A DNA stretch of 25,483 nt, taken from IMG/VR virus record IMGVR_UViG_3300048562_000006, positions 1-25,483 of that record. One strand, written 5' to 3'. Source of the stretch: a virus (lineage: Duplodnaviria; Caudoviricetes). The notes under the pieces were generated by a model. That model saw only the letters and a list, made by a program, of their open reading frames with translations, searched no databases and had not been told where the DNA came from. Position 1 is the first letter of the stretch; every line of letters starts with the position of its first letter. Below are positions 1-25,483 of the stretch, one piece after another. A program made the position numbers and the translations under genes.

Positions 1-162
1 ATTTGCCGAGCGACCAAAGCCAACCACGCAAGCGGTTGCCGCACCGTTGAAGTAGCCCCATTCCATGCAGGCGGCTTCGTTGGTGGCTGGCGACAGGAAG
101 GCATGTGATGCCGCCGTGATGGTTGTAACGGTAGTGCGTTGTGCAAGTGAGTAGATTGCCAT
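1..162 (-). CDS. Hypothetical virion protein, truncated by the window edge (MAIYSLAQRTTVTT...)
   Basis: ATG at 162-160 preceded by AAGGAG; the frame is open to position 1; it lies in the late operon downstream of the portal. Confidence 0.7.
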   Translation of the reverse strand, partial: MAIYSLAQRTTVTTITAASHAFLSPATNEAACMEWGYFNGAATACVVGFGRSAN

Positions 163-172
163 GTGTTTCTCC

Positions 173-550
173 TTATGCAGCGTGAGTGATAACAGCGGAA
201 TTGAGCGTCACGGTATCGCCCGCCGTGATCGCCAAGCTAGACAAATTGATATCTGCGCCGGAAGTGCTTACCGTCAGTCCAGACACAACTATCGTTCCGG
301 TCGAATCCTTGATGCGTGCGATTGCAGCCGTTCCGGTGTTGTCAGCGTTCGTGTCGGACTTCGGCATGGTCAGTGTCAGGGCTTGCGTACCAACAGTCCC
401 GCATGGATCGGACAGCGTGATCGTCGCCAGAACCGCAGCGTAAGCAGCAGAACAAATCTCGATGTAGCCCGCACCCGCGCCGCCATCAATGGCATTGAGT
501 ACCTGCGTCATGCGGTTGTCTTTGACTGTGTTGTTGTAGGTTACGGACAC
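173..550 (-). CDS. Putative virion structural protein (125 aa, Thr/Ala/Gly-rich)
   Basis: GTG start overlaps the portal TAG stop; composition and position are typical of structural genes. Confidence 0.7.
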   Translation of the reverse strand: MSVTYNNTVKDNRMTQVLNAIDGGAGAGYIEICSAAYAAVLATITLSDPCGTVGTQALTLTMPKSDTNADNTGTAAIARIKDSTGTIVVSGLTVSTSGADINLSSLAITAGDTVTLNSAVITHAA

Positions 551-2850
551 TATTGCACCTGTCCAGTATATATAGCCCCGCTAGGAGCCTGTAGTTGCAT
601 CGTCTTGGGCCGCATCATTGCTTCCGCAACAGATGCAATTGCCTGCATGGTCTGATCGTGTGATGCCTGAATCATGGAAATCATTTCAGCATTCATTGAA
701 GCGTTCATATCGGCATTCTCTTCTGGCTGTTGATCGGCTTCCATGTCCTGATCCGGTGCCGGAGCTTGAGCAGTCTGGAAAGCAGATACCAATTCCTTGA
801 CATGAGCTTCGTGTTGCGAGAGGAGCATTTGGATTTTCTCGATTCCATTTTCCATCTCCACTTTCATTCGTTCAGTCTCAGCCTCGAAAGCCTTGATGTC
901 TGCTTCCCTGCTCTTGATTGCAGCTTCATCATTCTTGTTTTTTGCAGTCAGCTTCAATTCCATCAGTTCCGTGTTCATCTGCTGCAATTGCTCTCCAGCC
1001 TGTTGCAGCGCGGCGTCGCGCTCCTGAATTGCCACCTCAGCACCTTGCATCATGGCTTGCATTTCAGGCGGCATTTCTTGCCCGTTGCCTTCTTTCTGCT
1101 GTTCGGCTTGCAGCACTTGCGGCGGGAGCATGGCTTTCAATCGCGCAGCGATCTCGTCAGCACCAGGCCAGTCCATCGACTTGACCATCAAGTCGCCAAT
1201 CACGGTCATCAATTCCGGGTTGGCTTGCGTCATTTCCACCATCGAAGTAGCCGCTTCCTGACGCTTGGTATTGTAGGACGGCCCGGTACTGATGGAAACG
1301 TCGTAAGTTCCGACATTCAAGTTGTAAATGGATTTATGGCCAAATTTTTGCATGGCTACTTCTTGCTCTGGGTCAATCTGCGCCATTTGCGCCGTGCCAT
1401 CTTCCCCGAGGATGCGAATTACGCGCTTGGAGTCGTAAATCTTCGGGATCAGATCAACCAGTACCCGGCCAAGATGACGAATCGCCCTGCCTTGGTTGTC
1501 GATGTAATGGAATGTGGACGTATCGCCTTCGCGCTGTCGGGCGAGAATGGCTTTACCGCTGCGCTCGTTGCTCGGGGCACCAACCGAAGCCGCATACATG
1601 CCAAGTGCGGCCTGAATGTCATGCTCCGCGATCTGCATATCCTGCGCGAATCCTGCCGGAATGTCCGCACTAGGCTGGCGCTGCGGTGCGGGAACCATGT
1701 GCCCATCAATGGACTGCGGCTTGTATTTCAATACTGAGATATTCGCTTGATTTGCCGTGGCCCATTCGTCCGCGTAATCCTCAACCTGTCCATCTGCGGC
1801 AACCCACGGCGCTTTCGGAGTCAAGGCGACGCGCTCTGCAAATGCGCTGCGCGAGTAGTTGTATAGTCTTGCGGGGTCTTTTCCTGAGCGGATAAGGCCG
1901 GAGTATGTTATCTTTCCGTCAATGTCGTATTCGTTACCGACTACGATAAACAGGGGGATGTATTTACCTTTCCAGTCTCGGCGTTCCAGAATCTCCGCCC
2001 CGGAAACCCTGCACCACTTCACTTTTCTGACCGGAATTTCGCGGGAATCGACGATTGCAGGAGGAATAATTCCCTCTGCCAACGCCTCGTCGTATTCTCT
2101 CGCGGTTATCGTGGTTCCATCCTCGATGAAATGTACAAGTTCCTGTTCTTCTTCGACATACCAGTATTCGCAGACGGTTACTTTTTCCTCACTAATCCAG
2201 TCGTCGCCGTATTTTGCGCCGTCTGTCTGCCAATCGGTATGTTCTGCTTTTGGATAGGTGCGCTTGAATTCAGCCTTGCTCATTTCATCGACAAACCATG
2301 CTTCCTTCAAATCAGACGCATCAGCTTCCTCGAACTCGCCCAACAAAACAGTCATAGGATTGCGAACACGCTTGATGCAAATTTCCTGATCAAATGAATT
2401 CTGGCTTGAATATTCCGTCAGCACACGGAAGAACCCGAATCCGCCAACAACCGCGCATTCCAGAGCGGTATCGTATGCGATGTCTGAATTCGATCTGTCC
2501 TCGATGTGGCGAATAAGCCCCTTGAATACGTCAGCAGTCTCAACGTCAGCCCCGCTATCTACAGGCCGTACCATAATGGCTTGCCGGTTCTGCCGACCAT
2601 CGTTGACTACTTGGCGAACGTATTGCCCTAGTTTATCAACTACCAAGCACGGGCGGTTATCCTTTTCTCGTTGAGTAATTACATCATCCGGCCATTGCTT
2701 CCCGGCGCGAAACTCCATGTCCTCTTTGGCAAGTTTCCGGTTATCGCTCCATCGTTCTTCAGCAAGCTTGTAATTCTTCTTGATCGTGTCGAGGAATTCA
2801 TCGTCAGGCGATTTTTTCGGATCGTTCTTGCTTACGGTTATTTTTTTCAT
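550..2850 (-). CDS. Portal protein, P22-like, with a long C-terminal coiled-coil barrel
   Basis: About 766 aa directly after terL; motifs GKQW...RPCLVVDKL and SNERSGKAILARQREGD; Gln/Glu-rich coiled-coil tail; ATG at 2850 overlaps the terL TGA (ATGA). Confidence 0.92.
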   Translation of the reverse strand: MKKITVSKNDPKKSPDDEFLDTIKKNYKLAEERWSDNRKLAKEDMEFRAGKQWPDDVITQREKDNRPCLVVDKLGQYVRQVVNDGRQNRQAIMVRPVDSGADVETADVFKGLIRHIEDRSNSDIAYDTALECAVVGGFGFFRVLTEYSSQNSFDQEICIKRVRNPMTVLLGEFEEADASDLKEAWFVDEMSKAEFKRTYPKAEHTDWQTDGAKYGDDWISEEKVTVCEYWYVEEEQELVHFIEDGTTITAREYDEALAEGIIPPAIVDSREIPVRKVKWCRVSGAEILERRDWKGKYIPLFIVVGNEYDIDGKITYSGLIRSGKDPARLYNYSRSAFAERVALTPKAPWVAADGQVEDYADEWATANQANISVLKYKPQSIDGHMVPAPQRQPSADIPAGFAQDMQIAEHDIQAALGMYAASVGAPSNERSGKAILARQREGDTSTFHYIDNQGRAIRHLGRVLVDLIPKIYDSKRVIRILGEDGTAQMAQIDPEQEVAMQKFGHKSIYNLNVGTYDVSISTGPSYNTKRQEAATSMVEMTQANPELMTVIGDLMVKSMDWPGADEIAARLKAMLPPQVLQAEQQKEGNGQEMPPEMQAMMQGAEVAIQERDAALQQAGEQLQQMNTELMELKLTAKNKNDEAAIKSREADIKAFEAETERMKVEMENGIEKIQMLLSQHEAHVKELVSAFQTAQAPAPDQDMEADQQPEENADMNASMNAEMISMIQASHDQTMQAIASVAEAMMRPKTMQLQAPSGAIYTGQVQ

Positions 2851-4196
2851 GCCATCCAACTCCCAACCACGCGCCGTATCTTCTCGCGCACTGGTTTCTT
2901 AGGTTCGGCCACCATGCCCGGAAACAGTTCCGTCATGGCCCATATCATAGCATCAGCCCTGTTAGGTGAATTCCCGCCAACATACCCGACAGTAGAAAAC
3001 CCGGATAACTCATCCTCAAGCTCACGGAAGTAACCAACATGGCGAACCTTGCCGTTCTCATACAGCGCGGAGATAGGTTCCGCCCGCACTACCTTTCCGC
3101 GTGTCGCAGTAACTTCCTTGTATGGCGTCCGTGGCCTGGCAGTCTGTATGACGTGCTTGACCATCGCCCCGCCATAGTTTCCTTCACCAACAATCACATC
3201 CGCCTTGTGCCGCTCATATGCGGACGTAGCAACCTTCCCCCACGTAGCAGGCCCGGCCTTGACGGTGCAGTCCTCAAGCAGATAGGCATTCCCATCCGTT
3301 CCAAGCCCGGCAACGCAAATACCGATAGCGTCATTGTCCGCGTTATCAATATCGCCGGAACCTGAAGGATCGACCGCCACCACAATCCGCACCAAGTCAG
3401 GCGTGTTCCCATCCAGCACGCGCCACTTCTCGATGTCCTCATCCATAAATAACTGATTCGGTGTCGCGTCAGCAAACTCGCCATCCAGAAACCGCTTCCG
3501 AAGCCTCGCGCTCAAAGACGCCAGCGTATCGAGATACCCTTCCCCAAGGTTCTCCGCGTTGTCCAGCGGATTCATCTGGAAATAGGCATACTCATGCGGG
3601 TTTTTTATCGGCTCGTTCGTGTCAGGATCAATCCCCTTAACGAATAGCTTATACGACCAGTGCGCCTTGCTAGGCGGGTTGCAGTCATAGTACATGCGCG
3701 GCTTCAGAGGAACGGATTCCTTCCCGTTCATGACAACCATCACTCGCTGCGCCAAGCGAGTAAGCGCCATATCCCTGGATGCCTGTGGTATCTGCGAACA
3801 CTCGTTCAGATATATCGTGCTGTGTTCCTGGCCCAAAATCTTCTCAGTCCGCGCCTTGTCATCGAGTCCGCCAAACCATATCTGCGATCCGTTCGGCAAC
3901 TCAGCAAACCAGTCCGTCTTGTCTATCCGATAGGTAATCCCCTTGAAGCACATTTCCATGACCTTGGGAAAAGTGTCATGGATGATTGAAGCCTTGATGT
4001 GATTGAACCGAAACCGAAGAATGGCGTGCCGTGAATGCGGCGTCTTGAGCGCCCTAAAGACAATGTTCCGAACCAGTAAAAAAGTTTTTCCAGATCGTGA
4101 TCCACCAAACAACATGATGTGCTTGGCCGACCCGGCGCAAACGTCCTGCGCTTCCAACTGCTTGGCCGTAAGCTTGAACTCGACCAACTCACTCAT
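2847..4196 (-). CDS. terL: Terminase large subunit
   Basis: Walker A GGSRSGKT, Walker B-like IYLNECSQ, coupling motif DCNP, RNase H-like nuclease VAVDPS...DA. Confidence 0.95.
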   Translation of the reverse strand: MSELVEFKLTAKQLEAQDVCAGSAKHIMLFGGSRSGKTFLLVRNIVFRALKTPHSRHAILRFRFNHIKASIIHDTFPKVMEMCFKGITYRIDKTDWFAELPNGSQIWFGGLDDKARTEKILGQEHSTIYLNECSQIPQASRDMALTRLAQRVMVVMNGKESVPLKPRMYYDCNPPSKAHWSYKLFVKGIDPDTNEPIKNPHEYAYFQMNPLDNAENLGEGYLDTLASLSARLRKRFLDGEFADATPNQLFMDEDIEKWRVLDGNTPDLVRIVVAVDPSGSGDIDNADNDAIGICVAGLGTDGNAYLLEDCTVKAGPATWGKVATSAYERHKADVIVGEGNYGGAMVKHVIQTARPRTPYKEVTATRGKVVRAEPISALYENGKVRHVGYFRELEDELSGFSTVGYVGGNSPNRADAMIWAMTELFPGMVAEPKKPVREKIRRVVGSWMA

Positions 4197-4630
4197 AACT
4201 CGGCATCCTGCGCCGTAGCAACAATCGTCACCCCGCCACTATGCTCAATCTGCTGCTTCTCCCCATACCTGTTCTTGTCGTACTGCTTCGCCCTTCTATC
4301 AAACACGTCAGCCCTTAATTTCCTCAACTGAACATCGTCAATCGTCGCTTCCCTAACCTCAGCAAGCGACTCATACGCCAGATTGTCCGCATGGCATCGC
4401 AGCGCCAAGTCAATCATAGCCATCCTCGACTTGTCCGCCTCCAGCCATTTCCGCATCACAATGTACGGCATCCCGAATGACTGTGCTATCTGTTGCGGAC
4501 TCTCTCCCTCCGCAACCATCCCTGCGATCATATCCAGGTACCCATCAACACCATGATCCGCTACAAGCTGATCCTGCCGCGCATACCCAACCGTCTTCGG
4601 CTTTGAACCAACAGGCAACAACTCTCCCAT
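4193..4630 (-). CDS. terS: Terminase small subunit
   Basis: Immediately upstream of terL with an ATGA overlap; N-terminal HTH-like segment; C-terminal RYGEKQQIEHSGGV typical of TerS; start placed at a TGATG overlap. Confidence 0.8.
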   Translation of the reverse strand: MGELLPVGSKPKTVGYARQDQLVADHGVDGYLDMIAGMVAEGESPQQIAQSFGMPYIVMRKWLEADKSRMAMIDLALRCHADNLAYESLAEVREATIDDVQLRKLRADVFDRRAKQYDKNRYGEKQQIEHSGGVTIVATAQDAEL

Positions 4631-4830
4631 CACCGCCCCTGACTTTGCGCCCATTGCTCGGGAGACAACGGCTGTTGTCCCATCGCCTGCATTTCCTGAA
4701 CATACATCTGGTAAGCCCGCCCACTCAATTGCTGTCCGGCCTGTGCTGCACTACCCGACCCAAGCTGTTGAGGATTCGGCTTGTTACCCTGCCATGCAGA
4801 CGGCAATAAATCAGCCAGTGTCCATGCCAT
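4630..4830 (-). CDS. Small Gln-rich hypothetical protein (66 aa)
   Basis: GGAGG RBS before the ATG at 4830; stop is coupled to the terS start. Confidence 0.7.
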   Translation of the reverse strand: MAWTLADLLPSAWQGNKPNPQQLGSGSAAQAGQQLSGRAYQMYVQEMQAMGQQPLSPEQWAQSQGR

Positions 4831-4845
4831 ACAAACCTCCAATTA

Positions 4846-5100
4846 GTTAGCACTTACTTACATCCTTATAGCACGTCACCAACCAGCTAGCAAGATGACA
4901 CATATATTAATTAAACTTATGGCGTGGATGCGATTACTAATGAGCCCATTTTTGAAAGTGATTGGGATATTTTTGGTTCTATACCCATAGTGGTGGGTGC
5001 GCCGCATTGGCCAATACCCCCCCACCCCCCTACCCAGTCAGTGCTCACCCCCCCCTATAAGTTAGTGAGTGCTCACATCACTACCCTAGTAAGCGCCCAC
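4846..5100. promoter_or_regulatory. Four SlmA-binding-sequence-like palindromes (4846-4857, 5037-5048, 5065-5076, 5089-5100)
   Basis: GTTAGCACTTAC, GTCAGTGCTCAC, GTGAGTGCTCAC and GTAAGCGCCCAC compared with the E. coli SBS consensus GTGAGTACTCAC. Confidence 0.5.
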
Positions 5101-5115
5101 TAACCTATGCGCTCC

Positions 5116-5143
5116 ATTTAACATAACAGCCATTATGCGCGTA
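5116..5143 (-). other. XerCD dif-like recombination site
   Basis: Minus strand reads TACGCGCATAA-TGGCTG-TTATGTTAAAT; E. coli dif is GGTGCGCATAA-TGTATA-TTATGTTAAAT. XerD arm 11/11, XerC arm 8/11, 6-bp spacer. Confidence 0.85.
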
Positions 5144-5164
5144 GTGCGCTGCAACAACCATACA

Positions 5165-5177
5165 TATCAATAGCTTA
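5165..5177 (+). promoter_or_regulatory. IHF consensus site
   Basis: TATCAATAGCTTA matches WATCAANNNNTTR exactly, about 20 bp from the dif-like site. Confidence 0.5.
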
Positions 5178-5189
5178 CGCTCTCCGCCT

Positions 5190-5245
5190 CATGCGAATGA
5201 TTATCATCTAGCCCATAAGCCGCGCCTTAATGCGAATGAATGCTA
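5190..5245. promoter_or_regulatory. Fur-box-like site (5192-5206) plus a weaker second copy (5229-5245)
   Basis: TGCGAAT-G-ATTATCA compared with the 7-1-7 consensus TGATAAT-N-ATTATCA; ATGCGAATGA occurs twice. Confidence 0.45.
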
Positions 5246-5431
5246 TCTCTGCAGGATAGTGCAGCACGATCAGGGCATCGAGTAGGAGCGGCCTAGGACG
5301 GGCCAACGCATCCGGGCATACCCTTGCCTACCTCGGCACTAGATCGCCGCGCATGGGCCGATATGGGCACGCTGCTGCATGGCTTAAAGCAACAGCATCG
5401 GCTCCGGCAATATGGCCAGCTTGACCGCAAT

Positions 5432-5650
5432 GGGAGGATTGGGAGGATTATCGGCAAAGGGGTATCTGGCTGGATGATGGGGGAGGATTTGGGAGGGTTG
5501 GGAGGGTTGAATCGTTTTTTGGAAAGTTTTACAACGCGCGCACATCGCACACCGGTACTTTCCAAAAATCAATATGATCCTCCCTATGCTCCCAGTATTG
5601 TTGTTAATCAATAACATGTGATACTTTGTATTTTATTCTCCCATCCTCCC
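5432..5650. repeat. Convergent 8-9 bp iterons (GGGAGGAT[T]), putative replication origin
   Basis: Forward copies at 5432, 5441, 5481, 5491 and 5500; reverse copies at 5577, 5586, 5635 and 5643; AT-rich patches between them. Confidence 0.6.
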
Positions 5651-5708
5651 AATAAGTCTTATCTATCGCATCATAAACACAATCATGCAAGTTAGCTGCA
5701 AATAATTC

Positions 5709-5737
5709 TTGCAATCTGTCGCGCTATCCATTATTGT
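5709..5737 (+). promoter_or_regulatory. Sigma70-type promoter of the early rightward operon
   Basis: TTGCAA-17 bp-TATTGT upstream of the RBS and ATG at 5776. Confidence 0.6.
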
Positions 5738-5775
5738 GAGGGTGTAGGCTAACTAACTAGATAGGGGAAACGATC

Positions 5776-5880
5776 ATGCTTAAACTTGGAACTGAAACAA
5801 GTGGGCGCTTCAAGCGCACGAGTGGCGCAAACTGCATCCTGCTAGGGAAGCGCGAAAAGTATCACGACTTCAGCTTCTAA
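5776..5880 (+). CDS. 34-aa ORF (MLKLGTETSGRFKRTSGANCILLGKREKYHDFSF), possibly an internally deleted remnant
   Basis: AGGGGA RBS; first ORF after the promoter. Both ends resemble a longer phage protein family as I recall it (not verified). Confidence 0.45.
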   Translation: MLKLGTETSGRFKRTSGANCILLGKREKYHDFSF

Positions 5881-5884
5881 CCAC

Positions 5885-5941
5885 GTCAAGCCGCTTCTCA
5901 CGAAGCGGTTTGGAGGCTAAACAGTCCGGCCTAAAGGACTG
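5885..5941 (+). ncRNA. Structured cis-RNA motif, copy 1 (hairpin plus H-type pseudoknot)
   Basis: Hairpin AAGCCGCTTC-TCAC-GAAGCGGTTT; interlocked stems AGGCT/GGCCT and CAGTCC/GGACTG; covaries with copy 2. Confidence 0.65.
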
Positions 5942-5963
5942 GACAACACGAAAGGGAAACAAA

Positions 5964-6137
5964 ATGGAACTCAAGAAAATGACGTTCATGGCCGCTTGCA
6001 AGGACTTCTTCGGACTGCATACGGGACAGACTGGCCTCCAGTTTGGGCAGGAGATCAAGGCCCTTACCGCCGATGACCGCGCCGAGATCGCCAAAGGGCT
6101 GGAGCAGTCCGGCTATCAGATCGTCAATCCGGCCTGA
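5964..6137 (+). CDS. Hypothetical early protein (57 aa)
   Basis: AAGGG RBS and ATG at 5964; flanked by the two RNA motif copies. Confidence 0.7.
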   Translation: MELKKMTFMAACKDFFGLHTGQTGLQFGQEIKALTADDRAEIAKGLEQSGYQIVNPA

Positions 6138-6146
6138 GACGGCCAA

Positions 6147-6205
6147 GTCAAGCCGCTTAGCAATAGGCGGTTTGGAGGGTTAAGCAGTCCGCCCTAATGG
6201 ATTGC
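6147..6205 (+). ncRNA. Structured cis-RNA motif, copy 2 (GNRA hairpin plus pseudoknot)
   Basis: Hairpin AAGCCGCTTA-GCAA-TAGGCGGTTT; stems AGGGT/GCCCT and GCAGTCC/GGATTGC. Confidence 0.65.
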
Positions 6206-6224
6206 ATAGAGATAGGGGAATATC

Positions 6225-6551
6225 ATGACAAACAAACATACACCGGGCCCGTGGCGCAGTGACGTTCAAGGTAGTGACGGAGACCAGGTATTTTCCGCTA
6301 ATGGGATGATTGTTGCGGACTGTAAGTGGACAGCCGAAGTATTCGATAAAAGAGTCGCAAACGCCGCCCTCATCGCATCCGCTCCAGACTTGCTAGTCGA
6401 GCGCGACAGCCTGCGCGAGGTCAATGCTGAGTTGGTGGCGGCGTTGAAGCGCATCATTGCATTCGACTCGATGGACTACGGACTGCACATTCGCGGTATG
6501 CAAGGCATCGCCCGCTCCGCCATCGCTAAAGCCGAGGAGGTCGCGAAATGA
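6225..6551 (+). CDS. Conserved phage hypothetical protein (HTPGPW...ANAALIASAPDLL family)
   Basis: Characteristic motifs of a widespread phage family; AGGGGA RBS. Confidence 0.85.
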   Translation: MTNKHTPGPWRSDVQGSDGDQVFSANGMIVADCKWTAEVFDKRVANAALIASAPDLLVERDSLREVNAELVAALKRIIAFDSMDYGLHIRGMQGIARSAIAKAEEVAK

Positions 6552-6634
6552 TCCAGTCCGATCTCGCCATACTTCTCTGCATAGCCTGCTTTCTGGCGGG
6601 GTATGTCTTCAAAATTCTTGAGGGGGTATTATGA
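6548..6634 (+). CDS. 28-aa membrane peptide
   Basis: GAGGAGG RBS, ATGA overlaps at both ends, hydrophobic sequence (LAILLCIACFLAGYVF). Confidence 0.55.
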   Translation: MIQSDLAILLCIACFLAGYVFKILEGVL

Positions 6635-6762
6635 CAATGCACATTGAAGGCCGCCGATGGTTCCAAAAGACTTGGGGCAATACATACAACACAGTCCGCA
6701 TTTTCAAGGATGGCGAACTGATTGCAGACTTGCCGATGAAGTACGGATATGGCGGATCCTAG
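6631..6762 (+). CDS. 43-aa hypothetical protein, possibly C-terminally truncated
   Basis: GAGGGGG RBS and ATGA coupling; MTMHIEGRRWFQKTWGNTYNTVRIF...YGYGGS ends in TAG. Confidence 0.5.
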   Translation: MTMHIEGRRWFQKTWGNTYNTVRIFKDGELIADLPMKYGYGGS

Positions 6763-6873
6763 AATCGTGTATTGCAGCAGCATCGCAAACAAGTACGAAC
6801 GAATTAATGTGATAAGCTACTAACTGTTTCCCCCTCGCGGCAATCCCCGCCGCTCCTGCCAACGGCAGGTTAT

Positions 6874-6910
6874 GCCCGGACTGAGCCTAGCTCGTTCGGG
6901 TATTTTTTTT
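6874..6910 (+). terminator. Rho-independent terminator between convergent operons
   Basis: Imperfect GC stem (CCCGGACTGAGC-CTA-GCTCGTTCGGG) followed by a T8 tract. Confidence 0.6.
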
Positions 6911-6912
6911 GC

Positions 6913-9372
6913 TCAATCGTTGTAGTATTGTCCGGCTGGAGCAGGGCCGGGCTTCAGGGATAGGCCGACGATAATCATACTCCCCGATTTTCGCTTGCCA
7001 AATCCCCGCGATTCAAGCCGCGCAGAGAATCGCTTTTGCGATACCGGCATTTCACCGCGCTCCTGTACAAAATGCCGATATGATTTATAGGCATCGCTTG
7101 CCCTGCATTCCCCGCCGAGGTCGCAACTCTCGTGTATCCATGCAGCTAAGGTATCCTCGTCGTCCAGATAATCCTTGGTCGCCTCTTCCACGGCTTCCGG
7201 TTTGCCGAGGCCGTAATCCTGCCACGCTAGACATCCGTCAATCGCCCATTGCAGGATTGCAGGCCATTCAGCGCGGAGTTTCTCGGGTAGGTCGTATATG
7301 CGATCCTCGACCGGAACGGCACCAGGGAAATTGACTAAGTGCATGCGTCGGCGGATTTCTTCGCCTGTGGATTTTAGGGAGGGCCGGAAGTTGGCCCCAA
7401 TAATGAGTTTCCCTTGAGGCCGAAATGTAAAAGGTGACTGATATAGCCGCCGCGCAGATATCGTATCGCGCCCGGTGATTAGCTTTAAGAGCGCCTCGTT
7501 CCACCGACTCCCTTCTTCCGGTTCGCTGGCCCGAATCATCCTTGCTCCTGCTATCTCTGCCATTTCCGAGCTATGCCGCTCAATTTTGCTTTCCATGAGC
7601 ATTTCGATTTTCGCTGTGACGCAATAGTCCCCGAGCATATCTCCTAGACAGTCGATAAATTTTGATTTGCCGGAGTTGCCCTCGCCAACTACTAGCAACA
7701 TAGCTTCTTCGCGGCAATCCCCGGTAAGCATATATCCGGCCCATCGCTAGTAGTAATCACGCATTGAGTCATCGCCGTTTGTGCATCGCGCTAGCACGCT
7801 GTCCCAATACGGCATCGGGCCGCGCTTTGGGGAGACTGCGGTTATTTTGGTTATGTGCATTTCCGGCGTTGCTTCGATAAGCTTGCCTTCGCGCAGATCA
7901 ACTACACCGTCCGGCGTGCCGAGCAACCACGGATCAGAATCAAAATCGGCGGCCAGCATGGCATGGTTCTTTTCCCGCCCAGCTAGATACAGCACATTGC
8001 GAATCATGCCGCGACTGCAAATCGAGTTTTTCTGACTGCGGGAGAGATTTCCGGAACCGGGCCAAGTGACCACCTCGCGCATCTTTCGCAGCGTTTCGGG
8101 GACTATGGATTCCTTTTCGTCCATAAGCCACCTTACGCTATCCCATTTAAGCCATTTATCCCAAGCCGCGACGTATTTCCACGCGCCATCCGCTGATGCG
8201 CTCCATGCTTGCGCTAGGGCGTCTTCGCTAAACTCTGGTGGCAGGTATTCGGCAATCTGGACATCGCGCTTGCGGACAAGTGCGCCTTCAAACTCGATGA
8301 TCTCTGCTGTAGCCTGATGGCTTTCCGGCTTTGATACAGCCTCTATGGGCGGTTTTTCTGATGGGGTTGATACCTCGGCATTGCTAGCGGCTTCAATGGC
8401 GTCTGATTCTGTTTTTTTTTCCATCGCCTCAACTTTCTGCCGTAGCCGATCATCCTCGATTTCCTGCGATGTTACACGCTTCAATCTTTCCCTCGCCCAT
8501 ACTACCGCTTGCGCCCCATCCCAATCAACTGCGTCGCCTAAATCCCACGCCTCGGGCATATCAGTTGTGTCTATAAGTTCTACGGTGCAGTTTATTGCCA
8601 ACAGGAATCCGGCGATTGTTCGCATTGCGGCCATCCCCGGAGCGTCTGCATCCGGGCACAAGATAACGTGTCGGCCTGATAGTGGCGTCCAATCTATGTG
8701 CCATACCGCGTCCGATCCGCCTGGCCATGTCATGCACACCATGCCGCCGATCAATGCTTGCGCTGCGTCTGCGGCCTTCTCGCCTTCGCACAATAGCACC
8801 TTTGCATCTGGTCGCTTCGCCAGTATATCCAGACCGTATAGAGGGCGTGGCGATGGCCATGTCAGGGATCGCCATTCAAGCGGGGCGGCTATCTCTCCGA
8901 ACCGGCCAAACGTCCACGGGCGGTAAGTCTCGCGCCCATCTTTTATGTAACGGCAAACGAAGCCGATTGTCTGCCCGGCTTTGTCATAGTATCGCCAACT
9001 TGCTGTAGGTTCGCCAAGCCCTTTAATGGCAAAGCTGGCTGGCTTCGTATCTGTCGGGTGCGTATGCCACTTGCCGCTAGTGGTGAGGACTTCTTTGATT
9101 GGCGTTAGGGTTGTCGGCGTGTAGTTCTCGCCTTCGACTATTTTCTTAGCGGCCTTGAATCCACAGCTTTCCATACGCATAACGAAAGCGTAAGCATCAT
9201 CATGCGTAGGGCACCCGAAGCAATGCGCGATCCACTTTTCCCCATTGTGATACACGGACATTGACGGCGTTTCGTCAAGGTGCGCCGGGTTATAGCAGCA
9301 ACACTCGTAACGGTTTCCCCTCTCCTTGAGCTTGATGCCGTAGGAGAGCATTATTTCCGGTAATTCGCGCAT
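6913..9372 (-). pseudogene. P4/D5-type primase-helicase (Zn-binding domain, TOPRIM, D5_N, SF3 ATPase) interrupted by one in-frame TAG at 7749-7747
   Basis: ORF 7747-9372 (CHC2-like H..D..PS..CFGC; EGEKAADA; PDADAPG; WLLGTPDGVVDLREG) and ORF 6913-7731 (GEGNSGKS; LKLITGRDTISARRLY) share a frame and read DYY*RWAGYMLTG across the junction. Confidence 0.85.
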
Positions 9373-9479
9373 TGACGTAAAAGTCGGATTTTTAGTATTG
9401 CTTGTTGTTAAGAATCAATGTGATGCGTTGGTGCGACGGTTTGTTTTACGTCAATTAGGACGTCTACTTCACGTTATGT
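9373..9479 (+). other. attI-like site 1 (core GTTATGT at 9473-9479)
   Basis: TTAGGACGTCTACTTCAC-GTT; the core pairs with R'' of the next attC; no attC left half; 12-bp inverted repeat ATTGACGTAAAA at 9371-9382 and 9444-9455. Confidence 0.65.
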
Positions 9480-9480
9480 G

Positions 9481-10140
9481 TCAAAGCAGCGCCTCCTGTA
9501 CCGCCGCCGGTTTCGGTTCCGGTGGCAGCAGTTGGCCCTGCGCCTGTGCCCGCGAAATCCGCTCGCAGGCCAAATCGAAATACTTGCGCTCGCGTTCAAT
9601 CCCGGTGAATGTTTTGCCCAGCATCGCGCAGGCAACCCCGGTCGTTCCGCTGCCCATGAATGGGTCGCAAACCGTCTCAGCGTTCGCCACCTTGTCAATG
9701 CACCACGCCATCAAGTCAATCGGTTTCTGTGTCGGGTGCTCTTTCCCGCCGTCCATGTTCATCGGGCGCTTGCGGAAAATCCTCGCCACCGCGTCAATGC
9801 TTGTCCAAGCCATCTCACAGTCCGCAAAGTCGCGCCCGTCGTTCTGTTTGTCCCAAATCAGGAAGCACCGCGCCGGCCCCATCGTGTAGTAGTTGCCGCC
9901 CCACACAATCAAGTCTCGCGCCCAGTCGTGCAGCATCAGCATCAACCATTGCGGCACAGGCTTGTCGTCCCAGGTCTCGCCGCCGTGCCCCCGGCTGGTT
10001 GCCAGTCTGTGGCTCTTGTTAATCCCAATGCCGTAGGGTGGGTCAGTCAAAATCAGGTCGCTCTGCGGCAGCAAAGGCAAAACCTCGCGGCAGTCCCCGT
10101 GCCACAACTCCGCATTCCCGATCACTACTTTTTCCGCCAC
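9481..10140 (-). CDS. DNA methyltransferase, N6-adenine/N4-cytosine, beta class (cassette A1)
   Basis: LTDPPYG, HPTQKP and DPFMGSGTT motifs; GTG start at 10140 with an RBS (alternative ATG at 10194). Confidence 0.92.
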   Translation of the reverse strand: MAEKVVIGNAELWHGDCREVLPLLPQSDLILTDPPYGIGINKSHRLATSRGHGGETWDDKPVPQWLMLMLHDWARDLIVWGGNYYTMGPARCFLIWDKQNDGRDFADCEMAWTSIDAVARIFRKRPMNMDGGKEHPTQKPIDLMAWCIDKVANAETVCDPFMGSGTTGVACAMLGKTFTGIERERKYFDLACERISRAQAQGQLLPPEPKPAAVQEALL

Positions 10141-10190
10141 TTCGTTTCCTTTCTTCGCCGTACCGCCAGCGCCGACTTTTACCGTTTGAC

Positions 10191-10258
10191 CCATAACACG
10201 TCGCTCAACACGGACGCAGGCGATAAAGCCGCCTGCGCCGGTTAGCTAGGCGTTAGGC
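10191..10258 (+). repeat. attC site A1
   Basis: CCATAAC...GCT[C]AAC[A]CGG...CCGGTTAGC...GTTAGGC, 68 bp, with two unpaired bases. Confidence 0.9.
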
Positions 10259-10557
10259 GTCCGTCTGTTCCACGCTGCTATCGCCTCTTCCTTGGTGTCG
10301 CCATGAATCTCGGCACCGCATCCACCGTAGTTCGTGGCGCAATGAATCCCCCAGCACCATTGCTCTTTCGGCACTTCTAGGGTGCGGCGGTATGTGCGCA
10401 GCCCGATTTCTTCGTCATCCTTCCATCCGGTGCCGGACGGGTACATCGTATCCTCACCAACTTCGCCGTTGTCATGCATTGGTTTCCCACAAAACGGGCA
10501 CGGCAGCAGCCTAACAAGTACGTCAACCGGACCTTGCGCAATAACCGTCGTTTTCAT
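10246..10557 (-). CDS. Lar-like (restriction alleviation) Zn-finger protein (cassette A2)
   Basis: LLPCPFCG...C...GCGA...EEAIAAWNRR; RBS and start lie inside attC A2. Confidence 0.8.
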   Translation of the reverse strand: MKTTVIAQGPVDVLVRLLPCPFCGKPMHDNGEVGEDTMYPSGTGWKDDEEIGLRTYRRTLEVPKEQWCWGIHCATNYGGCGAEIHGDTKEEAIAAWNRRTPNA

Positions 10558-10602
10558 CTTCAAGACCTTCCGGCGCAAGGCCGGTTACCTAGATCGTTAG
10601 CC
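10509..10602 (+). repeat. attC site A2
   Basis: GCCTAAC...GT[C]AACCGG...CCGGTTAC...GTTAGCC, 94 bp. Confidence 0.88.
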
Positions 10603-10603
10603 A

Positions 10604-10924
10604 TCATGATCCAGCATCCAGCAGTAGCTGCGACAGCAGGTAACAAAACGGCTCGCCTCCTGCGTCCCGTGGGTCGATCCCGCACCGCTCGAACAGATGC
10701 AGTACCGCGTGCGAAAGTTCGTGGGCGAGGGTATGCGGCTGCGCTCCCCAAACGAGGTACGTCCACATTCCGTCTTTCCCTTCGCCGCCGGAGAACCGCC
10801 CTTCCTGCGCGCACGTCAGAACGTCCGGCGTCTTGAACAGCTTCCTGTGCGCCTTCTCGTACCCTTTTGCCGTCTTCGCCACGAACAGCCGCCCGTGGTA
10901 CGGTCGCAGTGAAAGCTCGCGCAT
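10604..10924 (-). CDS. Hypothetical protein with an HExxH motif (cassette A3)
   Basis: TLAHELSHAVLH...EPFCY; fills the cassette. Confidence 0.75.
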   Translation of the reverse strand: MRELSLRPYHGRLFVAKTAKGYEKAHRKLFKTPDVLTCAQEGRFSGGEGKDGMWTYLVWGAQPHTLAHELSHAVLHLFERCGIDPRDAGGEPFCYLLSQLLLDAGS

Positions 10925-10927
10925 GAT

Positions 10928-10996
10928 GGCTAACCCTGCGTTCCAGCGGAGGCTGCGCCATGAAGCGGCGCATCCCCGCTGAACTCTACGTTATAC
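10928..10996 (+). repeat. attC site A3
   Basis: GGCTAAC...GTT[C]CAGCGG...CCGCTGAAC...GTTATAC, 69 bp. Confidence 0.9.
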
Positions 10997-11200
10997 AACT
11001 CGCTCTCTCAGCTTCGCGGTCAGCACGGCGCACTTTGCAGCACTCTGCGCCGACGACTGAATCACGAATCCCATGTAATCCTCAAGCCAGTCAATCGCAT
11101 CGCGCGAAAGCTCAGGATTCAAAAACCCTTTGTCAAAAAGCGTCGTTGTCAGGTCTTTCGCTTGGCGCTGGTAGTAAGGTTCCACTGTTATTTCGCTCAT
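10991..11200 (-). CDS. Hypothetical protein (cassette A4)
   Basis: GGAGG RBS, starts MSEITVEP; TAA stop lies within the core site. Confidence 0.75.
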   Translation of the reverse strand: MSEITVEPYYQRQAKDLTTTLFDKGFLNPELSRDAIDWLEDYMGFVIQSSAQSAAKCAVLTAKLRERVV

Positions 11201-11213
11201 ACTTTCCTCCGTT

Positions 11214-11281
11214 GTATAACTAATCGTTCCAGCGGAGCTACGCAATAAGGCCGCGTAGCCCGCTGAACTCAGACGTTAGAG
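11214..11281 (+). repeat. attC site A4
   Basis: GTATAAC...GTT[C]CAGCGG...CCGCTGAAC...GTTAGAG, 68 bp. Confidence 0.9.
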
Positions 11282-11532
11282 CGCAAATCCTCAACAAACT
11301 TTGTTGCGCTCGGAACGTCAGCCCATGCTTTCGTGCCACGCTCAATAGCTATCGCCAGATCGACGGCGTTCTTTGCAATTGCTTCAGCGTCTTTTCTTCC
11401 ATTTCTGTACCCGGCCATGTATGCGGACTTGCAAGCGCCATCAATTTCTGACAACTGCGCCTGAGAAACACGCCCGAATAGTCTGGTCAGCTTCTCGCTC
11501 CGTTTTTTCCAGTCAGTGAAACTCATGTTCAT
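11269..11532 (-). CDS. Hypothetical protein (cassette A5)
   Basis: GGAG RBS, MNMSFTDW...RSNV; stop lies inside attC A4. Confidence 0.7.
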   Translation of the reverse strand: MNMSFTDWKKRSEKLTRLFGRVSQAQLSEIDGACKSAYMAGYRNGRKDAEAIAKNAVDLAIAIERGTKAWADVPSATKFVEDLRSNV

Positions 11533-11550
11533 ACTCCGTGGTTGTTTGCG

Positions 11551-11613
11551 CTCTAACATTCCGGTCCAGCAGATCGGCCGCAAGCGGCCTCCTGCTGACC
11601 TACAGCGTTAGCG
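11551..11613 (+). repeat. attC site A5
   Basis: CTCTAAC...GGT[C]CAGCAG...CTGCTGACC...GTTAGCG, 63 bp. Confidence 0.9.
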
Positions 11614-11828
11614 GGCTGGCAACTAATCGTGCATTCAATGTCATTGGATGGGTATGCCTTGCGTTGACACCAAATGATGCTGCCCCACACGCCATCAATG
11701 ATCCTTCTAGCTTGCGTGTCGGTAAGGTTTGTGATGGTCAGCGTAACCAAATCGCCCGCTAACCCGGCAGTCGACACGGACTGTCCGACGATGCCTTCGC
11801 TTGCGTTCTGTGGTTGCTCGTCGCTCAT
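11553..11828 (-). CDS. Hypothetical protein (cassette A6)
   Basis: AAGGA RBS and ATG inside attC A6; reads through attC A5. Confidence 0.6.
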   Translation of the reverse strand: MSDEQPQNASEGIVGQSVSTAGLAGDLVTLTITNLTDTQARRIIDGVWGSIIWCQRKAYPSNDIECTISCQPANAVGQQEAACGRSAGPEC

Positions 11829-11878
11829 CGCTATTCCTTTACTTTGTCCCCGGCCAGCCGGTCACTTGGGACGTAGAG
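11757..11878 (+). repeat. attC site A6 (long loop; R' lacks one T)
   Basis: CGCTAAC...AGT[C]GAC[A]CGG...CCGGTCACT...GTAGAGC; GTTAGAGC is expected from the partner core GCTCTAAC. Confidence 0.8.
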
Positions 11879-12183
11879 CGCATGTCGATTTCGCGCTCAC
11901 AATTCGCCGCCGTCAGCCGCGCCATGCGTGCGCTCTTGCAATCGAGCGTTTCGCCATCCTCCGGCCAAATGTCGGTTGGGTACTGCGCGGCTATCTTGCG
12001 GCAAGCCTCTTTGCAGGCTCCGCGCTCTGCTGCCGTTATCAGGTCTGCGAACCTTTGCAGTTCTTCCCACGTTGGCGCGTCAGCTAACGCCGCCATGTCG
12101 CCGACCATCACAGCAATGCCAGCATCAATAGCGGCTCTAACTGTCACGTCGTTCGGACCTGCCGCAATAGGCGCATCAGGCAT
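11839..12183 (-). CDS. Hypothetical phage protein (cassette A7)
   Basis: AAGGA RBS and ATG inside attC A7; LQRFADLITAAERGACKEAC resembles common phage 'AEREAC' proteins. Confidence 0.7.
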   Translation of the reverse strand: MPDAPIAAGPNDVTVRAAIDAGIAVMVGDMAALADAPTWEELQRFADLITAAERGACKEACRKIAAQYPTDIWPEDGETLDCKSARMARLTAANCEREIDMRSTSQVTGWPGTK

Positions 12184-12228
12184 CTTCAATCCTTTCCGAG
12201 CGGCAGTCCGCACACGTTGGCGTTCGGC
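12135..12228 (+). repeat. attC site A7
   Basis: CTCTAAC...CGGACCTGCCGC-loop-GCGGCAGTCCG...GTTCGGC, 94 bp. Confidence 0.78.
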
Positions 12229-12497
12229 GTCGCGCTTCTCGCGCTGTAATGCGGCACGGACTCGCCAGTGACATCCCATACCGTTGTCGCTCCTGTTGTG
12301 CAGTCCTTTACCGACACCCTGACAGTCTTGTTCTTGCCTGCTATGTCGTATTCAGCGCCGTTCATGTCGTGCCACTCGGCCCACCGTGAAGCCATCTCTC
12401 GCGGCCCTTCCCAAGTGTCGGCGGTTCCCTTAATTGCGTCACCTTCACTTTCTCCGTACTCCTCGCACCACATCAGGTACTTTCGCTGCTCACTCAC
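12186..12497 (-). CDS. Hypothetical protein (cassette A8)
   Basis: AGAGGA RBS and GTG start; the C-terminus (TPNANV...) is encoded by attC A7. Confidence 0.75.
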   Translation of the reverse strand: MSEQRKYLMWCEEYGESEGDAIKGTADTWEGPREMASRWAEWHDMNGAEYDIAGKNKTVRVSVKDCTTGATTVWDVTGESVPHYSARSATPNANVCGLPLGKD

Positions 12498-12991
12498 GGT
12501 CTATCCTCTCTGCGGGCCGAACCCGCGCTTCGAGCGGGACTGTCTGCAAGCTGCGCTTGAATCCAGCCCCTCAAGCTAAACGTGTGGGTCGCAAGCCATG
12601 CCACAAGCTCATCCGCGTCACGAAATACAGACCAAGCCGCATCCGCGTCGTCATAGTGCGTGTAGTAACTGTCTCCGTCGTGGTTGTAGTCAGCGCCAAC
12701 TTGTACGCTTGTCGGGTTTCCGTTCGCGTCTCGGTGCCAGCGCAGCAAGCTCGGCCCGCCATGCAGAGGTAGCGCGGTTGCCGCGTCCTGCCACATATTG
12801 TCGCCCTCAAACTTTGCAAAGTGCGGATGTTTCGGGTAAATGTAGGCGTACACACACCAGCGGTTCTCCCCTTCGCTTGCATGCGTCGTCAGCCGCTCAC
12901 TGTCGTATGTCGGCGTCGTGTGATGACTCACCTCAACACAGAAGCCTTCTCCGCGCCGGTGCCAGAGTTCTTTCCGTTTCCAGTTGTCCAT
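12494..12991 (-). CDS. Hypothetical phage backbone protein
   Basis: GGGGAAG RBS; WCVYAYIYPKHP and QVGADYNH motifs; the 3' end reads through attC A8. Confidence 0.8.
   Translation of the reverse strand: MDNWKRKELWHRRGEGFCVEVSHHTTPTYDSERLTTHASEGENRWCVYAYIYPKHPHFAKFEGDNMWQDAATALPLHGGPSLLRWHRDANGNPTSVQVGADYNHDGDSYYTHYDDADAAWSVFRDADELVAWLATHTFSLRGWIQAQLADSPARSAGSARREDRP
12516..12589 (+). repeat. attC site A8 (terminal; degenerate R' GTGTGGGT)
   Basis: GCCGAAC...GCTT[C]GAG[C]GGG...CCCCTCAAGC...GTGTGGGT. Confidence 0.78.
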
Positions 12992-13004
12992 TTACTTCTT
13001 CCCC

Positions 13005-13544
13005 TCAAAAGTCGGCGCCCTCAACTTGTACGTTAATCGCCCTCAACACATCCTCCGCACAAGTAGCAAATATCCCCACTCCGCCAGCATCGCGCACCAT
13101 CTGTAGAAATGCGGCTTGTTCATGTTCATGTGCCTTTTGCGGCTTAATCCAGTCTCGACGCTTTCCATCAATTGCGAATAACCGAAAATCGGTTAGCAAT
13201 CCCCAAAAATCCACAATAGTCATATCTATATCTTCTGGCGTCTTGATGATATTGTAGAACCAGACTGGTACGTCTATTAGATTCCCATGCTTGTCGCGCC
13301 TTGTATAGGATGCTGCTCCTGTATTTTGCCTTACGGCAAATAGAACTTTTGGATGATTTGCTAAACACTCACTTATATCTGAATTGACAGCCGCCTCTAG
13401 CTCATCCTTTGGTGAGTGGTTCTTTATCTCGCGCTTCGGCTTGACATCGATATGCACAGTCTGTGGCTTGCCGTACATTGCGGCCCATGCGTCCAGCCCT
13501 TTCTGGTTCTCGCGGAGTGTTTCGCGGAGAGGTTTTTTAGGCAT
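13005..13544 (-). CDS. VRR-NUC / PD-(D/E)xK-type nuclease
   Basis: DFWG...FAIDGK...EQAAFLQMVRDAGGVG pattern. Confidence 0.75.
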   Translation of the reverse strand: MPKKPLRETLRENQKGLDAWAAMYGKPQTVHIDVKPKREIKNHSPKDELEAAVNSDISECLANHPKVLFAVRQNTGAASYTRRDKHGNLIDVPVWFYNIIKTPEDIDMTIVDFWGLLTDFRLFAIDGKRRDWIKPQKAHEHEQAAFLQMVRDAGGVGIFATCAEDVLRAINVQVEGADF

Positions 13545-13553
13545 TATGACAGA

Positions 13554-13852
13554 TCAATATGGCACGTCATCAGCCATATCATTAAACCCGCCATCCTTCG
13601 TGCTGCCCGGCTGGTATCCGTTCGCCTTGGCATCTGAATGCGCTGCCTGTGCTGGAGTAACCTCGCGTTCCTTCGGCACGAAAAAAGATACCCACCCAGA
13701 CCAATTCGGCCCTACAGGAATGGATTCGAGCTTGAGCGACATATACTTCCCGTCGTCTGACTCGAACACTGCGCCGATATTGACGTAGCGTTTCTTTGTT
13801 TGTCCATTTATTCGCCTACTGATGCCACGGCGTCATAAAGCTTTTTAGCCAT
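13554..13852 (-). pseudogene. Small ssDNA-binding-like protein with an apparent frameshift near 13809
   Basis: A coupled ATG at 13852 gives MAKKLYDAVASVGE*; a second frame continues NGQTKKRYVNIGAVF... and ends in the SSB-type acidic tail FNDMADDVPY. Confidence 0.6.
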
Positions 13853-14229
13853 CATTCACCTTTCATGTTAAGCAACTCGTTGTAAATCCTATCCACGATA
13901 CCGGCAACTGATTCGTATTCAACCATGAACCGATCATTGCCCATAGCGACTTCAAACGCTTTCCACGCGGCAACTTGCTTCTTTGTCAGTTCGCGTTTTC
14001 TAGGACGCATTTCAAGGCAGTCGCGTATAACATCGCGCATCCTGTCCTCATTTTCCAGAATTGCAGCCAGCAGGTTAGCGCGATCAGGATTGATGCCGAT
14101 ACGCACAAACTTTGATCCGGGCTTGCAATAGATGATATGAAACCCCTGCGGCCATCCGTCAATCCTTGCGTACTCTGCAACAGGGACATATCTGCGGCCC
14201 CTTTGTTCGTACCACGTCGTTGATTGCAT
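13852..14229 (-). CDS. Hypothetical protein (125 aa)
   Basis: GGAGG RBS; TGATG coupling to the next gene. Confidence 0.8.
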   Translation of the reverse strand: MQSTTWYEQRGRRYVPVAEYARIDGWPQGFHIIYCKPGSKFVRIGINPDRANLLAAILENEDRMRDVIRDCLEMRPRKRELTKKQVAAWKAFEVAMGNDRFMVEYESVAGIVDRIYNELLNMKGE

Positions 14230-14303
14230 GGTTCCTCCAAGTTATTGCCGGTTATACGTTACCGGCAAACGCTGGCACTAATTTTCTCCAGCCGCCACCG
14301 CAG

Positions 14304-14531
14304 TTAAAGATTGCGGCTCTTATGCTCCCGTTCCCTGGTCAGAGGAAGGGCGGGATCATCCATTGCCATTACCTTGTAAGCCTGCCGCACCGGACATTCT
14401 ACGCCCTCCACATGAGCGATAAAAGCTGCGAGGAAGCCGAATGCTTCGTTGCCTGATCGCATCGGAATGTCCAGCGCGAATGTCGGCATGTTGGGTAGCG
14501 TAATTCTGGCTCTGATGCTTTGCGATGGCAT
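14304..14531 (-). CDS. Hypothetical protein (75 aa)
   Basis: ORF in operon direction starting right after attI-like element 2; weak RBS. Confidence 0.5.
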   Translation of the reverse strand: MPSQSIRARITLPNMPTFALDIPMRSGNEAFGFLAAFIAHVEGVECPVRQAYKVMAMDDPALPLTREREHKSRNL

Positions 14532-14637
14532 TTTAGGACGTACTATATTCGGCTAAGTTGTTGATGGATTAGGCCATTAGTTGCTGATATTCGTCTGTTT
14601 ATGTACCATTTTTTAGGCTCCCTACTTCTAGTTGGGG
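14532..14637 (+). other. attI-like site 2 (core GTTGGGG at 14631-14637)
   Basis: TTAGGCTCCCTACTTCTA-GTT; the core GTTGGGGGTC is exactly complementary to GACCCCCAAC at 14932-14941; a second TTTTAGG copy lies at about 14531. Confidence 0.65.
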
Positions 14638-14897
14638 GTCAATGCGGCTTCTATCCGATCCGCTAAGTCGTTTCCTTGTATATTTAAATCGCGGTGGTCA
14701 AGATTTGATAGCGCGTCTCTCAATAATGTTCGCAATAGCCTGTTTTCTTCTAGGCATTCCTTGTGTCCATCCGCGTTTGCTTCAATCACTCGGCGCAGGT
14801 CGTGTATTTCCGTCGCAGCGTCCATGCACCGGCATTGCAGTTCGTGGCTGCTTTCGTTCGTGCTGCTGTTCTTAAGCCGAATCAAAATGTCCTGCAT
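14628..14897 (-). CDS. Hypothetical coiled-coil protein (cassette B1)
   Basis: GGAG RBS; DAATEIHDLR...AALTPN; stop lies in the attI-like site. Confidence 0.75.
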   Translation of the reverse strand: MQDILIRLKNSSTNESSHELQCRCMDAATEIHDLRRVIEANADGHKECLEENRLLRTLLRDALSNLDHRDLNIQGNDLADRIEAALTPN

Positions 14898-14934
14898 CGC
14901 GTTCTCCAAAAGTCAGTCTCTCCAGCACGGCGAC

Positions 14935-15004
14935 CCCCAACATTCCGGTGCAGGGGAGCCGTGCAAGCTACGCTTGCCCGTCCCCCTGACCTTGCACGTT
15001 CGGC
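14935..15004 (+). repeat. attC site B1
   Basis: CCCCAAC...GGT[G]CAGGGG...CCCCTGACC...GTTCGGC, 70 bp. Confidence 0.88.
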
Positions 15005-15005
15005 G

Positions 15006-15320
15006 TCACACCCGTTTGCCGCCGTGCCTGTGTCCGCGTCCCTTGTTCTTCTCCATCTTCGCCCGCTCCGCCGCGTCGATGTCGAGTCCAAGCCCGCCCG
15101 CGCAATCCAGCACGCGAATCAGCGTGTCCGCCAGTTCTTCCTCGAAGTTCGCCTTGTCGTCGTGCCTAAACGCTTCAAGGGCTTCGGAAACCTCGCTGTG
15201 AATAAGCGCCAGTATTCCTGGGATTTTGTAGGTGTCTGCCCATTGCTCAGGTTCCAGCACCTTCCAGCCGTTTGCGCGGTTGATGTTGTTGATTTCTTTC
15301 GCAAGCTCGTTCATGCTCAT
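15006..15320 (-). CDS. MazG-like nucleotide pyrophosphohydrolase (cassette B2)
   Basis: LIHSEVSEALEAFR...EEELADTLIRVLD; AAGGAG RBS. Confidence 0.88.
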   Translation of the reverse strand: MSMNELAKEINNINRANGWKVLEPEQWADTYKIPGILALIHSEVSEALEAFRHDDKANFEEELADTLIRVLDCAGGLGLDIDAAERAKMEKNKGRGHRHGGKRV

Positions 15321-15347
15321 GCCTTCTCCTTAGTTGAAAGTCAGTCC

Positions 15348-15417
15348 GCCGAACACGGCGGTGAAGAGGGACGCCTGCCAGCTACGCTGTCAGTCGCCCC
15401 TTACCTCTACGTTGGGC
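15348..15417 (+). repeat. attC site B2
   Basis: GCCGAAC...GGT[G]AAG[A]GGG...CCCCTTACC...GTTGGGC, 70 bp. Confidence 0.88.
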
Positions 15418-15421
15418 GTCT

Positions 15422-15661
15422 TCATGCAACCTGCTCGCTGTCCAGCATCAATCCCCATCCGAGCGGCCTTGACGATAGCGACCCCGTATCTTCTTCGTGC
15501 GTCCAACGGTGATTACAGTTTCCGCACTCATGACTATCTCCGTCGCGGCCCACGTTCTCCGCTCCGCACTTTGGGCACTCGGGCATTTCTTCCCAATGGT
15601 TTTCACCGCAGCATCCCAGCTTTTCGCCTCTCGGCTCTCCGCAATACCCGCAAACTTCCAT
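15422..15661 (-). CDS. Small Cys-rich Zn-ribbon protein (cassette B3)
   Basis: CGYC, CCGENH, CPKC and CGNC; AAGGAG RBS. Confidence 0.75.
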   Translation of the reverse strand: MEVCGYCGEPRGEKLGCCGENHWEEMPECPKCGAENVGRDGDSHECGNCNHRWTHEEDTGSLSSRPLGWGLMLDSEQVA

Positions 15662-15691
15662 TCCGTTCTCCTTTCTTCTGGTCGGCAAGAC

Positions 15692-15748
15692 GCCGAACCC
15701 TACATTCAACCGGACGCAGTTCCGGCGCCGGTTAATTCCACGTTAGCA
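15692..15748 (+). repeat. attC site B3
   Basis: GCCGAAC...ATT[C]AACCGG...CCGGTTAAT...GTTAGCA, 57 bp. Confidence 0.9.
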
Positions 15749-15752
15749 GTCG

Positions 15753-16010
15753 TCATATCGTGAACGGCTCTTGCAAATCCTGCCAAGGAATAACCCGCGC
15801 CGCTTCCAGTTCGCGGATCGAGGCTTTTGCGTCCATGCCGGCTTTTTCCAGTTCCGCCTTGCCTTCCGGTGTCGCCATCCAAGCGCGCACCGCATCGGCT
15901 TGCACCTGTGCGGGTGAGCGCAGGAACGTCGGGACGGGAAAGACTGCTAACCCGTCGGTCGACGCGGACTCCGCGCCATCAGCCTTCGTTTTTGCGTTGT
16001 CAGTGCTCAT
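15753..16010 (-). CDS. Hypothetical protein (cassette B4)
   Basis: GGAG RBS and ATG inside attC B4. Confidence 0.7.
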   Translation of the reverse strand: MSTDNAKTKADGAESASTDGLAVFPVPTFLRSPAQVQADAVRAWMATPEGKAELEKAGMDAKASIRELEAARVIPWQDLQEPFTI

Positions 16011-16067
16011 GCCTTGTCTCCATCTTGTAGGTCGTTGGCGCGGAGCCGGTCACCTAGGACGTTATAC
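15945..16067 (+). repeat. attC site B4 (long loop)
   Basis: TGCTAAC...GGT[C]GAC[G]CGG-ACTCCGCGCCA-loop-TGGCGCGGAG-CCGGTCACC...GTTATAC, 123 bp. Confidence 0.88.
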
Positions 16068-16147
16068 GTAATGAACCGTTTGCCGACTTTACGGCCCGGT
16101 TTGCCCTGCACCACGGCGATCACAGGTTGGGGTTTTGAATTGCCCAT
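16007..16147 (-). CDS. 46-aa basic peptide (mini-cassette B5)
   Basis: MGNSKPQPVIAVVQGKPGRKVGKRFITYNV...; the TGA overlaps the next ATG; weak RBS. Confidence 0.4.
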   Translation of the reverse strand: MGNSKPQPVIAVVQGKPGRKVGKRFITYNVLGDRLRANDLQDGDKA

Positions 16148-16179
16148 TCTTGCTATAGGCTCACAATTTTAAGCATCAC

Positions 16180-16235
16180 GTATAACTGTGCTTTCGAGCG
16201 GGACGGCTTCGCCGCCCCTCAAAGCGGCGTTAGCC
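16180..16235 (+). repeat. attC site B5
   Basis: GTATAAC...GCTTT[C]GAG[C]GGG...CCCCTCAAAGC...GTTAGCC, 56 bp. Confidence 0.88.
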
Positions 16236-16667
16236 CTTAACGTCAACGTATTCCGTCGTCGGCGTGTATGGGAATGTCACTGGCACACAGCTATCGCCGC
16301 TGGTGTAGCTGCCGCCGTTCGGATCACGAAAGACGCGCCCTTGTGTGTCGTAGGCTTGCCCGTTGAAACGATCGGCCTGCTTGAATACGTGCGAACAGCG
16401 TTTGTTCTGAAACACGCCGTCGCTTGCTTCGTGCCACTCGTGGTCTTCGCCGGTTAGCGGCCCTAGCGGTTCAAACATCGCCAACTTCTCGAACACGCCA
16501 ACACAGTACGGCGCGGACGATCCGCTGTGCCCTTGCTCAGAAAAAACGCGCAGTAGCTCCATCACGTTCTGCTGAATCCATTTGTTTGGCCCATCTTCCT
16601 CTTCGTTAATCGGCTTGTAACCGAGCGCGAGGAATTCGCGCTTTGCATGCTCTACCAGATTGCTCAT
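16230..16667 (-). CDS. Conserved phage hypothetical protein (cassette B6)
   Basis: FSEQGHSGSSA...PLTGEDHEW...FQNKRCSHVFK...VTFPYTP; AGAGGA RBS; TAA lies in the core site. Confidence 0.85.
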   Translation of the reverse strand: MSNLVEHAKREFLALGYKPINEEEDGPNKWIQQNVMELLRVFSEQGHSGSSAPYCVGVFEKLAMFEPLGPLTGEDHEWHEASDGVFQNKRCSHVFKQADRFNGQAYDTQGRVFRDPNGGSYTSGDSCVPVTFPYTPTTEYVDVKG

Positions 16668-16690
16668 GTTCTTTCCTCTCTTCGTAATAG

Positions 16691-16757
16691 GGCTAACTAA
16701 TCAATCAACCCGGACGTGCCGATAATGCCGGCACGCCGGTTATTTCAGCCGTTAGTA
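16691..16757 (+). repeat. attC site B6 (terminal)
   Basis: GGCTAAC...AAT[C]AACCCGG...CCGGTTATT...GTTAGTA, 67 bp. Confidence 0.88.
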
Positions 16758-16964
16758 ATACTCCCGATCAATCTTAAGCTTCCCGCCAGTAATCACGTAA
16801 AGCTGAAATTGCCTCAGTTCAGGCACGCCTTTCCGTTGCCATCCCTTCAGTAGTTGCCGATAGATGCCATACTTGGCAAGTTCCATCTTCGCTTCACGGC
16901 TCAAAGGCAGTCCGCGTTCCCTAGGTTTCCCGCCGTAATGGCGAATGATGTCATCGTATGTCAT
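16752..16964 (-). CDS. Cro-like HTH transcriptional regulator
   Basis: MTYDDIIRHYGG...W...VPELRQFQLYVITGGKLK, an N15/P22 Cro-like pattern; first gene of the leftward operon. Confidence 0.75.
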   Translation of the reverse strand: MTYDDIIRHYGGKPRERGLPLSREAKMELAKYGIYRQLLKGWQRKGVPELRQFQLYVITGGKLKIDREYY

Positions 16965-16970
16965 GGCTGG

Positions 16971-17046
16971 ATTAAATCACACTAAAAAACAATTTGCAAG
17001 ATGTACTGAAAAATAACTTGACATTTTTTTTGCTATCTGCCAAAGT
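16971..17046. promoter_or_regulatory. Divergent sigma70-type promoters
   Basis: Leftward TTGCAA-17-TTTAAT (16999-16971); rightward TTGACA at 17018-17023 with a weak -10. Confidence 0.6.
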
Positions 17047-17076
17047 GACCATACGCAATCACACAGGGGTATCACC

Positions 17077-17283
17077 GTGGCAATCGAAATGAACATCTTT
17101 GAAGGCGAGTCTGTCGCCATCACGAATCACATTGGAACGTCCGGTAGCAAATGGGTCAAGATCGTAGTCCGCGACGTGCATAACCAGCGGCATGAGATTC
17201 ACATCATTCCGGCTGATTCGCAGCGCAACATGGCGTTTTTTATCGGCTGCGACGAGATTGATACTAACAAGGAGGCTGCATAA
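17077..17283 (+). CDS. Hypothetical protein (68 aa)
   Basis: AGGGG RBS, GTG start, TAATG coupling. Confidence 0.7.
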   Translation: MAIEMNIFEGESVAITNHIGTSGSKWVKIVVRDVHNQRHEIHIIPADSQRNMAFFIGCDEIDTNKEAA

Positions 17284-17522
17284 TGGCTGAAGGCAAGAAG
17301 GGCCGCATGACTCGCAGCATTATCACCGCCCTAACCGGCCAGCCTGAACCGCCCTGCACGGTATTCCAATGCCAGCACGCTATGGAGTGCGCAGAATGCC
17401 GCAAAGCCTGTATGTCGTTCTATCGCTATGTCACCAGCGCATCGGGGCGATTCCCTGCTGGATATAGTTTCCGCGAACCGACTGACTTTTACTACCTCAA
17501 AATATTTGAGGGGGAGGAATGA
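17283..17522 (+). CDS. Cys-rich hypothetical protein (79 aa)
   Basis: AAGGAGG RBS; PC...C...C..C...C pattern. Confidence 0.7.
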   Translation: MAEGKKGRMTRSIITALTGQPEPPCTVFQCQHAMECAECRKACMSFYRYVTSASGRFPAGYSFREPTDFYYLKIFEGEE

Positions 17523-17523
17523 A

Positions 17524-18141
17524 ATGAAAATTGAAATCAAGTGCCGCTTTACTGGAAACGTATTGTTCTCGCATGATGTTGAAAACAATTCTATGCGCTT
17601 AACCATAGAGGCTGCCGTTGCGGCACGGGCCAACATGGCACGGGCCAACATGGAAGGGGCCTACATGGCACGGGCCAACATGGCAGGGGCCTACATGGCA
17701 GGGGCCTACATGGCAGGGGCCAACATGGAATGGGCCAACATGGCACGGGCCAACATGGCAGGGGCCAACATGGCAGGGGCCAACATGGAAGGGGCCTACA
17801 TGGCAGGGGCCTACATGGCAGGGGCCAACATGGAAGGGGCCTACATGGCAGGGGCCAACATGGCAGGGGCCAACATGGAAGGGGCCAACATGGCAGGGGC
17901 CGATCTGGATGGTGAAATCTTGAAGATAGCTCCACTATCTCTGATGAATCTCAAATGGAGTGTGCTGATAACCGCCGAGTGCATGCGGATCGGTTGCCAG
18001 CGCCACAAGCATGAGGAATGGGCGGCGTTTGACGATGATGAGATTAAAGGAATGGCCAGCGGCGCTAATGAGTTCTGGCGCGATTGGAAAGAGCCGCTTA
18101 TGCTGCTTTGCGCACGCCACAAGGAACAGGCCGCAAAATGA
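17524..18141 (+). CDS. Pentapeptide-repeat protein (Met-centred repeats)
   Basis: [16 protein letters not shown]-terminus, 18 x [AE][GRW]A[NY]M repeats, C-terminal [11 protein letters not shown] domain. Confidence 0.9.
17623..17907 (+). repeat. 15-bp coding tandem repeat, 19 units
   Basis: Consensus G[CA]A[GC]GGGCC[AT]ACATG. Confidence 0.95.
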
Positions 18142-18350
18142 CAACCTACATCGTCTATCGGCAAGACACTCCGATACCCACAGGCCGCAAGATCAACAAG
18201 TTTGGCGAATTCGACAAGCGCGGCGAGTACGATGAGCATTCAGCGAATCTGGTTGCACTCGGTCATGTTACCGCAGCGTCCAATGACGATGCGTGGAAGC
18301 AGGCCAAGCGGATGACTCTTAAACCTGTATTGGAGGAGATAAAGGAATGA
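18138..18350 (+). CDS. Hypothetical protein (70 aa)
   Basis: ATGA overlaps at both ends. Confidence 0.7.
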   Translation: MTTYIVYRQDTPIPTGRKINKFGEFDKRGEYDEHSANLVALGHVTAASNDDAWKQAKRMTLKPVLEEIKE

Positions 18351-19060
18351 GCGAACAACAATTTCATCATGAAGTAATGTCAGAGAGAGAAATGAAAGAT
18401 AACTTGGGCGTCTACAAAGCCATCGCAGCCATTACCGCCGCTATGGCTAAGGAGGGCATCGGCAAGAACCGCAAGAATCAGCAGCAAGGGTATTCCTTCC
18501 GAGGTATTGACGATATCTACAATGTACTGTCAGGGATGCTGGCCGAAAACGGGTTGTGCATCATTCCGCGCATCCTTAGCCGTGTTTGTGAGGAGCGTAC
18601 AACGCAGAAGGGTAACGCTCTTTTTTATGTTACTGTGGAAGCCGAATACGATCTTGTCGCGGCTAAGGATGGAAGCAAGCATACTGCAAAGGTATTCGGT
18701 GAGGCGATGGATAGCGCCGACAAGGCTACCAACAAAGCCATGAGTGCGGCTTACAAGTACATGGCTTTCCAGACTTTTGCTATTCCAACAGAAGGCGACA
18801 ATGATGCTGATTCTGTTACGCATTCCGTTGCCCCTGCAAAGAAACCGCCAGAACCTTACGACTACAACAAAGCCTTCGATGACATGGCCGAGGCCGTGAG
18901 CTTGCCGCAGCTTCAGTCTATCTTTGCTCCTGCATACAGACACGCGCAAGACGATGGAAATACCGACATGCTTGCAGAGGTCAAAGCGAAGTACGAGTAT
19001 TTCAAGGCCAAGCTCGCGGCCAACGATGCGAAGAAAGCGCCGGAAGGAGAGGTAATCTAA
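18347..19060 (+). CDS. erf: ERF-family single-strand annealing protein
   Basis: GYSFRGIDDIYN...GEAMDSADKATNKAMSAAYKY...FAIPTE. Confidence 0.85.
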   Translation: MSEQQFHHEVMSEREMKDNLGVYKAIAAITAAMAKEGIGKNRKNQQQGYSFRGIDDIYNVLSGMLAENGLCIIPRILSRVCEERTTQKGNALFYVTVEAEYDLVAAKDGSKHTAKVFGEAMDSADKATNKAMSAAYKYMAFQTFAIPTEGDNDADSVTHSVAPAKKPPEPYDYNKAFDDMAEAVSLPQLQSIFAPAYRHAQDDGNTDMLAEVKAKYEYFKAKLAANDAKKAPEGEVI

Positions 19061-19245
19061 TGCCCAAATGCAGATCATGCGGATGCACGCTAGGCTGTGA
19101 CTCGGACAGCGGCGAGTACATCAAGGAAACTGGCGAGTTCGTTTGCGACGGCTGCTATGATCCTTACTGCAACGAGGATATCAACGACGATTACGAACGG
19201 ACAGACAAGACGGCACCGCTAACCGACATAGGAGGAATAGAATGA
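19060..19245 (+). CDS. Small Zn-finger protein (61 aa)
   Basis: CRSC...CDGC; GAGG RBS; TAATG coupling. Confidence 0.7.
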   Translation: MPKCRSCGCTLGCDSDSGEYIKETGEFVCDGCYDPYCNEDINDDYERTDKTAPLTDIGGIE

Positions 19246-19397
19246 ACCTACTCCACCGCATCTGGCTGCGTCATCTTCGATTCTGGCATACCATCGACCT
19301 TGACGCGGCGCTGCAAACAGAAAATTGGGATATGGCTACCGATTGCAGGCTGCGCATCGCTGAGTGTGACAGGCAGATTGACGGGCTGGCGTTATGA
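19242..19397 (+). CDS. Hypothetical protein (51 aa, MNLLHRIWLRH...)
   Basis: AGGAGG RBS; ATGA overlaps on both sides. Confidence 0.65.
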   Translation: MNLLHRIWLRHLRFWHTIDLDAALQTENWDMATDCRLRIAECDRQIDGLAL

Positions 19398-19651
19398 CCG
19401 GCCTAACTCCAATCGTCTCACTGTCCATGCTCTGCGGCGTGCTGGTAACGTCCAATATTGCCAGCCTGATGCACGCCAATGATATGAGGCATAAAGCCGC
19501 TATTGCCGAAGCCAATCTGGTGCAAGCCGAGCGCAAATGGATGGCGTGCCATAACGACGGCGTCTATACTGTGGGCACGGACATCTATTTGAGCAAGGTT
19601 AGGAAAAGCGAGATGACTACGGCACAGGTTTATGAGGTTAGCGGGTTGTAA
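19394..19651 (+). CDS. Hypothetical membrane-anchored protein (85 aa)
   Basis: Hydrophobic N-terminus; its TAA stop forms part of the attC C1 core (TAAC). Confidence 0.7.
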   Translation: MTGLTPIVSLSMLCGVLVTSNIASLMHANDMRHKAAIAEANLVQAERKWMACHNDGVYTVGTDIYLSKVRKSEMTTAQVYEVSGL

Positions 19652-19732
19652 CGTGTAGGTGACCGGCGCTGCGCGGCTTCATCGCGCAGCGTCCAGAGAG
19701 CGAAGCGAACGAGGTCGACCGTAGGGTTATGC
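19646..19732 (-). repeat. attC site C1 (inverted relative to arrays 1 and 2)
   Basis: Minus strand reads GCATAAC...GGT[C]GACC...GCTGCGCGATGAAGCCGCGCAGC...GGTCACC...GTTACAA, 87 bp. Confidence 0.88.
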
Positions 19733-19754
19733 CTCATTGGTAAAAGGAGTTGAT

Positions 19755-19949
19755 ATGTGGTGCTGGCACAAGTGGGGAAAGTGGAGCGACCCGACAAACG
19801 GCATTTACTCGCCCTTCGGGCCGACCGGATACAGTGAGGTTGGATACTTCGCTGTGGCGCAAATGCGGATTTGCGAAAAGTGCGGAGTAGCGCAGCATCG
19901 CACGCTGCCGAAGGTGCGAAGCCTGGCATCCCTGAAGGGAGAACGGTGA
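19755..19949 (+). CDS. Small hypothetical protein (cassette C1)
   Basis: AAGGAG RBS; CWHKWGKW...QMRICEKCG. Confidence 0.75.
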   Translation: MWCWHKWGKWSDPTNGIYSPFGPTGYSEVGYFAVAQMRICEKCGVAQHRTLPKVRSLASLKGER

Positions 19950-19950
19950 G

Positions 19951-20072
19951 GCATAACTAGAAGTAGACACCCTAATTGAATTGCGAAATGGGGCGCAGCA
20001 AACGCTAATGTACGTTGATAATCAATGCCAATCCGAGACGCTAATCTGATATTAGCAGGGGGCGCGTAAATT
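19951..20072 (-). other. attI-like site 3 (core GTTATGC at 19957-19951)
   Basis: Minus strand reads CAATTAGGGTGTCTACTTCTA-GTT, with the same motif and spacing as sites 1 and 2. Confidence 0.65.
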
Positions 20073-20306
20073 ATGACAACAGGTAAAGAACTATTAATTA
20101 TGTCTCAACCTACAATTTCAGAAATAATTGATAAGCAGCAATGCGAAATAGATCGTTTGAGAAATCGGCTGGCAGAAATCAGGGAAGTATGGGCAGGAGC
20201 GGAAGTCGGAGAGCCTGTTTATGCTCAAGAAGCCTACGCAATTAGGCTATGTAAGCAAATGTATGATCTTGCTTGCGATGCTTTGTATTTGAAAATAATT
20301 TCATGA
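20073..20306 (+). CDS. Hypothetical protein (77 aa)
   Basis: ORF in operon direction (EIREVWAGAE...YAQEAY); the start position is uncertain. Confidence 0.65.
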   Translation: MTTGKELLIMSQPTISEIIDKQQCEIDRLRNRLAEIREVWAGAEVGEPVYAQEAYAIRLCKQMYDLACDALYLKIIS

Positions 20307-20437
20307 CCAACTGGAAACTAGCCCTAGTCGATCCATTGACCGAGTTCTACGCCAGAACAGGCATATGGATAACGCCAACCGAATTTATTATTAGCGTGCT
20401 TGCTGCGGTTGTTGTCGCGCTGATGCTATCGGACTGA
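20303..20437 (+). CDS. 44-aa membrane peptide
   Basis: ATGA coupling; hydrophobic C-terminus FIISVLAAVVVALML. Confidence 0.5.
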   Translation: MTNWKLALVDPLTEFYARTGIWITPTEFIISVLAAVVVALMLSD

Positions 20438-20737
20438 CTTCTTCTTCGCTTCTTCCCTTATTTTTGCCCTCCAAGCCTCAATTTCTGCTTCTGTCTTTGG
20501 CTTGAATACGTAATCGCTGCCAGTCTTGTACCCGCCGCCTTGAGGGGCAGCAGGAGCGGCAGGTCTGGCAGGGCCGTAAAGGTCAGGATCGTTCTCTATG
20601 AACTGGCGCTGCATTCCAGCCGGGATGCTGTTCTGAGCCAGAAGCATAGCCTGAACAACGCGCTTCCGTTCCTCGTAAGGATCGTATTCAGGCTCAGGTT
20701 GCGGATACATCAAATCTGACAGTCTGTTCATAGTCAT
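20426..20737 (-). CDS. Hypothetical protein, last gene of the late operon
   Basis: AGGAG RBS; ATGA overlap with the endolysin stop. Confidence 0.7.
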   Translation of the reverse strand: MTMNRLSDLMYPQPEPEYDPYEERKRVVQAMLLAQNSIPAGMQRQFIENDPDLYGPARPAAPAAPQGGGYKTGSDYVFKPKTEAEIEAWRAKIREEAKKKSVR

Positions 20738-21258
20738 TCTCCTATCACGCTCAAAGCCCGCTGGTAGTATTTCCACCGTTCATGCCAGCCGTTTGTGCCC
20801 CCGTTGATTCGCTTTGTAATACGCAGAAAATCATGCTTGTCAGCAAGCTCATTCAATCCGCGACTCTGCCAGAACCATGCTGCGCTGCGGCAAGCTAGTT
20901 CTGGCTCCTCTAGGCGTTCCGGGGCCTCAATCAGATCAACGCCGAGATACTTGCCGCATTCCTCGTAATTGGCCCGTCCTGTAAGCTGTATGAGGCCCCT
21001 GCCCTTGTACTTGACCCCATCCCCATTGTAGAGGTTGCCGAGGTCATCCCGGCCTTCGTAAGCCTCTCCTGTGGCAAGTTCCTCGACATACCGGAGCTCC
21101 CCGCTCTCATGGGCGACCTGAGCCAAAAACGCCGCTTCCCGCAGCCCGTTCTCCGATATATCGAATTCTTTCATGGCGGCATTAATCGGATCAATGTACC
21201 TGTCTGCACGCTGCTTGGCATACGGCATGATGCGGACAAGTTGATCGAACGAGATCAT
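20734..21258 (-). CDS. Endolysin, glycoside hydrolase family 19
   Basis: AAFLAQVAHESG, YKGRGLIQLTGRANY and ITKRINGG motifs. Confidence 0.95.
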   Translation of the reverse strand: MISFDQLVRIMPYAKQRADRYIDPINAAMKEFDISENGLREAAFLAQVAHESGELRYVEELATGEAYEGRDDLGNLYNGDGVKYKGRGLIQLTGRANYEECGKYLGVDLIEAPERLEEPELACRSAAWFWQSRGLNELADKHDFLRITKRINGGTNGWHERWKYYQRALSVIGE

Positions 21259-21467
21259 ATCTTAAGATGCCCCGACCCATTCAGCCACGCAGCCACCGCA
21301 AGAGCGCCCGCCCCAACCAGCCATAGAAACGATTTAACAACCGACTTACCGACGTTTGTGTACACCCTTTCCAAGGCCACTTCGGCAGCGCGTTCAGCAA
21401 TTCTTTCCACCTGTTCATCCGAAAGATGAGCATATTGCCGCCGTTCCTCTCCTTTGTATTCATCCAT
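21255..21467 (-). CDS. Putative holin or lysis-associated membrane protein
   Basis: 70 aa with one C-terminal TM segment, directly upstream of the endolysin; GGAAGG RBS. Confidence 0.6.
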   Translation of the reverse strand: MDEYKGEERRQYAHLSDEQVERIAERAAEVALERVYTNVGKSVVKSFLWLVGAGALAVAAWLNGSGHLKI

Positions 21468-21480
21468 TTTTACCTTCCTT

Positions 21481-21882
21481 TTATGGTGCCTCAAGAATCG
21501 GATTAGGGTCTTTCCCATCCGGCCTTCCGGCATCGGCAAACTCAACCGCACGATACCAGTACCAAGCCCGGAACGACCCCATGCCGCACGCTTTCAGATG
21601 CTCCCTGAAAAACTCATTTACCTTGTCCTGCCAGTCGTTGTAACTCAGCATTTCCAGCCGCATTGCTTGGCAAAATACGTCATGCACCAGAGACGGTGAC
21701 ATTGAATCTTTGGTATCCATCGTAGGCCCGCTTGCACCGTCCCATGCGAATCCTTTTTTAACGGTTAAATTGCCATTTTTTGCCAATGTGAAATAGTCAT
21801 GCTTTATGCTATTTCCAATAATGGGGGTCTTTATTTTATAGTCTTCAGCAAGAACGTATTTGTATCCCTCTTTATATTTCAT
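21481..21882 (-). CDS. DUF1353-like phage protein
   Basis: KGFAWDGAS...SLVHD...YRAV pattern. Confidence 0.7.
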   Translation of the reverse strand: MKYKEGYKYVLAEDYKIKTPIIGNSIKHDYFTLAKNGNLTVKKGFAWDGASGPTMDTKDSMSPSLVHDVFCQAMRLEMLSYNDWQDKVNEFFREHLKACGMGSFRAWYWYRAVEFADAGRPDGKDPNPILEAP

Positions 21883-21922
21883 ATCCTATACCTCATTAAC
21901 CTGTAGCCTTCGCGGTAGCGGA

Positions 21923-22213
21923 TCATCTCAATTCCCTCCGCGCCAGCACCGACAGCGCCTTGGCGACTTTTTTCAAGAACGCCTTGGCCGATGCCAGATC
22001 GGTTACGTTGTCTTGCACGTACTGAGCGCACTCGTCCGGCGTGTGGGTGACGAGGTATTGGATTACCGCGTCAAGTTTTGCGGCGTCCTTGGCAGCGGTG
22101 TGGGCCTCGGCCTCAACTCGTTTTGCTTCGGCAGCCGCATTCTGTGCCTCCTCCTCCGGAGTCAAGACGTAAGTAACGACTTCCTTGCCGTCGATTATCG
22201 TTACCCGCTTCAT
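21923..22213 (-). CDS. Small protein downstream of the tail fibre (possible fibre chaperone)
   Basis: GGAGGAG RBS and ATGA coupling to the fibre gene; function inferred from position only. Confidence 0.65.
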   Translation of the reverse strand: MKRVTIIDGKEVVTYVLTPEEEAQNAAAEAKRVEAEAHTAAKDAAKLDAVIQYLVTHTPDECAQYVQDNVTDLASAKAFLKKVAKALSVLARRELR

Positions 22214-24054
22214 GGTGTCTCCTCCGTCTCTACTAGAATGTTGTAAGTGTGCGTACCAGCCGTAGCACTCGACACCACGCTAACCGTCATTAGATCGCCA
22301 GCAGCAAACGCTACGCTATTCGTCAAGTCAGACGAGATACGGCTCGCATTTGTCAGCGTGCAGGTGACTCCGGTATTCGCACCGTTTTTGCGAATAGTGA
22401 TGACCGCATTCTGCCCAGCCGCAACCACCGTGTTGCTGCATACCCGCAGGTTCTTGACCGTGCAGGCTGGCATCGGGAACTGCACGTCAGATTCGGTTGC
22501 ACTGGCGTCGCCACTGCCATAGCCCGCCGCATAGCGGGTGGTATTCTGCGTCTGTCCGTAAGACGTGAAAACCTGAAAGCATGGAGCGTAGTAATCGGCA
22601 TCTGCTGCCACAATTGCAACTCCGGCAAATTCCCCGCCCACACTGCCGAGCACGTTGTAGATGTCGTCGGCGTCGAAAGTGCGGTGTTCATTTTCTTGGA
22701 TATGCCATGAAGTACCCGTGGCAACATCATTCCTTCTGATATTCAAACTGCCTGTGCTAATCAAGATATTTTTGAACAGCAGCTTGCAACCCGGCATGTT
22801 CAAGTCTGTCAAGATCGACGACAGCGAAACAGCCGCAGCAGTACCAGACTCAGTGAATTCAAAAGTCGTTCCAGCCTGCCCGCGATAGGGGATGACGCCA
22901 ACCCCACTCCCGTCTTCTCCGGTAAGTACAATACTCAGCCCCAAGTCAGTTGTGCTGCCGAACGTAGCCGAGGTTGTTGCCTTGAAAGAAATGCGCTCTC
23001 CTTCGTTGGCGTCGAAAGAGTGAGTAGTGTCTGAGGCCGTAGTGTTGCCAGCAGTCACCGTGCAGGTCAATACTGTATCAACATCGTTCAGTTGCGCGGT
23101 GATGACAATGGATTCGCCACCAGCAACAGCGGCGGACAGCTTCACGCGCAAACCAGAAACCTTGGCGTTTGCTGCCATGACGAAGTGATGATCCGCCGAG
23201 GCCGCCGATGCTTCACCAATAGAACCAAGCCACCGGTCATCGTTCTGTGTAAGATTGATGCCACCAGCTTTGAGGACGCCGACGCCTTTGGTGCCGAGTT
23301 TTCCTCCACTACCACCAGTAGCCGTAAGCGATCCAGCAGACAGAGACAACCCGCTCCCTACCGTAATTTCCTCAACAGCACCAGCAGAAGCCGTAGTCCT
23401 TCCGAGTAACCTAGCAGTATTCATCGTTATGCCGTCAGTTGTTACTGATCCAGGCGCAACGTAGTCCGTTCCTGACGCCGCAGCAGATATAACCCCGCTG
23501 GATGCCTTAATAATCCCTGTCGTGGTAGCTGATTTGATTAATTTGCCAGTAGTGCCATCGAACAAGACTATTTCACTAGCAACAGACGAAGCCGGGCCTA
23601 CTACGTCACCTGAGCCGCTAGGCGCAGTCCATGTGCCATTAGCTTTCAGGAATTTGTTAGCAGCAGCATCCCCTGCCGCTGGTGCCGGAACTAATCCTTT
23701 CGTTCCTCCAGCGCCAGAGTCGCCAACCATTGCATCGAGCAAGGCTGTTGCCTGTGTCGCGGTCAAGTCCTCGGGATCGCCAGAACCAGCAGTCGTTCTT
23801 CCTTTTATTGTTGCAGTTGATACATTGGCAAGCTTGGCGTTTGTTACAACGTCATTGTCTATCGTCATTGATGCGCCAGAACTAGCTACAGTAATGTCCC
23901 CCTTATCGCCGTCAGTAAGGCCAGCAGAAAGATCGCTTTCCGTGCCTGCGTCATCCTTTGCATACACCTTGCCGTCAGTTTTTGCATAAACGGCAACCGT
24001 TCCGGTTGATGGGGTAGCCGGAGCAGTACCTTCTGATAAGACAATTTGTGCCAT
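22210..24054 (-). CDS. Tail fibre / receptor-binding protein (614 aa)
   Basis: Ala/Gly/Ser/Thr-rich; fibre motifs GDKGDITV, VTNAKLANV and GTKGLVPAPAAG; two related C-terminal beta modules. Confidence 0.8.
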   Translation of the reverse strand: MAQIVLSEGTAPATPSTGTVAVYAKTDGKVYAKDDAGTESDLSAGLTDGDKGDITVASSGASMTIDNDVVTNAKLANVSTATIKGRTTAGSGDPEDLTATQATALLDAMVGDSGAGGTKGLVPAPAAGDAAANKFLKANGTWTAPSGSGDVVGPASSVASEIVLFDGTTGKLIKSATTTGIIKASSGVISAAASGTDYVAPGSVTTDGITMNTARLLGRTTASAGAVEEITVGSGLSLSAGSLTATGGSGGKLGTKGVGVLKAGGINLTQNDDRWLGSIGEASAASADHHFVMAANAKVSGLRVKLSAAVAGGESIVITAQLNDVDTVLTCTVTAGNTTASDTTHSFDANEGERISFKATTSATFGSTTDLGLSIVLTGEDGSGVGVIPYRGQAGTTFEFTESGTAAAVSLSSILTDLNMPGCKLLFKNILISTGSLNIRRNDVATGTSWHIQENEHRTFDADDIYNVLGSVGGEFAGVAIVAADADYYAPCFQVFTSYGQTQNTTRYAAGYGSGDASATESDVQFPMPACTVKNLRVCSNTVVAAGQNAVITIRKNGANTGVTCTLTNASRISSDLTNSVAFAAGDLMTVSVVSSATAGTHTYNILVETEETP

Positions 24055-25055
24055 TATGTTTTGATGATGTAGTTAAGGATTATTGTTGGCTGTACGTTTG
24101 AATGATACGAACTACCGCCTTCCGGATCAGTATAGTTGTTAGATGTGGTTTCTGTATGAGTCCCAACTGTAGTATGACCACGAGACCCTCCACCAGCAGT
24201 ATCTATTAATGTAAATTGCAAACCATGATAATGACTTGGTATTTGCGTTGTACTAAGTGCTACACCCTCTACGCCGCCCTTAAAACCAATAGCGCCACCA
24301 TCCATGCCTGCTGAAAGCGATCTAGTGAGCAAATCCGCGTAGCTACCTCCTAAGTTATCCCTTCCAGCAGGAACGCGACCGCGCATGTCTGGAAGGTTAA
24401 ATGTGGTGCTGCCGTCTCCATCACCGTAAGGAATGGATACGCATGTGTGCGTTCCTGAAGGAGACCCGGCTAGGTCTATAGCAGAAGAACCACTTGTAGC
24501 AATATCGTCAACTTTAAAAGTATCCGCAGCCCTATTGACTACATAATATGTAGTTCCAGCCGTAATCCCTGTCGGCAATGTCCCTGTGGTTGAGAAAACC
24601 ACCGGATCGCCATTCAAAAGACCGTGATCAGTCCATAAAACTGTATTTGCTGTAGTGTCAAACGTGACAGTAGACGACTTGTTAAATAGCGAGAATAACG
24701 CGGCATAAGTTGTCCTGCTTATGCTCTGCCCTCTACAAAAGAGCCATCCATCAGGCTCCGATCTTCCTGCGTATGGGATTACTGATCCAGTCGGCGTACT
24801 GCTAGGCTCAACCCAAGCGCCATCACCACGCCAAAATGTAGAAGAAGAAGCGGACGTTCCGCTATTCAGGTTGGTTACAGGGAGGTTTCCGGTAACTTCT
24901 GATGCTAGATTAATAGGCGTATCGGCAAGCGGCCCTGTCTCAGTCCCAGCGTCGTCTTTAAAATAAATCTTCCCGTCTGTCTTGGCATAAACAGCCACAC
25001 GATCCGCTTGCGGCGTGCTAGGTGCTGCCCCTTCCTTGAGAATTAACTGTGCCAT
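24054..25055 (-). CDS. Tail-collar-domain fibre protein (333 aa)
   Basis: [10 protein letters not shown]...[19 protein letters not shown]...[12 protein letters not shown]...[16 protein letters not shown]. Confidence 0.85.
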
Positions 25056-25474
25056 CAGAAAATGCCTACGTTGCCGTTATTCGTGAATGTTTCTTCAATT
25101 GTCAGATACCCGACAACCATGTAAGACTTGTCTACATCAATAGTTGTGGGTACTGAAATAACGTTGTTCGTCGTTCCGTCACCACTTCCCGAAGGAGTAT
25201 TCCATGTCAAATCACCACGAAGGTAAGTACTGCTATTCGCCGTTCCAGTCCCAAGATCAGCCGCAACAATGGCGCGGAAATCCGCTTGTGCATCAGCACC
25301 AGTAGTCGGGCCGGAAAGGAACGTATTTTTTACCACCGTCGGCTTAATAATCTGCGTCCAAAGAATCTGCCCCTCTACTGCAATACGATTCCATAGATTA
25401 CGTATCCAGCGGTCAAATACGTTTGCTTGCTCTACTGGCGGCGGCGGGCCTAGGGGTTGTTGGGCCATCGTCAA
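25055..25474 (-). CDS. Putative virion/tail protein (139 aa)
   Basis: TGATG coupling; [13 protein letters not shown] fibre motif; the start is near the window edge and uncertain. Confidence 0.7.
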
Positions 25475-25483
25475 TACTCTCGC

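Follow-up and report, generated by a model that had tools for sequence, protein, structure and literature searches.

The window considered here, meaning the whole 25,483-nt stretch of DNA that was analysed, derives from a bioreactor phage (Caudoviricetes; IMG/VR record IMGVR_UViG_3300048562_000006). Positions 9373–20072 hold small genes separated by attC-type sites in three arrays, each headed by an attI site. In the following list, attC sites were found by both a structural grammar scan and a covariance model unless marked otherwise.

9430–9479, + strand: attI-A, head of array 1 (motif match; crossover G|TT at 9473)
9481–10140, − strand: cassette 1 gene, N6/N4 DNA methyltransferase (PF01555, 69.6 bits; phrog_67; start codon inferred)
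10191–10258, + strand: attC1 (68 bp)
10246–10557, − strand: cassette 2 gene, Lar-like restriction alleviation protein (phrog_599, E 6e-8; PF14354 under cut-off); predicted start and RBS within the attC2 loop
10509–10602, + strand: attC2 (94 bp)
10604–10924, − strand: cassette 3 gene, unknown phage family (phrog_1365, E 3e-16)
10928–10996, + strand: attC3 (69 bp; covariance model); a population deletion has its left end in the R' core (G at 10990)
10991–11873: cassettes 4–6 (883 bp), − strand genes at 10991–11200, 11269–11526 (weak phrog_19490 match; homologue is the first cassette of relative G001) and 11553–11828 (start predicted within the attC6 loop)
11214–11281, + strand: attC4 (68 bp)
11551–11613, + strand: attC5 (63 bp)
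11757–11879, + strand: attC6 (123 bp; covariance model); right end of the deletion
11839–12183, − strand: cassette 7 gene, no family match; predicted start within the attC7 loop
12135–12228, + strand: attC7 (94 bp)
12186–12497, − strand: cassette 8 gene, unknown phage family (phrog_21008, E 1e-15)
12516–12588, + strand: attC8 (73 bp; covariance model)
12494–12991, − strand: ninth gene of array 1 (165 aa), no family match; reads through attC8
13019–13038, + strand: half attC closing array 1 distally; has L' and R' only (L' box and G|TTAATC at 13032, with a spacer between)
14590–14637, + strand: attI-B, head of array 2 (motif match; G|TT at 14631)
14628–14897, − strand: cassette 9 gene, no family match (Pfam/PHROG search)
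14935–15004, + strand: attC9 (70 bp)
15006–15320, − strand: cassette 10 gene, MazG-like nucleotide pyrophosphatase (PF03819, 31.5 bits, cut-off 22; phrog_3301)
15348–15417, + strand: attC10 (70 bp)
15422–15661, − strand: cassette 11 gene, small zinc-ribbon protein (PF08274, E 1e-4, under cut-off)
15692–15748, + strand: attC11 (57 bp)
15753–16010, − strand: cassette 12 gene, no family match; predicted start and RBS within the attC12 loop
15945–16067, + strand: attC12 (123 bp; covariance model)
16007–16147, − strand: cassette 13 ORF (46 aa); its stop overlaps the cassette 12 gene start
16180–16235, + strand: attC13 (56 bp)
16230–16667, − strand: cassette 14 gene, Tad3 family (anti-Thoeris family; PF25185, 133 bits, cut-off 27)
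16691–16757, + strand: attC14 (67 bp); R' core contains the stop codon of the cro-like gene 16752–16964
19646–19732, − strand: attC15 (87 bp); R' core contains the stop codon of backbone gene 19394–19651
19755–19949, + strand: cassette 15 gene, unknown phage family (phrog_21493; homologue in L214)
19951–20072, − strand: attI-C with a 115-bp upstream module common to other phages (motif match; G|TT at 19957)

The original prediction placed 15 attC sites in three arrays and named a covariance-model search as a check. Our own model, built from 36 bacterial attC sites and distinct from that of IntegronFinder, matched exactly these 15 in the window (E ≤ 0.0024): eight in 9473–12588, six in 14631–16757 and one in 19646–19957, with lengths of 56–123 bp. 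The next-best matches had E-values of 0.19 (opposite strand of one site) and 0.84. The structural grammar scan recovered 12 sites in the region, compared with a mean of 1.0 (maximum 3) in 30 dinucleotide shuffles, and none in the window outside it; a loose hairpin scan was discarded as an unspecific attC detector. The sites have the R''–L''–loop–L'–R' structure with an extra base in L'', and the predicted AAC/GTT stem architecture stands; the claim of a GTT core at every site does not, the core being intact at 13 of 15 and mutated at two (GTAGAGC at 11873, in attC6, and GTGTGGG at 12582, in attC8). Folding of the bottom strand equals or surpasses that of the top strand in 14 of 15 sites, three sites being off register by 1–2 bases in that comparison. 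With at least two attC within 4 kb and no intI nearby, the arrays conform to the definition of a CALIN (Cury 2016).

The cassette ends carry a further signature. The first 10 bases of a cassette match that cassette's own R'' at a mean of 8.8 positions; against the opposite end of the same linear attC, the mean is 6.4. The own-R'' match is the better one in 14 of 15 cassettes, and the observed sum was reached in none of 100,000 permutations. The cores flanking a cassette thus fit each other better than the opposite end of their own linear attC, as had been predicted. That the hairpins are instead RNA signals (terminators, processing sites or PeSL-like promoter/stem-loop repeats) merely resembling attC has a practically negligible probability. 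Their intergenic position on the mRNA and the overlap of four of them with translation starts speak for it, but they match a bacterial attC model, follow attI and show this cross-cassette complementarity; moreover, promoter-like sites (5 versus 7.4 by chance, none within an attC) and terminator-like sites (10 versus 12.1) occur at chance level, which contradicts such signalling as the primary role. PeSL cassettes have a repeated promoter plus stem-loop motif between variable genes, and no such excess of promoters was found here. An Rfam search returned nothing relevant and one chance match. The attC hairpins may have an additional RNA role.

Counted within the attC arrays in the original prediction, the array heads are attI sites, not attC. 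The attI motif matches the window three times, at the three array heads only, where 0.02 matches would be expected; motif, bacterial context and an empty/filled pair (below) all identify the heads as attI. Two Accumulibacter MAG loci (L165 and L225) have an intI-linked site to which attI-A is identical at 30 of 32 nt, and the primase start codon lies 101 bp upstream of attI-A in divergent orientation, the position that intI occupies in bacteria. attI-B shares 81% identity over 37 nt with intI-linked Rhodocyclaceae sites, and the attI-C head shares 79–86% over about 113 nt with heads in G002, L070, L186 and L214; attC15 in turn is 89% identical over 84 nt to a site in a Rugosibacter MAG (G010). 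Among bacterial genomes (GTDB), IntI or a remnant lies divergently upstream in 27 of 75 motif matches, about 30 of the 75 being expected by chance on our estimate, and 9 of 10 IntI candidates tested scored above the TIGR02249 cut-off. In IMG/VR, same-strand attC lie directly downstream in 8 of 70 matches; most of the 70 have no attC and are likely chance. A LexA-like box is present at two bacterial attI heads and at no phage head. A reading of the TAGG box as a Pc −10 element found no support, its last base being variable and the promoter scan at chance level; a single 9/12 promoter-like site lies upstream of attI-B. The three attI sites had been overlooked originally, as had the antisense gene polarity and the variability of the arrays.

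For array 1, the predicted eight attC in 9473–12588 hold, whereas the predicted end point does not: the array ends at the half site 13019–13038, within the 3' end of backbone gene 13005–13544, and therefore holds a ninth gene, likely a fixed former cassette. At the backbone position of the half site, a full attC closes the array in G001 and L255, and a GTT core is present in G002.

All cassette genes are antisense to attC polarity, point towards attI and lie inside the phage's own operons. Matches to Pfam or PHROG were obtained for 9 of the 15 antisense genes, compared with PHROG matches for 0 of 19 sense-strand ORFs. Across phage cassettes, 39 of 43 were called antisense by codon score and 23 of 43 by a longest-ORF rule that is unreliable for GC-rich phage cassettes; intI-linked host cassettes were called sense in 19 of 27 and 26 of 27 cases, respectively. 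The reversal is not universal, since phage G005 has apparently sense cassettes adjoining attI. In a complete integron, a Pc promoter at the attI side drives cassette genes that are usually sense to attC; in the window, the genes point the other way and the promoter scan does not rise above chance level. RNA runs contain the region, as contigs carrying no strand or level information.

The arrays vary at their crossover points. Four sequencing runs (X16, X17, X18 and X21), three of which may be the source sample or one campaign, contain a variant without cassettes 4–6, in which 883 bp are skipped between the G|T positions of attC3 and attC6: a 56-nt unitig joins 10987 to 11871 with no mismatches, 26 bases a side and four shared bases (ACGT), and neighbouring contigs break at the same nodes. 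The variant is absent from the listings of runs X13 and X12, and no excised-circle junction is listed in six runs, all of them available as contigs. At attC6, the core used by the deletion is a non-consensus GTA. Relative G001 carries two other cassettes; its alignment stops at 9476, in attI-A, and resumes at 13018. Finally, among related phage contigs, attI is empty in L252 and filled in L186 by one 327-bp antisense cassette, with flanks 98% identical and a boundary exact at G|TT. Cassettes are thus gained and lost at G|TT in the population and among relatives, as foreseen in the original prediction of integron-type cassettes exchanged between G and TT; the comparison of relatives that it had proposed shows such breaks in G001 and in L252/L186. 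Its broader claim, that the phage gains and shuffles accessory genes via cassettes inside its own operons, gains support from both the cassette type and these content changes.

Possibly, integron-derived sites could now be changing independently of IntI, by replication slippage at hairpins or by ERF-type annealing between similar attC. The phage encodes ERF, two cores carry mutations, one site has lost a half, the deletion ends share four bases, and slippage can remove folded attC (bioRxiv 2022.09.11.507474). However, the identity at the deletion is only those four bases, the empty/filled pair offers no repeat to anneal, cassette-end complementarity is retained in 14 of 15 cassettes, and the three attI copies, like those of several other phages, are conserved; we consider this explanation rather unlikely. 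It is extremely unlikely that the arrays are inert blocks acquired from a host chromosomal integron. Their attC and attI families do match Rhodocyclales/Nitrosomonadales-type integrons, and captures of this kind are documented for Vibrio prophages in the accessible text of Qi et al. 2023 (PMC9892861). Nevertheless, the arrays carry antisense genes of phage type, in contrast to the mostly sense cassettes linked to intI in hosts, and none of the window's cassette proteins matched the bacterial loci compared. The arrays are also fitted into operons at stop codons and differ by individual cassettes, with the G001 break, the population deletion and the L252/L186 pair all contradicting inertness.

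Turning to the recombinase, no tyrosine recombinase is encoded in the 25.5-kb window (best PF00589 match 12.9 bits, under cut-off and with a stop), and IntI queries (tblastn) matched neither the window, including the surroundings of the attI sites, nor any phage record searched. The phage genome is a circle of ~39.6 kb, the record being 67% complete, and an IntI or IntI-like recombinase encoded in the ~14 kb outside the window would make this a complete phage integron with three attI. We regard this as very unlikely: the missing stretch, between the tail-side and portal-side ends, would be the structural region, the attI sites match chromosomal integrons, and two complete phages of this type, G002 (primase 61%, helicase 72%; about 15 attC) and G004, have no PF00589 match. 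The integrase of G003, examined as a possible IntI, is an ordinary prophage integrase without a TIGR02249 match. Because no integrase was found in the phage, a host integrase is likely used.

Together, these observations make it likely that the phage carries three attI of bacterial type, each heading an attC array whose genes run opposite to attC polarity and whose content varies at G|TT, and that a host-encoded integron integrase serves in trans to excise, capture and reorder cassettes. Judging from sequence likeness, the host is probably a betaproteobacterium. IntI would bind the folded attC bottom strand, here the mRNA-like strand, and new cassettes would enter at attI, the promoter-distal end of each array. 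Instead of Pc, the leftward and rightward early/middle transcripts of the phage itself would provide expression, and the operon may stay translatable after a swap because stop codons lie in the G|TTA core and start codons within long attC loops.

Integrons are described as bacterial banks of resistance and anti-phage genes; here the same site types serve a phage for its own accessory and counter-defence genes, with cassette-exact variation seen directly within one phage population. The cargo (methyltransferase, Lar-like, MazG and Tad3-like proteins) suggests a rotating counter-defence kit. More speculatively, and with slightly less than an even chance in our estimation, there may be a class of phages with a mirror-image integron run on host integrase, in which the host attI was copied several times and a phage-specific pool of reversed counter-defence cassettes is reshuffled in infection. 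Reversal would then act as a firewall: neither host cassettes (often anti-phage) arriving in the phage nor phage cassettes arriving in the host integron would be expressed, and one enzyme would serve both sides of the arms race. Such arrays offer a site-specific mechanism for phage mosaicism, a mining rule for anti-defence genes (reversed cassettes after attI), a route to host inference through attI type, a system for studying cassette origin (genes starting inside their own attC, half-decayed sites) and an attI consensus for a wide, mostly uncultured integron clade.

The bare claim of attC clusters in a phage is not new, because Qi et al. 2023 (PMC9892861) already describe them: the accessible text reports 17 phage CALINs of at least two attC, with methyltransferase cargo and, as in the window, without intI; five of six tested phage attC recombined with IntI1 in E. 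coli, and attI is reported only for a CALIN in a cryptic Shewanella prophage. That text is silent on genes antisense to attC and shows no cassette polymorphism, whereas the window has 15 attC, three attI, reversed genes and variation in both population and relatives. One of those CALINs, MW202573, has four attC by our model and the same reversed layout; in TJE1, the cassettes follow the ordinary sense arrangement. In the literature searched, no form that is at once attI-headed, reversed and polymorphic came up, and 2026 publications combining attC and phage describe no such arrays in their accessible parts. With sedentary chromosomal integrons of Beta- and Gammaproteobacteria (Accumulibacter, Rhodocyclaceae, Rugosibacter and Competibacteraceae MAG loci; definition following the accessible text of Cury 2016, PMC4889954), the window shares the attI motif, attC families and G|TT insertion; it differs in having a phage gene in place of intI beside attI, three attI per genome, antisense genes, expression predicted from phage operons instead of Pc, and a shorter median cassette (phage 377 bp, n=43; chromosomal 631 bp, n=27). 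In attG insertions and SALINs, as outlined by Loot et al. (bioRxiv 2022.09.11.507474), IntI likewise puts cassettes outside the integron and attC may later decay, but attG are scattered GWT targets whereas the heads here are conserved attI copies. PeSL cassettes of T4-type phages are alike in shuffling small variable genes at intergenic motifs, which in the portions available (PMC2839356, PMC4122927) are promoter–terminator motifs, unlike the integron att sites without promoter excess seen here.

Searches for further relatives and hosts gave the following. Five candidate host MAGs matched a 10.8-kb query in short stretches only, mainly att sites, with no long prophage-like match, and blastn of array 1 against INPHARED returned methyltransferase genes only (7 records). 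An ERF-based search identified 76 distant loci, which were set aside, and a primase search yielded a single relative in IMG/VR together with a single short contig from a metagenome.

The presence of attI-headed cassette arrays in the window is well supported. A common motif, TTAGG-N4-CTACTTC-NN-G/TT (the slash marking the crossover), heads all three arrays without forming a hairpin; with two mismatches allowed, it has three matches in the window, only at the array heads (0.02 expected). A tighter pattern recovered 75 loci in GTDB genomes, largely Beta- and Gammaproteobacteria; at 27 of these an integron integrase or its remnant lies divergently and directly upstream of the motif, and nine of ten ORFs tested beside the GTDB loci passed the TIGR02249 cut-off. 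The three array heads are attI sites. In the window, a backbone gene starts 100–116 bp upstream of each, in the place expected for intI. A PF00589 search returned nothing credible in the 25.5-kb window (of a circle of ~39.6 kb) or in the complete phage records G002 and G004, and IntI queries matched none of the phage records; a PF00589 match in phage G003 was rejected as an integron integrase, being a prophage integrase. The system is a CALIN by definition (an attC cluster without intI), which works like an integron and is not a complete one.

The site heading array 1, attI-A, is identical at 30 of 32 bases to that of two Accumulibacter MAG loci, and a Rugosibacter MAG holds a site that shares 89% identity with attC15 over 84 bases; on these sequence likenesses, the host is probably a betaproteobacterium. 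Between the primase start and attI-A, the spacer is bordered by an 11-bp inverted repeat (9372–9455), and a related palindrome lies just upstream of the TAGG box in bacterial attI sites. Several bacterial MAGs carry two or three attI copies (L165/L203/L225; L189/L204/L223; L191/L218/L236), many beside truncated intI; in these, intI decayed repeatedly while attI was kept.

A structural grammar for attC (AAC, 5-base spacer, L'' with an extra base, loop, L', GTT and a folding constraint) found 12 sites within 9373–20072 and none elsewhere in the window; 30 dinucleotide shuffles gave 1.0 on average. A covariance model trained on 36 bacterial-locus attC sites, 23 of them from intI-linked loci, recovered exactly the 15 sites of the original prediction at E ≤ 0.0024, with no further match below E 0.19; because the training sites were chosen with our own grammar, this test is not fully independent. 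The proposed complementarity of cores across cassettes was likewise borne out, with scores of 8.8/10 for a cassette's own ends versus 6.4/10 for the two ends within a single linear attC; the former scored higher in 14 of 15 cases, and none of 100,000 permutations reached the observed value. Two R' cores depart from GTT, reading GTA at 11873 and GTG at 12582; each looks like a single-base insertion or deletion at the crossover (GTT to GT and GTT to GTGT) and may be a recombination scar. One partial site was also found:

13019–13038: half attC at the distal end of array 1, where a full attC ends the arrays of the relatives G001 and L255.

The attC15 region (19650–19730) is matched by many other loose-ended contigs of the same runs (bin depth 666 versus ~26 in X16), and therefore co-occurring organisms carry the attC15 family.

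Gene-content differences had been expected to fall at G/TT, and breaks at crossover cores were seen both within the population and among relatives. Within the population, a 56-base unitig in runs X16, X17, X18 and X21 joins 10987 to 11871 with no mismatches (ACGT fits either side), leaving out cassettes 4–6 and including the G/T crossover of attC3 and attC6. Main contigs end at the same nodes as this unitig, and depth in X16 along the region is 25.4, 17.3 and 21.2, with 10.3 at the joint. The unitig has 26 bases on each side and a GTA core at one end, and three of the four runs are flagged as a possible source of the record and perhaps belong to one campaign; the joint is not listed in runs X13 or X12. 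The variant records presence or absence of the cassettes and does not imply gain or loss. No excised-circle junction was seen in assembled contigs of the runs. Alignment to the relative G001 (primase 89%) runs to 9476, at the attI core, and restarts at 13018; between these points G001 holds two different cassettes, one a homolog of window cassette 5 in first position with a different attC. Between contigs L252 and L186 (flanks 98% identical), a single 327-bp reversed cassette lies in L186 exactly at G/TT where attI is empty in L252, and the second attI of each heads a different array. The complete relative G002 carries its arrays behind backbone genes of the same kinds; it has ~15 attC, and nearly all of its cargo differs.

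Turning to orientation, attC polarity, set by the extra base in L'', the covariance-model strand and array topology (attI at one end), is plus in arrays 1 and 2 and minus in array 3, and the cassette genes lie on the opposite strand in all three. Of the 15 antisense genes, nine have a Pfam or PHROG match, weak in two cases, versus no PHROG match among 19 sense-strand ORFs. Many cassette genes have their stop codon at the crossover core or close to it, the backbone genes upstream of arrays 2 and 3 terminate within the last R' box, and for four cassette genes both the start and the ribosome site are predicted to lie within the long loop of the gene's own attC. By codon score, 39/43 walked phage cassettes are antisense versus 8/27 in intI-linked bacterial arrays, and by the longest-ORF rule 23/43 versus 1/27; the phage share is therefore method-dependent, and the walk across records merged or missed some cassettes. 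Nor is reversal absolute, since in phage G005 the cassettes directly after attI are apparently sense and not of phage families, with reversed phage genes farther along, an arrangement that fits capture from the host pool. In G005 (L160:12400–16400), attI is also present twice in nearly the same sequence, and the cassettes run in both orientations; endonuclease VII and methyltransferase genes are among them. Four contigs assigned to Omnitrophota, Saccharibacteria, Peribacteria and Gammaproteobacteria MAGs (L186, L214, L227 and L212) bear reversed arrays and resemble phage sequences; L212 matches phage G004 in both length and array. In a chromosomal Rhodocyclaceae integron, the leading cassette (L189:3761–3943) is spanned by an antisense ORF of 60 aa that has a ribosome site and no PHROG match; this could be a phage-type cassette in a host integron.

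IntI acts on folded bottom strands of attC, recombining them with attI or with attC (Cury et al. 2016, PMC4889954), and Qi et al. (2023, PMC9892861) report 17 phage CALINs and acceptance of phage attC sites by IntI1. We propose that host IntI acts in trans on the phage arrays during infection; new cassettes would enter at attI, the promoter-distal end, and be expressed from phage operons, and reversal would make them useful in the phage context only. Of the CALINs of Qi et al., TJE1 has the ordinary layout, unlike the window, whereas MW202573 is reversed as in the window by our own scan, a feature absent from their main text that their figures or Supplementary File 1 might show. Phage attC clusters are thus already known; what appears new is the attI-headed, reversed form, since no description of such host-driven phage arrays was found in the literature searched, with subscription journals and bioRxiv supplements outside its coverage. 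The cargo includes a methyltransferase, Lar-like and MazG proteins and a Tad3-family protein (133 bits). Tad3 inhibits Thoeris ThsB (PMC13728456), and by homology the window protein has a putative anti-Thoeris role.

The window encodes portal, terminase, primase-helicase, Cro-like regulator, ERF, endolysin and tail collar proteins, indicating a tailed phage, with completeness of 67%. The same phage is present in bioreactor metagenomes; one run closes it into a ~39.6-kb circle, so that ~14 kb on the structural side lies outside the window. A stop at 7747–7749 splits the primase-helicase, a single 818-aa gene in a relative; all four runs compared have G at 7749, and the split probably reflects a misassembly or an uncommon variant. 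Finally, a pentapeptide-repeat gene at 17630–17900 has 15-bp tandem units, and assemblies fragment at that place.

Follow-up and report, generated by a model that had tools for sequence, protein, structure and literature searches.

Three attI-like sites at the head of cassette arrays with reversed genes in a tailed phage: probable docks for a host integron integrase

Integrons are familiar from bacteria, where they store genes for resistance and for defence against phages; the DNA considered here belongs to a phage. The window, by which is meant the whole stretch of 25,483 nucleotides (25.5 kb) that was analysed, is part of a tailed phage with genes for portal, terminase, primase, an Erf-like protein, an endolysin and tail proteins. 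It is the entire source record, estimated to be 67% complete; joined to contigs from bioreactor runs it becomes circular, at about 39.6 kb, and the roughly 14 kb that lies beyond the window is placed, by gene order, between the tail and the portal-side structural genes. Three arrays of gene cassettes are found in the window, and the preliminary description took the motif heading each of them for a dedicated attI-like insertion site.

The motif itself was as described: TTAGGN4CTACTTCN2GTT is found exactly at 9455-9475 (+), 14613-14633 (+) and 19955-19975 (-). It does not occur in 100 shuffles, but as the pattern was derived from the three sites themselves this test flatters it, and the weightier evidence is that from other genomes. 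When up to three mismatches are allowed, the 21-nt motif has a single extra match in the window, within the portal gene. That the sites have no attC left half was also borne out, as the three 118-nt site regions fold like shuffles (z -1.29, 0.20 and 0.23), and the idea that the motif is part of a long attC is ruled out by this folding. As controls, the bottom strands of five typical attC gave z from -3.4 to -4.3, while z lay between -2.1 and +1.3 for four attC that are longer or degenerate and for the broken site at the end of array 1.

The spacers next to the motif are AT-rich (37-44% GC vs 53% window-wide) and end at the ATG of the next backbone ORF, the distance from the G of GTT to the ATG being 101, 100 and 116 nt. 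The core of site 1 (9455..9479, +) has its crossover at G9473/T9474, and its GTTATGT pairs at six of seven positions with the R'' CCATAAC at 10191. Its upstream spacer (9371..9454, +) abuts the primase ATG and carries an IHF-like sequence at 9413-9425, the perfect 12-bp inverted repeat reported earlier (9371-9382/9444-9455), and a GACG..CGTC dyad (9435-9453) that is identical at 17 of 19 positions to that of an intI-adjacent bacterial locus, L247. The N-terminal primase ORF (7747..9372, -) starts at the position where intI starts in bacterial integrons with the same attI. A stop at 7747-7749, probably an error or a rare variant, divides the primase into two ORFs; contigs of three runs have a G at 7749, at full depth.

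The core of site 2 is found at 14613..14637 (+), with its crossover at G14631/T. Its spacer (14531..14612, +) contains a distal TTTTAGG..CTAT repeat (14531-14546) and an IHF-like sequence at 14554-14566 (-), and aligns to the intI-adjacent locus L245 with a score of 40 (shuffle maximum 33). The first cassette gene of array 2 ends on a TAG (14628-14630) that the core of this site provides; on the gene strand the attI core yields TAG stops in the AAC frame, and the first-cassette ORFs of several relatives end there. The core of site 3 (19951..19975, -) has its crossover at G19957/T, and its GTTATGC pairs with the R'' GCATAAC at all seven positions. The complementarity of the GTT core to the R'' of the first cassette attC is thus 6/7, 7/7 and 7/7 at sites 1, 2 and 3. 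The spacer of site 3 (19976..20072, -), with an RBS-like GGGGG ahead of the ATG at 20073, belongs to a module of about 113 bp that has 73-87% identical copies in related phage-like contigs and no match in the cultured phage or plasmid collections.

The claim of IHF-like cores in the spacers is weak for the phage copies. Scored against WATCAAN4TTR, which we take to be the IHF consensus, the mismatch count is one at sites 1 and 2 (reached in 67 and 54 of 500 shuffles) and three at site 3. With this consensus no phage copy is significant alone, while bacterial spacers match it in 30 of 57 cases against about seven expected. A LexA-like box is present in 13 of 58 bacterial spacers and in none of the three phage spacers.

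The arrays behind these sites have the features of integron cassettes. Our own strict finder detected 13 attC, and a hand-followed chain of R'/R'' junctions added two degenerate ones and a half-lost terminal one, giving 16 cassettes (9 + 6 + 1), of which 14 have junctions matching at 6-7 of 7 positions. The attC comprise R'', L'' with an extrahelical base, L' and R', as expected of integron attC. Array 1 (9474..13038, +, ORFs on -) contains nine cassettes with attC at 10191-10258, 10509-10602, 10928-10996, 11214-11281, 11551-11613, 11757-11879 (degenerate), 12135-12228 (degenerate), 12516-12588 and about 13013-13038, where the left half is lost. Its cargo includes a DNA methyltransferase, a Lar-like protein, phrog_1365, phrog_19490 and phrog_21008. 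Two of its attC are degenerate and the last is broken, which probably leaves parts of the array locked in place. Most of the hairpin is gone from the terminal attC at 13005-13038, as it is from one at about 31060-31090 in contig C1 of the relative G002, and a terminal attC of this kind would lock the last cassette in place. The upstream backbone ORF reads through the terminal attC in the window.

Array 2 (14632..16757, +, ORFs on -) contains six cassettes with attC at 14935-15004, 15348-15417, 15692-15748, 15945-16067, 16180-16235 and 16691-16757. Among its genes are a MazG-like one (15006-15320) and one of the Tad3 family (16230..16667, -; PF25185 E 4e-39, PDB 9b7d E 8e-14); Tad3 is reported to inhibit ThsB, the sensor of Thoeris (PMC13728456). 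The short cassette at 16062-16229, with 119 nt ahead of its attC, has no clear ORF and may be regulatory. Array 3 (19646..19956, -) consists of one cassette with an ORF at 19737-19949 (+) and an attC at 19646-19732. Arrays 1 and 2 have at least two attC and no nearby intI, and so are CALINs in the sense of Cury 2016; array 3, with its one attC, falls outside this class. The long attC at 11757-11879, 12135-12228 and 15945-16067 appear to include the RBS and start codon of their own reversed gene, and the 11757 type is also found in G002 and in contig C5 of G011 (G011:C5).

At their far ends arrays 2 and 3 are joined to backbone genes in a particular way. The cro-like gene (16752..16964, -) has its TAA stop inside the terminal GTTAGTA core of array 2, a junction that recurs in the relative L083, and the backbone ORF 19394-19651 has its TAA stop within the terminal core of array 3. 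This suggests that an empty site would consist of the end of the gene joined directly to attI.

The identity of the motif became clear from a comparison with the attI of bacterial integrons, for which a stricter version of the pattern, derived from the window and from the viral matches found first, was scanned. The species genomes gave 73 matches and the metagenomes, of which 37 of 64 parts were covered, 120; a divergent intI is found nearby in 28 and 35 of these, respectively. When only matches with enough flank are counted, intI lies within 600 nt upstream in 28/67 (genomes) and 35/65 (metagenomes). In all 63 intI-adjacent cases the gene is divergent and 89-273 nt away; these are loci and not independent events, 38 remaining after removal of near-duplicates, and one of the 28 from genomes (L216) belongs to G010, which is flagged as unpublished, also supplies one row of the tally of attI copies per genome, and carries none of the conclusions. 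Seventeen of 30 hand-picked upstream ORFs matched the TIGR02249 profile, 14 of them above the cut-off. The motif-bearing sequences are mostly labelled as Competibacteraceae, Accumulibacter, Rhodocyclaceae, Burkholderiales, Gallionellaceae and Chromatiales MAGs. As the motif adjoins a divergent intI at so many loci, it is, judged by its sequence context, an attI type of Beta- and Gammaproteobacterial integrons.

Compared with the chromosomal integrons of this type (L209, L217, L194, L234, L242), the phage sites have the same 21-nt core, crossover and attC polarity, similar attC sequences, and an opposite-strand start codon about 100 nt upstream. They differ in that intI is replaced by backbone genes, the cassette genes are reversed and the spacers have diverged. 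The bacterial sites share an upstream dyad and repeated TTAG elements; the repeats resemble the layout of attI1 and are candidate IntI-binding sites. Traces of these upstream elements are found at site 1 (p 0.014) and site 2 (p 0.038) and not at site 3 (p 0.27); the upstream-profile scores are -0.8, -3.2 and -13.1, the last at shuffle level, against a bacterial median of 11.4. The MAGs G006, G007, G008 and G009 (loci L217, L220, L194 and L200) have two to five attI copies, several of them beside intI, indicating that multi-integron genomes are common in this clade. Three bacterial loci (L235, L203, L231) have the same attI and normally oriented cassette arrays without an adjacent intI.

Are the phage sites used as insertion points? 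Eight of the 70 viral matches to the original pattern, on seven contigs, head attC arrays. The other 62 lack an attC downstream; most are chance matches in low-GC sequence, and a few are ended by the contig edge. At the eight sites the first R'' matches at 7/7 positions in seven cases and at 6/7 in one, and none has intI. G001 and G011:C5 also have three sites each, and L264 has two within 11.7 kb. In G001 these are near-identical modules of about 60 bp (C1 18731, 24801 and 35400), one with GTC instead of GTT. G002 has two attI sites and a third array with a degenerate head. The single-site phages G003 and G004 have no protein in common with the window; the site of G003 fronts an excisionase-like/integrase pair and that of G004 a DnaB helicase. 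A viral scan for variant cores gave six loci, three of them already known, one new with attC (L548) and two without. A viral scan based on a spacer sequence (TAYATTAGCRTTTGYTG; 31/64 parts) gave 120 matches, none with the motif core nearby. Among relatives by TerL and Erf, no attI-headed array was found in the stretches examined of 137 loci, except for a weak candidate with two mismatches (L302), and the whole records G013 and G014 contain no core; relatedness by TerL therefore does not in general bring the trait with it.

Sequence comparison among the relatives places cassette change at the G/TT point. L031 follows the window almost exactly as far as GTTA and then has unrelated sequence; G001 and L073 are 100% identical over 300 nt upstream and 26% after GTT; L084 and L214 have the same platform and different first cassettes, the break coming directly after GTT. 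One cassette, its two copies 99% identical from the crossover G onward, follows attI in L105 and an attC in L071. In an unrelated wastewater run, contigs match single cassettes of the window from crossover to attC (10595-10910, 11874-12163, 15740-16064, 16227-16716), and three of the four are preceded by other sequence. An empty attI site was not seen among the relatives examined, nor were excision or inversion joints in the contigs of four runs rich in this phage, contigs being prone to drop rare variants. The proposal that the sites act as dedicated insertion platforms is supported, as far as sequence comparison goes, by the identity of the motif with a bacterial attI, by the motif-headed arrays in other phages and by a cassette turnover that maps to GTT.

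The host integron integrase is the likely agent, working in trans on the phage attI and attC, with the reversed genes read through from phage operons; the source of the enzyme and the mode of expression are the deduced parts of this reading. With attI copies at phage gene junctions, the enzyme would insert and remove attC cassettes at GTT, presumably while the phage DNA is replicating. Transcription running on from the backbone gene upstream, which in arrays 2 and 3 has its stop codon in the last core, would express the cassettes, and new cassettes would land at the promoter-distal end of the array. The phage may benefit by exchanging counter-defence genes, such as the methylase and the Lar-like, MazG-like and Tad3-like genes. 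Sense cassettes from the host that land in such arrays would face away from early transcription and likely be silent. The candidate hosts are Beta- and Gammaproteobacteria of bioreactors and fresh water. As a hint and no more, the attC of array 3 is most like one in a Ca. Contendobacter integron, and it is common to many other contigs of the same runs.

It is improbable that the cassettes are instead moved by homologous recombination between repeated attC or attI modules, by the phage Erf or the host RecA. The window does encode an Erf-like protein, the spacer of L103 looks like a hybrid, and the 113-bp module is present twice, in inverted orientation, in G011:C5. However, the breakpoints fall 3-4 nt past the crossover G, at a point where GTT(A) is all that the old cassette has in common with the new, and homologous exchange would not be expected there. 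Module swaps and the inversion described next may be due to homologous recombination.

The backbone segment between the oppositely oriented arrays 2 and 3 (16752..19651), comprising the cro-like gene and a divergent early operon with Erf, ends at ORF 19394-19651 and is inverted in G002 relative to both flanks. G011:C5 has the linkage of G002, and L083 that of the window. As the site-3 module is on the lysis side in the window and G002 alike, the breakpoints of the inversion are within the arrays. The inversion could be made by IntI or by homologous recombination. The preliminary description had spoken of three independent cassette loci; three separate platforms there are, as in two other phage contigs, but the segment flanked by arrays 2 and 3 has the opposite orientation in relatives, so the loci may recombine with one another and their independence is to be taken with that reservation. 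A more far-reaching model, which we put forward tentatively and hold to be rather less probable than not, sees in this phage lineage a mirror-image integron running on the host integrase: several attI docks, a phage-specific pool of reversed cassettes with counter-defence genes, captured host cassettes silenced, and att joints that also flip the cro/early-operon segment, switching the promoter of the replication genes.

The orientation of the cassette genes is the other main feature. The extrahelical base in L'' is on the same strand as the GTT of the motif, which is the polarity seen beside intI, and the genes are on the opposite strand. Cassette genes of complete integrons point away from attI, while those of the window point towards it. 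All eight cassette ORFs of the window with a PHROG match are reversed, matching the direction of the phage operons. A wider comparison took each strand's longest ORF in 67 cassettes of 19 phage-like loci (113 ORFs) and in 42 intI-adjacent cassettes (75 ORFs). Profile-matched ORFs were 12 reversed and one normal in the phage-like arrays, and six normal and none reversed beside intI (Fisher p 0.0003), with the limits that the PHROGs and Pfam libraries differ between the two sets and that most ORFs are unmatched (100 of 113 in the phage-like arrays). Normally oriented cassettes do occur in some phage arrays. The lone normal match, the defence candidate PDC-S15 at 1211-2083 of L103, is in a phage-type array and is as expected of a captured host cassette. 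A TIR cassette is found in the intI-adjacent array L217. In RNA runs the array region is evenly covered, as seen in assembled contigs that hold no strand or transcription signal. According to the part of Nivina 2016 available, wrong-way insertion means top-strand recombination, which would flip the attC too. Since in the window the attC keep their normal orientation and the reversal is confined to the genes, the cassettes seem to have been built reversed and not inserted the wrong way.

These features bear on the view that the arrays are passive relics, pieces of host integrons (attI with cassettes) that came in by illegitimate recombination and have fallen out of use. Off-target or illegitimate recombination is the origin proposed for phage CALINs in the consulted text of Qi 2023 (PMC9892861), donors would be many given the two to five attI copies in host-like genomes, and array 1 contains decayed attC. 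The cargo, however, is phage-type and reversed, unlike that of intI-adjacent arrays; none of the window proteins match the 63 intI loci; the site-3 spacer profile matches 28 collected loci (12 of which it was built from), none of them intI-adjacent; and different first cassettes are found behind platforms identical over 300 nt. Taken together, this makes unused relics very improbable.

A recombinase of the phage's own, encoded outside the window, is highly improbable as the source of the presumed activity. No intI is found beside attI in the window, which covers 25.5 of the ~39.6 kb, and in G003 a tyrosine recombinase lies at 0.6 kb from the attI. Yet the missing part appears from gene order to lie among structural genes; a PF00589 profile search gave no match in the window or in the complete genomes of G002 and G004; and a tblastn search with IntI gave none in the window or six phage records. 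The G003 enzyme has no IntI match and follows an excisionase-sized ORF, as a prophage integrase would. It is scarcely credible that the motif is conserved chiefly because it signals transcription or translation of the next backbone gene, for although every spacer ends at an ATG and that of site 3 has the RBS-like GGGGG, a promoter and terminator scan of the site region gave nothing above chance, the conserved core is at the cassette boundary, and the identical core marks attI in bacteria.

An attI worked by a host integrase may be set beside known systems. The attI1 of class 1 integrons, described in the material available as having L and R boxes, DR1 and DR2, likewise has a GTT crossover at the head of the array and does not fold, but its sequence is different. 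The sites called attG, or SALIN, reportedly recognised by Loot et al. in 2024, are said to be cassettes integrated by IntI away from an integron. Array 3 resembles them in its single attC; the phage sites differ in that each is a complete, conserved copy of attI, heading as many as nine cassettes, and not a degenerate secondary site. Phage attC clusters have been published before: in the parts covered, Qi 2023 (PMC9892861) reports clusters without intI in phages, with methylase cargo as in the window, recombination of phage attC by IntI1, and a cryptic Shewanella prophage with an attI heading a CALIN. Several attI platforms or reversed genes in a phage do not appear in those parts, the words 'antisense' and 'in trans' are absent from the main text, and the supplement text is without the motif. 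A CALIN phage from that study, MW202573, shares a methylase and portal with the window, and contains neither the motif nor a strict attC in the 26 kb examined. A text search of the literature for the 21-nt motif gave unrelated primer matches only, among the matches listed. Multiple attI docks with reversed cassettes were not found in the literature searched, most subscription journals and bioRxiv supplements lying outside it, so that their absence is not proven.

The phage thus likely turns an integron docking site and a host enzyme to the shuffling of its own counter-defence genes, which would offer a precise mechanism for the turnover of phage accessory regions. The reversed cassettes are also relevant to the question of where cassettes originate. 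In the parts of Cury 2016 consulted, attI is stated to be unknown for most integrons; the 21-nt motif defines a type that seems common to many uncultured Beta- and Gammaproteobacteria and that current tools cannot annotate.

Two further observations concern repeats elsewhere in the window. Two hairpin-like repeats of 41 nt (5881-5921 and 6143-6183), 80% identical and on either side of a small ORF, were rejected as attC by our strict finder. The gene at 17522-18141 contains a tract of 15-nt (pentapeptide) repeats.
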